Source of the DNA: Candidatus Bathyarchaeia archaeon
GTDB lineage: Archaea > Thermoproteota > Bathyarchaeia > Bathyarchaeales > Bathycorpusculaceae
Length of the DNA: 64,000 nt
Direction of reading: 5' to 3'
Assembly: GCA_049970895.1 (NCBI GenBank)
Contig: JBMFMB010000001.1
Span: 96,001 to 160,000 of the forward strand
Part shown: in pieces, positions 1-64,000 of the stretch
Numbering within the stretch: position 1 is the stretch's first letter
How the letters are laid out: each line of letters opens with the position of its first letter
Position numbers and translations under genes: made by a program
Notes under the pieces: model-generated
Databases searched by the model: none
What the model was told of the DNA's origin: nothing
The model's input: only the letters and a program-made list of their open reading frames with translations

Positions 1-567
1 CGTTGATAAGACAGCTACACGTGGAATCTTGTAAACCCTTACTTTTGAGATTCCAACAGCGGCTAGGGCGCCTATTTCTCGCGCGCCTAAAAGTTGCCCC
101 TGTTTGACAACTGTTTCGCCCCTTTTTATGTCTGCTCCGGCTTTCATGACATTTTCGTCCTCCGCCACTGCAGAGTAAACGTAAAGGTCGCTGTCTTTCC
201 GCTCGGTGTTTTCAGCCATTACAACGGCGTCGGCGCCTTCTGGAATTGGGGCGCCAGTCATTATTTCTGCGGCTGTTCCCTTTTCCACCTTAATTTTTGG
301 CATTTCCCCAACATTTACTGCTCCGCAAAGCCTCAACTTTACTGGTCTATTTTCATCCGCGCCAAAAGTGTCTTCTGCTTTTACGGCGTAGCCGTCCACT
401 GTGGCACGGTTGAAAGGTGGAATGTCCAATAGAGCGGTTACATCTTCTGCTAGGACGCGGTTACACGCCTCTAAAAGTCGAACTTCCTCTACGCCTAACG
501 GTTTGGCCTCAAAATTTCTTTGAATGGCTTGCTTTGCCTCTTCAAAAGTTAAAAGTTTCCTAAACAT
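1..567 (-). CDS. moeA: Molybdopterin molybdotransferase MoeA, second copy (5' part; runs off the window)
   Basis: Hand translation from ATG at 567: MFRKLLTFEEAK...RVLAEDV...DIPPFNRATVDGYAVKAEDTFGA. The start overlaps the stop of the upstream moeA. Confidence 0.9.
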   Translation of the reverse strand, partial: MFRKLLTFEEAKQAIQRNFEAKPLGVEEVRLLEACNRVLAEDVTALLDIPPFNRATVDGYAVKAEDTFGADENRPVKLRLCGAVNVGEMPKIKVEKGTAAEIMTGAPIPEGADAVVMAENTERKDSDLYVYSAVAEDENVMKAGADIKRGETVVKQGQLLGAREIGALAAVGISKVRVYKIPRVAVLST

Positions 568-1810
568 CCGCGCCGAAAGCCTCCAATGTGTCAAATAGGT
601 GAACTTGGACTGTTTCGCCTTCTTCTAGTCCTTCGCGGTTTTCTGGGACAATAACATATCCATTAGCCCTTGTCAATGTTGAAATTATGCTGGAGCCCCT
701 AGCGCTTATTGGTTCAGCGTAAAACTCCCCGTTCTGCTGGAAGACACGAACACGGACAAAGGTTTTTCTTCCAAGGGCTGTGGAAGTTCGCCTCGTAAGC
801 CTCGCCGTCACAACTGGTCTGGGCTCATTTTCAATGCCCTGCATTTTTAGGATTAATGGTCTTGCGAAAACCTCAAAGCCGAAGAAGGCTGCCACCGGAT
901 TGCCAGAAAGCACTACTATTGGCTTATCATTTACGATGGCTAGGGCTGTGGGCATTGCTGGGCGCATGGCAACCCCGTGAACGAGAACACCTGGCTCACC
1001 AAGCCTGTTTATGACTGTTGGAACCATGTCTGATGCCCCGACGCTCGTTCCGCCAGTTGTTATTACAGCGTCTGCCCCTTCCAGTCCATGCTTTAGCTTT
1101 TCTGAAATCTCGTGAACATCATCTTTGGCTATTCCGAGGTCTATGGGCTCTGCGCCAAGTTCACAGCATAAGGAAGCAAGCAAAACCCTATTCGTCTCGT
1201 AGATTTGGTCTTCCCGTGGCTTTCTTCCAGCTTCAACAAGCTCGTTTCCAGTGGCCAAAATCGCCACTTTAGGCTTTTCAAAAACTTTTACTTTGCTTCT
1301 GCCAAGTGCTGATATTAAGGCTAAATGGTGGGGTTTTAGGCGGGTTCCAGCCTTTAATGCGATTTCGCCTTTTGCTACGTCTTCTCCTCGTTTAGAAACA
1401 TTCTCGCCAGGTGTGACAGCAGTCCAAACCTCTATCTCGCTGTCGCCGACTGGCTTAACGTTTTCCAGCATTAAAACGGCGTCTGAACCTTTTGGTAGAG
1501 GGTTTCCAGTCCAAACTGGCTTGGCTTCGCCACTTTTCACCTCGCTTGCGTTTGTCAGTTTTAGGGTTTTAGGCTTAAACTGGGAGGCGCCAAAGGTGTC
1601 TTCGGCTTTCACGGCATAACCGTCGACCGCTGAGCGGTCAAACCTTGGCAAGTCTTCTTCTGCAATGAGGTCTTCTGCCAAAACACGGTTGAGCGCACTC
1701 CATAACAGGACCATTTCGGTTTTCCGCTGCCCAAATTTTAGGCTGTTGAAAAAGAGTTTTCTTGCTTCCTCAATTGTTGCGAGCTTTTGGAAGCCCCTTA
1801 GCCTAACCAA
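560..1810 (-). CDS. moeA: Molybdopterin molybdotransferase MoeA
   Basis: PRFDRSAVDGYAV, ATGNEL, TTGGTSVG, LSGNP motifs. Confidence 0.95.
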   Translation of the reverse strand: MVRLRGFQKLATIEEARKLFFNSLKFGQRKTEMVLLWSALNRVLAEDLIAEEDLPRFDRSAVDGYAVKAEDTFGASQFKPKTLKLTNASEVKSGEAKPVWTGNPLPKGSDAVLMLENVKPVGDSEIEVWTAVTPGENVSKRGEDVAKGEIALKAGTRLKPHHLALISALGRSKVKVFEKPKVAILATGNELVEAGRKPREDQIYETNRVLLASLCCELGAEPIDLGIAKDDVHEISEKLKHGLEGADAVITTGGTSVGASDMVPTVINRLGEPGVLVHGVAMRPAMPTALAIVNDKPIVVLSGNPVAAFFGFEVFARPLILKMQGIENEPRPVVTARLTRRTSTALGRKTFVRVRVFQQNGEFYAEPISARGSSIISTLTRANGYVIVPENREGLEEGETVQVHLFDTLEAFGADV

Positions 1811-1876
1811 AATTGGAAGTCACCCACAAACAGAACACAAACTTTATAGAAAAAGATATCGCAGAAGGCTGGGCTG

Positions 1877-2740
1877 TTAAGTCTTCATTACTTTCCTGAG
1901 GATGTCTCGCATTTTTATGGCGTCAACATCCAATATTGGGCTTTCGCTTATTATGACTGGGGTTAGTCTAAAATCGGCTATGACCTTTGCCAGCATCTCA
2001 AAATCTGGTCCATAACCAGCCTCATCCATTGTGTGGTGGCACTTCTCCCCCTTATCGGTGAACTCAACCTTTGTGAAGTGGCAATGCATGTTTTTTACGG
2101 CTTCCGTTCCCAAACGTTTCTCAACTTCCTCCACAACCACACGAAAGTCGTCAACAGTTTTGAAGCGCCCACGGTTCCTCGCGTGCAGGTGCGCCCAATC
2201 TATGACTGGTTGGGTTTGCTCAACATGTTCACATAAAGCCAAAACCTCTTCTAAACTGCCAAACTGAGTTGGCTTCCCCATGGTTTCCGGGCCAAGCTTA
2301 ACTTCGCTTATACCAAGAGTCCTAAGCCTTTCAACAACATCCTTCATGGCTTCGAGGCATTCCCAGAAAACCTCTTTTGGAGGTTTTCTGCCATAAAACC
2401 CTGGGTGAAAGACGACAATTTGGGAGCCCATCCACTGAGATGCAGTGGCACACGCGATTAGGCGGTCTTTGCTGGCTTCAACAGTTTCTTTCCCACCACA
2501 CAAGTTTATGAAGTAGGAGCCATGAAGGCTTAAAACGACATCGTTCTCCCTAGCCTTCAACCCCAATTTTTCGGCGTCTTCCCTTCTAATTTGGGGCTTT
2601 GCACCCCAACGCACAGCTTGATATTCAAAGGCGTCTAAACCCTCTTCCCGTAGCAGTCTCGGAACATCTGTTAGGGCGGCTTTCATAGCCTTAAAACTTG
2701 GGGGTACCCCTGCCGGACCAAACCTTGGACGGTCAGCCAT
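1877..2740 (-). CDS. nfo: Endonuclease IV-like TIM-barrel nuclease
   Basis: HGSYFINL, VFHPGFY, GPETMGK, IDWAH, HCHF, IISESP metal-binding motifs. Confidence 0.8.
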   Translation of the reverse strand: MADRPRFGPAGVPPSFKAMKAALTDVPRLLREEGLDAFEYQAVRWGAKPQIRREDAEKLGLKARENDVVLSLHGSYFINLCGGKETVEASKDRLIACATASQWMGSQIVVFHPGFYGRKPPKEVFWECLEAMKDVVERLRTLGISEVKLGPETMGKPTQFGSLEEVLALCEHVEQTQPVIDWAHLHARNRGRFKTVDDFRVVVEEVEKRLGTEAVKNMHCHFTKVEFTDKGEKCHHTMDEAGYGPDFEMLAKVIADFRLTPVIISESPILDVDAIKMRDILRKVMKT

Positions 2741-2751
2741 CCCCTAAGCCC

Positions 2752-3663
2752 CTATCTGCTCTTTACCCTTCTAGGGCGATAACTTTTTCGCGTCAAAAAC
2801 CCATAGGAGAATGCCGCCAAAGCCGAAAACCAAGCTGCAACATTTTGGAAAATAAGATACTTGCCAACTGGAGGCAAATCCACGAGGGGCTTAGTTAAGC
2901 CTCCTAAAGCCGAAAGGAAACCCCGCAAGGCTGGCGCTGCAGAAATTATGGCATTATTTATGGATGAGCAAAGCCACTCGATGGGACCTAAAGCTGAAAC
3001 AAAGCCCTTCAAAGAGTTGTTCACAGATCTTACAAATTGTAGAAGGGATGGGTTCCCCTGGTAAATGCTTGAAAAAGCCGTGTAAATTAGCCCAGGGTAG
3101 ACGATAGCCGAAACCAATAGGATGAGGGCTGAAAAAATGAGAATGGTTATCAAAGCGCTTTTTATTGTCGCCCTTGCAAAGATAACCTTTCTCCAGATAT
3201 AGGAGACCCCCTTAATCCGCAAAAGTCCAGACTTTATCCTACCAAAAATTTTCTTTATGGCGCCACCTATTCTGGACGTGAGTTTCTCAGTTTTCTGAGT
3301 TTGCCCCTTCTTTTGCTGTTTGGTTTTTGGCTTTCCTTCTAGTGGTTTTTGAGGCTGCATAGCCGCGTATTTTATCATGCAAATCCAACTGAAGACAAGA
3401 GCAACAATAACCGATAAGGGGACAAGATGGAAAAGTGGGCTTACGACAATTTTTATGGCCCAGTTTGTTCCTGGAAACTGAAAGCTTCCCTTCAACGGGT
3501 TTTCTTCCTTAACTCCAAGGGAAATGGCGTAGAGAACAACGGCGTACTCGATGAGAGCGGCTGTCATGAGGAACAGGATTATTGCCGTTAAACCCTTAAC
3601 GGTTGCCCATCGAAGTATTAAACGCCTAGACAATCGATCACCACTATGCCTAGCCTCTCGCAA
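2752..3663 (-). CDS. Hypothetical membrane protein
   Basis: 303-aa ORF with several hydrophobic segments and a Lys-rich loop; no recognised family. Confidence 0.6.
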   Translation of the reverse strand: MREARHSGDRLSRRLILRWATVKGLTAIILFLMTAALIEYAVVLYAISLGVKEENPLKGSFQFPGTNWAIKIVVSPLFHLVPLSVIVALVFSWICMIKYAAMQPQKPLEGKPKTKQQKKGQTQKTEKLTSRIGGAIKKIFGRIKSGLLRIKGVSYIWRKVIFARATIKSALITILIFSALILLVSAIVYPGLIYTAFSSIYQGNPSLLQFVRSVNNSLKGFVSALGPIEWLCSSINNAIISAAPALRGFLSALGGLTKPLVDLPPVGKYLIFQNVAAWFSALAAFSYGFLTRKSYRPRRVKSR

Positions 3664-3739
3664 ATTTTGCTCTAGGAATATGAGAAAATCAAGTTAAAAA
3701 ACATGACTGTTAAAACTTCGCTTCGCTACGAATTTCAGC

Positions 3740-3898
3740 TCATTGCAACGGAAATTCATATCCACATTTCGGGCACTTTGCATAGCCACAATGGACTGTT
3801 GAGGGACACCCTGAACATGCAAAGGCTCTACCATAGGATATGTCGAATGTGAAGCCACATTTTGGACAGCGCACAAGCCTTTTTGCTTGCGTCTTCAT
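3740..3898 (-). CDS. Small multi-CxxC zinc-ribbon protein (52 aa)
   Basis: MKTQAKRLVRCPKCG...CSGC...C...CPKCGYEF. Start trimmed to the ATG at 3898. Confidence 0.7.
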   Translation of the reverse strand: MKTQAKRLVRCPKCGFTFDISYGRAFACSGCPSTVHCGYAKCPKCGYEFPLQ

Positions 3899-4045
3899 TT
3901 TGGGGCACCTTTGAAAACGACAAGCACTGCAACCCTTTAAAACCTTTCGAAGAAAACGCGTCTCATGGAAAGTTTTAACAATAACAAATTTTATATAGTA
4001 AGGTTTGACCTTAGAGGCTAGTTTGATTGTTGCCAGCATGGGAAA

Positions 4046-5032
4046 TTGATGCTGCAAACGGGAAAAATTGAGAGGGTTAAGCTGTACAAGGACCCGAATG
4101 TTCAGCTTTTCCTAAGTAAATTTTTAAGCGGTGGAATGAGCGAGCTTAAACCAGTTTTTGACCCAAAGTTTGGCTATAGATATGCTGAAGTTGAGGCAAT
4201 TTTGGGGGACGCCTCAAAAGTTGAGGATTTCTTGAACAGGCTTTATGAAGCGAAGGTTATTGAAAGGAAACTTTACGACAAAATGTTATATTGCCCAAGT
4301 TGTGGCTCACAGAACATTTCAACCCATTATTGTTGCCCCTACTGTAAATCCTTCAACATAGAGAAAGGCTCACTAATTGAGCATGTCAAATGTGGCTACA
4401 TGGATGTTGAAGAAAACTTCAGAAAGGGCGGAAAACTCGTCTGCCCAAAATGCCACAAAGAGCTAAAAAAGCCCGAAGTTGACTATAGGAAGGCTGGAAT
4501 TTGGTGTACGTGCAAGGACTGCGGCAAAAGCTTTGACATACCCGTCACGAGACATTTCTGCCGCGAATGCCAAGCAGACTTTACTTTTGAGGAAGTTGAA
4601 ATTCGAGACGTTTACGCCTATACACTGAATGAAGAAGTGAAGGGCGAAATAACAGCCGGATGGATCTTCGTCACGCCGATAAAGGAGTTTCTTGTTGAAA
4701 GCGGGTTTGAGGTTGAGGCTCCAGCCTTTCTGAAGGGCAAGTCTGGCGCGAACCACATGTTTGACATAGCCGCCTACCGAAAGGAAATAACCAAAAAGGT
4801 GACGGTTATGGATGTGGCAACAGCAACAGAGGACATAGTTTCAGAACAGCCAGTAATAGCCCTCTTCGCAAAAATCTATGATGTAGTGCCGGACAGCGCC
4901 TTCCTCATAGCCATTCCAAAGCTGAGTGAAAACGCGAAAAAGATGGCTGAACTCTACAACATTAAGGTTATTGAGGCTAAGGATTCGAAAGAAGTTATGA
5001 AAGCTCTTAAGGATAAACTTGTCAGGAAATAG
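4046..5032 (+). CDS. TackOD1-like multi-zinc-ribbon protein with C-terminal PD-(D/E)xK-like domain
   Basis: CPSC, CPYC, HVKC, CPKC, CKDC, CREC array, then GKSGANHMFDI. Family assignment from memory. Confidence 0.65.
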   Translation: MMLQTGKIERVKLYKDPNVQLFLSKFLSGGMSELKPVFDPKFGYRYAEVEAILGDASKVEDFLNRLYEAKVIERKLYDKMLYCPSCGSQNISTHYCCPYCKSFNIEKGSLIEHVKCGYMDVEENFRKGGKLVCPKCHKELKKPEVDYRKAGIWCTCKDCGKSFDIPVTRHFCRECQADFTFEEVEIRDVYAYTLNEEVKGEITAGWIFVTPIKEFLVESGFEVEAPAFLKGKSGANHMFDIAAYRKEITKKVTVMDVATATEDIVSEQPVIALFAKIYDVVPDSAFLIAIPKLSENAKKMAELYNIKVIEAKDSKEVMKALKDKLVRK

Positions 5033-5033
5033 C

Positions 5034-6863
5034 CTAAAAAGTGTCTATATTACCCCTTTCCGTGACAATTTTAACCGTGAAGTTGCCGGCTGGCGAGTTT
5101 ATATTCACTCTTATGTAGGTTTCGCTTTCTCCAGAGTTTATGAAGAAGTCCACGTCATAATGCATGTGATGGGTTGCGTTAATAATCCATAGAGAGACTA
5201 TGTGGGCTGTTGCGGCTCCGCTGTTCTTTATGTCTAGGCGTATGCCATCAACGATAACGCGCACACCAATAAAGTCTAATTGCACAAGCGTTTGGTTTTC
5301 GCTTGTGCCTTTATCACAGAACATTATCTGGATGGCGCCGTCACCGCGTATGTATCGCGTCCAATTTTCGGTTATGCTTATGGCGTAATTATTCCATTCA
5401 TTAGGTACTGGCTGGTTCCCCACAGTGATGTTAAAGCCCACGTCGCTGAAACCCTCAGAAGCCCAATCATACGCCTTTATAAACCAGCGTTCAAATGCCT
5501 CTGAAACGTTGTATCTAACAAATATTTCGACGCCATACACGTAGTCCAGCGGATATTTTGACAGGTCTATTGCGAAAAAGTTGGATATTTCAAGCCTATA
5601 AATGTTTGATAAGGTTGCCTTGAGCTCTATCCAGTCAACTTTGAGGATGAATGGTGCTGCTGTTGCCTTTGTTCCAGTTATTTTCATCTTCCAATTGCCC
5701 TCTGCATTCTTGAAAGCCATAGGATTGGCGGATATTAATTGTGTTATGTTGGTTTCTTCTGTTCCAATTGTGCGGCTTTCGTATCCATCTCCGCTTATTG
5801 GATATCCGCCAGTTTGCCAATTATAAAGTTGGAAAGTCACCGTTACATTGTCTACATTACAACAAGTGTTAACAGTCCATGTTAGGTTCATCCAAATATA
5901 CGTGTCTGATACTCCTCCAAACTCGGCTTCAACGGTTTCTTCGGAGGCTGGTTTAAAGGTGCAGTAAATACAGTACGCCCTCGACTCATGAATGGGATTT
6001 GTTAACGTGTTTGGAAAGTTTCCCGAATATGGTTGACTTATGTAGTGCCCTTGATTCGGTTGTCCAGAAGTATAGCGCAAGTTCGCAAAGCCGCTGCCGG
6101 ATCGCGCCCAAGCAACAAGCAAGTATTCAGTGTTGGCTCTAAGCACTGGTTTTGGCGTATTAAAATTGAATGTCACCCAACCAGTGCTGACGGGGACTGT
6201 TATTTCTTCTGTTTGAGATATTAGGCTTAGATTGCTATGTAAGTAGATGGCGCATTTCATATTTTTGGAGCTAGAGGTTACGCTAACATATATTGTGATG
6301 CTTTGTGCTTCCCCATCTTTTGTTGGTGTGAAAACTGAACCAACAATAGTGTTTTCGGTGTTGCGATAAAGTGTTCCAGTGGCATTATTCCCAAAGATTT
6401 CAGTGGTGCTTGAAAATGCTGTTGGGTAGCTTTGGAACTGCATGTAAACACCGTCATCTGTTTTAAGGTCGGCTACTTCGCCAGAAACGAGCATTGTGGA
6501 ATCGCCTAAAGCATAGTTTGAAGGGTTATAATAGACTGATGGGAGTTCTTCCCTAAAAGTCTCGGGAAGGTCATCCGAGCTTCTTGTGTCCATATAGGAA
6601 CCGCTTATTCTTGTTCCTGTTGTTATTGTGAATTCTTTTTGGGCTGTAAACCATTGGGAGCGGGTTATGCGTTCAGCATTTTTTATGCTTATTGACTCGT
6701 GCATTCTTTCGATGTCTAGCTGGTTCATTTGGTAGCTCCATAGCACAACGTTGGCGACAATGACTGTTATTAGGATTAGGCTCAGCATCACGACTAGGAC
6801 GTTGCTTAAGCCCCGCTTGTTACTGCTTAGCCTTTTAAGGCGCCTTATAGTAGCCTCCAACAT
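5034..6863 (-). CDS. Large pilin/adhesin with class III signal peptide
   Basis: KRG|LSNVLVVMLSLILITVIV prepilin signal, Ser/Thr/Asn-rich beta-type body, pilin-like C-terminus (VKIVTERGN). Confidence 0.8.
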   Translation of the reverse strand: MLEATIRRLKRLSSNKRGLSNVLVVMLSLILITVIVANVVLWSYQMNQLDIERMHESISIKNAERITRSQWFTAQKEFTITTGTRISGSYMDTRSSDDLPETFREELPSVYYNPSNYALGDSTMLVSGEVADLKTDDGVYMQFQSYPTAFSSTTEIFGNNATGTLYRNTENTIVGSVFTPTKDGEAQSITIYVSVTSSSKNMKCAIYLHSNLSLISQTEEITVPVSTGWVTFNFNTPKPVLRANTEYLLVAWARSGSGFANLRYTSGQPNQGHYISQPYSGNFPNTLTNPIHESRAYCIYCTFKPASEETVEAEFGGVSDTYIWMNLTWTVNTCCNVDNVTVTFQLYNWQTGGYPISGDGYESRTIGTEETNITQLISANPMAFKNAEGNWKMKITGTKATAAPFILKVDWIELKATLSNIYRLEISNFFAIDLSKYPLDYVYGVEIFVRYNVSEAFERWFIKAYDWASEGFSDVGFNITVGNQPVPNEWNNYAISITENWTRYIRGDGAIQIMFCDKGTSENQTLVQLDFIGVRVIVDGIRLDIKNSGAATAHIVSLWIINATHHMHYDVDFFINSGESETYIRVNINSPAGNFTVKIVTERGNIDTF

Positions 6864-7266
6864 GGTTCCCCCTCGCTGTCACAACATCTAGATAGTATAG
6901 GCTGTTTGAAGCCCAACTGTAGGTTATGTTAAGCCAGCCGTGTTCGCCCAAATCCAACTCTATGGTCGGTGATGGATAGCGGGTACGGTTTATGTAAACA
7001 GCTGATATGCGTATTGGCACTTTTCCAACGTTGCGCATGTAGATGCTTATTTGGTGTGCCCCAGATGCAGTTGCATTGTTGAACCAGACGTCTTCTATGA
7101 TTAGGCGTTCCCCCATGGTTTCACGAAGGTTCGTTGTTATGACATATGTGGTGGCGGCGGCTATTGACATGGCGGCAACAGCGACAGCCATAAGAAGCAA
7201 GTTGCTCAGCACTGGGGTTATAGCCCGCTTGTCCACGAAAAATCTCAAAAGCCGCCGCTTGTTCAA
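6835..7266 (-). CDS. Archaeal type IV pilin
   Basis: KRA|ITPVLSNLLLMAVAVA class III signal; ISIYMRNVG...VVTARGN. Confidence 0.85.
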   Translation of the reverse strand: MNKRRLLRFFVDKRAITPVLSNLLLMAVAVAAMSIAAATTYVITTNLRETMGERLIIEDVWFNNATASGAHQISIYMRNVGKVPIRISAVYINRTRYPSPTIELDLGEHGWLNITYSWASNSLYYLDVVTARGNHVGGYYKAP

Positions 7267-7278
7267 CGCCCAATCACC

Positions 7279-8124
7279 TCATAGAAAGAGTTTTAGGGCT
7301 ATGTAGCCGCAAACCATCATCACTAGGCTATGCTTTAATCCAGCGCTTACTGTGCCTTCGCCCATCTTTCCAGCCACCAAACCGCCGAAAAATCCTTGAA
7401 TAGCCGTCATGTGCGAGAATAGGCGTTTTATCTCTGCTGGCGCCATAACGGCTGTTCCAAGCATAGGCAAGCCCTGTATTTCCACAAAGAAGGACTTGAA
7501 AAGCAGCACTATTGTGAATAGGAAAACGAAGAAAGCCACATAAATTATGGCAATATACGGCCTTGTTCTATTTTGGCGCTCCTTTCGAAGTATCAGCGTG
7601 GACTGCACAAACTTACCCATAGGGTCAAAGACCTTCTCCACATGCCCGCCTGAACGATTAGCCTCAATAATAAGCAGTATGGTTCTCTGAACAAGAACGG
7701 TGTTAACACGCTTGGCGAAGGCGATTAAAGCCTCTTCTAAGGTCATGCCCCAAGAGATTTGGGCGTTCATCCTCCGCAGCTCCGCCGTTAACGGTCCGAA
7801 ATCCCTTTTCGCCGCCTCCTCCAAGGCTCTTGGCAACGTCATACCAGTTTCTTGCGCCTGCACAATGCTTCTGAAGAGGTCTGGCAGATGCTCATCTATG
7901 GCTCTCTTCCACCTATAATCAATGTAGTTTATGATTGTGGGCGGAGTGAAAGCAGCAATAACAGCGAAAAACACAAACTCGTCGAATACTGCGGTGCCCC
8001 AAGCGACGAGAAAACCGAAAACCGTTATGGATATGGCTAGAATAGCCGAAGACACCCAAACGATTTGCTTAACTGATTTTCCCACTTTAGGCATATGCAT
8101 TCTACCATTTTGGCGAAACAGCAT
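7279..8124 (-). CDS. Type II/IV secretion F-family (TadC/ArlJ-like) membrane platform protein
   Basis: LPDLFRSIVQAQETGMTL..AL, SGG, GLVAGKMGEG. Confidence 0.9.
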   Translation of the reverse strand: MLFRQNGRMHMPKVGKSVKQIVWVSSAILAISITVFGFLVAWGTAVFDEFVFFAVIAAFTPPTIINYIDYRWKRAIDEHLPDLFRSIVQAQETGMTLPRALEEAAKRDFGPLTAELRRMNAQISWGMTLEEALIAFAKRVNTVLVQRTILLIIEANRSGGHVEKVFDPMGKFVQSTLILRKERQNRTRPYIAIIYVAFFVFLFTIVLLFKSFFVEIQGLPMLGTAVMAPAEIKRLFSHMTAIQGFFGGLVAGKMGEGTVSAGLKHSLVMMVCGYIALKLFL

Positions 8125-9109
8125 CCAATATTAGTAGGAACATTATTGAGCCCACAGGAATCCCGATGTAGGTTAAAATATTGAGTAAAAGGTCTGGACT
8201 CAAAAGTCCGAGACCGCCACCACCCAGCATAGCCATAACAGCAAGCATGATTATGAGAAGCAAAGGTCCAGTGACAAGTATTGCTACATAAAATTCTGAA
8301 AGCATGGATAATGTGTCTGAAAATTTGCGGAGGCTTATACGCTTCAATTTCATGTGCTGTTTTGACTTCTCTCTCAAATAGGCGGCGAGGTTGCTTCCAG
8401 AATGAATTGTTGAAATGAAGCCTTCAATTATCTCCCGAAACCTTTCAGAGGGCGTCCGCTTGGAGGCTTGTTCCAAAGCTGAAATTATGTCCAAACCGAA
8501 GAGGTTCACATCCCTAATAACGTTCTTCGCCTCCGCAGAAACCGCTAACGAAACTGGAAGATTTGAAAGCGAATAGAAAATCTTCTCTGGTGGGACACCA
8601 GCACTAGCTAAAATTGACATGTAACCAGTTGCGAAAGCCAACTCGTCTTCAAGTTCCCTCCGAAACTTGTCAGCCCGATAAACCGGGTAAATGTAAAATC
8701 CGATAATTGAAAAAGCGACAGCGAAAAGGCTTCCACCCAAACCGAAAAGAAGGGCTGGAAAAATGGACACGCCAAAAAGGAAGACTAGCAAGCATGGAAC
8801 TGCAATGAAAGTGGCAAGTGCAATTAGCATGGTTGAGAAGACTGTTAGGCTTATGTAAACCCTAAAACCAGTCTTAAGACTAGCCTTCTGCAAATGTAGG
8901 CTCAAATCTTCAAAAAGGGGCAAAACACGACCGATTTTTCTGCCAACCATCCTATAAGCAAACGATTGAAGTCTTCCAACCTTAAATTTCTCGCCTTCAC
9001 ATTCACTTGCGACTTTTTTGGAGTGAACTTTTGGACTAAGCCGATTTAGCTTTAAGAGAAAACCTTCATAAGCTCTTTTGAGGGCTTTAGTAATTTTTTG
9101 GCTTTTCAT
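8102..9109 (-). CDS. Type II/IV secretion F-family (TadB/C-like) membrane protein
   Basis: YMSILASAGV, GLDIISALE...RTPS, SGSNL; multiple TM segments. Confidence 0.9.
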   Translation of the reverse strand: MKSQKITKALKRAYEGFLLKLNRLSPKVHSKKVASECEGEKFKVGRLQSFAYRMVGRKIGRVLPLFEDLSLHLQKASLKTGFRVYISLTVFSTMLIALATFIAVPCLLVFLFGVSIFPALLFGLGGSLFAVAFSIIGFYIYPVYRADKFRRELEDELAFATGYMSILASAGVPPEKIFYSLSNLPVSLAVSAEAKNVIRDVNLFGLDIISALEQASKRTPSERFREIIEGFISTIHSGSNLAAYLREKSKQHMKLKRISLRKFSDTLSMLSEFYVAILVTGPLLLIIMLAVMAMLGGGGLGLLSPDLLLNILTYIGIPVGSIMFLLILDAVSPKW

Positions 9110-10656
9110 CGCAGTTCCATCCTCGCCCTCTGATAAACACGTGATGGGTTAGCATAATACTCACGGATTACGTTGGCAACTTCAGTGTGCTTGCGAATGC
9201 CCTTCTTAACCATCCATTCCAAGACTGTTTTTCTGTATTGTAGCTCTCGCCTAACATCTTCCTCGCTTATGTCCAGCTTCCTCATGTGATCTTCGAGGAG
9301 GAAGCTATGTCCCAAAAACTCGAACTTGTCCTCGCTGGCCTTCCACTTGAAAACCTCCTCGGTTATAAGCTCTTTTGTTTTCGCGTCTAAACCAACAACT
9401 TCCGTCGCTGTAAGCGTTCTCCTCGCTGGTTTTCCCTCAATCTCGGTTCTAGCCATAACCATTATAACGTCAATCATGGCTATGAGCGGCCTTGGAATGT
9501 TCATGGGCTCTGATTCCAGACGGTTTATTACGGCTTCTACGGATTCGGCGTGGATTGTGCACATACTCAAGTGGCCCGTCGCCATGGCCTGAAAAAGCGT
9601 GTAGGCCTCTTCCCCGCGGATTTCACCCACAATAATGTAATCTGGCCTTTGGCGTACGGCAGCCTTTAAAAGGTCGAATAGTGTTATGCTTCCGCTTCCC
9701 CTTTCTTCATGTCCAAAACCAAGCCGGACAACCGACGGAACCCAGTTTTCATGGGGTAGGTTAAGCTCTTGTGTGTCTTCGACGCTAACTATTTTCATTT
9801 CTGGCTTTATGAACATGGATAGGCAATTCAGCATTGTTGTTTTGCCAGCGGCTATGCCACCAGCAACAAGCACTGAAGCCCTATTCTCTATAATGTACCA
9901 TAGGTACGCAGCCATGTCGGATGAAAGTGTGTTGAAAGCAATCAGGTCAGAGATGGTCAATGGATCGACGCGGAAGCGGCGAATAGTGAATGTTGAGCCT
10001 CTGCGGGTTATCTCATTTCCATAGGTTAATTGTATGCGGCTGCCATCTGGAAGGGAGGCGTCCAAAATTGGGGAGGCTATGGAAATGTTTTTCCCAGCTA
10101 AATATGCGAGGCGAATTATGAAGGAGTTTAGCTCCGCCTCATCATTGAAAATTATGTTTGTTGGGATAGACTCATACACGCGGTGCCAAACATAAATTGG
10201 TATGTTTACCCCGTCAGCCGAAATATCCTCAATAAAATGGTCCTTCATCAAGGGGTCTATCTTTCCATAACCGATGAAATCCCGTATTATGTAGTAGAGG
10301 AGTTTGTCAACAGATTCTGGCGGAACTTTGATGTAGTATTTCTTAATTATTTGGGCTGTTTTTTCCCTTAGGTATTTTTCTGCTTTTTCTTTGGTTTCTA
10401 TCTCCTTTAGGTTTACGTCTATCTCTTCCATTAGGAGGCTTTTTATCTCTTTTAGAAGGTTTTCGTCTTCTTTTTGTAGTGTTGGCTCTATCACTTCATA
10501 TCGGGTTTTCTGGGTTTCGGGGTCTTTCACTATGGCTGCATAAACGTATGGCTCTTGTATTGGGTAGACTTCTCTGAAGACAGCTGGTTTTTTGGCTTTT
10601 CCTTCGATTATTATGCCTACTTGCGGCTCTTCTTTGACTTTTTGGGTTTCGAGCAT
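9106..10656 (-). CDS. Type IV pilus assembly ATPase (VirB11/ArlI family)
   Basis: Walker A GGIAAGKTT, RQRPDYIIVGEIRG, TGH..TIHA. Start uncertain (10656 or 10719). Confidence 0.93.
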   Translation of the reverse strand: MLETQKVKEEPQVGIIIEGKAKKPAVFREVYPIQEPYVYAAIVKDPETQKTRYEVIEPTLQKEDENLLKEIKSLLMEEIDVNLKEIETKEKAEKYLREKTAQIIKKYYIKVPPESVDKLLYYIIRDFIGYGKIDPLMKDHFIEDISADGVNIPIYVWHRVYESIPTNIIFNDEAELNSFIIRLAYLAGKNISIASPILDASLPDGSRIQLTYGNEITRRGSTFTIRRFRVDPLTISDLIAFNTLSSDMAAYLWYIIENRASVLVAGGIAAGKTTMLNCLSMFIKPEMKIVSVEDTQELNLPHENWVPSVVRLGFGHEERGSGSITLFDLLKAAVRQRPDYIIVGEIRGEEAYTLFQAMATGHLSMCTIHAESVEAVINRLESEPMNIPRPLIAMIDVIMVMARTEIEGKPARRTLTATEVVGLDAKTKELITEEVFKWKASEDKFEFLGHSFLLEDHMRKLDISEEDVRRELQYRKTVLEWMVKKGIRKHTEVANVIREYYANPSRVYQRARMELR

Positions 10657-10796
10657 CTGGTTTTCCCTTTTGTAGCGTTTAGGGTGATGGGCTGTTTTCC
10701 AATTAGTATAATATCGCAAGTCTTAATAAGCTATATGCATGCTTAATCCTTAACAAACTTAACAAAAAAATCAGCAGAAAACGGCTACTACTGTCG

Positions 10797-10874
10797 CTAC
10801 TTGTATCGGGCTCTCCGCTTCTGCCTCTTCTTCTTCTGACGCTTCATCCTCTTCTTTTTCCATTTAGCCCGAAT
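10797..10874 (-). CDS. rpl41e: Ribosomal protein eL41 (eS32), 25 aa, probable ATT start
   Basis: Hand translation (I/M)RAKWKKKRMKRQKKKRQKRRARYK* resembles eukaryotic [25 protein letters not shown]. Alternative in-frame GTG at 10883. Confidence 0.85.
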   Translation of the reverse strand: MRAKWKKKRMKRQKKKRQKRRARYK

Positions 10875-10899
10875 TTCCAGCACTCTCCCAATAAAGCAA

Positions 10900-11565
10900 C
10901 TATTCTATTGTGGCATGCCTACGCCTTAAATCTTCCTCAGTTGTCCCCATACGGTGCATAAGCTCCACAATAAGGCCGTCCAAGAAAACCATGCAGTTGT
11001 TCTCAAATATGCTCCCAAGCGGTGTTAGGGGCTCCCTCTCACCCATAAGCTGCCTAGCCAAATAATCCTCCTCCTTTGGCCAGCCAGCCTTAGTCCTGCC
11101 CTTAATTGTCACAACCAAGTCGGCTATCTGCCCCAGGGGAGACTCTGGGAAAGATGTTATTGCGACAACTGTTGCGCCAATCTCTTTTGCCGCCGCGCTG
11201 GCTGTTAAAACCATTTTTGTTGCGCCGGTCCCGGAAATGGCGATCAGCACGTCTCCTTTTTCCGCTGCCGGTGTTATTGTTTCGCCTAGGAAGTAGACGT
11301 TAAAGCCTAAATTCATTAGGCGCAGTGCGAAGGCTCTTCCTACGAAGCCGCTTCTTCCCATGCCTACAACAAATATTTTCTTGTTCTTTGCTCCCAGTAG
11401 TAGCTGGATGAAGCGTTCAACCTCTTTTGGGTTGAGCTCTTCAATGGAGCTCTTAATCCCTGAAATGATTTCTTCTGCCGCAGCCTTTAACCATTTCAAG
11501 TTTTCAAGCTCCGAGAAACCCTTTACACGAATGTCTGTGTTAAAAGTCTTGCGGTTAAATAGCAC
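10900..11565 (-). CDS. hxlB: 6-phospho-3-hexuloisomerase (SIS domain)
   Basis: GMGRSG, AFALRLMNLG, GETITP, ISGTG, PLGSIFE, HATIE. True start probably downstream of 11565. Confidence 0.9.
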   Translation of the reverse strand: MLFNRKTFNTDIRVKGFSELENLKWLKAAAEEIISGIKSSIEELNPKEVERFIQLLLGAKNKKIFVVGMGRSGFVGRAFALRLMNLGFNVYFLGETITPAAEKGDVLIAISGTGATKMVLTASAAAKEIGATVVAITSFPESPLGQIADLVVTIKGRTKAGWPKEEDYLARQLMGEREPLTPLGSIFENNCMVFLDGLIVELMHRMGTTEEDLRRRHATIE

Positions 11566-12349
11566 CCATCAAGATTTCTTCTAAACGTGGAATCCTAAAG
11601 TATATGCGAACAAGGACTGCGGCGGCTAAAATGCCAATAGTTATAAGCGTGAAAACATAGTCGCCTCTGCGGAGCTTTAAGACGTATAGGTTTGTGCGTT
11701 TTTTGGTTGCTCCCCATGCGCGGGATTCCATGGCTTCAGCGAGTTCGAGGCTTCTGCGGATGGCACTCACAATAAGCGGAATCAGTATGGGGATGTAGTT
11801 TCTAACTCTTTTTAGGAAGTTGCCCTTCTCAAGTTCCAAGCCCCTTGCCTTTTGGGCGTCCATGATGGTTTGGGCTTCCTCGGCTAGGACTGGAACGAAG
11901 CGCACAGCTGTTGTGAAGGCGAAGCAGAACTCGTAAGGCACGTGGGACTGTTCCAGTGCTAAGCCTAGATGGTCTGGCGAAGTTGTTAGGAAGAATATGG
12001 AGAAGGATTCAACGAGCACTATAAAGCGCAGTGTCATGGCTAAAGCGTGTTCCAAGGCTGATGGTGTAACCACATAGCCAGCACTTATGAAGGAAAAAAT
12101 GAAGTTGACAAAGAATATTACAGATGCTAGGAAGGCTGCACCCCTCATGGAGCGAGCCCACTCGCGTTTAACTCCGGCAACAATAACGAAGGGTATCTGC
12201 ATCAGAAAAAGCACGATGAGGGGTAGCAACTCCCAGAAAAGTATGGCTACAACAAAAATCACACACGCATAAACGAATTTTATCCTCGGGTCGAGTTTGT
12301 GGACGGGGGAGCTAACCTTTCTGAAGCGTAGTCCATCAAAGAAGCTCAT
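11555..12349 (-). CDS. ecfT: ECF transporter transmembrane T component
   Basis: LDPRIK, RFVP, AQKARG and AMESR motifs. Confidence 0.93.
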   Translation of the reverse strand: MSFFDGLRFRKVSSPVHKLDPRIKFVYACVIFVVAILFWELLPLIVLFLMQIPFVIVAGVKREWARSMRGAAFLASVIFFVNFIFSFISAGYVVTPSALEHALAMTLRFIVLVESFSIFFLTTSPDHLGLALEQSHVPYEFCFAFTTAVRFVPVLAEEAQTIMDAQKARGLELEKGNFLKRVRNYIPILIPLIVSAIRRSLELAEAMESRAWGATKKRTNLYVLKLRRGDYVFTLITIGILAAAVLVRIYFRIPRLEEILMGAI

Positions 12350-13173
12350 GCCCTTTGCCTCCCTTTGAATGCTTTAAGCAGAATTTCTCCGGCTTCGTAA
12401 ACGTCTATGACATTTTTTGGGAAGCCCAAGTCTGATAGGTTTATGAAGATTTGAGCTATTTGTGGTGGCACTATGGAGGCTTGCTCAAGTATTTCTGGGT
12501 CTGTGAGGATTTTTCTGGCTTCTCCATCAGCCACTATTTTTCCGCCACGCATGAGCACAACCCTAGGGTTGCATTCAGCCACAAACTCCACGTCATGAGT
12601 CACTATGACAACTGTTTTTCCTTGAGCCTTCATCTGCAAAATGAACTGGCGAAGCTTCTCCTTCTGCTGATAATCCTGCCCAATGGTGGGCTCGTCTAAA
12701 ATCAGTATTTTTGGGTCCCATGCCAGCACAGAAGCCAGTGCCACCCGTTTTCTCTCGCCTCCACTGAGCATGAAGGGTGAAGTTTTCCGATACTGTGTCA
12801 AGCCAAGAAGGTTTAGTGCCCACTCCACCCGCTTTTCTATAACTTCTTGGCTGAAGCCGAAGTTTTTTAGGGCGAAGGCTATCTCCTCCTCAACGGTTTC
12901 GCTGAAAAGCTGGTGGTCCGGGTTTTGAAAGACAAAGCCAACGGTTCTTGCCAGCGTTGCCACACTCACTTTTGTTGTTTCCACACCGTTAACAAGCACC
13001 TTCCCCTTGGTCGGCTTCAGTAGTCCATTAAAATGCTTCACAAGGGTTGTTTTTCCAGCCCCGTTTTCACCCATTATGGCTACAAATTCCCCATCCTGAA
13101 TGGTTAGGGAAACCCCCTTCAGCGCCTCCACACCAGTTGGATATCTGAAGTAAACGTCTTGAACCTCAATCAT
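12346..13173 (-). CDS. ecfA: ECF transporter ATPase
   Basis: GENGAGKTT, FQNPDHQ, LSGGE, LDEPT. Confidence 0.93.
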   Translation of the reverse strand: MIEVQDVYFRYPTGVEALKGVSLTIQDGEFVAIMGENGAGKTTLVKHFNGLLKPTKGKVLVNGVETTKVSVATLARTVGFVFQNPDHQLFSETVEEEIAFALKNFGFSQEVIEKRVEWALNLLGLTQYRKTSPFMLSGGERKRVALASVLAWDPKILILDEPTIGQDYQQKEKLRQFILQMKAQGKTVVIVTHDVEFVAECNPRVVLMRGGKIVADGEARKILTDPEILEQASIVPPQIAQIFINLSDLGFPKNVIDVYEAGEILLKAFKGRQRA

Positions 13174-14039
13174 AGGCGTTTAAGCGCCTCCCTCAATTTT
13201 TCAGCCATCTCCTCAGAGGACAATGGGACCCTTCCGCCCAGCTTTATTCCGCCGCTTTTCAAGATTTTGTAGAGGCGTGTCGCCTTTGGAACCCCAACAC
13301 CGATTAGGCGGGCTTCCTCTGAGCCCAGAATTTCATGGGGCTCCCCGTCCAAAACCACTTTGCCCTCGTCCATTATTATGATGTGGTCTGCATATTTGGC
13401 TGTCAAATCCAGCCTATGCTCAACAAGCACTATGGTTATTCCAAGCTTGCGGTTCAGCTCATAAATAACCTCAAAAATTTTCTTGGCGCCTAAAGGGTCG
13501 AGGAAGGATGTGGGCTCGTCTAGGACTATAACTTCTGGTTGCATGGCTAAAACCGATGCAATGGCAACCCGTTGCTGCTGTCCGCCAGAAAGCTCTAAAG
13601 GTGTTCGCTCCCTCAACTCGTAAATCCCAGTAAGCTTAAGCGCCCAGTCCACCCTTTTGCGGATTTCCTCCCTTGGCACACCAAGGTTTTCGAGTCCAAA
13701 GGCTACGTCCTTCTCCACGGATAGGGCGAATAGCTGGTTTTCTGGATTTTGAAAGACCAAGCCCACGTGGGTTGCAAGCTCATAGGTTTGATGTTCTTGA
13801 ACTCTTAAACCTGCAACGATTACTTCGCCTTTCAACTCGCCTTGGTAAAAGTGAGGAATCAACCCATTAAAGCATCTGCATAAGGTTGTTTTTCCACAAC
13901 CGCTTGGACCAGTTATTAGTACGAATTCACCCCTCTCAATTTTTATGGAAACATCGCTAATTGAAGGCTTTGTGGCGCCCGGGTAAGTATACGTGAGATT
14001 TTTTGTTTCAATTATCGCCATGCTTGGTTTTTCCACCAA
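13170..14039 (-). CDS. ecfA: ECF transporter ATPase
   Basis: GPSGCGKTT, FQNPENQ, LSGGQ, LDEPT. Confidence 0.93.
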   Translation of the reverse strand: MVEKPSMAIIETKNLTYTYPGATKPSISDVSIKIERGEFVLITGPSGCGKTTLCRCFNGLIPHFYQGELKGEVIVAGLRVQEHQTYELATHVGLVFQNPENQLFALSVEKDVAFGLENLGVPREEIRKRVDWALKLTGIYELRERTPLELSGGQQQRVAIASVLAMQPEVIVLDEPTSFLDPLGAKKIFEVIYELNRKLGITIVLVEHRLDLTAKYADHIIIMDEGKVVLDGEPHEILGSEEARLIGVGVPKATRLYKILKSGGIKLGGRVPLSSEEMAEKLREALKRL

Positions 14040-14076
14040 ATCTTAAGCCAAAAACTTACCATTTAAGAGTAACTAC

Positions 14077-15084
14077 CTAAATTTGAGTCTTCATCTGTTG
14101 TGTTATCTTTTCCCTTAAAAGCTTCAAACAACGTTTAAGCCCAACCTCCAGCTCCCCAAAACCATTCACGCCAGCAGCTGTCGAGTGCCCCCCACCCATA
14201 CCGTTAAGGTATTCGCCTAAGGGTTTGGCTATATCCCTCCCAAGGTGAATGCCGGTCTTCTCATGAAAATCTTTTGTGCAGCGGAGGCTTATCTCCAAAC
14301 TATCATTTTTCTGCCCACCCACAACAGCCACATGAGCCCCAAGGTCTATTATGGCTCTGGCAGCCGAAGCCTGAAAAGCACTAACATGGGACAAGGCGAT
14401 TATCCAGTCGCCAATCTTGAAGAGCTTAGCCCTTTTACAAGCTTTAAGCCTTGCAACCCTTTCCGAAAAATCCATGGGCAAAGACAAAATCGCCAGCGCT
14501 TCTTGGGCATTCACCCCAGTATCTATCAGTTCAGCTATGGCTTTTAATGTTGAAGAGTTAGCTAAAACAAAGTGGCGGGTGTCAAAGGCTATGCCGAGAA
14601 AAAGCGCCTTCGCCTCATCCTCCTCAATTTTCACGCCCAACTGCTTGTAAAAGTTGTAAACTATTTCGCATGTTGAGGAAACACTCTCATCAGTGATGCA
14701 AAGCCTCGCCATCTTCTCTGTTTCTGGGTGAGCCGCGTGATGGTCAATAACAATTATGGGTGCCTTTGAAGCTTTCACCTTGTCTGCAAGGTTGTTCAAC
14801 TGCTGAATGGTGTTCGTGTCCAAAAGCATTATCAAATCAGCCCCCTCCACATTGGGCTGGTCTTTCACATCAATTGGCAAATGCTTTAGAATGTGCTTTG
14901 AAAGGCGGCTTATTCCTTGGGCTGCCCCAATCTCAACGCTTACTTGTGGCTTACACCTTTTAATTAGGCTTGCCATGGCATAAGCGGAGCATATGGCGTC
15001 TGGGTCAGCATTATGATGGCATAGTAAGACTATGTGCTGGACATTCACCTCATCCATTATTTTGGTTATTTCTGCAAACGACAC
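14077..15084 (-). CDS. DHH/DHHA1 family phosphoesterase
   Basis: HHNADPDA, LLDT, IDHH, GGGH..AAG. Confidence 0.9.
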   Translation of the reverse strand: MSFAEITKIMDEVNVQHIVLLCHHNADPDAICSAYAMASLIKRCKPQVSVEIGAAQGISRLSKHILKHLPIDVKDQPNVEGADLIMLLDTNTIQQLNNLADKVKASKAPIIVIDHHAAHPETEKMARLCITDESVSSTCEIVYNFYKQLGVKIEEDEAKALFLGIAFDTRHFVLANSSTLKAIAELIDTGVNAQEALAILSLPMDFSERVARLKACKRAKLFKIGDWIIALSHVSAFQASAARAIIDLGAHVAVVGGQKNDSLEISLRCTKDFHEKTGIHLGRDIAKPLGEYLNGMGGGHSTAAGVNGFGELEVGLKRCLKLLREKITQQMKTQI

Positions 15085-15368
15085 TTAAGCTCCCTCAAAT
15101 AATTCTCAGCCGACCTAAACGCTTCTTTCACGGACTCGTCTGCAAGCTTTTTAACGTCATATTCCTGCATTAGCGGCGACAAGACTACTTCAACATCAAC
15201 GGTTAATGTTAAGGGTTTCTCGCCGTCCGTTTCAACACTTATGTTCAATGTTTCAACATGTTTTGGCGGAACCTTTGACAGCACATATTTTCTTGCAGCC
15301 TCCTCGGCTGTTGAGCAGAGCTCTTCAACCTGTTCTGGGGTTAGCTCTGGAAAGCCTATTTCCTCCAA
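15066..15368 (-). CDS. Conserved archaeal hypothetical protein (DUF3194-like)
   Basis: IGFPELT.EQ.EEL...AE.AAR pattern; located next to prefoldin beta. Confidence 0.6.
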   Translation of the reverse strand: MEEIGFPELTPEQVEELCSTAEEAARKYVLSKVPPKHVETLNISVETDGEKPLTLTVDVEVVLSPLMQEYDVKKLADESVKEAFRSAENYLRELKCRLQK

Positions 15369-15401
15369 GCTTCACCAAGCCTCGCCATCGTCTAATGCCA
15401 T

Positions 15402-15776
15402 CTACTGTGGCTGTGTTCCCGAAACAGGAGCTAAATCCTGTTGAAGTTTTGCCTGCAATTCCTTCATCTGGCTTCTAAGGCGCTCCTCCTGTTTGCCCAA
15501 GACTGAGGCTCGCATGTTTAGCAGTTCTTTCCGCTCGTTTAGGTCGGCTGTCACCTTCGCCTTGTCGGTCTTAACTAGAAGAGAGCCTATTGCCTTATAA
15601 ATAACAGCGTCGTCAGCCACTTTCTGCAGCTCACTTAAAGCCTGCTCAATCTCTGTTAACTCCAGCTCCACCTGCTGTTTCTGGGCTAAAACAGACTGTA
15701 GTGTCTGCTGCAATTGCTGAAACCTCAAGAGGCGTTCCTGAACCTGCGGGGGAAGTTTAGCCAACTCTTCACTCAA
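15402..15776 (-). CDS. pfdB: Prefoldin subunit beta
   Basis: LPPQVQ...QQLQQ coiled coil, IYKAIGSLLVK hairpin. Confidence 0.93.
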   Translation of the reverse strand: MSEELAKLPPQVQERLLRFQQLQQTLQSVLAQKQQVELELTEIEQALSELQKVADDAVIYKAIGSLLVKTDKAKVTADLNERKELLNMRASVLGKQEERLRSQMKELQAKLQQDLAPVSGTQPQ

Positions 15777-15921
15777 TTTTATCCTTCCATCTGCACAGCT
15801 TTACACCAAACCAGTTAATTAAACATTTTCTAAAAAGGCTACAAATAAGCTAGGCAAACAATAGTGGCAGCAAAATCTAGAGGAAGCAGTCAATTTAAGC
15901 TTTCCACACAACCAAAAATTG

Positions 15922-17241
15922 TTAAGGTGTGAGCCTAAACTTGTCCCTAGGATAAAGCGTAACTTCACGAATATTCTTTTTCCCAGTCAACATCATGGTG
16001 AGCCTCTCCAAACCGATAGCCCAGCCGGCATGGGGCGGCATGCCATAATCAAAGGCTTGCAGATGATACTTAAAGGATTCCGTGTTTAACCCTTTCTCCT
16101 TTAACCGCTTTATTAGAAGCTCTTTTGAGGCTATTCTTGTCCCGCCAGAAGAAAGCTCGATCCAACGCCACATCAAGTCGAAACCCTCGCAGATTTCCGG
16201 ATTGTCATCTCTGGGCTTTATGTAAAAAGCCTTGGACTGTGTCGGCCAGTCCGTTATAAAGTAGAAGTATGGGTGAATTTTGCCAAGCGTTCTGAAGGCT
16301 GGTGTTGGTATGTCCTCACCCCATGGAATCTCTATACCTTCCTTTTTCAAGTCTTCAAGAACCTGGTCGTAAGTCAAGCGTTTGAAGGGGATTTCAGGCA
16401 CATCCACTTGATGATTCAAGATTGCCAATTCTTTCTTGCACTTTTCGCGGACAACTTTGCACGTGTGCTGCATCAACTGTTCAAGCAACTGCATAACGTC
16501 TTCGGCTGATGCAAAGGCCTGTTCAATGTCTATTGAAACAAACTCACTTAAGTGCCGCCGAGTGTGGGATTCTTCAGCCCTGAAAAAGGGGCCTATTTCA
16601 AACACTTTCTCAAGGCTCATGACAAGTTGTTCCTTGTAGAGTTGGGGACTCTGCGCAAGGAAAGCCTTCCTCTCAAAATAGTCCACCGGGAAAAGTGCTG
16701 CACCACCTTCTGTGGCTGAAGCAATAATTCGCGGAGTGTGAACCTCTATGAAGCTCCTTTCAAAGAGGAAATTGCGTATTGCCTCAACAGCCGTGTGCTG
16801 AATCTTGAAGATGGCTATGCTTTCCTCACGGCAAAGGTCCAATGCGCGGGCGTCAAGCCGAACCTCTAACTTTGCTGGCACTTTCCCAGTTATGTCTATT
16901 GGCAACTGATGCGCAGCTGTGCTGAAAATCTTAATCTCCTTCGGTATAACTTCGACCCCTCTTGGAGTGATCTCCGTCTTCTTCACAATCCCTTTCACGC
17001 CTATGCTATATCTCCTTTGCAAGGCTTCAGACTTCGACAAAACTTCGCTGCCCACTTTCTTTCTTGGAACGGTTATTTGCACAGTCCCCTCGCGGTCCTG
17101 CAATATTATGAAGCGAATTCCGCCCAAATCTCGGATTTCTTGAACCCAGCCGAAAAGGATGACCTCTCGCCCATCAAGCTCCGGTCGAATTTCAGCAGAG
17201 TAATGGGTTCTCCTCCAGTCCCCAATAGGGTCCAATTTCAT
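15922..17241 (-). CDS. aspS: Aspartate--tRNA ligase (archaeal type)
   Basis: RTHY, ATEGGA, LAQSPQLYK, FRAE, GMPPHAGW.IGLER, PRD. Confidence 0.96.
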   Translation of the reverse strand: MKLDPIGDWRRTHYSAEIRPELDGREVILFGWVQEIRDLGGIRFIILQDREGTVQITVPRKKVGSEVLSKSEALQRRYSIGVKGIVKKTEITPRGVEVIPKEIKIFSTAAHQLPIDITGKVPAKLEVRLDARALDLCREESIAIFKIQHTAVEAIRNFLFERSFIEVHTPRIIASATEGGAALFPVDYFERKAFLAQSPQLYKEQLVMSLEKVFEIGPFFRAEESHTRRHLSEFVSIDIEQAFASAEDVMQLLEQLMQHTCKVVREKCKKELAILNHQVDVPEIPFKRLTYDQVLEDLKKEGIEIPWGEDIPTPAFRTLGKIHPYFYFITDWPTQSKAFYIKPRDDNPEICEGFDLMWRWIELSSGGTRIASKELLIKRLKEKGLNTESFKYHLQAFDYGMPPHAGWAIGLERLTMMLTGKKNIREVTLYPRDKFRLTP

Positions 17242-17258
17242 TAGTTCACACGCCCTAA

Positions 17259-17786
17259 CTAGTCTGCAAACTCCACCCGCAACGTCATGTTGCGAACTTT
17301 ACGGGCAATCTCCTTTAAAGCCTTTACATCAAAAGGTGGCTGCCTCCCACCCCGCTTCCTCAAAATAACCCGAGTTTCAGTTGACCCATCTGGAAGCCAA
17401 ATAGTGTTTATTGTGACTATGCTTAAGGGAGCAAACAAATCCTCCAAAAACTTTCTATCATCAACCCCATACTCCAAAACCCGTATAGACTTGCCAGTCT
17501 TTTCACCCAAAGCCTTAATTATCTTCCCACCATATCCAAGAAGACGAGGGACGTCTCCCTTCCCAACAAGGATAGCCAAGGTTTTTCCAGCATCTACAGC
17601 CTTATAAAAATAGACATTCTGAAGGGAAGGATAAGTTTCCTCTAATGAAAGGAGTAAACGGGCAATTTTCAAATCAAGCTCTGAAACTTCGCCTGATTTA
17701 ACCTTCTCTGAACATTTTTGGCATAAGATTCCACTTTTCAAGCAGAAACTACACAACATTGTCTTCACTAAGGGAATGCCCTCCAC
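17259..17786 (-). CDS. Archaeal NusA-like KH-domain protein
   Basis: N-terminal CxxCxxxxxxCxxC plus KH-like LLGYGGKIIKAL. Confidence 0.7.
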   Translation of the reverse strand: MEGIPLVKTMLCSFCLKSGILCQKCSEKVKSGEVSELDLKIARLLLSLEETYPSLQNVYFYKAVDAGKTLAILVGKGDVPRLLGYGGKIIKALGEKTGKSIRVLEYGVDDRKFLEDLFAPLSIVTINTIWLPDGSTETRVILRKRGGRQPPFDVKALKEIARKVRNMTLRVEFAD

Positions 17787-17833
17787 AAATAAAGGAGGGG
17801 CGGCGGAGCTTTGGAAAGTTCAGCCGTAGTGTT

Positions 17834-18112
17834 TCAACGTTCCAGTGTTATCTCGATGGTGCTGACGTTTGTAGGCGTGCCACCCTCTTCTCTGGGTGCC
17901 ACCTGCTCAGTTCCGATACCTACTTTCTTAACTTTAACGTCTGGTAGGAATCGGCGCCTAACGACCTCAACAACGTCAACAGCACGGCTTATGGCTCTTC
18001 CCCTTGCCTTAATATTTACTTCTTTTGCTCCGCCGTGGAAGAGGGTTATGCAAGCCAGTACATAGTTCATTACTGGCTTCTTCCCGATCAACACTGAGTT
18101 GCTTTCAGACAT
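17834..18112 (-). CDS. albA: DNA/RNA-binding protein Alba
   Basis: [30 protein letters not shown]. Confidence 0.96.
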
Positions 18113-18322
18113 TTTGGACCGCCTCACTCCTTGTTTCCACTTTTTCTATGGCTTCATAACCATTTTTATCCATAAATAAATACATTACGGTTTTAACTTT
18201 TACCGCAACCTTAAAACGCTTAGAGCGAAGGTTTAAACAAATTAAAACTTGCTAAATGCTTAAATAACCCATACCATTGTAAACTTTCTCTAACATCCAA
18301 ATGCTTAGAGAAGCGTTAAAAC

Positions 18323-18781
18323 TTGGAAACATTAACAAGACGCTCAATCCGGTTGCTCCGAATGCTATATGAAAAGGGAAAATCAATAAGCACATACACT
18401 TTACACGTGAGGCAAAGCGACCTAGCAAAAGAGTTAGGCATAAGCAGACAAGCCCTAAACCTCCACCTGAAAAAGCTCAGAGACCTAAACTACATAAGGA
18501 CTGGTAGAGGATTCATAGACGTCACGGAAAAAGGATTAAACGCCCTTGGCATATCATCAACACCAGCCTTTATATTCATTAAAGTTGATCCGCCAAAAAG
18601 AAGCGAAGTCTACCAGAAAATCAAAGAAACCATAGTGCAAAAAGCTTTCAGAGTTGCCGGCGACGTTGACGCCGTACTAATCGTTGAAAGAGATAAACTC
18701 AACGAGGTTTTAAGGAAACTATCGGCAATTGAAGGCATAAAAGATACAAAATCCTACGTCACAATAGAACCCATAAAATAG
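18323..18781 (+). CDS. Lrp/AsnC-type transcriptional regulator
   Basis: HTH QSDLAKELGISRQALNLHLKKL; C-terminal RVAGDVDAV ligand domain. Confidence 0.85.
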   Translation: METLTRRSIRLLRMLYEKGKSISTYTLHVRQSDLAKELGISRQALNLHLKKLRDLNYIRTGRGFIDVTEKGLNALGISSTPAFIFIKVDPPKRSEVYQKIKETIVQKAFRVAGDVDAVLIVERDKLNEVLRKLSAIEGIKDTKSYVTIEPIK

Positions 18782-18800
18782 TGCATAAAGGTGTTTTAGA

Positions 18801-19940
18801 ATGAAGCTTCTTGAATATGAGGCAAAACAAATACTTGCAAAATACGGTGTCCCAACACCAAAAGGAGAATTAGCCACAAACATAGCCCAAGCCCGAGAAA
18901 TAGCCTCAAAGCTTACCCCACCATTGGTTGTAAAGGCGCAGGTTCCGGTGGCTGGAAGGGGGAAAGCTGGAGGAATTCTTTTCGCAGAATCAGCAGCAGA
19001 AGTTGAAAAAGCCGTAGAGAAACTGTTAGGCATGCAAATTAAGGGAATCCCTGTTCGAAGCGTGTGGATTGAAGAGAAAATACAAGCCAAAAAAGAACTC
19101 TATTTCGGCATGACAGTTGACAGATTCATCAAAAGCTATGTTGCAATCGCATCGTCCGAAGGCGGCATGGAAATAGAGGAGGTTGCCGTGAAAACCCCGG
19201 AAAAAGTGATTAGGTTTCCCATAAACCCACAACACGGTTTTAGACTCTATCATGCCAGACAAATAGCGAAGCGCATGGGGTACAGCGGGAACCAGTTTTC
19301 AATTCTTGGAAACATCTTTCACAGCCTCTATAGGGCTGGAATGGACTATGACGCCGAACTTATAGAAATGAACCCCCTCGTTGAAACTCCAGATGGAAAT
19401 TTTGTCGCCGTCGACACTCGTCTAATAATTGATGATAACGCCCTATTCCGCCATACTGAATTTAAAGAAAGAATTTTGGAAGGAGAGCTTTCTCCACAAG
19501 AAATTGAGGCTGCAAAAAACGACTTAGCCTATGTAAAGCTTGACGGGGATATAGGCGTTATAGGTAACGGTGCCGGCTTGGTAATGGCAACATTAGACGC
19601 CATACAACTTTACGGCGGAAAACCAGCAAACTTCCTAGACGTAGGCGGTGGTGCCCCATCAGAAAAAATTGCTGTAGCCCTAAAAATTGTGCTTTCAGAC
19701 CCAAACGTCAAAGCACTATTCATAAACATTTTAGGCGGTATAACCCGCTGCGACGAAGTTGCAAGGGGAGTTTTAGCAGCAAAAGAAAGGCTGGGCATAG
19801 AAAAGCCACTGGTTATCCGTCTAGTGGGAACAAATGAGGAGGAGGGGAAACGAATACTAACTGAGGCTGGAATCCACGTGTTGGAAAGCATGGAGGAGGC
19901 GGCCCAACGCGTGGTGGAAATAGTCAAGAGCGGGGCATGA
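18801..19940 (+). CDS. sucC: Succinate--CoA ligase (ADP-forming) beta subunit
   Basis: [41 protein letters not shown]. Confidence 0.93.
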
Positions 19941-19944
19941 AAAT

Positions 19945-20820
19945 ATGGGGATAATAGTTGGCAAAAACACTAAGGCAATAGTTCAAGGCATAACCGGGGC
20001 GCAGGGAAGCTTTCACACAAAATTAATGCTGGAATATGGAACACAAATAGTTGCTGGTGTAACCCCCGGCAAGGGCGGAACAAAAGTCCACAACGTCCCA
20101 GTATACGACACTGTTGAAGAAGCCCTAAAAAACCACCAAGCCGACGCCTCAATAATATTTGTCCCAGCACCCTTCGCAGCAGACGCCGCACTAGAAGCCC
20201 TAGAAAACGGAATAAAAACGGTTGTCATAATTACTGAGCACATTCCAGTGAAAGACGCAATAAATGTTATGACTTATGCCAAACAAGTTAACGCCACAAT
20301 AATAGGGCCAAACACTCCTGGAATAATAACGCCTGGAGAATGCAAGCTCGGGATAATGCCAGCCCACATCTTCAAGCCCGGAAGCATAGGCATGGTTTCA
20401 AGAAGCGGAACACTAACATATGAAATAGCCGCCGGTTTAACTAGAAAACAGCTGGGTCAATCCACATGCATTGGCTTGGGCGGAGACCCAATAGTCGGCT
20501 TAAACTTCATAGAAGCCCTAAAACTTTTTGAAAAGGACCCACAAACAGAAGGCATAGCCCTAATAGGCGAAATAGGCGGAAACCTAGAAGAACTCACAGC
20601 GGAATACATAGCCAAAGAAAAGTATCCAAAACCAGTCGTAGCCTTCATAGCTGGACGCTCAGCCCCACCTGGAAAACGCATGGGACACGCAGGCGCAATA
20701 ATAATGGGAAAGGCCGGAACAGCTGAAAGCAAAATAGAAGCCTTCAGAAAGGCTGGCGTTGAAGTGGCTGAAAAACCAAGCGAAGTAGCCATGCTGTTGG
20801 AAAAACTGATAAAACGTTAG
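19945..20820 (+). CDS. sucD: Succinate--CoA ligase alpha subunit
   Basis: [30 protein letters not shown]. Confidence 0.95.
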
Positions 20821-20910
20821 TTTACCAATACAAAATCGACATGAAGGCAAAAAGTATATTTGGACGCAAATTCTGTTTGTTTAGCTACAAAGAGGACCAA
20901 GTGAAGCAAA

Positions 20911-21072
20911 ATGCCAATAATGGATCCTTTCAAAAAAACTTTGGCTCAGCAGCGTAGGCTTTACGTGAAAATCTGCAGAGAGTGCGGCGCACGAAACGCC
21001 ACAACAGCAACTAAATGTCGTAAATGCCACAGCAAAAACCTCAGATGGAAAAAGCGAGAAATAATCAAGTAA
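20911..21072 (+). CDS. rpl40e: Ribosomal protein eL40
   Basis: Hand translation MPIMDPFKKTLAQQRRLYVKICRECGARNATTATKCRKCHSKNLRWKKREIIK*. Confidence 0.93.
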   Translation: MPIMDPFKKTLAQQRRLYVKICRECGARNATTATKCRKCHSKNLRWKKREIIK

Positions 21073-21180
21073 CATTACCTTTACAATTTTCCAACAAATT
21101 TCACTTGCAATTTACAAAAATAATGGGTAAAAATTATATAACACTAAATTGCTCATCTAATTGTTAATTTGAGGTGTAAA

Positions 21181-21237
21181 TTGTTGGCTTGCAAGAAGAA
21201 GACAACTAAGAAGAAGGCTAAAGAGGAAAAGAAGTAG
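21181..21237 (+). CDS. Putative 18-aa Lys-rich micro-protein
   Basis: TATA-like AAATTATATAA at ~21131, SD GAGGTG at 21171-21176, ORF MLACKKKTTKKKAKEEKK*, T-rich tract downstream. Confidence 0.5.
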   Translation: MLACKKKTTKKKAKEEKK

Positions 21238-21278
21238 AACCTTTGTCGCCTCGCCCAAAATAACACCAATTTTTCTTT

Positions 21279-21893
21279 TTAGAGAACTTGCATCAAAGTT
21301 TCAATGTTAAAGTAAGTGTTTGCACAGCCATTTCTGAGCAAAGGAACCGCCTGCCCAACAACATTCATTCTGGACAATGCCTCTCCAGCAAGCTTTATCT
21401 CCTCACCACAAGCAACACCAACGACACCATCATAGCGCTTAAGCCTCAAAATCTTATAAACACATGAACCGCCAGGTATTACGTAAACGTCGTACCCCTT
21501 TTCCTCAGCCATAGAAACAGCCCTATTAATTAGGCAGTCAGAAGAGCAGCGGGCACAAATGTAAGAGGGGATGCTAGGCTCAAATCTAGCCTTGCACCGA
21601 CTATCCATATACTTCCTCGAACAGTGGGGCAAAAACAACGCCCTTCTCTTTGCCTTTCTGAACCTCTCCCTCTCCAGGCGGTTCCTAATTTCCATGTCAA
21701 CAAAGTCTTTTAAAAGCTGAACAGCATCAGACAAATTTAACCCTGTTGCCTCCTGAATCCTGAACTTCTTAATGATGTCTTGTAATGCATCACTAATTTT
21801 TTTATGCATCCCTTTTTCATGGACAATTCTAGCTACTTCGGTGAAGAAGAAAAGGGGGACTTTTGAAAGGTCGAATGTGAATTTATATGGCAC
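21279..21893 (-). CDS. DUF116 family protein
   Basis: LFLPHC..., C..C, VYVIPGGS, GVAC..E, PLLRNGC.NT. Start trimmed to the GTG at 21893. Confidence 0.8.
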   Translation of the reverse strand: MPYKFTFDLSKVPLFFFTEVARIVHEKGMHKKISDALQDIIKKFRIQEATGLNLSDAVQLLKDFVDMEIRNRLERERFRKAKRRALFLPHCSRKYMDSRCKARFEPSIPSYICARCSSDCLINRAVSMAEEKGYDVYVIPGGSCVYKILRLKRYDGVVGVACGEEIKLAGEALSRMNVVGQAVPLLRNGCANTYFNIETLMQVL

Positions 21894-21990
21894 AAAGTAA
21901 AAATAGACAGACAAACCTTTAAAGTTAATCATCGCATAAATGGATAAGCAGCCGTAGAGCTTAACAGATGAGCAGTTAAGGAGGAAAATC

Positions 21991-22398
21991 ATGGGTTTAT
22001 TGGATATATTTAAAAGGAAAAAGAAGGAGGAGGCAAAAACCACTAACGTTGAGGTTAAACAGATGACTGAACTTGAAAAACTCTGTGGAGACGACAAAGA
22101 GACATATGAAGCCTTACTTAATACTATGTTCCTTGACCCGAGAAAAATCGGCGTTTCTATGGAGGAGGCAGCAGAAAATGCCAAGAAATTTGAAAAGGAA
22201 AAAGATTTCACAAGGGCAAAAGTGTGGTACCAAATTGCCGGAGGACTAGCAATTTACGGAGGAAACGTCAAAAAAGTTGTTGAATACTTCAGTAAATGTG
22301 AAAAACTCGCCCCCGGCGCGAGTTATCCAATTTTAAAGAATCCAGAAAAGGCTGTGGCTAAGGCTCAGGAATATTACAAAAAGTTTTTGCAGTCCTAA
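21991..22398 (+). CDS. Hypothetical protein (helical, possibly TPR-like)
   Basis: SD GGAGG upstream; 135-aa ORF. Confidence 0.65.
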   Translation: MGLLDIFKRKKKEEAKTTNVEVKQMTELEKLCGDDKETYEALLNTMFLDPRKIGVSMEEAAENAKKFEKEKDFTRAKVWYQIAGGLAIYGGNVKKVVEYFSKCEKLAPGASYPILKNPEKAVAKAQEYYKKFLQS

Positions 22399-22441
22399 AC
22401 TGTAATAGCAGACATTAGTTTCTAATCCGCTCAACTGTTTT

Positions 22442-22858
22442 TTACTTTTCTTCCGTGTAGCCAAGCAACTCTCTTAAAGATTTCACTTCCTCTCGCAACA
22501 TATTCACTTCGCTTTCAAGTGCACTAACCCTTGACTCTGCTGCCTTCTTCAATTTTTCAATTTCAATCATAAGATTTGCACGTTCAGTCTCCAAAGTTTT
22601 TATTTTCTCCCGCAGGTTCTTCAAGGTCTGCATAAGTTCACCCTTTATGACTTTAATTCTTTCAACCATGTTTTTAATACTTACCGTTTCTTCGACTATC
22701 GCTTCAGATTCTATAGTTGCCCTAAACCTTGCTTTGCAGCTGGGACATTCGAAAATTCCCATAACTTTTGGTGCACCTTCTCCAGGTTTCCGCGGAGAAA
22801 TTGTCCAAGTCTTAACTGGGGAAGCGGTTTCTCCCCCACATTTAGGACACTTAACCAA
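22442..22858 (-). CDS. Cren7-like Zn-ribbon domain fused to a coiled coil
   Basis: CPKCG...PVKTWTISPRK...MGIFECPSCKARFR resembles Cren7 ([29 protein letters not shown]); heptad C-terminus. Confidence 0.6.
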   Translation of the reverse strand: MVKCPKCGGETASPVKTWTISPRKPGEGAPKVMGIFECPSCKARFRATIESEAIVEETVSIKNMVERIKVIKGELMQTLKNLREKIKTLETERANLMIEIEKLKKAAESRVSALESEVNMLREEVKSLRELLGYTEEK

Positions 22859-22957
22859 ACTACAACCCTATTATAGGTATTGCCTTAGAGACTAAAATGT
22901 GTTTTGCAGCAAATTGGCAATTCGCAGAATCCCAAACCATTTAATTGGTGGTTTAAA

Positions 22958-23269
22958 ATGCGGTTTACCGAAATGAAAGCAAAATTGGAGGAGAAAATTA
23001 AGGCACTAGAAGAGGAAAGGCGCACACTTTTAGAGGAGAGTGACAAACTAAAGGAAGTTTTGGAGTTAAGTGAAAAGGCTAAGACCTTAGAGGCGGAAGT
23101 TAACAAGCTTAAAGAAGAAATCAAGAGTCTACGGGATAAAATTCCCGAGGATATCCTAGAAGAGTTAAGTAAGACTGTTCCAAAAATTCTGGAAAGCAAA
23201 CCAGAAAAAGAAGAGGGCGAGGAATGTTGCCAAGAGGAGAGGAACTTTTCTAAACCCTTCAATGCCTAA
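22958..23269 (+). CDS. Coiled-coil protein, paralogous to the zipper of the divergent neighbour
   Basis: GGTGG SD before ATG at 22958; LEEKIKALEEER...LEAEVNKLKEEIKSLR. Confidence 0.65.
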   Translation: MRFTEMKAKLEEKIKALEEERRTLLEESDKLKEVLELSEKAKTLEAEVNKLKEEIKSLRDKIPEDILEELSKTVPKILESKPEKEEGEECCQEERNFSKPFNA

Positions 23270-23273
23270 AGTC

Positions 23274-24233
23274 CTATAAGCTCATTTGGAATATTAACCG
23301 CTCTACAAGTTCTTTATAACGGTTCCTAATAGTGACCTCTGTCACTTGTGCTATTTCGGCAATTTCCCTCTGGGTTTTCCTCTCCCCCGTGAGCACTGAA
23401 GCTATGTAGCTAGCGGCAGCTGCAATACCGGTTGGACCTCGTCCAGATGTTAGTTTTAGTTCTTTTGCGGCTGCCAAAATTTTGTGGGCTATTTCCTCCA
23501 CTTTGCCTTGCATTGTCAGCTGATTTGAGAATTTAGTTATATACTGGCTTGGTTTAAGGGGCGGAATAAAATAGTTTAATTCCTTTATTAAGAAGCGGTA
23601 GCTACGTCCCACTTCTTTTTTGTTCACGTTGGATGCTTGAGCTATTTCCTCCAAAGTTCTAGGCAAACCACATTGCCTACAAGCCAGATAAATCGCCGCC
23701 GACGTAACCCCTTGAATAGACCTGCCTCTTATGAGCCTCTCCTTAACGGCTTTTCTATAAATTAGGGACGCCGTTTCCAAAATGTTCTTTGGAAGGTTCA
23801 AATTGTTAGCAATTTTTGTTATCTCAGAAAGCGCAAAAGCGAGATTACGTTCAGTGGCGTCTGAAACTCTTATCCGCCTTTGCCACTTTCTAAGGCGGTA
23901 GACCTGGGCTTTTTGACCTGGAGACAAGCCCTTCCCATAAATGTCTCTGTCATGCCAGTCAATCATCGTTGACAAGCCTTTATCATGAATAGTATACGTT
24001 AGGGGGGCGCCAACCCTTGTCCTTTTTGCCCTTTGTTCGTCATCAAAAGCCCGCCATTCGGGTCCCCTATCTGCTATTTTTGCGGCTATGACGTAGCCGC
24101 AGTCCATGCAAACCAGTTCTGCACATTCATAATCGCGCATCAATCTTGTGCTGCCGCATTCGGGGCACACTTGAACTTTAGCCTGCTGAGTGGTTGATGT
24201 TGGGCTTGCATCCCCAACATCTGCATCATCCAT
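23274..24233 (-). CDS. tfb: Transcription initiation factor IIB
   Basis: CPECG...C..CG ribbon, GPEWRAF, RVGAP, two cyclin repeats, [13 protein letters not shown]. Start trimmed to the ATG at 24233. Confidence 0.96.
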
Positions 24234-24234
24234 T

Positions 24235-24483
24235 CTATTTTCTCTCCTTTCCCTTCTTCGAGGGGAGAACATACAACACCTTGTTAACCAAAACTTCTGG
24301 CTTGGCAATTTTTGGTTTAACAGCCACATATGGCGAGGAGACCGGACCGAAAATGTCGAAGACTTCGCCAATGGGCTTTAAATTTTCGTCGACCACCGTT
24401 TCACCTATCTTTGGAGTGTTTTCAACCTTAACTATAACATTCTTGCTTGGACTTATATGGAGCACTCGACCCAGCCTAATCAA
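24235..24483 (-). CDS. gar1: H/ACA RNP subunit Gar1/Naf1
   Basis: [26 protein letters not shown]; usual gar1-tfb linkage. Confidence 0.88.
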
Positions 24484-24642
24484 CCTTTAATATTCCCCTC
24501 GAAAAACAAAAAGGTTCAAACGTGACATGTTATTTAAACCTTTCTACGTTACATCGCGTGTAGAAGAGTTTTCGCCGTGTTCTGTCGAAACATTCATAAA
24601 TAGGTGTTGTTGATTAAACTGTGCATTTGAAGGGTGAGGCTT

Positions 24643-25023
24643 ATGTCCAAACCATTCTACGTAAAATTCGAGGTCCCGAAGGAGGTTGCAGATGCGGCCT
24701 ATGAAGCCCTACAAATAGCCGCAAAAACCGGAACTGTAAGAAAGGGGACAAACGAGACGACTAAAGCTGTTGAAAGGGGACAAGCAAAACTCGTGGTTAT
24801 AGCTGAAGATGTCGACCCACCAGAGGTTGTAGCCCATCTGCCACTCCTCTGCGAAGAAAGAAAAATACCCTACGTTTATGTTCCAAGCAAGGAGAAGCTG
24901 GGAGACGCTGTTGGTATAGATGTTTCAGCAGCCTCAGCATGCATAATCAACGAGGGAGACGCTGGAGGACTCGTCAAAGAGATAATTAAAAGAGTTGAGC
25001 AGATTAGGAAAGGAGCCAAGTAA
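24643..25023 (+). CDS. rpl7ae: Ribosomal protein L7Ae (eL8)
   Basis: [26 protein letters not shown]. Confidence 0.97.
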
Positions 25024-25250
25024 TGAGCAAGGAAAAGGAAGCAGCAGAAGAGGAACTCACACCGGCAGAAGTCATCCAAATAATAGGGAGAACAGGTGTG
25101 ACGGGCGAAATTACCCAAGTGAGAGTCCGAATTTTAGAAGGAAAGGACAAAGGACGAATAATAACACGAAATGTGAAAGGCCCTGTGCGGGTGCAAGACA
25201 TCCTTATGCTTAGGGAGACGGAGAGGGAAGCAAAGAAGATAACAAGATAG
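25023..25250 (+). CDS. rps28e: Ribosomal protein eS28
   Basis: [30 protein letters not shown]. Confidence 0.97.
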
Positions 25251-25278
25251 ACAAGTTGAAGGTTTGGAGGTGCTCCCT

Positions 25279-25476
25279 TTGCCAAAACTTAGGAAATGCT
25301 CATTTTGCGGCAACGAATTTCCACCGGGCACTGGGATGATGTACGTGAAAAATGATGGGACAATTTTCTGGTTCTGTTCAAGCAAATGTAGGAAAAGCTC
25401 CCTAAAACTTAAGAGGGATGCTCGCAAGCTTAAGTGGACGACATATTTTGGTAAGGAAGAAAAGGGTAAAGCCTAG
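25279..25476 (+). CDS. rpl24e: Ribosomal protein eL24
   Basis: CSFCG...PPGTG.MYV..DG....FCSSKC, LKWT; SD GGAGGTG before TTG at 25279. Confidence 0.96.
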
Positions 25477-25477
25477 T

Positions 25478-27004
25478 TTAGCGTCTTAAACCAGTTATTT
25501 TTTCCCATAAAACCTTATTATGGATGCAGCCGATGTCTGGGGCCTTCACATTTCCGTTAAAATAGCTGTATGCTCTTGCACGGCATCCACCACAGATATA
25601 TTTGTCTGGGCAGACTCCGCAGCCAACCTCTTTCCCGTCCACAAGGTAGGTTTCAAGGTTTTCTCTAACCCTCAGCTGCCATAGAAGTGGGTCGTTGTCC
25701 CATATCTCTTCAAAGTTGTCTCTTAATATGTTGCCCAGAACGGTGTTTTTGTTTGTTGGGAAAAAGACGCATGGTTTTATGTCGCCATTTGGTTCAATAG
25801 CACAGTATAGGCGTCCCGCCCCACATCCGCCGAGGAAGTTTGCGACGTTTTCCACACCCTTTTTTGCTGCGTAGTGGGCTTCAACTATGAACTTGTGTCC
25901 CATTTGCTGTGACAGTTCTTTAGTGACGCTAGCGTATTGTGGGCAGGTGCTGAAAAATCTGTCAACTTTAATGTTTGATTTTCCGGTTTTCATTTCCTCT
26001 TCTTTCGCTTGCAAATATAAAGTGATTATTTCCTTGCCTATAGCGTGTAAAACGTGGAGGCGCTGGTCAGGTGTTAAGTCTAGTTCCACATGCTCCTTAG
26101 CCCTTCCTGTTGGGATGTAATTGAAGTGCATGAAGCGTACGCCCAGTTCCTTGGCCAGCTGTAGGATTTTTTCTGTCTCCGCCAAATTGTCTCTGTGAAG
26201 GACTGTTGCGATGCATGTATCTATGCCCTCTTCAACACAGTTTTTCACGCCTTGAATTGCCCTTTCGAAGGCTCCAGGTATGCCCCTAAACTCGTCATGC
26301 ACTGCTGATGATGCGCCATCTATGCTTATTTCCACATAGTCTACTCCAGCGTCCTTAATCTTCTTTGCATTATCCTTGGTCAACAGTGTTCCATTCGAGG
26401 CTATGCTAATATATGGAATGCGTTTTTTAGCGTATGCTGCCAACTCGAAGAAGTCTTTTCTTGTTAGTGGTTCACCTCCGCTGAAGGATAAGGCTGGCAA
26501 GCCGATTCCAGCTATTTTTGAAAGTATGTCTATGGCTTGTTTCGCTTCGTCTGTTGATAGTTCTGGAAGTTTTCCGACACCGGCATCTTCGTAGCAGTGT
26601 TTGCAGCGTAGATTGCATTTGTATGTGAAGTTCCAGACTATTTCGAAGGGGCCTGCTGGTACGAAGGGTATGCGTATACCATATTTTCTGACGCCTCTCA
26701 TCATTAGGCCGAAGCCCTTGAACCAAGCGCCTCCATACTTGTCTTTTACAAACTGTTTTCTCATGAAATCTTTGTCGGCTTTTAGAAGGCGGCTTCCAAT
26801 TTCATAGAATGGTTTGGCTATGTGACGGTTTACGTGCTGGCATGTGGGGCATAGAGAAACGGGTTCTCCGAGGAAATCTTTAAGGGAGTTTAGGAGTAGG
26901 CTCCCATCTACCGGGCATTCTATGTCAAAGCGGCTGATAAGCTCTTTAAGCATCGGGTTTACGGTAACTGAGAATAGGGCATTTTCAACAGCGTCAATTT
27001 GCAT
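25478..27004 (-). CDS. Radical SAM/SPASM domain protein
   Basis: CNLRCKHC, SGGEP, CGAGR, PNGD..PC, C..C.....CGGCRA. Confidence 0.9.
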   Translation of the reverse strand: MQIDAVENALFSVTVNPMLKELISRFDIECPVDGSLLLNSLKDFLGEPVSLCPTCQHVNRHIAKPFYEIGSRLLKADKDFMRKQFVKDKYGGAWFKGFGLMMRGVRKYGIRIPFVPAGPFEIVWNFTYKCNLRCKHCYEDAGVGKLPELSTDEAKQAIDILSKIAGIGLPALSFSGGEPLTRKDFFELAAYAKKRIPYISIASNGTLLTKDNAKKIKDAGVDYVEISIDGASSAVHDEFRGIPGAFERAIQGVKNCVEEGIDTCIATVLHRDNLAETEKILQLAKELGVRFMHFNYIPTGRAKEHVELDLTPDQRLHVLHAIGKEIITLYLQAKEEEMKTGKSNIKVDRFFSTCPQYASVTKELSQQMGHKFIVEAHYAAKKGVENVANFLGGCGAGRLYCAIEPNGDIKPCVFFPTNKNTVLGNILRDNFEEIWDNDPLLWQLRVRENLETYLVDGKEVGCGVCPDKYICGGCRARAYSYFNGNVKAPDIGCIHNKVLWEKITGLRR

Positions 27005-27341
27005 GGTCTCCCACTTATAAGCTATGTATCCAAGCTTATGCCGCTTATAATTTTTCCCCAGCACACATTTTTGCGTGTATATCAGTCCATGATACATTTC
27101 AGGATCGAAAGAACCAATTTAAAGAAATTTATTAAGAGAAGCTCCGACAGACTTTATAGCATGATATCGTTGAAACAAAATGTGGAACTCGTCCTTCAAT
27201 GCGAAACATTAGCAATAAAATGGCTAAGTAGTATTTTCTGATGAAGAGCCCTTTGATGGACTTTTAAATACAACCTGAAAAAGACATTAACCTTAACATA
27301 TCTTTTAAACCATGTTTTGATGATTAACACACTTATAATTT

Positions 27342-27420
27342 TGGTAGCGGGGGGTCGATTTGAACGACCGATCTCTGGGTTATGAGCCCAGCGGGTTAAT
27401 CCTGGCTACCCCACCCCGCT
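27342..27420 (-). tRNA. tRNA-Met(CAT), initiator type, CCA encoded, no intron
   Basis: Reverse complement AGCGGGGTGGGGTAGCCAGG...CTGGGCTCATAACCCAG...GTTCAAATC...CCCCGCTACCA; A1-U72 pair and three G-C pairs in the anticodon stem. Confidence 0.95.
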
Positions 27421-27513
27421 ACTTTTATGCTAAAACAAACTCTCTTAAAACCTTTTAGGAAACCGGAAACCTTTATTATGGCAGTATCCCTAATCCGAGA
27501 GTGGACGTCTATC

Positions 27514-28158
27514 ATGGACAAGCCATATTTCCGCCAAATCTTCACTCCAATGCTTGAGAATCCCATTTTTGTTCAGGGACTGCCGGGATTTGGCAATGTT
27601 GGGAAGATTGCAGCTCATCTTCTGATAAAGTTTTGTGGGGCTAAACCCTTTGCAGAATTGTATGCGCCATACTTCCCAGACTATGTTTCCGTCGACTCTG
27701 GCGGTGTTTGCCGCCTACCAAAATACGAGTTTTACGCGGCGCCGATGGAGAAAAATGACTTTATAATATTGACTGGTGATACGCAGCCTTCTTTCGAGGA
27801 TGTGGTTGCCCACTACGAGTTGTGTGGCGAAATACTGGACTTCGCCATCAAACACAGTTGCAGCCTAATCATTACAATTGGTGGAATCCCAACAGCTGAA
27901 AGCACTTCGCAGGTTTATGTGGCTGCCACCTCACCAAGACTCGCCATGGAATTTATGGAGAAGGGCGCCATACTATACAGCAAGGGAAGAATTGCAGGAG
28001 CCACAGGACTTATGCTTGGAATGGCAAAGGAACAAGGCCTAGACGGTGTATGCCTTCTAGGCGCAACAACGGGTTTTAAGGCTGACCGAGGGGCTGGATT
28101 CTCAGTTTTCAAGTTCTTAATGAAAGCCTTAGGAAACGAAGTTAAGGAAGGGTTATAA
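27514..28158 (+). CDS. PAC2 family (proteasome assembly chaperone-like) protein
   Basis: QGLPGFGNVGKIAA, ILTGDTQ, ITIGG, CLLGAT. Confidence 0.85.
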   Translation: MDKPYFRQIFTPMLENPIFVQGLPGFGNVGKIAAHLLIKFCGAKPFAELYAPYFPDYVSVDSGGVCRLPKYEFYAAPMEKNDFIILTGDTQPSFEDVVAHYELCGEILDFAIKHSCSLIITIGGIPTAESTSQVYVAATSPRLAMEFMEKGAILYSKGRIAGATGLMLGMAKEQGLDGVCLLGATTGFKADRGAGFSVFKFLMKALGNEVKEGL

Positions 28159-28211
28159 GGGAATGCTCCTTTAAATGCTTTATACTTAAGACGGCTGAGG
28201 ACTGATAATGC

Positions 28212-28457
28212 ATGAGCCAAGATAAAAACAAAAGTGAAAAGGAAAAAGCCTTCAGGTTTGATCTAAATACAAGGTTCTGGCGTGTTTCCCTCACATTGCT
28301 TTCCACACTCTTAACCTTCTGCGGACCATACGTGGTTCTTGTGCTCTTTAAAGCCTTAGATTTAAGCTATGCAATCTCAATAGTTTCAGGTTTCATTGTC
28401 TTTTTGGCTGGTTTGGCTCTTATGCTTTTCTTGATTAGGAGGAAGGTGATTTCTTAA
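28212..28457 (+). CDS. Small hypothetical membrane protein
   Basis: Two hydrophobic segments. Confidence 0.6.
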   Translation: MSQDKNKSEKEKAFRFDLNTRFWRVSLTLLSTLLTFCGPYVVLVLFKALDLSYAISIVSGFIVFLAGLALMLFLIRRKVIS

Positions 28458-28467
28458 AGCGTATTGC

Positions 28468-28522
28468 GCCTCAGATACCCCAGGGAGCATCATCCTTTCA
28501 GCTTTTTAGGCTCTTCATCGGC
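28468..28522 (-). ncRNA. Box C/D guide sRNA
   Basis: Reverse complement GCC-G-ATGAAGA(C)-GCCTAAAAAG-CTGA(D')-AAGG-ATGATG(C')-CTCCCTGGGGTAT-CTGA(D)-GGC; terminal stem; intergenic. Confidence 0.75.
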
Positions 28523-28598
28523 AGTAAAGTATGCTGCGAGAGTTGTTAAAAAAATGTTCGGTTGTAGTTTTCCCGTTACGGAGCAAAGCATATAAAGT

Positions 28599-29207
28599 AT
28601 GCTTAAAGATATACTAAGTATGCAAGAAGAAAAGGAAGAACGCATAGAGGAAATCCTAAACAAAGAAAAAGGTTCAGCAAAAAGGACGACAATAATCCTT
28701 GAAAAAGAGGAACGAGAATTCATAGACAAACTGATCCGAGAAGGGAAGGAACCTGGAATAAAACCCCTCATTTCAAAAATGCTTGACGTTTATAGAAGCA
28801 TGATGATTTACGATTGGCGCTTTCCAGGCGAATATTATTGTGGAATAAGCCGCATAGCCTTCCTAAACATAGAACTTGTAAACATTCTAATTCAAAACAT
28901 TCCGAAGGAAAAGTGGAGGGAGATCGGGCGAAAGATGGGTGAGGCAGCGAAAGTTTCCATGGAAGCCACATTGGGCATACAAACATCAAATAAGGAAAAA
29001 TGGCCAGAGGTCTTTAAACGCTTGAGGGTTCAAGGCTTCGGAGACTTCTACCAGAAAGATAAATACCTCATGATAAAAGCTCCGTTTATAAGTGAATCTG
29101 AAATTTGGGCTGGCTTTCTAGAAGGCTTACTAAATGCGGAACTAGATGTGAAAACTTTTACTCCTCCTTTTGTTTTTGAGATTAAACAATCCCAATCAAG
29201 CCAATAG
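28599..29207 (+). CDS. Hypothetical protein (possible RHH + V4R-like regulator)
   Basis: RTTIILEKEEREFID N-terminus; EIGRKMG...GFG...GFLEGLL C-terminus. Confidence 0.55.
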   Translation: MLKDILSMQEEKEERIEEILNKEKGSAKRTTIILEKEEREFIDKLIREGKEPGIKPLISKMLDVYRSMMIYDWRFPGEYYCGISRIAFLNIELVNILIQNIPKEKWREIGRKMGEAAKVSMEATLGIQTSNKEKWPEVFKRLRVQGFGDFYQKDKYLMIKAPFISESEIWAGFLEGLLNAELDVKTFTPPFVFEIKQSQSSQ

Positions 29208-29264
29208 AATATTTGCAGTCCTTGTTAGGAAGGCTTAAATTTTACATTTTTATATTAAAATAGT

Positions 29265-29561
29265 GTGAATACTTTGAAGAAACAGTTTAACGGCCACAGA
29301 ATATGTGATGCTCTAAGCGACCCAACAAGGACGAGAATACTTAGATACCTTTTGCAAGCATACCCCGAAGCCAAAACAATTAATGAAATAGAGAAGGCCC
29401 TTCCAAAACAAGTTTCAGCCACCACAATATCTTTCCACTTGAAAAAGCTCCGCGAGGCTGGATTAATAGTGACTGACGGACATAAAAGGGGGTTTAGAGC
29501 CGCCTATAAAGCGTTAAACATAGGATTTAACAACAATGGCTTCCATGTGGAGGGGAAATAA
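29265..29561 (+). CDS. ArsR-family HTH regulator
   Basis: ALSDPTRTRIL, TISFHLKKLREAGLI. Confidence 0.85.
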   Translation: MNTLKKQFNGHRICDALSDPTRTRILRYLLQAYPEAKTINEIEKALPKQVSATTISFHLKKLREAGLIVTDGHKRGFRAAYKALNIGFNNNGFHVEGK

Positions 29562-30611
29562 ATGCGAGAGGCTATGCTTTATGAGAAGCTAGAGAATAAG
29601 AAGGTTAAGTGTAATCTATGTGGCAGAAGATGCACAATAAATAACGGTGGAACAGGCTTCTGCCTTGTTAGAAAAAATGACGGGGGCACCCTTTACTCGC
29701 TCGTTTATGGTAAGGCAATATCCGCATGTATAGATCCAATTGGTAAAAAACCCCTTTCGCATTTTCATCCCGGAGCATCCGTCATGTCCATTGCCACTGT
29801 TGGCTGCAACTTCCGCTGCCAATTTTGCGACAATTGGATGATAAGCCAGGAAAAAAAGATTGCTGGAAGAGACTTTCCACCAGAAGAAGTTGTTAAGGCT
29901 ACCAGGGATAACGGGTGCCAAGGAATAAGCTACACATACACCGAACCAACAATATTTTTTGAATACGCATACGATACAGCTAAGCTTGCACATCAACTGG
30001 GATTCTTCAACACCTTCGTTACAAATGGGTATATGACCCCCGAAGCCGTTAAGACGATAGCACCATACCTTGATGCTGCCACAGTGGATTTTAAGGGGGG
30101 AGGTGACCCAGACTTTTATAGGGTCTTTTCTGCCGTTCCATCAGTTGAGCCTATTTACGAGTCTTTAAAGGAGATGAAAAGAAATGGCATTCACATTGAA
30201 ATCACAAATTTGGTTGTGCCGAAAATAGGGGATTCAATAGATAGGATAAGGGAGTTAGCAACTTGGATAAGGGAAAATCTTGGAGAGGACACGCCCCTTC
30301 ACTTGCTGCGTTTCCATCCAGACTATCAGCTTACGAATATTCCTTCAACACCTATTGAAGCTTTGGAGAAGGCTTATGCTGCTGCCAAGAGCGTCGGCTT
30401 AAACTATGTTTATATTGGAAATGTGCCTGGGCATCCAGCTGAAAACACTTATTGCCCAAGCTGTAATGAACTCTTGATTAAACGCTTCAGCTTTGAAATT
30501 ACAAAATGGAATTTAACTAAGGATATGCGCTGTCCCGTTTGTGGGCGGGAAATCCCAATTAAGGGGAAACTCCATGCTAGTGGCTACGCTTACCCCTATG
30601 CGCTCTTCTAA
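29562..30611 (+). CDS. AmmeMemoRadiSam system radical SAM enzyme
   Basis: C.LC...C, DPIGKKPL.HF.PG, GCNFRCQFCDNW, YTYTEP, TYCPSC. Confidence 0.88.
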   Translation: MREAMLYEKLENKKVKCNLCGRRCTINNGGTGFCLVRKNDGGTLYSLVYGKAISACIDPIGKKPLSHFHPGASVMSIATVGCNFRCQFCDNWMISQEKKIAGRDFPPEEVVKATRDNGCQGISYTYTEPTIFFEYAYDTAKLAHQLGFFNTFVTNGYMTPEAVKTIAPYLDAATVDFKGGGDPDFYRVFSAVPSVEPIYESLKEMKRNGIHIEITNLVVPKIGDSIDRIRELATWIRENLGEDTPLHLLRFHPDYQLTNIPSTPIEALEKAYAAAKSVGLNYVYIGNVPGHPAENTYCPSCNELLIKRFSFEITKWNLTKDMRCPVCGREIPIKGKLHASGYAYPYALF

Positions 30612-30653
30612 CACTTTTCTAACACTTTCGCAGTCTAAATTTGGTCGAGTGCG

Positions 30654-31745
30654 ATGTGGAGGATCCTTCGTCCAGACGCTGTAGCCGTGCTGAACGACAA
30701 AATGGCAAGAAAGAGCTTAGCTAGATATTTTGCTGTAATGCAAAACGAGAAGCCGGCAAAGTTTCTGATAGCCAAAAAACTCCCAGCAAACTTTCAGGAG
30801 GACGCCGCATTAGAGGAGCTCTGGCGAATTCACATAGAACTTACGAGACAGTTCTGCGAACTTGAACGAGAAATAGATTTGAAAAGGAAAGATTTAGCGG
30901 AGATGCCGAAGCCAGAAAAATCCTACTTAGACCTCAAAATTGCCATTGCAAAACGCATACTTGAAAATTGCCACTTCTGCGTTCGAAGGTGCAGAGTGAA
31001 TAGGCTTGAGGGTAAATTAGGCTTTTGTAAGTGTGGAGCAGCGATAACTGTTTCAAGCATTTTTGAACACATGGGCGAAGAGCCAGAGCTTGTGCCTTCC
31101 GGAACAATATTCACTATGGGGTGCACAATGCGATGTAAACACTGCCAAAACTGGACAATATCCCAATGGATCGAAAGCGGAGAGCCCTACAAGCCAGAAA
31201 AGTTGGCAGGTGAAGTTGAAGAGCTACGTAGGGGCGGATGTAGAAATGCAAACCTTGTTGGCGGAGAGCCAACACCATGGTTGGAGCAGTGGCTTGAAAC
31301 ATTTAAGCATGTGAATGTGAATATACCTGTTGTTTGGAACTCAAACACCTATTACAGTCAAGAAACAGCCCAGCTTCTAGCGGGTTTTGCGGACGTTTAC
31401 CTCCTCGACTTCAAGTATGGACCGGGAGACTGTGCTGAGAGAATTTCGGAAGCCCCAAACTATTGGAAAGTTTGTACCCAGAACCATTTGACCGCTAAGA
31501 AGTATGGCGAGCTCATAATACGTGTTCTAGTATTGCCTAACCATCTTGAATGTTGTACAAAGCCCATACTGAACTGGATAGCTGAAAATCTCGGTAAAGA
31601 AACAAGGGTGAACGTCATGTTTCAATATAGACCAGAGTGGCGGGCATATGAAATCCCAGAACTGAGGAGAAGGCTAACAAGAGATGAAATGGAAAAGTCG
31701 GTTAAACTCGCGAAGGAAGCGGGATTAGTTAACTTTATAACATGA
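30654..31745 (+). CDS. PflX-like radical SAM protein
   Basis: C.FC.R.C.VNR, HMGEEPEL, CTMRCKHCQN, IIRVLVLPNH, MFQYRP. Confidence 0.85.
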   Translation: MWRILRPDAVAVLNDKMARKSLARYFAVMQNEKPAKFLIAKKLPANFQEDAALEELWRIHIELTRQFCELEREIDLKRKDLAEMPKPEKSYLDLKIAIAKRILENCHFCVRRCRVNRLEGKLGFCKCGAAITVSSIFEHMGEEPELVPSGTIFTMGCTMRCKHCQNWTISQWIESGEPYKPEKLAGEVEELRRGGCRNANLVGGEPTPWLEQWLETFKHVNVNIPVVWNSNTYYSQETAQLLAGFADVYLLDFKYGPGDCAERISEAPNYWKVCTQNHLTAKKYGELIIRVLVLPNHLECCTKPILNWIAENLGKETRVNVMFQYRPEWRAYEIPELRRRLTRDEMEKSVKLAKEAGLVNFIT

Positions 31746-31810
31746 GTTTAAGCCTTAATCGAAAGCTATTTCTTAAAGCCCACCCCTTCTTAATGCAGAA
31801 AGTGGTTAGA

Positions 31811-32020
31811 ATGCCATACTGCCCAGAATGCGGTGGAGAAATGCGATATATAATAGCCACCAAACACTATGTCTGCCAAAGCTGCGGACTTTCAGTAACA
31901 CAACAAGAACTCATAGAGTTAAGAGAAAAATTGAAGCCCCCGGTTGAGAGCGAAGAGGACGAGAAGGAAAGGCGAAGAAAGGAATACCTGAAATGGTGGC
32001 TAAGTAGCAAAAAGAAATAG
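31811..32020 (+). CDS. Small zinc-ribbon protein
   Basis: MPYCPECGG...CQSCG...EYLKWWL. Confidence 0.75.
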   Translation: MPYCPECGGEMRYIIATKHYVCQSCGLSVTQQELIELREKLKPPVESEEDEKERRRKEYLKWWLSSKKK

Positions 32021-32113
32021 TCAAGCAAAATTTCCCTTGTTTTATGGTTTGTTAGCAAACAACATAAAAGATCGTTATAGATTATTCCTAATAAACTTGT
32101 CAGAGGTGCGAAT

Positions 32114-32929
32114 GTGAGCGTACAAATGGAGATTATCTGTATCGGCAATGAATTATTGATTGGGAAAACTCTGAACACAAACGCCCAATGGCTTGCCAAA
32201 CGTGCAACTTCACTTGGAATAGTTGTTAAAAGAATAACAGTTGTTGGCGATGACGTTGAGGAAATTGCAAGTGCAGTGCGTGAAGCGTTAGGTCGGAAGC
32301 CCCGCTTCATGATCACAACAGGTGGATTAGGACCAACTTTTGACGACAAAACATTAGAAGGTATAGCCAAAGCCATAAACCGCAACTTGGAACTTAACGA
32401 AAAAGCCTTGGAAATGGTTAGGAAGAAGTATGAGGAGTACGCTAAAGCTGGAAAAATAGGCGCTGTTGAGATGACACACTATAGGGTTAAAATGGCGAAA
32501 CTGCCACAAGGTGCAGAGCCGTTGCCTAACCCCGTTGGAACAGCACCAGGAGTCCGATTAAGAATAGGCAACACAGATTTGATTGCTCTGCCGGGTGTTC
32601 CATCCGAGATGGAAGCCATTTTCGATGAGTACATAGCCAATTTGCTTAGGAAAGAAGCTGGAGATGTGACATTCTTCGAAACTAGCATATATGCAGACAA
32701 TATTATGGAGTCATCCCTAGCCCCGCTGATTGACATTACAATGCACGACAACCCATACGTCTACATAAAATCCCATCCAAGAGGAGCCGAAAAAAAGCCC
32801 CACATAGAAATCCACTTGTCAACAACTGCTAAGGACTCCAAAACAGCAAAGGACCGCCTAGGAAAAGCCATAATCCAGCTTTCTGAACTGATAAAGGAGA
32901 AGGGCGGAAAAGTTAAACTTAAAGAATGA
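32114..32929 (+). CDS. CinA N-terminal (molybdopterin-binding-like) domain protein
   Basis: IGNELLIG...NTNA, TGGLGPT.DD.T, NPVGTAPG, LPGVPSEM. Confidence 0.88.
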   Translation: MSVQMEIICIGNELLIGKTLNTNAQWLAKRATSLGIVVKRITVVGDDVEEIASAVREALGRKPRFMITTGGLGPTFDDKTLEGIAKAINRNLELNEKALEMVRKKYEEYAKAGKIGAVEMTHYRVKMAKLPQGAEPLPNPVGTAPGVRLRIGNTDLIALPGVPSEMEAIFDEYIANLLRKEAGDVTFFETSIYADNIMESSLAPLIDITMHDNPYVYIKSHPRGAEKKPHIEIHLSTTAKDSKTAKDRLGKAIIQLSELIKEKGGKVKLKE

Positions 32930-32944
32930 AGTTAAAATGTTATC

Positions 32945-33019
32945 TGGTTGCGATGATGGGCAGGCTAGACGCTGATACTATGCCAGATGATTGAAAATCC
33001 GGGTTCTCCGAAGCAACCA
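32945..33019 (+). ncRNA. Putative box C/D guide sRNA
   Basis: TGGTTGC/GCAACCA terminal stem enclosing ATGATG(C)-guide-CTGA(D')...ATGATT(C')-guide-CCGA(variant D). Confidence 0.6.
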
Positions 33020-33087
33020 CATACTAGACTTATTGATCGTGGTTTCATAAAAGCCATAAATAAGCCCTCAATAACGATTCTGAGAAA

Positions 33088-34227
33088 ATGAGGCAAAAAC
33101 TTTCAAGAATTCTAATGGTGCTCCTCGTTCTTTTCGCGTTTTCCTACACGCTTTCATCGTGCTTCCCGGAAAATTATACGCTCACCTACAACCTTTTAGA
33201 CCGCCCAGATGGCGCAAAGCAATATAGGTTAAACGTTGTTGTACCCCAATCACTTTACGAATATTACATTGGACAAAATCACAAGCAAGTTTCAGAAGTA
33301 GACTTCGCAAAATTTGTTACACCACAAGCGCTAAAACCGATTGCAGACAAACTTTGGGAAATATATCAAGGCGATTATGAGAATTTCGCAAATGGAGTTT
33401 TAATGATAGTTCACCAGATACCCTACGAAGTAACAATACCAGCCAAATACCCAGTGGAAACAATTGTGGAGAACAAAGGGGACTGCGACCTCCTTAGTTA
33501 TGTGGCAGCCTCAATAATGAAGGCTGGGGGTCTCGACGTTGTCCTCCTATACTATAAAGATAAGACGCATATGAATGTTGGTGTTAACCTTCCAAACCCG
33601 CCACGATATGTGAGGACAAAAGTCTATTATGTGAACTACGGTGGCGTCAGTTATTATATTGCAGAATGTACTGGCGGAAATTGGAAAACAGTATGGAGAG
33701 TTGGGGAATGCCCACCAGACCTAATTGGAGAAACTCCCATAGTAGTGACACTTGAAAATTGCGAACAACAATCACCCGGACAAGTTTCTGCAAGCTACAC
33801 AACATTGAAAGCTTCAACAATATCTTTAACAACCTCGTCAACTTTCATTACGCAGGGAAGCACAATAACACTTTCAGGGCAACTAACACCAAAGTTGCCA
33901 AACGAAAAAATAACGGTTTACGTTAGAATAGGTAGCTCTCAATGGATTGCGGCAAATTTAACAACCACAGGCTATAGTGGTGAATTTACATGCACCCTTA
34001 ACCTTAATGAGGCTGGTATATGCTACATCCGTGCAAGCTGGTCTGGAAACAATGATTACGCTGGAGCCGACAGCCCAATAATAACCGTGACCGTTCTACC
34101 AATCTACCTAATCACATCCCTAATTATTGTTGTCGCCTTAGTTGGTGTAGGCGTCATCATACTTTTAGCCTCAAGAAAGGGATATCACGAAATTGAGGAA
34201 TTAAAGCTTCCTGAAATCCCGACGTGA
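33088..34227 (+). CDS. Membrane-anchored transglutaminase-like protein with Ig-like domain
   Basis: Signal peptide, GDCD...H...E triad, beta-rich domain, C-terminal TM. Confidence 0.65.
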   Translation: MRQKLSRILMVLLVLFAFSYTLSSCFPENYTLTYNLLDRPDGAKQYRLNVVVPQSLYEYYIGQNHKQVSEVDFAKFVTPQALKPIADKLWEIYQGDYENFANGVLMIVHQIPYEVTIPAKYPVETIVENKGDCDLLSYVAASIMKAGGLDVVLLYYKDKTHMNVGVNLPNPPRYVRTKVYYVNYGGVSYYIAECTGGNWKTVWRVGECPPDLIGETPIVVTLENCEQQSPGQVSASYTTLKASTISLTTSSTFITQGSTITLSGQLTPKLPNEKITVYVRIGSSQWIAANLTTTGYSGEFTCTLNLNEAGICYIRASWSGNNDYAGADSPIITVTVLPIYLITSLIIVVALVGVGVIILLASRKGYHEIEELKLPEIPT

Positions 34228-34292
34228 CGAAAAAAGCTTTTACCATAGAATATGAGTTATTGCGTATACTCACCTCACAGAAGTGGGCTAGC

Positions 34293-35054
34293 ATGTTTGT
34301 TGTATTTATCATTGGAACAGCTGGCTCTGGAAAGTCTCTACTAACAGCAGCCTTCAGTGAATGGCTAAGGCTTTCCAAGCAAGACGTGGCAATAGTGAAC
34401 CTAGACCCCGGAGCCCTAACGCTTCCATATTCGCCAGACGTAGACGCCCGCGATTATATAAGCGTAGACAAAATCATGGAAGAGTACGGTTTAGGACCAA
34501 ACGGTGCCCTAATTATGGCTGCGGATCTCTTAGCAGACGAGATTGAAAATATTTCAAAAGAGGTGGAGGATTTAAAATCAGACATTGTTTTGGTTGACAC
34601 ACCGGGGCAAATGGAACTGTTTGCATTTAGAGCGAGTGGACCCTACATAGCCAGCGAGCTTACAAAGGAGCGAAAGGCCATAGTCTACCTTTTTGACGCC
34701 GTCTTCTCGCTAAACCCATTGAATTATGTTTCAAATCTGTTTCTTTCAGCAGCTGTTTACAACCGATTTCTGCTACCCCAAATACACGTGCTCTCAAAAT
34801 GCGACTTACTGTCAGATGAGGACGTTAACAAAATTGTGGATTGGTCGGCAAACCCGAAAGCCTTAGAATTTGCCATTGAACAAAAGCTTGAGGGAACAAA
34901 TCGCCTCATGAGCAGAAACATGATGAAGGCTATCTACCAGCTTGGCTTAAGGTTTCTTCTCATCCCAGTTTCGGCGAAAACAAATGAGGGTATGGTCAAC
35001 TTCAACATGGCTTTGGAACGCGTACTTGCAGGAGGAGAAAAATACACGTACTAA
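34293..35054 (+). CDS. GPN-loop GTPase
   Basis: GTAGSGKS, NLDP, LGPNG, DTPGQME, SKCD. Confidence 0.93.
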   Translation: MFVVFIIGTAGSGKSLLTAAFSEWLRLSKQDVAIVNLDPGALTLPYSPDVDARDYISVDKIMEEYGLGPNGALIMAADLLADEIENISKEVEDLKSDIVLVDTPGQMELFAFRASGPYIASELTKERKAIVYLFDAVFSLNPLNYVSNLFLSAAVYNRFLLPQIHVLSKCDLLSDEDVNKIVDWSANPKALEFAIEQKLEGTNRLMSRNMMKAIYQLGLRFLLIPVSAKTNEGMVNFNMALERVLAGGEKYTY

Positions 35055-35677
35055 CAATCAAAGAATGTCCATGCTGCAGCTAAAGCCCCATATTCAGCCG
35101 ACTCTAAACTGTTAGCACCAGCAACTACAATAACATCGTTCTCCTCGGGCTGTAAAACTTCAATAAGCTTTTCTGCAATTTTCGGGTAGTCCCTTGAAAG
35201 ATCATCACAAACGGATGGTATAATTAGCCGCCCATTCTTGAAAATTATCGTGGTAACACATTTCGCGCCAACCATCACCGCAGCATCTCGCTGTTCTATA
35301 CCCAATTTAACCCTATCTCCACAGTTTTTAGCCAATATAGCAGAGTTAAACGGCGTAGGCATAAGCTTAGTCTTTCCGATTTTAGCTCGCCTTCTAAAAA
35401 TTTTCCTATATTCCTCAAAGAGCTTAAGTCCCTTAACGGTTAGCTGGCAGCCCGCTTTCGACGTTGAAACAATTCCAGCTTTTTTCAACCGATTTATTAG
35501 AGTGCGAACGGCGCCTTCACCAACCCTTAACTCTTGGGCAAGTTTACCTCGACCCAATGGTTTTTCAGAAACGAGCTCAATTGCACGCAGGACATGAAAA
35601 ATAGAAAACGTGCGTGCTGGTCCTGGTGCCTTTTCGCCAACAATTTTCTCCAACAAATTTTTAACTTTGCTTGGCAT
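35051..35677 (-). CDS. HTH domain protein (DUF4443/DUF2111-like)
   Basis: PLGRGKLAQELRVGEGAVRTL; GIEQRDAAV..GA. Confidence 0.7.
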   Translation of the reverse strand: MPSKVKNLLEKIVGEKAPGPARTFSIFHVLRAIELVSEKPLGRGKLAQELRVGEGAVRTLINRLKKAGIVSTSKAGCQLTVKGLKLFEEYRKIFRRRAKIGKTKLMPTPFNSAILAKNCGDRVKLGIEQRDAAVMVGAKCVTTIIFKNGRLIIPSVCDDLSRDYPKIAEKLIEVLQPEENDVIVVAGANSLESAEYGALAAAWTFFDC

Positions 35678-35745
35678 GTTTCCACAATTAAAATTTATCT
35701 GAAACTATAAAAATTATTTCAATGTTTGACGATTTGAAGCGTTTG

Positions 35746-36132
35746 CTATTTTCTGGCATAATATTCTCTTACTATTCCAGCTGTTAATGCAATAAGCCCC
35801 ACTGCCAGCAAATATATCATCGGATAGATGAAAACCGAAAGCATGGATTCATAAGTTAATGCTGGCGGCATTTGCGGAGTGAAGAAGACCACAACCCACA
35901 TTATAATAAAAGTTGCAATGCAACCTAAACCAAAGCCTACGGAAAGCCCGTGTATAAAGCTACCTCTATCCACCTGATTATTTACGTTTGGCTTGCCTTC
36001 TTCCTCTTTTGACTTGATTTCTTGTTCTGATGCTTGCTCTTCTTCTACGGGCTCCTGTGGCATTTGTTCAAGCTCTTCTTGATCTAAACCTTCGCTGAAT
36101 TGAATTTCTTGGGCTTCCTCTTCAACTTCCAT
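35746..36132 (-). CDS. Hypothetical membrane protein with acidic N-terminus
   Basis: Glu-rich N-terminus, two TM segments. Confidence 0.65.
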   Translation of the reverse strand: MEVEEEAQEIQFSEGLDQEELEQMPQEPVEEEQASEQEIKSKEEEGKPNVNNQVDRGSFIHGLSVGFGLGCIATFIIMWVVVFFTPQMPPALTYESMLSVFIYPMIYLLAVGLIALTAGIVREYYARK

Positions 36133-36221
36133 GCTAACCGCCTCTTTGAGATTTGAATGAGTGAAATAATAAAGTTATTCAATTTTAGATTTGTATTTTG
36201 AATAAGAATTTAGAGTTAGGT

Positions 36222-36482
36222 TTACCGTTGCAATAATTTGGGTGCAAGCCTTTCTATGGCATCCTTAAGTCTATTCCACTCCTCCATATTCCTAACATTA
36301 AACTTGTGCTTCCTTTTCCAAACGCCATCCCTCTTTTGCCACAAGTATAGCCCAATGGAGCGTCTACCAAAGGATTCAAAGATTACTATGGCTTCCCACC
36401 ATTTTTCACTCTTAAAAATTGTAATGTAATCGATTACCTTGTAGAATTCAGAAATAGGCAACTTTTCGACAGGTTCCGTCAT
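36222..36482 (-). CDS. Hypothetical protein (86 aa, aromatic/basic)
   Basis: GAGG SD before ATG at 36482. Confidence 0.6.
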   Translation of the reverse strand: MTEPVEKLPISEFYKVIDYITIFKSEKWWEAIVIFESFGRRSIGLYLWQKRDGVWKRKHKFNVRNMEEWNRLKDAIERLAPKLLQR

Positions 36483-36574
36483 GATACTTATTCCTCGCTT
36501 TCTAAGGTCTTCTAAATAAGGCGATTTAAGCGTTTTAAACATAAAAATGTAAGTTTTTGAGTTGGGGGGATTAA

Positions 36575-37783
36575 TTAGCAGATTGAAATTTTTCCTTGAG
36601 CTAGATCCATGCAAAACTTGTCTATGTTTTCAAGTTCATAATCCAATACAGCTTCTATCTTACTCTTAACTTTGTCAAGTGAACTGTTTTCTGCCATAAC
36701 AACTTGTGTTGCAGCAATTGCCGGCTGGTCTATTGGGCGCCCAATTTCACTAAGAAGCCATACATAAACCTCCTCAAGTTCAGGCACTTCCTCGTACACG
36801 TGCTGCGCAACCTTGAATGTTAAAACGTTGTATATTTTTCCAACGTGGCTTACCGGGTTTTTGCCAGCAGCAGCTTCTGAGCAGAAAGGCCTGTTTAAAG
36901 ATATTAAACCGTTTACACGATTTCCCCTACCCACTTGCCCAGAGTCTCCGCTGTCTGCACTTGTTCCCAAAACTGTTAGGTATACTCCGTCTATTCCTCT
37001 GCCGCGTGCATCCAACGTGTTCAGTTGAACGTTTATCTTTTCGAAATCCGTGTTGGCTCTAACAAATTTGTCTATTTCTTCGAGAATTTTCGCCTTTTTT
37101 TCGAAATATTCCTCTTCGCTGCTTATGAAGCGGTCTACAAAAGCCATTGAAATTGTCAGGTTTAGATTGTTGTTGGTCCGTGAACCCATAACTTTTATGT
37201 CTTCGCCTGATTCCGGGTGGCGCTGCTTAAACTCTTTCGAATTTAGGAACTGCTCTGTTTTAAGCACTATTTTCTCTGTTCTAGTCATTGGCGCATAACC
37301 AACAGCTGCAGACGTGTCATTTGCCCCCAAAACTTTCCCTTCCCGCTTGAAGATGTCCATGAGTCCCGCTGAGCCCGGTTTAAGTTCCACTTGATATTTT
37401 ACATGTTTTTCCGGATCTACGAAGCGCATGTTTTTCCTAAACCATTCCTTTGCAACATTTACGGCTATTTCCTCAACATTTATTTTTACGCCGTCAAACT
37501 CTGTGGTTGCCCTGTCGCCGAAAACAAAGAGCATGGGCTGCTTTACGACGCCTCCTCCAAATCTAAGTTCGGACTGCCCAGCGACGAGTAGGGATTTATC
37601 AACATTATGGTGGAGTATTGTACCCGCCTTCTCCAAGTATTCTTTACTTAGGCGTAGGGATATTTGCTCCATAACCGCATCGCAAATGTAGTCCGGGTGC
37701 CCCAAACCCTTCCTTTCCACAATTTCCAGCCTTTGCTTTTCAAGAGGAGCCTGCCTCAACCTTTCAACTATTATGTTTCGCAA
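36575..37783 (-). CDS. mat: S-adenosylmethionine synthetase, archaeal type
   Basis: [47 protein letters not shown]. Confidence 0.96.
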
Positions 37784-37890
37784 TTTAATCCTCCATTGAT
37801 GCGCATTTGTGAAGTTTCGGTTTATGTAGAAAACATAAATATATATTTTGCTGTATTAACTTTGCATTTAGAATAACTGGTGGTTATTTA

Positions 37891-38424
37891 TTGATAATAA
37901 CGGGCTCCATGCTTAGGAAACTGCGAATTGAGGCTAAACTAACCCAGAAGAAGCTGGCGGAACTTGTTGGAGTTTCACAGGCGCATATTGCGAAAATCGA
38001 GCAGGGAAAAGTTGACCCTAGACTGTCAACGGTTAACAAAATTTTGAAAGTCTTAACCGAAGGAAAAGAGGTAAAGTGTAAGGATATAATGACGCGAGGT
38101 GTTCTTTTCGCAAGACCAGAAGACAGCATATTGAAGGTTAGCGAGATCATGGTCAGGCACGCCATTTCCCAAATGCCAGTAATTGAGGGGCACAAGGTTG
38201 TCGGGACGATAACTGAAGAAAGTATAATTAGAAAACTAGGTTCAAATATTGCAAACGAGAAGGTTAAAAATGTCATGGATCCGCCACTGCCAATAGCTTC
38301 TGAAGAAACAAGCATAAGCAGTGTTCGCCCGCTGCTTGAGAGGCGACAAGGAGTTTTGGTGGCGAGGGGCAAAAAGGTTATTGGAATAATAACTCGTTCA
38401 GATCTTTTAAAGACAATTAGTTAG
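37891..38424 (+). CDS. XRE-HTH + CBS-pair transcriptional regulator
   Basis: LTQKKLAELVGVSQAHIAKIE..KVDPRLST plus CBS motifs. Confidence 0.88.
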   Translation: MIITGSMLRKLRIEAKLTQKKLAELVGVSQAHIAKIEQGKVDPRLSTVNKILKVLTEGKEVKCKDIMTRGVLFARPEDSILKVSEIMVRHAISQMPVIEGHKVVGTITEESIIRKLGSNIANEKVKNVMDPPLPIASEETSISSVRPLLERRQGVLVARGKKVIGIITRSDLLKTIS

Positions 38425-38428
38425 AGGC

Positions 38429-39613
38429 TTGGAAATGTCGTTAAAAGATTTTGACCAACACGTTGCAAACGTAATTTCAATTCTAAGGAGGGAGGCACCA
38501 AAAGAAGCCATTATTATTCACCATGACGACGCGGATGGCTTATGTTCAGCAGCAATAACCCAAAAAGCTCTAGAAAGGGATGAAGTAAGGACAAAGACTT
38601 TCTGTCTGGAGAAGGTTTACACAGAAGTGATTGAGGACGTGCACTCGAAGGATGGGCAAACTATTTTTTATGTGGATATAGGCTCATCCCACGCAGACTT
38701 AATATCCAAATACAATGAGGGGCGAAACCTAACCATAATACTAGACCATCACGACCCAAAAATTTCCAAAGACCCAAAAGTTTTGGATTTAAACCTTGAA
38801 AATTTCGGCTTTAGGGGCGAGACAGACTTTTCAGGAGCCACATGCTGCTACCTTTTCGCAAAAGCCTTAAACAAAAGCAACTATGACTTGGGATACTTGG
38901 CTCTTGTTGGAAGCTGCGAAATTCCAGAAGGTTTCAAATCGATTAACGAGATTGTTTTGGAGGAATCCCTAAAAGCTGGGATAGTTCAGAAAAAGGGAAA
39001 GAACTTTGAAATTACAAAGTTGAATATAAACGTAGATGCTTTATTTTCAAAACTTCAAATTTTAGGCGCTGTCGGCTATTATGAAAACGGCCCTGATTTA
39101 GGTATAAAGGCGTGTTTAGAAGGAATAAGTCCAGAAATAGAAGAGAGAATTAACGCATTAGAAGAGAGAAGAAGGGAAGTTAACCGCAAGCTTTTAGGAA
39201 TATTATATCGCGAGAGGCTTAGGGAAACTGAACACATACAATGGTTTGACGCTGGAAACTTGTACGCTGGCATGGGAACAAAGGTTATTGGACAATTCTG
39301 CTCCTTCCTATCCTATCAAGCTCGGCTAATAAAGCCCAACAAGTACTTACTTGGCTTTGTTAATGTACCACCAGAAATACCGAAATGGGGAAGGCTTAAG
39401 GAGAAGTTTGTTAAAGCTTCCGTGCGGGTGCCGAAACCCATGCAACAACTAATAGACAGCGGAAAACTGCCCAGTGCTGTCAATCTTCTAGAGAAGGCTT
39501 CTGAGAGTTTTGGAATGGCGGATGGGCACCAATACGCCGCAAATGTTGTCCTGCCAGCAGATAGAAAAATGGAGCTCATAGAAAATGCTGAGAAGGTTAT
39601 AGAAAAGACTTAA
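38429..39613 (+). CDS. DHH family (RecJ-like) phosphoesterase
   Basis: HDDADG, VDIGS, LDHH, DGHQYAA. Confidence 0.85.
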   Translation: MEMSLKDFDQHVANVISILRREAPKEAIIIHHDDADGLCSAAITQKALERDEVRTKTFCLEKVYTEVIEDVHSKDGQTIFYVDIGSSHADLISKYNEGRNLTIILDHHDPKISKDPKVLDLNLENFGFRGETDFSGATCCYLFAKALNKSNYDLGYLALVGSCEIPEGFKSINEIVLEESLKAGIVQKKGKNFEITKLNINVDALFSKLQILGAVGYYENGPDLGIKACLEGISPEIEERINALEERRREVNRKLLGILYRERLRETEHIQWFDAGNLYAGMGTKVIGQFCSFLSYQARLIKPNKYLLGFVNVPPEIPKWGRLKEKFVKASVRVPKPMQQLIDSGKLPSAVNLLEKASESFGMADGHQYAANVVLPADRKMELIENAEKVIEKT

Positions 39614-39620
39614 GCGCGTT

Positions 39621-40997
39621 TTAGAATCCCGCTTTGATTGGGTTGCGGGGTTTCATAAGCTCCCTTAGGGATATTGTGGCATATGATCCACGATGTAGTG
39701 TAAAGCTTATCTTCACCATGCTTTTCTGTGGATTTAAAGGATCTTTTGATATTTCCTCTATTCTAAAATCTTTTGATGTTGTTAGAACTATGCGCAAACC
39801 ACCTTTTAGGCTTAGTTCCGGCATCCCCTTCACTTTAAAGTTTTCAAGGGTTATTCCCTCTTCTTCTAAAACTTGTTTTTCAATTTCGCCTTGATAGCCC
39901 TCCGACAAGTGTTGCCTAAAACCGGCTAATGGTAGTGCCAAGCCCATTTTCCCAGAAGATATAGCGCTGTCTATTTCAGAAAGTTTCTCCCGGCTCGCAA
40001 TTTCGCGTAGCCTCTCGCTTGGCAAACCGGTAGCCTCGATTTTAACAACGTAGTCTCCATCCTCTGCAGCGTTTAATGGAAGTCCCAACGCTATTCTTCT
40101 GCTTAAAAACTTGTTAAAGAGATAAGCCTGATAGGCTTGGGGGAAAAGTATACGCAGTTTTATAGGCAGCTTTTTAAAAGCGCCTTTAAAGTCGTCTGGT
40201 TTCTTTGCCAAGTGTTTAAGCATCAAACGCTCGTAATACAAGTGTTTTGGAAAGGTTTTCAAGGCTTTCTTGAAGTCTTGTGTTCGGTAAAGTTCTTCGC
40301 GGGCAGTTCTCGACTCTGAATGTTCAAAGGGATACGACTTGGCGAGAAATAGCATCGCTGCTCTTCGAAAATCGCCTTTAACAATGGCTTTTCCAACTAG
40401 GTGAGTTATTGGACGGATTGTGCCGAAGCGTTGATGCCCAAAAAAGTTTGGCACTCCACCCAACGCTTCAATTTCTTTAACAACCTTTTCTATTCTTTGC
40501 TGGATAACTGTTTTTGTGTGGCTTAATGCGCGTACCGTTATTTTGAAGGAGTTTCCAAACAGGTAATAGGGTGAAAGTTTGGTTTTAAAATAGCCCAACG
40601 GGACAATTTTTATGTCTCTTATGCTTATATTTTTAACATCTTCAGGCTTAACATCTCTAATTGTTACGTGTTGGGCGGTGACGGCTTTTGCATCCTTTAT
40701 TCCAGCGATGTGAATTTTTTGAGGGCTTATCCCCAGCTGTTCTGCAATAGCCTCAAGAGCTTGGAAAGTGTCCCAGTTTCTCTTAACTAAAACACAAAGC
40801 AGGTAACGGCTGGTTAATGGCTGCTCATGGGTTGGCGGCGATATATGAGGAACTGACACTTCCGCTTTTGAGCCGTTCACCAGCAATTCTTCGACAATAA
40901 AGTCTTCACACGAATGCCTTATCACGCCTCCAATGCCCGGAGAGCTTGTGGCGTAAACTTCAATTCCAATGCTTTTTTCAAGTTTCGAAACGCGCAA
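39621..40997 (-). CDS. truD: tRNA pseudouridine(13) synthase
   Basis: EDFIVEE, AGIKDAKAVT.Q, GN.F, PNFFG.QRFG, GSYAT..LRE. Confidence 0.95.
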   Translation of the reverse strand: MRVSKLEKSIGIEVYATSSPGIGGVIRHSCEDFIVEELLVNGSKAEVSVPHISPPTHEQPLTSRYLLCVLVKRNWDTFQALEAIAEQLGISPQKIHIAGIKDAKAVTAQHVTIRDVKPEDVKNISIRDIKIVPLGYFKTKLSPYYLFGNSFKITVRALSHTKTVIQQRIEKVVKEIEALGGVPNFFGHQRFGTIRPITHLVGKAIVKGDFRRAAMLFLAKSYPFEHSESRTAREELYRTQDFKKALKTFPKHLYYERLMLKHLAKKPDDFKGAFKKLPIKLRILFPQAYQAYLFNKFLSRRIALGLPLNAAEDGDYVVKIEATGLPSERLREIASREKLSEIDSAISSGKMGLALPLAGFRQHLSEGYQGEIEKQVLEEEGITLENFKVKGMPELSLKGGLRIVLTTSKDFRIEEISKDPLNPQKSMVKISFTLHRGSYATISLRELMKPRNPIKAGF

Positions 40998-41010
40998 TTT
41001 TAAACCTCAA

Positions 41011-41388
41011 TCATAAAAGCGGGAGATTCCCGGTAATTTTATTAACCTTTTCAGCGGGGGCTGGACCTATCCCCAAACATGTTATTGTGCCGAAAGGAAT
41101 TTCTGTCAATCCCCTGTCGATGATTAAGGCGCAGGGTAAAGCCATCTCTTTCGCCTGCTTCTCCAGTGCTAAAAGTTCTGCTTCACTTTTAACCTTAACA
41201 ACAACTTTGCACTGCCCCTCGTTTAACCAAGCCTTCCACCACTTTTTTCTATGCTTACGGGCTTCCTCAGCTGCAGATACCGCTGCGTGTCCAGCTTGGG
41301 CTGCCGCCTTCCCCTTGCTAAGCTTTAAGTCTGAACGAAAAACAATAACTTGTTTGTAGCGGAACTCGCTCATGGACTGTTCAGCCAC
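41011..41388 (-). CDS. pth2: Peptidyl-tRNA hydrolase Pth2
   Basis: KQVIV.R.DL..SKGKAAAQ.GHA, GQCKVVVK, D.GLTE, GIGP. Confidence 0.95.
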   Translation of the reverse strand: MAEQSMSEFRYKQVIVFRSDLKLSKGKAAAQAGHAAVSAAEEARKHRKKWWKAWLNEGQCKVVVKVKSEAELLALEKQAKEMALPCALIIDRGLTEIPFGTITCLGIGPAPAEKVNKITGNLPLL

Positions 41389-41411
41389 TGCTACTTTGCC
41401 AAAATCCAGTT

Positions 41412-42644
41412 TTAAGTTTTCCCCAACATGTAATTAAGAAGGAGAAAGGCGAGCACCATTAAAGTCTTCGGGTTTTGCGCCAATTTAAGAAGAGTCCTTC
41501 CTTGGAAGTCTATCTCCTTTAAATCTTTCAAAGCCTCATTCAGCCGCAGTTTTTCACAGAGGCTTATAACGGCGTCCAAACTTTCGTCTGTAAGCCTATC
41601 CATAATTTCCCTAAGCTTAAGCATAACTTTCACATCAAAACCGAACATTTTCATGAAACGCTCCTGATACATGCTCAAAAATTCTGCAGAAAAGTCGCTT
41701 TTATCTAATGCCTCCGCAATTACGTCAGCGGCAATCCTCGCGCAGTTTAAACCAAATATTACTCCGCCGCCAGTTGTAGGCTTCACTTGTGAAGCAGCAT
41801 CGCCAACCACGAGAAAGCCGTTTGCGTATGCCTTTGCTATTGGTCCACCCAAAGTTATCGGATGATAGGATTCTCTGACCACTTTTGCATTTTGCAGTTT
41901 CGCTGAAACCGCTGGATGTTTACGCATAAGCCTTTGCAGAAAAGCCCGCGGGTCTCCTGTCTCTGTTGCCAAACCAACTTTTGCCTCCTCCTCATTTTTG
42001 GGAATTAGCCAAGCATAAAATCCAGGAGCATAACAGCTGCCGAGGACAACCTCGACGACGTCCGTTTCAACATCCTTAACATTTTCAACCTCAACCTGAA
42101 CCCCTTTAACAATTTTTCCACTTTTAGGCAGTGGCAATGCCGCTTGTCTCAGTATTCTTGCAGAGATCCCCTCAGCATCCAAAACTATCTTGCCAAAAAA
42201 TTCAGAGGACTTGCCATCCCTTTTAATGACGACACCTTTGACAAATCCGCCTTCAAATATTAAAGATTCAACTCTTGTGCTCATGCTATAGTGTGCACCA
42301 GCTTTTTGGGCTAGCTCTGCAATGTGCTTGTCAAACAAAGCGCGGTTTACAGTGCACGTTATTGATTTAGCTAGGCGGATAGTAAGCACTTTGCCACTTG
42401 GAGAATAAATCTTCGCCCCAGTAAACGTATTCTCAACAATGCCTCTTGATAACGGATAAAGTCCAAGATTTTTTAAGCCGTTAATGCTTATGTGACCGGA
42501 GCAGTGGCATGGAACACCAATTTCGTTGTGCTCCTCGAAGACCGCTATACTAAAGCCTCTTCTTGAAAGGTTTAGGGCGCTGAAGGAGCCGCATGGACCT
42601 CCTCCGATGACTATTACGTCTGAAAAATTTTTCATCTGCTGCAC
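41412..42644 (-). CDS. Geranylgeranyl reductase family FAD oxidoreductase
   Basis: GGGPCG, YAWLIP, VGDAASQVKPTTGGG. Confidence 0.88.
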   Translation of the reverse strand: MQQMKNFSDVIVIGGGPCGSFSALNLSRRGFSIAVFEEHNEIGVPCHCSGHISINGLKNLGLYPLSRGIVENTFTGAKIYSPSGKVLTIRLAKSITCTVNRALFDKHIAELAQKAGAHYSMSTRVESLIFEGGFVKGVVIKRDGKSSEFFGKIVLDAEGISARILRQAALPLPKSGKIVKGVQVEVENVKDVETDVVEVVLGSCYAPGFYAWLIPKNEEEAKVGLATETGDPRAFLQRLMRKHPAVSAKLQNAKVVRESYHPITLGGPIAKAYANGFLVVGDAASQVKPTTGGGVIFGLNCARIAADVIAEALDKSDFSAEFLSMYQERFMKMFGFDVKVMLKLREIMDRLTDESLDAVISLCEKLRLNEALKDLKEIDFQGRTLLKLAQNPKTLMVLAFLLLNYMLGKT

Positions 42645-42673
42645 GTTTAAAATTCTAAGGGAATCTGGAAAAT

Positions 42674-42901
42674 TTAGGCTATGAGCTCGACTCTCTTCTT
42701 TCCGCGGACAAGGGATGTTGTCCGTATTTTCCCGCCTATTTCAAGCTGCATAAGTGCCTTGTTGAAGTCTTTGTATCCGATGTCCTTGAATTCCTCGCTT
42801 AAGTATTCGAAAAGCTCTGTGTCTGTCATAGCACCCTTCTTTTTCAAGATTTCAAGCAGTGCATGGTAGATGGGTTGGGTTTTCCAAAGCTTTGTTGGCA
42901 C
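42674..42901 (-). CDS. Small winged-helix protein downstream of cdc48
   Basis: EILKKKG..TD.ELF...FNKALMQLEI.GKI. Confidence 0.7.
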   Translation of the reverse strand: MPTKLWKTQPIYHALLEILKKKGAMTDTELFEYLSEEFKDIGYKDFNKALMQLEIGGKIRTTSLVRGKKRVELIA

Positions 42902-42914
42902 GTCATCCTCTCTC

Positions 42915-45086
42915 CTAGGCTACTGGCGTTGCTGGCTTTTGCACTTGGCGGACTTGCTGCATGAAACTCTTGTACCATTTCTCCATGTCCGGCGTTATGG
43001 AAGGCCCTATGCGTTTTAAGGCCTCTTCAAAGTCTTTCATCGTAACCTCCTTCGCGTTTATGTCGCTTCTCAAGGCTTGCATGGCTGCCTCTCTGCAAAC
43101 CGCCTCAATGTCTGCGCCTGAATAGTTCTTCGTCATGGCAGCTAAAGTTTCAAGGTTGACATCTTTGGCAAGGGGCATGTTCCTAGTGTAGATCTTGAAT
43201 ATTTGGAGACGGCTCTTCTCGTCTGGTTCTGGCACATATATAAGCCTGTCAAATCTTCCTGGGCGAAGCACTGCTGGGTCAACTATGTCAGGCCTGTTTG
43301 TGGCTGCAATAACAACAATATCTTCTAAGGTTACTATGCCATCCATCTCTGTTAAGAGTTGGCTTATCACACGTTCTGTTACGCCGCTGTCTGCAAATCC
43401 TAAACCACGACGAGGCACAAGCGAGTCAATCTCATCAAAGAATATGACCGCTGGCGCCGCCATCCGCGCTTTTCTAAAGACTTCCCTTATGGCCTTTTCA
43501 GATTCGCCAACCCATTTGGAGAAGACTTCTGGACCTTTAATCGTTATGAAGTTGGCTTCGCTTTCCGTTGCCACAGCCCTAGCCAACAAAGTCTTACCAC
43601 AACCCGGCGGCCCATAAAGCAGTATGCCCTTAGGAGGCTTTATCCCCATGCGCTTGAAGATGTCAGGATGCTTTAGAGGCCATTCAACTGCTTCTCTGAG
43701 CTCCTGCTTAACCTCTTCCAGTCCGCCGATGTCGTCCCAATGAACTGCTGGAACTTCAACGTAAACTTCCCGCATGGCTGTCGGCGTAACTTCCTTGTAC
43801 GCGTTTAGGAAGTCCTCCATCTTAACCTCCATTTTCTCCAGAACTTCTGGTGGTATGCGCTCCTCCTCAAGGTTTATCTGCGGCAAGTATCGCCTCAACG
43901 CCTTCATGGCAGTTTCTCTACAAAGCGCCGCCAAGTCTGCACCAGTATATCCATGGGTCATTTCAGCAAGCTTCTTAAGGTCTACATCCTCAGCCAGCGG
44001 CATTCCCCGAGTGTGAATCTGGAGAATTTCGTATCTTCCCTGCTTGTCTGGAACACCTATTTCAATTTCTCTATCAAACCTTCCAGGTCTGCGAAGAGCT
44101 GGGTCAAGGGCGTTGGGCCTATTGGTTGCACCTATAACTATGACGTTTCCTCTTCCGGACAAGCCGTCCATTAGGGCTAAGAGCTGCGCCACAACACGCC
44201 TTTCAACTTCACCTGTTACCTCCTCCCGTTTTGGTGCAATGGCGTCCAACTCGTCGATGAATATTATGCTTGGAGCATTCTGCTGGGCTTGTTGGAAAAT
44301 CTCCCTTAAGCGTGCCTCAGACTCGCCATAAAACTTGCTCATAATTTCCGGCCCGTTTATGGAGAAGAAGTTGGCCTCAGACTCGTTTGCCACAGCCCTA
44401 GCCAACAAAGTCTTACCACAACCCGGCGGCCCGTGCAGCAACACTCCTTTTGGGGGTTCTATGCCAAGCCTTTGGAAGAGCTCCGGATGCCTCAGCGGAA
44501 GCTCCACCATCTCGCGAACTCTTTGAATTTCCTCATGGAGACCACCTATGTCTTCGTATGTTGTTCTCGGCACTCCTTTCCCTTCTGGGGCTGGCTCGCT
44601 GAGAATTGTCAGCTTGGTTTCTGGGGTAACTTTCACAATGCCGTGAGGCCTAGTTTTCGTCACAACAAAGGGTATGGCGTGGCCAAGCATCATGACAAGG
44701 GTTGTGTCCCCTTCAACCAAAGTTCTTTCCATCAGGCGGTTCTTGACAAAGTTTGTGAAATCTTCGTCCACGTTTAAGCGCATGTCCACCGGGGCTAGCG
44801 TGACATTCAAGGCTTCTTTAACCTTTGCAGGCCTCACAATGACGTATTCGTTGATGGCCACTCCTGCGTTTTTGCGGGTAAAGCCGTCTATGCGTATTAT
44901 GTCGCGGTTTTGGTCTTCGCTGTAGGCTGGCCATGCTATGGCTGATGTTGTCCTTTTGCCAACTATTTCTATCACGTCGCCTGCGCTTATGCCTAGCTTT
45001 TGCATTGTCCTCTGGTCTATTCTGGCTATTCCTCTACCAACGTCTCTTTGCCTTGCATCTCCGACACGAAGCTGAACTTCGCTCAC
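42915..45086 (-). CDS. cdc48: AAA ATPase Cdc48/VCP
   Basis: N-domain [10 protein letters not shown]; two AAA modules with [18 protein letters not shown]. Confidence 0.97.
43568..44432. repeat. 46-nt exact direct repeat (43568-43613 and 44387-44432) inside cdc48
   Basis: ttgccacagccctagccaacaaagtcttaccacaacccggcggccc occurs twice and encodes [15 protein letters not shown] of both D1 and D2. Confidence 0.9.
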
Positions 45087-45156
45087 CTAAAACCCTTCCA
45101 CAATTATTGGTTGCTCTGTTTCGAAACATAGTAAATCTCTATATAAAGGTTTAACC

Positions 45157-45432
45157 TTATCTGCTTACCCTTCTAACCATTATTGTTTGCACTTGGCTTA
45201 TTTCGCTTATCTGCTCAAAACGTTTTTCCAACTCTTCAAGCACTCCACTCTTATCCTCAGGAATTTTGATGGCGCAAATTAAGGCGTTTAAGCCAAAAGC
45301 TATAGGCTCTTCACCATAACCATATATGGTTGCAAATTCCGGCAGAGAAGCCTCAATCTTCTTCTTCAAATCCTCAAAATTCACAGTTATGTCTGTCGGA
45401 AAAATTTTGTAAGAAATTATAACATTTCCCAC
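45157..45432 (-). CDS. ef1b: Translation elongation factor 1-beta
   Basis: EEPIAFGLNAL; SD GGAGGTG. Confidence 0.93.
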   Translation of the reverse strand: MGNVIISYKIFPTDITVNFEDLKKKIEASLPEFATIYGYGEEPIAFGLNALICAIKIPEDKSGVLEELEKRFEQISEISQVQTIMVRRVSR

Positions 45433-45825
45433 ATTTTACACCTCCTATGGTCCAACAAAACCGCGCTTAAAGTGACGGAGAGCGAAATCCCGCAAACCCC
45501 CATTTTCTATTCTTTTATGTTTAGCGTGATTTACATAGCTATTAATAAGGCTATTGGTAGTGGTAACGCGGGCGACACTGTTAAGTTATTGATGCTGAGG
45601 CAATCTTTTAAAGTTTGATGCGGCCTTACGAAGTTATACCACAAGATAAATGTGACGCCAGCTTGTTGCTAAATTCGGACAAAAATTTATTAAAAGAAAT
45701 AAAACTTGTGAAAGCCGAGTTTTAATGATGGAACACCATTCTATGGAGGCAACATGATTAGAATGGTTATGCCTATGCCCAGAAGACTGTTTAAAGTATT
45801 CCCATTTTTCTATAAAATTGCGAAC

Positions 45826-46071
45826 TCATTTTTGTATTTGTGCTGTTAAGTAGGTTATGAATAGCTTTTCTAATTCGAGTATTTCGGTTGTGAGGACGTA
45901 GATGGCCTTTGATGTGTAATCTCTAACCTTAACGGCATAGCTGATCTCTTCCTTTAGGAGCTTTTCCCTTTCAAGGATAAGCCTTCTAGCCTCCTCCAAA
46001 CTCTTAATGAACTCTTCCATCCGTTCAACTCTAAAACTCAAAACATCACCTCCCACATAACAGTTTAACAA
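45826..46071 (-). CDS. Hypothetical helical protein inside the element
   Basis: GGAGGTGA SD before TTG (MSFRVERMEEF...); true start probably ~46041. Confidence 0.45.
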   Translation of the reverse strand: MLNCYVGGDVLSFRVERMEEFIKSLEEARRLILEREKLLKEEISYAVKVRDYTSKAIYVLTTEILELEKLFITYLTAQIQK

Positions 46072-46321
46072 GGCATCTAGAACTAAAAGCGTTTTTAAAT
46101 ATGATTACCCAGCAAACTTTTTAGATAAGCCTTGCCCGGCGCCATATCCATTAGGAAAAAGCTAAACTTTTGATAAGCCTGAATGTAAAGGATGCATTTA
46201 CAGGGTAGCCGATATTGCTGGAACGAGTGCCCTTACAATTTGTGGCGAGACTTTAATGGCAAGCTTTTAAAGGCTGGAGGTTAAATTGGAATTGAAGATT
46301 GTTACGGGTGGTTTTTAACCG

Positions 46322-46928
46322 GTGAGGGTGCGATTAACTCTCAGAAATATCTAGCAGGGACGAGTTGTTTTGCCTACAGATTATAATTAGCTAATTCAAG
46401 CTGCCATTTATAGTAGTGTTTCGCGAGAGCTGGCCGATTTTCTGCATGATAGAGGCTATCTCTTTGGCAAGAGGCAGTTTAAAATGTTTACGTTTTCAGG
46501 GCTTGGAGGGTATTGCATGTTGAATAGGGATAAAAAGCAGTTCGTTTTTGAAGGCGACATAACCTTATATATTTCTTCCCCTATCGAGAAATTTTGTTCA
46601 GGATCTTGCAACTACTATTGTTAAGAAAGGGTTTATCGTTTGGGCCAAAACATGCTTAAAGTGACTGACCTGGCTTTCCCCGCGAAGCCAGCTTTGAAAG
46701 ACCGTGAGCTGAGGGTTCGCATGCTGTCTCCTTTGACGATATACAGCACGCTCATGACCCTTGACGGCAAGAAAAAGACGTACTATTTTCACCTTACGAA
46801 AAAGAGTTTCCAGTCCTGGTAAATTCAAATGTAAAGAAGAAGCACTTTTTAATTTCGGGAAAAAACATTAAATCTGACCTTAAGGTTAAACCTTTAAAGT
46901 TTAGAGAAGTGATCACAATATATAAGGG
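46322..46928 (+). pseudogene. cas6: CRISPR endoribonuclease Cas6 pseudogene
   Basis: MRVRLTLRNI*..LPTDYN*LIQAAIY..ELADFLHDRGY..GKRQFKMFTFS..ISSP, then frameshifts, LSPLTIYST..KKKTYY..IYKG; lacks the Gly-rich C-terminus. Confidence 0.85.
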
Positions 46929-47072
46929 CTTGAAACCGTTTTTTACCCAAATTTTCACCCCCCTTGATCAAGAGGCTGATTTCAGCCCTGCTGGACCTAC
47001 ACCCTCCCCCTACATTTTCTGTGAAATGAATATGCCCGTGACCGTGCCGAGTTGCGAGGATACCTATAAGGG
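46921..47072 (+). CRISPR. Collapsed CRISPR remnant: two partial copies of one 30-nt repeat
   Basis: TATAAGGGCTTGAAAC (46921-46936) and GTTGCGAGGATACCTATAAGGG (47051-47072) overlap to give GTTGCGAGGATACCTATAAGGGCTTGAAAC. Confidence 0.55.
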
Positions 47073-47190
47073 TGACGAGCACCACTCAGCCGTCGCAAAA
47101 ACAGTTGATGAGGCAAGAGGCCTCATAAAGGCAGGCTTCGAATACGTATGCGACATAGAGGGCGTCAAACTGTTCAGAAAACGTAAGTAG
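47065..47190 (+). pseudogene. C-terminal fragment of a tyrosine recombinase/integrase
   Basis: DEHHSAVAKTVDEARGLIKAGFEYVCDIEGVKLFRKRK*, a tail recalled from Bathyarchaeia integrases; ends next to the att core. Confidence 0.7.
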
Positions 47191-47205
47191 GTCCTACAAA
47201 TGTCC

Positions 47206-47394
47206 CTAGGGACCCGTAAAACCGCATTTTGGGCATTTATATTGGCGTCCAAACTTGCGGCACTTTTTGCAGCGCCTAATTAAGATTTCTCCACAGTTTG
47301 GGCAGAAAAACTTTGTAGCTTCCGCTCCGGGCGGAATAGGCTTGCCGCAGCTTGTGCATGTAACTAGTGTTATTGTTGCTGTTTTTTCAGCCAT
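47206..47394 (-). CDS. Zn-finger protein (DUF1610/HVO_2753-like) normally co-transcribed with ef1b
   Basis: CTSCG...F.CPNCG...I.RC..CRK....[10 protein letters not shown]. Confidence 0.9.
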
Positions 47395-47514
47395 TACTAT
47401 TCCTCAACCGTAATGGTTGTAATTGTCAAGCTTCCTTATAAAATGTGCTGTACCGTCAGTATTAGCAAATTTATTATCCAAGTTTAACCTATGCATTATT
47501 TAGCGGGAACCGTT

Positions 47515-48549
47515 TTGGGAGTAAACCTTCGGGACATTGTTCCAAAAATGGTCGTAAAGCTTGAGGATTTAAGTGGAAAATCTATAGCCATAGACGCCTA
47601 CAACGCGCTTTACCAGTTTCTGGCTATAATCCGCCAGCCCGACGGCACACCGTTAAAGGATAGCAGCGGGCGCATTACAAGCCATTTAAGCGGACTCCTC
47701 TACAGAACAAGCAACCTTGTAGAGTTGGGAATAAAACCTATATACGTCTTTGACGGAGTGCCGCCAGCCCTTAAAGAGGCTGAGATTAAAAGGCGCATGA
47801 AAGCCAAGGAAGAAGCCCTAATAAAGTATGAGCAGGCTTTAAGGGAGGGAAAAATTGAAGAAGCCAGAATGTATGCGCAAGCTACTGCAAGCCTTAAGGA
47901 TTATATGGCTGAGGACAGCAAGCGCCTCCTAGACTTGATGGGCATCCCATGGGTTCAGGCTCCAAGTGAAGGTGAAGCCCAAGCCGCCCACATTGTTAAG
48001 CGGGGAGACGCCGACTACTGCGCAAGCCAAGACTATGACTGCCTACTTTTCGGTGCTCCCCGTCTTGTTAGAAACGTGACCATTTCTGGGAGACGAAAGT
48101 TGCCTGGAAAAAACGTTTACATCGAGGTCGAGCCAGAAGTCATTGAGCTTGAGCAGGTTTTGAAAGAGTGCGGAATAACTCATGAACAGTTAATTGATGT
48201 GGGAATATTGGTGGGAACGGACTTTAATCCAGAAGGCATAAAAGGGCTTGGACCAAAAACAGCCTTAAAACTCATAAAAGAGTATGGAAGCCTAGAAAAT
48301 GCCCTACCCCACATTAAGAATGCTGAGTTCCCTGTGGAGCCGCAAAAAATCAAGGAGATTTTCCTACATCCAAAAGTGACGGATAATTACAAGATAGAGT
48401 GGCGGGAGCCCGACGTGGAGGGAGTTTTAGACTTTATATGCCGTGAAAGGGACTTTTCAGAAGATCGCGTTAGAAAAGCTTTGGAAAAAATGCAGAAGGG
48501 AATATCTAAGCTGAAGGGAAAAACAACGCTTGAAAGATGGTTCGGATAA
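47515..48549 (+). CDS. fen: Flap endonuclease 1
   Basis: IDAYNALYQFL, TSHLSG, APSEGEAQAA, SQDYD.LLFG, GTDFN, PIP-like TLERWF. Confidence 0.97.
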   Translation: MGVNLRDIVPKMVVKLEDLSGKSIAIDAYNALYQFLAIIRQPDGTPLKDSSGRITSHLSGLLYRTSNLVELGIKPIYVFDGVPPALKEAEIKRRMKAKEEALIKYEQALREGKIEEARMYAQATASLKDYMAEDSKRLLDLMGIPWVQAPSEGEAQAAHIVKRGDADYCASQDYDCLLFGAPRLVRNVTISGRRKLPGKNVYIEVEPEVIELEQVLKECGITHEQLIDVGILVGTDFNPEGIKGLGPKTALKLIKEYGSLENALPHIKNAEFPVEPQKIKEIFLHPKVTDNYKIEWREPDVEGVLDFICRERDFSEDRVRKALEKMQKGISKLKGKTTLERWFG

Positions 48550-48605
48550 GCTAGACATATAGGAAATTTTTAATTCCATCCTACCTTAATAGAACAGTTT
48601 CTCAT

Positions 48606-49919
48606 ATGGGTGAAAAGAGGATGCGCAGCCAAATTCCATTACCAGTAGATGAGCTCCCAACAAAATGGTATAACATACTGCCAGATCTACCTGAACCATT
48701 ACCACCCCCAAAGGAACCAGAAACCGGGCCGTCAAGGATGGAGTTTCTGGCTAGAGTCATGGTTAAGGAGTGTTTGAGGCAGGAGATGTCAAATGAACGT
48801 TGGATTCCAATTCCTGAGGAAATTCGCGAACTTTACTTGCACATGGGGAGACCTCGGCCTCTTTATCGGGCAATAAGACTGGAAAAGTGTTTAGGGCTTA
48901 GGAAGGTTAGGCTTTATTATAAGCGGGAAGATTTGTCTCCAACAGGTTCTCACAAAACTAACACGGCGGTTGCTCAAGCTTATTACGCTATGAAAGAGGG
49001 AAAAACAACTTTAACAACTGAAACTGGTGCCGGACAGTGGGGAACAGCCCTTTCTTATGCCGCACGGCTTTTAGGTTTAGACTGCGTTGTTTTCTGGGTT
49101 AAATCCGTCTATGATTGGAAAACGGACAGAAGAACGTTAATGGAGCTTCTTGGCGCGAAGGTTTACGCTTCACCAAGCCGAGAGACAAAAATTGGTAGGG
49201 AGGTTCTCTTGAAAAATCCGGAACATCCAGGTTCGCTTGGAATAGCAATTTCAGAGGGGTTAGAGTATGCTGAGACTCATGAAGATGCAGTTTACTGTTT
49301 AGGTTCCGTTCTAAACCATGTGCTTATGCACCAGTCCATAATCGGGTTGGAAACCATAAAGCAGTTTGACCTCATAGATGAGAAACCAGACCTGATAATC
49401 GGCTGCCTCGGGGGAGGCTCAAACTTTGGAGGTATAGCCTTACCCTTCATTGGCGAAGTTTTGAAAGGGAAAAGGGAATGTGAGTTTTTAGCTGCTCAAT
49501 CACTTGCAGCCCCAAACCTTGTGAAAGGTGAATATCGTTACGACTTCTGTGATGTGGCTGAATACACGCCTCTTCTGAAGGTTTACACGTTGGGGCATAA
49601 GGTTGAGATGCCGCCGATAAAAGCCGATGGATTGCGTTATCATGCGGCTGCCCCAATAATAAGCCTTTTAAGGCATCATGGCCTTGTGAAAGCAGTGGCT
49701 TATCCTATAGATGAGAAGGCTGTTTTTGAGGCAGCAAGGATTTTCCTCCAAAGCGAGGGATGGTTGCCTGCTCCGGAATCCAGTTATGCCATCCGCGCTG
49801 GGATAGACGAAGCCTTAAAAGCCGAAAAAGCCGGGGTTGAAAAAGTGATTTGCATGAATATAAGCGGACACGGTTTCCTAGACTTGACGGCATATAAGGA
49901 AAAGCTTGAAATTGGCTAA
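48606..49919 (+). CDS. trpB2: Tryptophan synthase beta chain, TrpB2 type
   Basis: WYNILPDLP, SPTGSHKTNTA, TETGAGQWG, GGGSNFGG, SGHG. Confidence 0.9.
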   Translation: MGEKRMRSQIPLPVDELPTKWYNILPDLPEPLPPPKEPETGPSRMEFLARVMVKECLRQEMSNERWIPIPEEIRELYLHMGRPRPLYRAIRLEKCLGLRKVRLYYKREDLSPTGSHKTNTAVAQAYYAMKEGKTTLTTETGAGQWGTALSYAARLLGLDCVVFWVKSVYDWKTDRRTLMELLGAKVYASPSRETKIGREVLLKNPEHPGSLGIAISEGLEYAETHEDAVYCLGSVLNHVLMHQSIIGLETIKQFDLIDEKPDLIIGCLGGGSNFGGIALPFIGEVLKGKRECEFLAAQSLAAPNLVKGEYRYDFCDVAEYTPLLKVYTLGHKVEMPPIKADGLRYHAAAPIISLLRHHGLVKAVAYPIDEKAVFEAARIFLQSEGWLPAPESSYAIRAGIDEALKAEKAGVEKVICMNISGHGFLDLTAYKEKLEIG

Positions 49920-49926
49920 AAATAGG

Positions 49927-50632
<706 letters not shown>

Positions 50633-50698
50633 ACTTTTGCACCGTATCAAAATATGTGGAATGGGCATTTAACTGATTTGCATTGCAAAAATGGATAA

Positions 50699-52528
50699 CT
50701 ACTTTACGGTTACGGATTTGGCCAAGTTTCTTGGCTTGTCGGGGTCATATCCCCTTTCAACAGCCATATAATAAGCCAAAAGTTGCAGTGGAACAACAAA
50801 TGGTATAGGTGACAGCACATCGGGTATGCCCTTTGGCACTTCAACATAGTCGTCTGCAAGCTTTTTGACCCCCTCGTCGCCCTCTTCGATGACGGCTATT
50901 ATTGAGGCTCCCCTTGCTTTCATTTCCATGATATTTCCTATAATTGTCTTATGAGTGTCGTCTTTTGGGCAGATGAAAACCACTGGGAAACCCTCTTCGA
51001 TGAGGCTTATTGGGCCGTGTTTGCTTTCGCCTGCTGGAAATGCTATTGCCGGGATGTAGGCTATTTCCATGAGTTTAAGTCTGCCCTCATAAGCTGTGGC
51101 TGTGCTTATGCCCCTTCCCAAAAAGAAGAAAACTTTGGCGTCTTTGTATTTTTTAGCTATGCCCTTAACCTTCTCCTCCTGTGTGGCGATCACAGTCTCC
51201 ACAATGTCTGGAAGCTTCTTCAACTTCGCCTCAATAAAGTCCATTTCGTCCTGCGAAATCTTCCCCCTCTTTTTCGCAAGCCTAAGCGCCAGTTGAGCGA
51301 GAACCGAAAGCTGTGAAGTGAATGTCTTGGTTGCAGCCACCCCGATTTCTGGGCCGGACTGCTGGCTTATGTAGACCCTTGAAACCCTTGTAAGCGTTGA
51401 GCCTATAACATTTGTAAGTCCGAGGATTGTCGCTGCCCTTTGGCGGGCAGCGTTTACCGCTGCAAGCGTGTCCGCCGTCTCGCCTGATTGGCTTACGGCT
51501 AAGATTGTGCTGTCAATGTTTACTGATTTGCCATGCTGTTCTATGAATTCTGAGGCTATTACTGGGTAGGTTGCCAGAAAAGCAAGTTTGGAGAACATGT
51601 ATGAAGCCGCCAGACATGCGTGGTATGATGTGCCACAAGCCACCAGAAACACTTCTTTAGCTCTGTCTAGGAAAGTCGCCATCAAGTCAAGATAGTGCTC
51701 CTGCAGCCTCAAAGTGTTCCGTAAGCATGCCGGTTGCTCATGAATCTCCTTCAACATGAAGTGAGGATAGCCCTGCTTAACAGCCATTTCAGGAGTCCAG
51801 TCAATGAGCTTTGGCTCACGCAGAACTGGGCTGAAGTCTACAATTTTTCTGATTTCGAAACCTTCAAAGGATAGGGTGACGAGTTCTCCGTCTTCGATTA
51901 TGACCGCTTTATTTGTTAGTGGCAAAAATGCTGGAATGTCTGAGGCGCAGTAAAGCGCGTTTTCTCCAATTCCTATAACAAGTGGGCTCTCATGTCTAGC
52001 ACACACCATTTTGTCCGGCTCTTTCGGAGAAATAACCGCAATAGCATAAGAGCCTTCAAGCCTCCTAACAGCCTCAAGAACAGCATCCGCCAGCCTCAGA
52101 GAAGAATTCATCTTAAATGCTTCCTCGATAAGATGGGCTATAACCTCAGTGTCTGTCCTAGACTGGAAGACGTGGCCTTTCCCTTCTAGTTCAAGTTTCA
52201 GCTCGGCGAAGTTCTCGATTATTCCGTTGTGAACAACTGCTATTTGCCCACTACAATCAATTTGGGGATGGGCATTAATCATTAATGGCGCTCCATGGGT
52301 AGCCCATCTTGTGTGGCCTATGCCTATGCAGCCTGGCAAATCGTCAAGGTTGTGGATTTTGTGGACTTCGTCTATTTTCCCGCTGTCCTTTTTAACGTAT
52401 AGTTTTCCATTATGTATTGTTGCTTCGCCCACCGAGTCGTAGCCGCGGTATTCCAGCCTTTTAAGGGCTTGGTGTATTATTGGTGCGGCGGTGCCTTCCT
52501 TTAAAACGCATCCAAATATTCCACACAT
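50699..52528 (-). CDS. glmS: Glutamine--fructose-6-phosphate aminotransferase
   Basis: MCGIFG, EYRGYDS, GHTRWATHG, SQSGET, PRNLAKSVT. Confidence 0.97.
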   Translation of the reverse strand: MCGIFGCVLKEGTAAPIIHQALKRLEYRGYDSVGEATIHNGKLYVKKDSGKIDEVHKIHNLDDLPGCIGIGHTRWATHGAPLMINAHPQIDCSGQIAVVHNGIIENFAELKLELEGKGHVFQSRTDTEVIAHLIEEAFKMNSSLRLADAVLEAVRRLEGSYAIAVISPKEPDKMVCARHESPLVIGIGENALYCASDIPAFLPLTNKAVIIEDGELVTLSFEGFEIRKIVDFSPVLREPKLIDWTPEMAVKQGYPHFMLKEIHEQPACLRNTLRLQEHYLDLMATFLDRAKEVFLVACGTSYHACLAASYMFSKLAFLATYPVIASEFIEQHGKSVNIDSTILAVSQSGETADTLAAVNAARQRAATILGLTNVIGSTLTRVSRVYISQQSGPEIGVAATKTFTSQLSVLAQLALRLAKKRGKISQDEMDFIEAKLKKLPDIVETVIATQEEKVKGIAKKYKDAKVFFFLGRGISTATAYEGRLKLMEIAYIPAIAFPAGESKHGPISLIEEGFPVVFICPKDDTHKTIIGNIMEMKARGASIIAVIEEGDEGVKKLADDYVEVPKGIPDVLSPIPFVVPLQLLAYYMAVERGYDPDKPRNLAKSVTVK

Positions 52529-52724
52529 GCTTTTGTCACAGTTCCCTTCGTTTTCGCTGGTTTTTGCAGCCTTATTTAGGGAAGCTTTTTGGTAATAAGC
52601 ATTTTTAAGAGAAAAATTTCAGCTCTAAAAATTTTCTATAGGCTTTCTAGCCGCTTATGCCTTTTAAAAGGCTTAATTTATCAACTAAAAGTTAATAACA
52701 TTTACAAAAATTTCATAATGGTCT

Positions 52725-53879
52725 TTAAGCTAATGCCTTCCTTGCCAGTTCGGCGCCCAAAACCATGTTTTTCAATTTTGCAAAGCTTACATCCCACGTC
52801 CTTGTTCTTAATCCACAATCGGTGCTCACATAAATTCTGCTGGGGTCTCCGACGATTTTGGCGGCATGGAGTATTCTATCCCTCACAAGTTCTGGTGGTT
52901 CAATAAAGTCTGTGTGGACGTCTATTACGCCTAATCCATACTTTCCCTCGAAGCCGTAATCCTCGAAGAGTTTCAGTTCTCTATAGCCTACGCGCACTTC
53001 GCCAGTCCCCCTTTGTCTGCTGTCTCTGTTGGCGAATTCGAGGGCTAGCTGGCTGCAGTTTCGCAGTTCAGCCGCATATTTCGCCAGCACTTCATAGTTG
53101 CTGTAGCAGTTGTGGAGACTGAAGATGCAACTAAAACCCTTAACAGTCTCATTAAAGGCTTCAACAAACAACTCCATTTCCTCAGCTGACGGGTTTGTGG
53201 TTGCTGCTGGCTCGTCTATCTGAATCCATTCGGCTCCGGCTTCCACAAGTCCACTTATTTCTGGTCTTACAACCTCTCTTATTAGGTCGAAGAGAAACTC
53301 CCTTCGAGCTTCCAGCTTCCTCTGTTTAAAATCCTTATTTTTGCCGCTTAGCCTTTTCTCATAATATTCGTTAAATGTCCAGTCAACAAGCGTGTAAGGA
53401 CCTGTGAAGGGTACTTTAACTTCTCTGTCTGTGTTTTTGCGTGTGAAGGCGAACTCTTCAACATAGAACGGTCTTACATATTTTGGCTTGCTTACGCACG
53501 CAGCCTTGTTAAAATATCTGTAGTCAAAGGATTTCACATAACCCAAAAATTTGAAGCCTTCAACGTTCCTAATGACGTGTTCGTACATTTCTGAACGCCA
53601 CTGTTCCCCATCAAAGACTATGTCGAGCCCCGCGTTTTCAAAGAAGCGGATGACAAACCTTGCAGACCACTCAAGAATCGCCCTCCTATCATCTTGTGTT
53701 CTTTCCCCTTTTTTCAAAATCTTAACCAGCTCATCCACGCCCACCATTCCCAGTCTCTGACCCCACTCTACAGCCTCTGCTATCTCGCTTTCTGATAGGG
53801 TTTCTCCCCTGTATCCCTTAACCCTCCATGCTGGCTTGGCAAGGCTTCCTATTTCCTGTGTTGGGAAAAGCTTATTCAT
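52725..53879 (-). CDS. metE: Cobalamin-independent methionine synthase-like catalytic domain
   Basis: TQEIGS, DGE..R, TGPYT, IQIDEPA, H.C, DCGL Zn ligands. Confidence 0.8.
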   Translation of the reverse strand: MNKLFPTQEIGSLAKPAWRVKGYRGETLSESEIAEAVEWGQRLGMVGVDELVKILKKGERTQDDRRAILEWSARFVIRFFENAGLDIVFDGEQWRSEMYEHVIRNVEGFKFLGYVKSFDYRYFNKAACVSKPKYVRPFYVEEFAFTRKNTDREVKVPFTGPYTLVDWTFNEYYEKRLSGKNKDFKQRKLEARREFLFDLIREVVRPEISGLVEAGAEWIQIDEPAATTNPSAEEMELFVEAFNETVKGFSCIFSLHNCYSNYEVLAKYAAELRNCSQLALEFANRDSRQRGTGEVRVGYRELKLFEDYGFEGKYGLGVIDVHTDFIEPPELVRDRILHAAKIVGDPSRIYVSTDCGLRTRTWDVSFAKLKNMVLGAELARKALA

Positions 53880-54870
53880 GAACCCCCAACCCCACCTTTA
53901 AACGCTTGGTTAAACGGCTAATAACCCGCATTTTTTCTTCGGCTCTCTCCCAAGGTAGAAATTCCAAATCACAGTTTGGACAAATGAAGACTTTGTGAAT
54001 CTTTGAAGGATAAATGGATTCAATAAGCTCCTCAGCCACCGTAAAAAGTTCATTTTCATCCTCGATTAATGAACTGCGGGCATCCACAAGCCCTAAGGCA
54101 ACACCCTTATTGAAATCGTATTCCTTCAGTTTTTCTAGGCTGGTTTCGTAAAGGTCTATTCCCAAATCGTCAACTGGAAAGTCTAGGACATCTGGCAGAA
54201 TTTGCGAAAAGTCTGCGAAAAAGGTTTGGAGACAAGTTCTTACATTTCCATTTTTGACAACAATTTTTAGGGCTTCTTTAACGTCAGCAAGCACATCTCT
54301 AGAAATTGGCTCTTTCAGTGGGTTGTAGATGAGTGCTGGGTCGCTTAGCTGAACATACTGGAAGCCCTTTTTCGCTAGGCTTTCAATTTCGGCTTTTAGA
54401 ACTTCGGCGTAGCTGAACATTAGATCCCTTTCATTTTTATAAAACTTGTTTTCCGAAAGCCTTGTTAAAGTGTAGGGTGCTGGCAGTATGGCTTTCCAAG
54501 GAACACTTCTTGGTAAATGCTCTATGTAAGCTAGTTCTGTTACTATGGCTTTCTTATGCCGTATTTCGCCTTGAACGATGGGCTTTCTATAAAAGGTGTT
54601 GTTGTTAAACCACCTTGCGAGGGCTCCGGCTTTTATGCCTTCAAGATTTTCTGTGAAGGGTCTTAGCAGATCTTGCCATTTGAGCATTCCGTCCGAAATA
54701 TGGCTTAGCTCGGCTGATAGTTGCGTCTCTATAGCTTTTATTGTGGCTTCTTTGAAGGCTTTTTCCAGCTCCTCTTCGCTGATTTTCCTCCTTTCATAGG
54801 CTCTTGTGGCTTCAACAAGCTTTTTTGGTCTTGGAAGTATGCCCGTCACATAGCAGCCAATCATTTTCAT
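53872..54870 (-). CDS. MetE N-terminal-half-like protein (split MetE)
   Basis: G..PR, SDG.L.W.D, RWFNNNTFYRKP, PAPYT, VQLSDP. Confidence 0.75.
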   Translation of the reverse strand: MKMIGCYVTGILPRPKKLVEATRAYERRKISEEELEKAFKEATIKAIETQLSAELSHISDGMLKWQDLLRPFTENLEGIKAGALARWFNNNTFYRKPIVQGEIRHKKAIVTELAYIEHLPRSVPWKAILPAPYTLTRLSENKFYKNERDLMFSYAEVLKAEIESLAKKGFQYVQLSDPALIYNPLKEPISRDVLADVKEALKIVVKNGNVRTCLQTFFADFSQILPDVLDFPVDDLGIDLYETSLEKLKEYDFNKGVALGLVDARSSLIEDENELFTVAEELIESIYPSKIHKVFICPNCDLEFLPWERAEEKMRVISRLTKRLKVGLGVHE

Positions 54871-54925
54871 CCTTCTTTGCTGGCTTGTGTGGTTATCTCT
54901 TCCGCCAACCATAATAAAAATTTTA

Positions 54926-54945
54926 ATAATAAAGACGTTTATTAT
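54926..54945. promoter_or_regulatory. Inverted repeat ATAATAAA-N4-TTTATTAT in the divergent metE/regulator promoter
   Basis: Perfect 8-bp arms, with a second imperfect copy at 54911-54930. May partly be back-to-back TATA boxes. Confidence 0.45.
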
Positions 54946-54959
54946 GCATGTGAAAAACC

Positions 54960-55925
54960 ATGGGCAAGAAGCTGCTGTTACATGATGATGGCAAAACGCA
55001 GATGGCTAAGGAGATAAAGGTATTTGACGATCCGCAGAAGCTTAAACTCATTTTGAATAGGCTAAGCTGGAAAATTTTGGTCATGCTTTCCGAGAGAGCA
55101 ATGTACCCCCTTGAAATTGCAAAGGAGCTTGGAATTCACGAGCAGAAGGTTTACTATCATATTAGGAAGCTGGTTAAGGCTGGAGCAATAACTGTTGCAA
55201 GGCAGGAGGAGAAAAAGGGAGCCACAGCCAAATATTACACAGCCGCCTCGCCAGCCTTTGGAATAGAATTGCCAAAAGGATATAGAACCATGGAGATGCT
55301 GCCATTTGCCAGCGTTAGCGAGCAGGTTCGAAGATTTTTCAGCGAGTTCATCCGTCCAGATAGATGTTTTGATGGCAAAATTGTTGTGGGCAGCCCAATG
55401 CCCCATGGACCCTTCAAAACAAGCGCTCGGGATGGGCATTATGCCTCCCACTTGGCTTTCTTTCTCGGTCAATTTACTAGGATGCCCGAAAATTTCGCTG
55501 TGAAACTTGACGTGGACGTTAAGGCTGAGAAGGATGAGAAGAACAATCTGATCCTCGTTGGTGGACCGGGAACAAACCTTTTGACGCAGGAATTGAACGA
55601 ATATCTGCCCTTAAAGTTTAATATGAAGCCATCCGAGCAAGGCTTCCTATTTGGTGGTTTGGTTTCATCTAAAACTGGGCAGGTTTATACGGCTGACACT
55701 GTTGGGCTTGTGGCTAAGATTGTTAACCCATGGGATGCGAGTAAGCGGGTCATTGTTTTGGCTGGGAATAAGGCTGTTGGTACTAAGGCGTGTGTTTTGG
55801 CGTTAACAAACTTCCACGAAAAGACGCTGAGAAGCTATAGGGGCGAGGAAACATTTGCGAAAGTGATACAGGGCTTTGACTTGGATGGTGATGGGAAAGT
55901 GGATTCGATAGAGGTTTTGGAGTAA
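54960..55925 (+). CDS. ArsR-type HTH regulator with large C-terminal domain
   Basis: YPLEIAKELGIHEQKVYYHIRKL; C-terminal NLILVGGPGTN. Confidence 0.8.
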   Translation: MGKKLLLHDDGKTQMAKEIKVFDDPQKLKLILNRLSWKILVMLSERAMYPLEIAKELGIHEQKVYYHIRKLVKAGAITVARQEEKKGATAKYYTAASPAFGIELPKGYRTMEMLPFASVSEQVRRFFSEFIRPDRCFDGKIVVGSPMPHGPFKTSARDGHYASHLAFFLGQFTRMPENFAVKLDVDVKAEKDEKNNLILVGGPGTNLLTQELNEYLPLKFNMKPSEQGFLFGGLVSSKTGQVYTADTVGLVAKIVNPWDASKRVIVLAGNKAVGTKACVLALTNFHEKTLRSYRGEETFAKVIQGFDLDGDGKVDSIEVLE

Positions 55926-55926
55926 A

Positions 55927-56370
55927 ATGCTAAAAATTCGTGTGGCAGAGCAAAACGACTTACCAAAAATAATCGAGCTTATTAAAAGAAACAAGGAGCC
56001 CTTAAATGAAGATTTAGGGCTATTTTCAATTTTGAAAGCCCAAACGAGAAGTGCAGATTCTTTGTTGCAGAAGAGGATGGCGAAATTGTTGTTTTGGGAG
56101 AGTGCATTTTACAGATGGAACAGAAGCGCTTATGTGATAAACCTACTTGTTGACGCTGGTTATAGACGTAGAGGGATAGGCTCTCTTCTTCGGAAGACTA
56201 TGGATGAGTTTGCAAGGGAAAACGGCGCCAGGGTTCTGATGTTTGACACCGCCATAGATAACATTCCAGCCCTAAACCTTTATTTTAAGAACGACTTCAA
56301 AATCTGCGGCTATAACGAGAAGCTCTATGACATTGCAAAAACAGCGTTATATCTGGCAAAAGAGCTTTAA
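55927..56370 (+). pseudogene. GNAT acetyltransferase, probably frameshift-damaged
   Basis: YRRRGIGS and ALNLY.K..F are in frame, but the FFVAEEDGEIV strand lies in another frame. Confidence 0.6.
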
Positions 56371-56381
56371 TCCGCAGTGGT

Positions 56382-56755
56382 GTGGGCCATGTTAAAGTTT
56401 TCATCAGAAAGATGTCTGAGCTTGATTGGCTGATGTTTCAGAGCTGGCTCCTTTGGCAAATCCCCACTCGGTTAAGGAGCAGTATAGGAAGCATTATAGA
56501 AGTGCTAAAAGAAAATCCGGACCTCTCCTTTGTTGCTGTTGCGGATGGAAAGGTCATTGGTTATGTACAAGCTGAGGCTTTGGCTCTAAGGCTATTATTG
56601 AAGATATTGATAGGGCATATCAGAGTAAGGGTGTGGGAAAGCGGTTATTGGAAAAGGAGCTACAAATTTTGAAGCGTAAAAGTGAAGTTGCGTTTGCTGA
56701 GGTTCATTATGAATGCTCTTTAGCCACACCATTTTACTACAAATTTGGCTTTTGA
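56382..56755 (+). pseudogene. Second GNAT acetyltransferase, frameshifted
   Basis: FVAVADGKVIGY, then YQSKGVGKRLL...FYYKFGF in a shifted frame. Confidence 0.6.
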
Positions 56756-56844
56756 ACATGTGGGTTTCAGCAGACTATTTGGAAGTTGGGCACGACGCAA
56801 TAATCTTAAAGTTGGAGCTGTAAATTGTTGAAAGGTTTCAACTC

Positions 56845-57270
56845 ATGCAAATAACCGAATGTATAACAGCATTTGGTCATAAGAATGTCAAAGCTAAACA
56901 TAAAACAACGCTTGAAATAACGAAGGAGAAAGAACTTTCCATTAGGGGAGACTGCATTATCGCAGTTTCCGCCGACAAAGGTCTTCCAGATTTGAAACAA
57001 GAGTTTAGGGAACTTCTCCGTAGAGAAAACGCAAGGCTAAAAATTCTAATGGACGCTGGCGGTGTTGTTGACGTGGTGAGGGCTTTTGGAAGCCCAATGC
57101 TGATTTTGTCGCATCCAACTGACATGGTCGTGAGAAAAAGTGGATACATCTGCAGCAGAACTTTGGCAATAAGGGCTGATAAGGCAGCTTGCGACTTGTC
57201 AAGGGCTCTTGTGAAAAAACTGCAAAACCCAAAACAGAGAGTTAGGATAACTTTAACTGTTGAGGTTTAG
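56845..57270 (+). CDS. DUF371 family protein
   Basis: GHKNVKAKHKTTLEITK...RGDCII, ADKAA.D. Confidence 0.85.
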   Translation: MQITECITAFGHKNVKAKHKTTLEITKEKELSIRGDCIIAVSADKGLPDLKQEFRELLRRENARLKILMDAGGVVDVVRAFGSPMLILSHPTDMVVRKSGYICSRTLAIRADKAACDLSRALVKKLQNPKQRVRITLTVEV

Positions 57271-58337
57271 CGAACCTCAGCGTCTAGGACGGTTTGCCAC
57301 TCGTATGGGGCTGTTTCACGAACAGTTCTTGAAAAGAGGATTTTTACCACATTTCTCCCGGATTTTTCAACTTCTTCCTTGAACCGATGTTTCAATTTTT
57401 CTAACGGGTTCTCTGCAGTGACGAAGCCGTAAAAGTGTATGATGCCTCCCTCGGGTTTTAGCGCCTCGCATGCAGCTCCAACGAACTCTATAGCTTTTTC
57501 TGGTAGGTTCATTATAACGCGGTCTGCCACTCCTCGAAGCTTATGTTTGACAATTTTTTTTGCGTCGCCGTGGATTGGGTGAACTTTTCCCTCAACTCTG
57601 TTTAGTCGGACATTCCTTTTTAGCAAAGCCATTGCGTCTGGGTTTATGTCTATGGCGTAAACATTAACGTTTTCATGGGTTTTTGCTATGAGGATTGAGA
57701 ATGGACCTACTCCCGCAAACATGTCTAGGATTGTTTCGCCTTCCTTAACCATTGATGCCACACGTTTGTGTTCGTGGGATAGGCGTGGTGAGAAATAAGC
57801 TTTGGCTAGGTCTACATGGTATAGGCAGCCATGCTCTTTATGTATGGTTTCTGTTTTTGGCTCTCCAGCTATTAGTGTGTATTCTCTTGTGCGGTATTCG
57901 CCTTTTATCGCCCCAGCCTTTGCTAGAACAGTCCGCAAGTTTTTATGGAATAGCAAGATGGCGTTTCCAATGTCTTTTTTGTAGGCTTCAAGTTCCGGTG
58001 GGCTTTCAATTATGGCTATGTCGCCGACAATATCCATGGCGCGAGGAACACAAGCCAAAAGGTGGGGTGGGAGCTCGCCTTCCAAAATTTCCATAAGCGT
58101 TTTTGGATGCTTTTTCCGTTCTGGAAACTTGTGAATTGTGATTTCTAGACTTGCGGTTTGTTTTTGGAGGGTTTGCACCTCGTCTTGCAATGGGCTTCTG
58201 ATGATGGGGATATAAATGTGTGCGTTGTCTCTTTGAATCTCCAGTTCTTTGCTGATTAGTCCTAGTTTGTGGGCTGTTTTTATGGCTTTTTCTCCTTCAT
58301 TTTTGGGGACTTTGAGGCAGATGGCTTCCTTTTGCAT
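57267..58337 (-). CDS. trm5: Trm5/Taw2-family tRNA methyltransferase
   Basis: D.VGDIAI, YFSPRL..E, DMFAGVGPF, DINP, RVIMNLP. Confidence 0.85.
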   Translation of the reverse strand: MQKEAICLKVPKNEGEKAIKTAHKLGLISKELEIQRDNAHIYIPIIRSPLQDEVQTLQKQTASLEITIHKFPERKKHPKTLMEILEGELPPHLLACVPRAMDIVGDIAIIESPPELEAYKKDIGNAILLFHKNLRTVLAKAGAIKGEYRTREYTLIAGEPKTETIHKEHGCLYHVDLAKAYFSPRLSHEHKRVASMVKEGETILDMFAGVGPFSILIAKTHENVNVYAIDINPDAMALLKRNVRLNRVEGKVHPIHGDAKKIVKHKLRGVADRVIMNLPEKAIEFVGAACEALKPEGGIIHFYGFVTAENPLEKLKHRFKEEVEKSGRNVVKILFSRTVRETAPYEWQTVLDAEVR

Positions 58338-58353
58338 AGAATTGCCTAAAATT

Positions 58354-59262
58354 TTACTCTATTATTTTGAAGAAGTCCCTTTCGGTTATTATGCCAACAA
58401 GCCGTTCATTTTGGACCACTGGTAGGGCGCCGAGGTTTTTCTCCCGCATGATTTTTGCTGCTTGTCCAATTTCAGCCTCTGGCGTGATTGTTGCAACTTC
58501 TTTTGTTGCTATTTCCATGGCTGGCGTGTTCAAAACCTGTGTTATCGTTCCGGATTTTAAGTGTTTGAACACTTCTCCCGAGCCGAAAAAGCGTATTATG
58601 TCCATGGCTGTTACTATGCCTATGACTTTGCAGTCTGAAACTATTGGGAGTCTTCTGAAGCCCTGTCCAATCATCGTTTTCTCCGCTTCAAAGATTGTTG
58701 TTTTTGGCAGTGCTGTCACCACTTTTTCAGTCATTAACTGTGAAACTTTTATTCCGCTTATTCTGTCTGCGAACATGTGGGCTACATCCCTTTCTGTAAC
58801 TATTGCCCTAACATGGTTTTCTTCGTCCACAACTGGTAAGCCGCCCACATTTTTCTCCTTCATGAGCTTTATTGCCTCGCTTATGTCCGCTGTGGTTTCA
58901 ACGGCGAAAACCTTCTGGCTCATTATGAGTTTTATGGGTTCGTTTATGGCTTTGAAAATGTTCCCCGAAAACTTCTGCTGGACTATTTCGAATTTTTTGC
59001 CTCCGCCTAGATAGTCAACTATGTCTGTGGCTGTTACTATGCCAGCCAAGGTTTTTGTGCCAGGGTCGGCTATAGGGATTCTTCGGAACCCCTCTTTTGC
59101 CATTATTTTTATGGCGTCGTGTATGGGTGTTGTTGGAGCCATTGTTATGACTGGGCTTTTGGCTATGTGCATCACGTCGCCTTCGCGCTTTTTAGCCGCG
59201 GAACCCTTCAATGAGACTGGACCTTTTCCTCTTAGCGTTCTCCTAAAAGTTTCTCTGCTCAA
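58354..59262 (-). CDS. CBS domain protein (two pairs)
   Basis: FRRIPI, GGLPVV, FRRLPIV, GALPVV. Confidence 0.9.
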   Translation of the reverse strand: MSRETFRRTLRGKGPVSLKGSAAKKREGDVMHIAKSPVITMAPTTPIHDAIKIMAKEGFRRIPIADPGTKTLAGIVTATDIVDYLGGGKKFEIVQQKFSGNIFKAINEPIKLIMSQKVFAVETTADISEAIKLMKEKNVGGLPVVDEENHVRAIVTERDVAHMFADRISGIKVSQLMTEKVVTALPKTTIFEAEKTMIGQGFRRLPIVSDCKVIGIVTAMDIIRFFGSGEVFKHLKSGTITQVLNTPAMEIATKEVATITPEAEIGQAAKIMREKNLGALPVVQNERLVGIITERDFFKIIE

Positions 59263-59276
59263 TTTTTCCGCTTCTT

Positions 59277-60062
59277 CTATTTGATTATAAGCCTTGCTAT
59301 GTCCTCTCGGTCCACTATGCCCATTAGCTTTCCGTCCTTGTCTATGACTGGAACCCTTCCAATGTCTTTTGAAACCATTACTTTTGCGACTCTTATCGCC
59401 TTAACTGATGGTTGGACAGCGATAACGTTTGTTTCCATGACGGCTGAAATCTTTGTTGGAGCCCTAAACCTTCCCTTATGCGCCTCAAATGTTGGCATGA
59501 GGGTTCCGCTTTCAAGGAGGTCTTTCTGCGTAACGATGCCCACAAGCTTGTCTTTGACGACAACAGGGAGTCCGGCTAAAGACTTGTTCTGCATTAACCG
59601 CCAAACGTTGTCAACTTCATCGTCTGGAGAACATGCTAGGAGGTTTGTTGACATTATTTCTGAAACTGGTTTTGCAAGCTTTTCTGGGCTTGTCTTAATT
59701 ATGTTTTCTATGAAGTTTTCTAAGCCAAAAACTCCCTTCAATAAGTTTTCTGTTTTGCTGTTTACAACTGGTGTGCACCACTCGTCTACGCGTAGCATCT
59801 CCCTAACCGCTTGGAAGGCATCGTCTTCCGTTGTGGCGACATGCTTTGGGTTTGTCATTATACCTTTCACTTTTATGGACGAAACAGAGGAGGATATGGT
59901 CATAACTGCGCCGCGGGAGACTATTCCCAAAAGTTTTCTTTCCCTGTTTGTGACTGGCAGCATTCTTAGGGAGAAGTCGCGGATGATGGCGCGGGCTTTT
60001 GTTGCAAGCTCATCATCATAAATAAAGGGGTGCTTTTCATTTAATACTTCTTTGACACGCAA
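59277..60062 (-). CDS. CBS domain protein (two pairs)
   Basis: LPV, PVV, GLPVV, GRVPVI. Confidence 0.9.
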   Translation of the reverse strand: MRVKEVLNEKHPFIYDDELATKARAIIRDFSLRMLPVTNRERKLLGIVSRGAVMTISSSVSSIKVKGIMTNPKHVATTEDDAFQAVREMLRVDEWCTPVVNSKTENLLKGVFGLENFIENIIKTSPEKLAKPVSEIMSTNLLACSPDDEVDNVWRLMQNKSLAGLPVVVKDKLVGIVTQKDLLESGTLMPTFEAHKGRFRAPTKISAVMETNVIAVQPSVKAIRVAKVMVSKDIGRVPVIDKDGKLMGIVDREDIARLIIK

Positions 60063-60080
60063 AAAATCTCCCCTTTCTCA

Positions 60081-60686
60081 TTATTCACTTTCCAATTCGG
60101 CTCTACAATCTTCGCAGAGGAATTCCCCATCCACCTCTTTAAGGTTGTCCGACCACCCGCCACAGCGGTCGCAGTAGCCAGCTAGGGAGGATTCCTCCTC
60201 TTCCACCATGGTTGTTTGGGCTAGGTTTTCGCCTTCTATTAGGGCTTTCTCCTGAATCGTTTCAATGAGTTCTGGCATGACGGCTAATATGTCCTTGCTG
60301 GAAAGAATTCCAATGAGTTGCCCCTTGTAGACTACGCCTAGCCTCCTAATGTTTAGTCTGCTCATTTTTCTTGCGGCTTCATTTATTGTTTCGTCTGGCT
60401 CTATTGTTATGAGTGGAGTGGTCATAACCTCTTTTGCCTTCAAAGTGTCGGGCTTAACGTTTTTTGCAAGGACCCTTGTTACTAGGTCTCTTTCTGTTAT
60501 GATTCCTATGGGTTTTCCATCCTTACTGGTCACTATTATGCATCCTAAGGCATGCTTGTCCATGAGTTCTGCGACGTGGTTTATTGGGGCGTCCTCATCC
60601 ACGGTTATCACTGGGCTGCTCATAACGTCTCTAACCAGCATTCTTGACCTTAAACCGATTTCAGCCATGTTTTCCCACTGTTCCAA
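60081..60686 (-). CDS. CBS pair + C-terminal zinc ribbon protein
   Basis: GIITERD; GYCDRCG...FLCEDC. Confidence 0.88.
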   Translation of the reverse strand: MEQWENMAEIGLRSRMLVRDVMSSPVITVDEDAPINHVAELMDKHALGCIIVTSKDGKPIGIITERDLVTRVLAKNVKPDTLKAKEVMTTPLITIEPDETINEAARKMSRLNIRRLGVVYKGQLIGILSSKDILAVMPELIETIQEKALIEGENLAQTTMVEEEESSLAGYCDRCGGWSDNLKEVDGEFLCEDCRAELESE

Positions 60687-60825
60687 GTTTTTGTGTTTGG
60701 CTGCTCACTCAACTCAAAATGTAAAGAGACATTTAAAACTTGTCGTGTTCCAAGCAATACATCACTTTATGGAGAGGAAACTTATTATCCGAGACCAGCG
60801 TTGACTATCCGTCGAGGAGAAAAAC

Positions 60826-61716
60826 GTGTTAAGAACAAACGTTGACAAGCTTGTTAAGATTTCAGTTGTGGGTGAGGTTGCAAGCCCAGTTTATGGAAGA
60901 GGCATATACAATATTTCAGCCGAAGGCGTTCCCATGGTTTTGCCTGGCGTAGGCGGAATAACCTACAATGTGAGGGTTGGCGATCTGGCATGTGGCTGGG
61001 AAGCCGACCACGTGGAGCCAGGAGTAAGCATAGAGAACAAGGAGAATGATCCACGGTATGGTCAAGGCGCGAATACAGCCTTAAACGTGCTTTCATGTGT
61101 TGGGAATGAGGCTGTTGTGGTTTCCGGGGATGCCAAAGGCGCTAGGGGTGTTGTCACTGGCAAGCATGGTGGGATAGAACATGTGCTTGTGGACTTTCAG
61201 CCCGAAACTCTTGAAAAGCTCATGCTTGGCGACAAGGTTCTGGTGAAGGCTTTCGGCGTAGGCTTGAAGCTTTTGGATTTTCCAGAAATTAAGGTTATGA
61301 ATATGGACCCGCGCTTTTTGGAGGCTTTAGACCCGAAACCCGTCGGCGACAAGTTGGAGGTCCCGGTTACGCATGTTATTCCGGCGGCAATTATGGGTTC
61401 AGGTTTGGGTGCCAACCAGACTTATTCTGGGGATTATGACATACAGCTTTTCGATGAAGCCACAAGGAAGGAGTATGGGCTTGACGATTTGAGGCTTGGC
61501 GATTTGGTGGCAATATTGGACGCTGACCATTCTTATGGGCGGATTTACCGCAAGGGCGCTGTTTCAGTTGGCATAGTTGTCCACACAAACTGCGTTACTT
61601 CTGGGCATGGTCCAGGCGTAACAACCCTCTTCACGTCGTCCACTGGGAAGATTATTCCAAAAATTGATTCTAAGGCGAATATTGCTTACATTCTGAAACT
61701 GAGAACAGATATATAG
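60826..61716 (+). CDS. DUF4438 family protein
   Basis: LPGVGGITYN, DHVEPG, SCVGN, GKHGG, GDYDI, GHGPGVT. Confidence 0.8.
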   Translation: MLRTNVDKLVKISVVGEVASPVYGRGIYNISAEGVPMVLPGVGGITYNVRVGDLACGWEADHVEPGVSIENKENDPRYGQGANTALNVLSCVGNEAVVVSGDAKGARGVVTGKHGGIEHVLVDFQPETLEKLMLGDKVLVKAFGVGLKLLDFPEIKVMNMDPRFLEALDPKPVGDKLEVPVTHVIPAAIMGSGLGANQTYSGDYDIQLFDEATRKEYGLDDLRLGDLVAILDADHSYGRIYRKGAVSVGIVVHTNCVTSGHGPGVTTLFTSSTGKIIPKIDSKANIAYILKLRTDI

Positions 61717-61764
61717 GTGTGCATGGCTTTATCATGCATAGAACAGTCAAAAGGTTGTTGTGTT

Positions 61765-62055
61765 ATGCCATATAAGAGGAAGAGTCGAGGAAGGTCGAAG
61801 GGCGCTAAGGGTAGGAGCGGTTTTGTTCAGTGTGCCAACTGCGGGGAGCTTGTGCCAAGGGATAAAGCAAAAAAAGTGACGCGAAGGCTTTCTTTGGTTG
61901 ATCCTGCTTTGGCTAGGGAGCTTCGCCAGAAAGGTGCCTACATTTCTGCGCCTGTTGACACAAAATATTATTGTGTTTCATGCGCCGTCCATTATGGTAT
62001 TGTGAAGGTTCGTGCAAGAGAAGAGCGTAAGCTCCGCGTTGGCAGAAAATTCTAG
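61765..62055 (+). CDS. rps26e: Ribosomal protein eS26
   Basis: MPYKRKSRGR, VQC.NCG..VPRDKA, YCVSCAVH. Confidence 0.96.
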   Translation: MPYKRKSRGRSKGAKGRSGFVQCANCGELVPRDKAKKVTRRLSLVDPALARELRQKGAYISAPVDTKYYCVSCAVHYGIVKVRAREERKLRVGRKF

Positions 62056-62663
62056 CCTTCGGCGTTTTTCCCTTTCTTGCTTAAAGCCTTATAGGCATAT
62101 AGGCTTCTCTGCAGCACTGTTAGGTTTGTGAGCACCGCCAACAGTATCATGCCAGCTTCTATTATGCCAACAAAGAATATTTCGGCTATGCTTGTAGCCG
62201 CAATTATTATTATTCGTTCGGCTCTCTCAGCAAAACCTATGGTTTCCATTTTTATGCCCGCTGCTTCGGCTCTGGCGCGGGAGTAGCTCACCAGCAAAGA
62301 GCCTATTAACGCGACGAGACCCCATGGAACTGTGCACAGTTTGCCCAATATTATGCCCATATAAACCGCTGAGTCTGCGTATCTATCAAGAAGTGAGTCC
62401 AAGAAGCCTCCGAAAGGAGTTGTTTTTTGGCATAGTCTTGCTAAGGCTCCGTCCAGCACATCGCAGTATCCAGATAGCAGAAGTAGGACAACAGCCAAAG
62501 CCATTGTTGTGCTTTGGCGTCCGTTGTCGTAGGCCAATGCTGAAAGAATGGCTAGAAGGATGCCTATGGCGCTTATAATGTTTGGTTTTAAGCCTATCTT
62601 GTTGGCGGCTTTTGCTTGGGTTTTTATGGCTGACTGCACCTTTGCCTTTAGCCTTGTCAGCAT
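62052..62663 (-). CDS. CDP-alcohol phosphatidyltransferase (archaetidylinositol phosphate synthase-like)
   Basis: D..DGA.AR......FGG.LDS..DR; SYSRARAE. Confidence 0.88.
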   Translation of the reverse strand: MLTRLKAKVQSAIKTQAKAANKIGLKPNIISAIGILLAILSALAYDNGRQSTTMALAVVLLLLSGYCDVLDGALARLCQKTTPFGGFLDSLLDRYADSAVYMGIILGKLCTVPWGLVALIGSLLVSYSRARAEAAGIKMETIGFAERAERIIIIAATSIAEIFFVGIIEAGMILLAVLTNLTVLQRSLYAYKALSKKGKNAEG

Positions 62664-62740
62664 GTTGTTTCGCTTTTTCTTTGTGGCAATTTTTATTTAA
62701 AAATTACAACACATCATGAGGCTGTGGGTGAAATGGCTCC

Positions 62741-63034
62741 ATGATAAATGTGGCTCAAGTTAAGGTTGGCAATAAAACATGCTTAGGTGTTAAAGTTGAG
62801 CTTCCAGAATCGCCTCCGCTGATTTTGATTTTGGCGGAGAAGGGTTTTGTTATGTGCGGATTCCTAAACATTGAGGTTGCAGAACGCTGGGGAGTGGTTG
62901 CGGCCATGGTGAGCGGAGTAAAAACCTTTGAAGACATTTTAAACGCCGAGGTTAAGGCTGCCACTTCAAAGGCTAAGGGCATGGGCGTTCAGCCCGGAAT
63001 GCGGGGTGCAGAAGCACTAGCGCGTATGCTGTAA
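62741..63034 (+). CDS. YunC/DUF1805 family protein
   Basis: GFVMCGFLN, AA.VSGVKT.ED.L, GMRG.EAL. Confidence 0.85.
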   Translation: MINVAQVKVGNKTCLGVKVELPESPPLILILAEKGFVMCGFLNIEVAERWGVVAAMVSGVKTFEDILNAEVKAATSKAKGMGVQPGMRGAEALARML

Positions 63035-63217
63035 ATGTCAATTTTGCTGTTGGCGGCATACTGCAAAATACCTAGTACCTACCCCCTATAGTTTCTGCAC
63101 TTGCCTGCTCAAATTTATGCTCTGCACCTTTTGTAAATTGGATACCCTTGTAGGGATTTCGGCTTATTGGATGGAAAATGGTTGCAGAAAAAGCTTAAGG
63201 TGACCTTCCCTTTCCCT

Positions 63218-64000
63218 CTAGCTCTGCTTGACTTTTGGTTCAGTTACGAAAATGGTTGTTGCCACCGCTGTGGATGCCATGGCGACTAGCAGAAGAAGGA
63301 ATGGCGCCATTTTTGAAATCGTTTCATAGAGGAAGCCGCCTAAAAGCAGCGCCGCAGATCCGAGGAGGCAGTCTATGAAGTTTGAAAATCCCAAAAGTTT
63401 TCCTCTGTACTCTTTTGGGGGTTAGGTCAGCTTGTAGGGATAAGTATGCAGTAAAGACTAGGACGTTGCAGATTGCCGAAAACATTGAAAAGGCGTACAA
63501 TCCCAAAGGGTTGCCGTGTAGAAACAATGCCACCGCAAGGGCTCCGGATATGGAGGAAAAGATTAGTGGCTTCTTTCTGCCAATTTTGTCCACCATCTTG
63601 TCTACTGGAAGCAGTGTGCAGAAAAATGTTATTGAATTGACGGTTTGCAGAACTGCCCATTGGAGTTCATCTACTCCTAAAACTTTGGTGGCGTAAAGCA
63701 CGTAGTAGGGTATGCACATCCTAACAAAAAACAGGAGGGGCGTGAAGATGAGGAAAAGGTAAAGCGTCGCTTTTGGTAAGAATTTCCAGATGGTTACGCA
63801 CTCTTTAAAGGCTTTAGGGTATTCTTTCAGAAACTCTGAAAAGGAAAATCCAGCTCTCTCAGTTTTCACCGTCTCCCTCAACCTTAGAAGTATTATTCCG
63901 GAGATAAGCCAGCATATGGAAACTATTATGTAGGCTGTCTCATTCCGGCTACCAGCTCATATTTTAGGCATAATATTCCGGCGACAACTGGCGAAAGGAT
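63218..64000 (-). pseudogene. MFS transporter, frameshifted (3' part; begins outside the window)
   Basis: DKIGRK motif and LQADLTPK; frameshifts near 63920 and 63415 (EYRGKLLGF continues in another frame). Confidence 0.65.

Follow-up and report, generated by a model that had tools for sequence, protein, structure and literature searches.

A probable remnant of an integrative element that rewrote the end of a small Zn-finger gene in Bathyarchaeia

In a hot-spring Bathyarchaeon, about 1.75-1.8 kb of DNA separates the gene of a small Zn-finger protein from ef1b, and what looks like the end of the Zn-finger gene is found on both sides of this spacer. Which of the two ends is the original one, and what lies between them? 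In the window, which is the whole stretch of 64,000 nt that we analyzed, the Zn-finger gene closes on the minus strand with ...AAA TGC GGT TTT ACG GGT CCC TAG. The second end, an orphan at 45430-45470 (minus strand), reads ...AAG CGC GGT TTT GTT GGA CCA TAG GAGGTGTAAAAT GTG and runs into ef1b. The original prediction held that the orphan is the true gene end and that an integrative element had brought a substitute with it. Our results favor this reading, to which we give a probability of about 0.9: the 1.75-kb insert would be what is left, after decay, of a site-specific integrative element from Bathyarchaeia, with a tyrosine integrase at the 3' end of the Zn-finger gene. The features of the locus are given in Table 1.

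Table 1. Features of the Zn-finger/ef1b locus, in window coordinates
Feature	Position	Strand	Basis or remark
HVO_2753-like small Zn-finger gene, 62 aa, intact	47206..47394	-	ORF and PF07754 match
Probable element-derived Zn-finger gene end ACG GGT CCC TAG (T-G-P-stop)	47206..47217	-	differs from congeners' empty-site GTT/ATT GGA CCR TAG; same as L236 end
attL copy of 8-nt identity core GCGGTTTT, codons C57-G58-F59	47218..47225	-	likely strand-exchange region
Spacer / P' arm GGGACATTTGTAGGACC, between Zn-finger stop and integrase stop	47191..47205	.	conserved among occupied sites
Tyrosine integrase remnant, last 38 codons and stop, tail ...DEHHSAVAKTVDEARGLIKAGFEYVCDIEGVKLFRKRK	47074..47190	+	tblastn and HMM; catalytic domain lost
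Insert body, decayed, without recognizable genes	45517..47073	.	no Pfam/PHROGs family
Element P arm beside attR: AAAAGAATAG ... TTTGCGGGATTTCGCTCTCC ... CACTTTAAGC	45465..45516	-	motif common to other element arms
attR copy of core GCGGTTTT	45457..45464	-	host homology starts at 45464
Orphan, probable original gene end GTT GGA CCA TAG (V-G-P-stop)	45445..45456	-	reads like empty sites L009, L011, L020, L121
ef1b Shine-Dalgarno sequence and spacer GAGGTGTAAAAT, contiguous with orphan as at empty sites	45433..45444	-	sequence reading
ef1b (aEF-1 beta), 91 aa, GTG start, intact	45157..45432	-	PF00736 E 4.1e-16

The Zn-finger gene matches PF07754 (HVO_2753_ZBP) over positions 1-46 of 46, with E 4.2e-21 and 74.9 bits (cut-off 33.2), and its protein retains all the invariant residues of the family alignment. 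The ef1b gene shares 91-98% identity with 13 congener copies, and its start now lies 1773 nt from the last Zn-finger codon. Two similar gene ends sharing an 8-nt core had been described at this locus, and the sequence confirms them: the attL and attR cores are 1761 nt apart, in a repeat pair of 21 nt with 76% identity (16/21). The 8-mer GCGGTTTT alone is not beyond chance: it occurs 5 times in the window, where 3.45 occurrences are expected, and at least 5 times in 27 of 100 shuffles. A frame-aware 20-nt pattern, GCGGTTTTNNNGGNCCNTAG, is found at only two places in the window, attL and attR, and none of 100 shuffles had any match. The eight nucleotides are the identity of the window instance, other pairs reaching up to about 21/24 nt (L270). 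Host homology on the attR side begins exactly at the G of GCGG, and strand exchange likely took place within GCGGTTTT, where we infer the crossover.

Relatives were expected to have empty sites, in which an orphan-like junction stands directly before ef1b, and such sites are frequent. The Zn-finger/ef1b gap is 14-26 nt long, with an orphan-like reading, in 23 of the 24 relatives' loci that have both genes, and it is at most 40 nt (empty) at 68 of 80 Bathyarchaeia species-representative loci, a set that overlaps the first. Empty sites read ...TGCGGTTTT[G/A]TTGGRCCR TAG GAGGTGTAAAAT-ef1b, and the empty attB carries ...CCAAAATGCGGTTTTGTTGGACCATAGGAGGTG.... Over 30-35 nt, the window's orphan with its Shine-Dalgarno sequence (45430-45464) is 91-97% identical to these junctions. 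Apart from G005, each of the 11 congeners whose locus has both genes shows an empty site, and outside the genus such sites were found in other families (G029, G030 and G039). G005 has a 1.16-kb gap, and its attL spacer merely resembles the spacer of the family. The gap of G028 is 2.0 kb long and contains a 346-aa ORF and a 141-aa ORF, without the element signature. At ten loci the Zn-finger gene has other neighbors (G040, G026, G034, G025, G036, G038, L123, L131, L135 and L139).

A piece of an integrase was found at the other junction. It is convergent with the Zn-finger gene, the two stops being 15 nt apart, and is 63% identical to the tail of a paralog (tblastn, E 3e-14); the paralogs that share this tail belong to the tyrosine recombinases. 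It also matched positions 347-386 of the 386 in an HMM built from 17 full-length integrases (E 6.5e-14). What can be detected are the final 38 codons, downstream of the catalytic Tyr, and the window copy is without the PF00589 catalytic domain. When N- and C-terminal paralog fragments were used as queries against the insert, the tail alone matched and the rest of the integrase was not found. The body of the insert includes an 81-aa ORF (45826-46071, minus strand) and the non-homologous N-terminal part of an ORF at 46909-47190 (plus strand). Pfam and PHROGs searches of the insert ORFs gave nothing above cut-off, and 45517-47073 had no match among the other occupied sites. A 31-nt match to the ends of contigs C23 and C14 was considered as a possible IS and rejected, with no transposase ORF nearby.

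Full-length integrases are present at the same position in two metagenome contigs, L213 (420-aa frame; PF00589 E 3.4e-22, 79.5 bits) and L236 (401 aa; E 6.2e-19, 68.9 bits), which bears out the prediction of a tyrosine integrase beside the core. The gathering cut-off of PF00589 is 27.1 bits, and the integrase fragment of G032 scores 33.6 bits. L213 and L236 contain the motifs ...ETGMRSGEA..., ...HTFRHWKAT... and ...LLGHRD(V/I)KTTL(I/L)YTQ..., which we take to be the catalytic box I Arg, HxxR, His/Trp (LGH) and Tyr. NCBIfam matches of the intact integrases are XerA/XerC/XerD-like, all below cut-offs. The family has an N-terminal Zn-ribbon, the PF00589 catalytic domain and a conserved tail of ~40 aa. 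In L213 and L236 the integrase and Zn-finger stops are separated by 19-20 nt, and the integrase ORFs are whole and end outside att. The integrase tail and the spacer of these two contigs are almost the same as in the window: positions 47074-47229 are 82.5% identical to L213 over 160 nt (E 5e-40). The window end ACGGGTCCCTAG and the end present at the L236 site agree in every letter. Partial or decayed integrases occur at further occupied sites (G032, G035, G027, L137, L224, L250, L270 and L202/L264); the integrase HMM gave E 1.6e-65 for G032, E 3.2e-22 for G035 and E 9.9e-9 for the tail of L137, while the tails of G027 (frameshifted) and G033 and several orphans were read by eye only.

Because the search pattern for the metagenome sites was derived from the junction itself, part of their likeness at the junction follows from the way they were selected. 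That search gave 93 matches; about 79 of them had no Zn-finger gene, ef1b or integrase in their surroundings, and we regarded these as chance matches. In viral contigs the junction pattern had 3 matches, none with a Zn-finger gene or an integrase, and no free viral form was found there. Elements with both ends and an intact integrase were not recovered, because contigs break inside elements. Across sites, remnants range from 1-4 kb down to 0.1 kb, and intact integrases and tandem arrays were also seen.

The two arms of the element recur at other sites. The spacer motif GGGACATTTGTAGGACC is found again in L137, L119, L213, L236, L224, L270 and L250. The P-arm motif AAAAARRGG..TTGCGGG..GAT.TCTCC is common to the attP-like or attR arms of L242, L273, G032 and G027, and AAAAGAATAG is also present in L114 and L119. 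Candidate TATA-like words were noted in the P arm. At the attP-like junctions of L242, L273 and L277, which were seen only within chromosomal tandem arrangements, an element arm that has no relation to the Zn-finger gene continues directly into AAATGCGGNTTTNNNGGACCCTAG. There the element itself carries K-C-G-F-x-G-P-stop, which agrees with the proposal that a protein-level mimic of the gene end is borne by the element. We infer an attP composed of the P arm, AAATGCGGNTTTACGGGNCCCTAG and the P' arm. Every element-supplied end that was read encodes xGP-stop, and G61 and P62 are invariant in the Zn-finger family. Among the orphans before ef1b, that of G032 reads KCGFTGS*, those of L114, L119, L180 and L188 are decayed, that of L242 is frameshifted and that of L270 is intact.

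Relatives' empty sites read like the orphan and occupied sites have an adjoining integrase; therefore, the orphan is most probably the original end of the gene, as had been proposed, and the last three codons and the stop of the present gene came from the element. In the mechanism that we suggest, attP, located just past the 3' end of the integrase gene, would have recombined with the last codons of the Zn-finger gene, which served as attB. The exchange, deduced like its chemistry from the junctions, would have occurred inside GCGGTTTT (codons C57-F59). Since attP carries a copy of the gene end (K-C-G-F-x-G-P-stop), the host gene would stay open after integration and close in element-derived codons. 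Its true last three codons, the stop and the Shine-Dalgarno sequence would have remained with ef1b as the orphan. The integrase and cargo of the element would later have been lost by deletion, leaving the insert fixed and immobile. The predicted uncoupling of ef1b from its operon is upheld in its physical part, as the 1.75-kb insert separates it from the Zn-finger gene; uncoupling beyond this separation stays a suggestion.

A different origin of the insert would be the transposition of a DDE transposon or IS, with GCGGTTTT as an 8-bp target-site duplication and the in-frame T-G-P-stop as a coincidence. The insert is indeed flanked by an 8-nt perfect direct repeat, and a WYNFVRPHQTL stretch weakly resembles the end of an rve-type transposase (rve_3, E 0.071; 13.3 bits, below the cut-off of 26.5). 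However, the insert contains no transposase ORF or family above cut-off, and its two ends are not paired by inverted repeats among the 25 listed of 50 pairs. The likeness of the ends exceeds 8 nt (16/21 in the window and about 21/24 in L270). The integrase tail at the junction, the intact integrases at the same place elsewhere and the attP-like junctions with the full mimic also speak for an integrase, and we consider transposition very improbable. We give even less weight to a long spacer that is ancestral and was deleted in the relatives, or to junctions that are an assembly chimera. In other lineages, too, the Zn-finger gene and ef1b lie apart, and the source assembly (G000) consists of 79 contigs. 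An ancestral spacer, however, would need many independent exact deletions, each regenerating an intact gene end with its Shine-Dalgarno sequence, given the empty sites in other families and in every congener with both genes but G005. Against a chimera, a single Logan contig covers the full stretch in each of two runs from the likely source sample, at about 65-74x. A run of another study has an identical 180-nt piece across the Zn-finger/integrase-tail junction (attL), as well as variants of 46260-46900 that are about 92% identical, and L284, a metagenome contig of independent origin, matches the same junction with 99.7% identity over 334 nt. The covered parts of the contigs examined from these runs (contigs only) contained no empty allele or excision joint.

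A further alternative accepts the insertion by an integrase and asks why the mimic exists. Tyrosine recombinases require paired core sites, and the ends may resemble each other because the integrase binds similar core sites in attP and attB, without selection for the Zn-finger protein. This is possible, though we think it unlikely. Consistent with it, GGTCCCTAGGGAC is nearly palindromic, GGNCC-like words recur, the spacer has GGGAC/GGACC repeats and a TGCGG-like word is present again in the P arm. However, in the invariant Gly and Pro codons the ends differ at the third position, in the variable codon 60 they differ throughout, and the element-borne ends keep the stop in frame. Non-coding orphans also decay quickly (GGN to AGG, CCN to TCN, frameshifts) despite being the same kind of site. 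Constraint by DNA binding and selection at the protein level are not mutually exclusive.

Returning to integration as the source of the insert, the family of the integrase suggests how the site may have come into use. Among the intact family members, 11 of 16 abut a tRNA gene (tRNA-Pro, Cys, Leu, Arg, Phe or Asn). They have the same domain order and tail, and the distance between their stop and the 3' end of the gene they target is a few tens of nt, mostly in convergent orientation, but the target is a tRNA gene instead of a protein gene. The Zn-finger-adjacent integrases L213, L236 and L250 cluster within the family (support 95/94), and the Zn-finger label needs 2 changes on the tree, which was matched by 4 of 500 shuffles. 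This tree rests on 155 aa; three of its four Zn-finger-adjacent rows come from the junction-pattern search, and the G032 integrase is placed outside the Zn-finger-adjacent clade. By eye, the tRNA-Pro att region showed no likeness to the Zn-finger end that could have accounted for the change of target. Somewhat short of even odds, we tentatively propose that a Bathyarchaeial integrase clade from within a tRNA-targeting family took as its new target the invariant Zn-knuckle codons at the C-terminal end of a micro-protein gene that is widely conserved in archaea, and that its attP holds a protein-level mimic of seven codons. At this hot spot, elements would have integrated repeatedly, stacked in tandem and decayed; the gene end would thereby have been permanently rewritten in many lineages and the Zn-finger/ef1b unit broken up and perhaps rearranged, and the conserved arm beside ef1b (AAAAARRGG..TTGCGGG..TCTCC) may supply a replacement promoter.

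The principle of such an insertion is already known; the target gene and the integrase group are new. In the icd gene, prophage e14 replaces a segment of roughly 50 codons, much longer than the three codons and stop replaced in Bathyarchaeia, where a tight two-gene unit is split. As described in PMC13626634, icd of E. coli K-12 extends into e14 and a C-terminal pseudogene, icdC, lies at the far end. The likeness extends to a tyrosine-integrase element in the 3' part of a protein gene, a conservative alternative in-frame end and an orphaned displaced end, although e14 is bacterial and still excisable, whereas the host is archaeal and the window copy immobile. Closer in host, 14 of 68 thaumarchaeal elements are integrated in 3'-distal regions of protein genes (Krupovic et al. 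2019, PMC6563490). There too att is short, the last nucleotides and the stop are replaced and the ORF is reconstituted, but the replaced 8 nt are described as non-homologous, in contrast to the codon-level mimic in Bathyarchaeia. In the same study, NitEve-E2 targets a Zn-finger gene, but one of 51 aa that is Nitrososphaera-specific, with att ATAACGCACACAA and a co-oriented integrase; unlike that case as described, the Bathyarchaeial site is used repeatedly across an order. The dusA-specific integrases (Farrugia et al. 2015, PMC4482086) are likewise a clade dedicated to one conserved protein gene, but they are bacterial and use the 5' end of the gene, not the 3' end. In the SSV-type 'suicidal' integrases, integration splits the integrase ORF, attP being located within it, whereas the Bathyarchaeial ORF is whole and ends 19-20 nt outside att. 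They too are archaeal tyrosine integrases of integrated elements (PMC7253208). A 2021 review states that no archaeal intragenic att site had been tested for recombination. The L213 and L236 integrases, with the proposed attP/attB pair, bear on this point.

To our knowledge, almost no mobile elements have been characterized in Bathyarchaeia. The locus described here adds a well-documented non-tRNA attB for archaeal integrases in this group, with all stages visible from intact integrase to remnant. It indicates that codons brought by an element can become the permanent end of a conserved host gene, and that a tight gene pair that includes a translation factor can be split with neither gene lost. 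Together with the putative attP/attB pair, the integrases of L213 and L236 could become a tool for site-specific integration in an uncultured lineage.

The HVO_2753-like zinc-finger gene of the window ends, on the minus strand, with AAA TGC GGT TTT ACG GGT CCC TAG, and an orphan gene end stands before ef1b, its TAG followed directly by GAGGTGTAAAAT and the GTG start. The 8-mer shared by the two ends is unremarkable alone (5 copies in the window, 3.45 expected); the frame-aware 20-nt pattern GCGGTTTTNNNGGNCCNTAG occurs in the window only at the supplied end and at the orphan, and in 0/100 shuffles. The original prediction, that an integrative element replaced the end of the Zn-finger gene and left the original codons beside ef1b, is correct. 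Empty junctions of congeners carry the orphan sequence (...AAATGCGGTTTT[G/A]TTGGRCCR TAG GAGGTGTAAAAT-start), and in blastn, homology to the host starts on the ef1b side precisely with the G of GCGG (45464), the identity to empty sites being 91-97%. The Zn-finger protein is present in 39 of 41 genomes (the window's own and 40 relatives). Measured between the last codon of the Zn-finger gene and the first of ef1b, the gap is 14-26 nt in 23 of the 24 relatives' loci having both genes, the more distant genomes G029 and G039 being likewise empty; it is 1164 nt in genome G005 and 1773 nt in the window's genome. Of 80 loci from Bathyarchaeia species representatives, a second set that overlaps the first, 68 were empty (gap <=40 nt), 6 had gaps of 107-3773 nt and 6 had no ef1b on the locus. 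The empty sites expected in relatives were found in both sets.

Features of the Zn-finger/ef1b junction in the window and of related loci (L numbers are loci or metagenome contigs; other positions are in the window)
Feature	Position	Strand	Remarks
ef1b, GTG start	45157-45432	-	PF00736, E 4.1e-16
Orphan end GCGGTTTT GTT GGA CCA TAG	45445-45464	-	1761 nt downstream of Zn-finger gene end
P arm (element DNA beside attR)	45465-45516		
Insert body	45517-47073		
~31-nt repeat	45655-45686; L006:482-512; L007:119-148, 278-308		
65-nt stretch	46984-47048; L002:552-616		83% identical
ORF with integrase tail	46909-47190	+	stop 15 nt from Zn-finger stop, convergent
Integrase tail	47074-47190	+	
Zn-finger gene, HVO_2753-like, 62 aa	47206-47394	-	PF07754, E 4.2e-21
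Integrase family example	L213:3-1262	+	
Integrase family example	L236:462-1664	-	
Integrase family example	L055:655-1896	+	
Zn-finger gene	L202, L264:1821-2006	+	
Integrase tail remnant	L202, L264:2034-2129	-	
fen1	L202, L264:2403-3434	-	

The last 38 residues (DEHHSAVAKTVDEARGLIKAGFEYVCDIEGVKLFRKRK) of the ORF converging on the Zn-finger gene match the C-terminal tail of paralogous ORFs in the same genome (63% identity, E 3e-14, tblastn), which bear the HxxR...LGH...Y motifs of tyrosine recombinases; no integrase-like sequence was found upstream of the window's tail. At the N-terminus, full-length members of the family (~400-440 aa) bear an IS1/IS1595-like zinc ribbon; a PF00589 domain follows, and then the tail, a conserved extension of ~40 aa past the catalytic Tyr (...EY.....AKT.EEA..L.EAGFEYVC.....LFRKRK) that no model in Pfam, NCBIfam or PHROGs covers. 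The family is multi-copy in 38 of 41 genomes. In the window's own genome only fragments were seen among the 6 matches inspected (longest open frame 185 aa), and tail-only fragments are dispersed (12 matches).

Two of the 40 relatives, G032 and G035, have integrase tails convergent with the Zn-finger stop; that of G032 is a C-terminal half of 149 aa with catalytic motifs (HMM E 1.6e-65), and that of G035 stands at the start of a contig (E 3.2e-22). By eye only, G027 has a frameshifted tail at this gene, and that of G033 is probably a decayed one. Tails also end at the Zn-finger gene in L137 (E 9.9e-9) and, by eye, L128 of the 80-locus set. Metagenome contigs were searched with the junction motif GGNCCYTAGGGACATTT, which terminates a Zn-finger gene in 11 of 93 matches, one (L284) being the window's own population; as these sites were found via the motif, the independent evidence from them lies solely in their integrase and Zn-finger context. 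Such context includes the full tyrosine integrase foreseen beside the core at occupied sites, found in L213 (420-aa frame, PF00589 E 3.4e-22) and L236 (401 aa, E 6.2e-19), whose stops lie 19-20 nt from the Zn-finger stop. Window positions 47074-47229 match the L213 tail and spacer at 82.5% DNA identity (E 5e-40), and the L236 gene end ACGGGTCCCTAG is the window's letter for letter. In L202 and L264, fen1 lies past the integrase-tail remnant, convergent on the Zn-finger gene, whereas in the window it is on the other side and divergent, which suggests a rearrangement at the att site.

In 11 of 16 loci with intact family members the integrase stop has a tRNA gene close by, a few tens of nt away at most (Pro-GGG in four, Cys in two, Leu with neighbouring Arg in two, and Leu, Phe and Asn), and one further locus has, by eye, an intron-type tRNA-like sequence. 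A tree built from the last 155 residues groups L213, L236 and L250 together (support 95/94), with L070 as sister to this clade; the next, weaker group joins the G032 integrase to the tRNA-Pro-targeting L072. The Zn-finger label requires 2 changes on this tree, a value reached by 4/500 shuffles. There is thus modest support for a target switch inside a tRNA-targeting family.

The supplied end was also predicted to be a protein-level mimic carried by the element. After a conserved arm (AAAAARRGG..TTGCGGG..GAT.TCTCC), which also adjoins the orphans of the window, G032 (L103) and G027 (L102), L242, L273 and L277 read AA[A/G]TGCGGNTTTNNNGGACCCTAGGGACATTT with no Zn-finger gene before it. They are junctions of attP type, so the element's attP holds a K-C-G-F-x-G-P-stop copy of the gene end, in agreement with the prediction. 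On one contig, L277 and a true attL (L278) are 1.2 kb apart, and L242 is separated from an attR by 630 nt; such arrangements would follow from tandem integration, and other archaeal elements have been described in tandem arrays (PMC6563490). Compared in the window, the supplied end departs from the original one at every position of codon 60 and, in the Gly and Pro codons, at the third base; the family alignment leaves position 60 free, with C54, C57, G58, F59, G61 and P62 invariant. The differences fit the pattern of a segment evolving as coding sequence, although core-site constraints of the integrase may contribute to the likeness. The orphans read KCGFTGS* in G032, TGCTACTTCACTAGCTCATGG in G027, AGATGTAGGTTTGTTAGGTCTTAA in L114 and, with a 1-nt insertion, in L119, GAGTTGTTTGGACCATGA in L180 and AGCCTTTTTGAACCATGA in L188; that of L242 is frameshifted and that of L270 intact (AAATGCGGCTTTATCGGACCATAA). 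xGP-stop is in frame in all element-supplied ends read. Judged from these sequences, orphans appear to decay while supplied ends do not. The P arm (window, L242, L273, G032, G027) has a TGCGG-like word ~30 nt upstream of the core TGCGG and, further upstream, an A-rich AAAAARRGG word; these could be candidate integrase arm/core sites or a putative outward promoter for ef1b.

Better-preserved inserts carry unrelated cargo: an acyl-CoA dehydrogenase and an MscS-like protein in L119, the latter common to L114, a DUF11 surface protein in L181, an AbiEi antitoxin in G032, and in L236 a weak ParG-like match in the ORF adjoining the intact integrase. In the 80-locus set the longer gaps run from 107 nt up to 3.8 kb, a spread suggestive of progressive deletion. 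In the body of the window's insert no gene is recognisable, and it matches no other site. Its ~31-nt repeat also occurs near two contig ends of the genome (L006, L007), where no transposase is near; the L007 copies form a MITE-like inverted pair ~160 nt apart. A little upstream of the integrase tail, the 65-nt stretch matches L002 (own contig C49, 679 nt) and partly contig C16, and is another short dispersed repeat. Each of two runs of what is likely the source sample has the whole window in a single contig. From another study, one run contains pieces identical to the window, among them one that crosses the attL junction, as well as ~92% identical variants of 46260-46900. Contigs of the runs compared show no joints, and none of the runs listed for the locus is from RNA. 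Logan contigs of both likely source runs have one base fewer at 46958, which shifts the reading frame in the N-terminal, non-homologous part of the tail ORF, and one run has an 11-nt insertion after 45799; both differences are inside the decayed insert. In the congener G005 (L013 / L098) a different insert occupies the same junction; its two ORFs, of 115 and 92 aa, overlap and are putative fragments of CorA-type transporters, and the spacer after the Zn-finger stop (AACATTTTTGTA...) bears only a resemblance to that of the element family. In the related Bathyarchaeia loci L123, L131, L135 and L139 a conserved convergent gene, apparently a membrane-protein C-terminus, follows the Zn-finger gene, ef1b is not in that place, and the element signature is absent beside the Zn-finger gene in these four loci inspected.

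The same principle is found in the textbook case of e14, where icd extends into the prophage and the C-terminal pseudogene icdC lies at the far end (PMC13626634). In Thaumarchaeota, 14 of 68 integrated elements are reported in 3'-distal regions of protein genes, and one of them, NitEve-E2, provides the Zn-finger gene in which it sits with a new stop (PMC6563490); it differs from the Bathyarchaeial case in its 51-aa gene, att sequence and layout (PMC6563490 supplement). A 2021 review of archaeal tyrosine recombinases states that no archaeal intragenic att site has been tested (PMC8371274). In our limited literature search, neither this Zn-finger target nor any att site in a protein gene of Bathyarchaeia came up. 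The principle is already known; what gives the finding moderate interest is the new target gene, an integrase group dedicated to it and a decay series that is clear.
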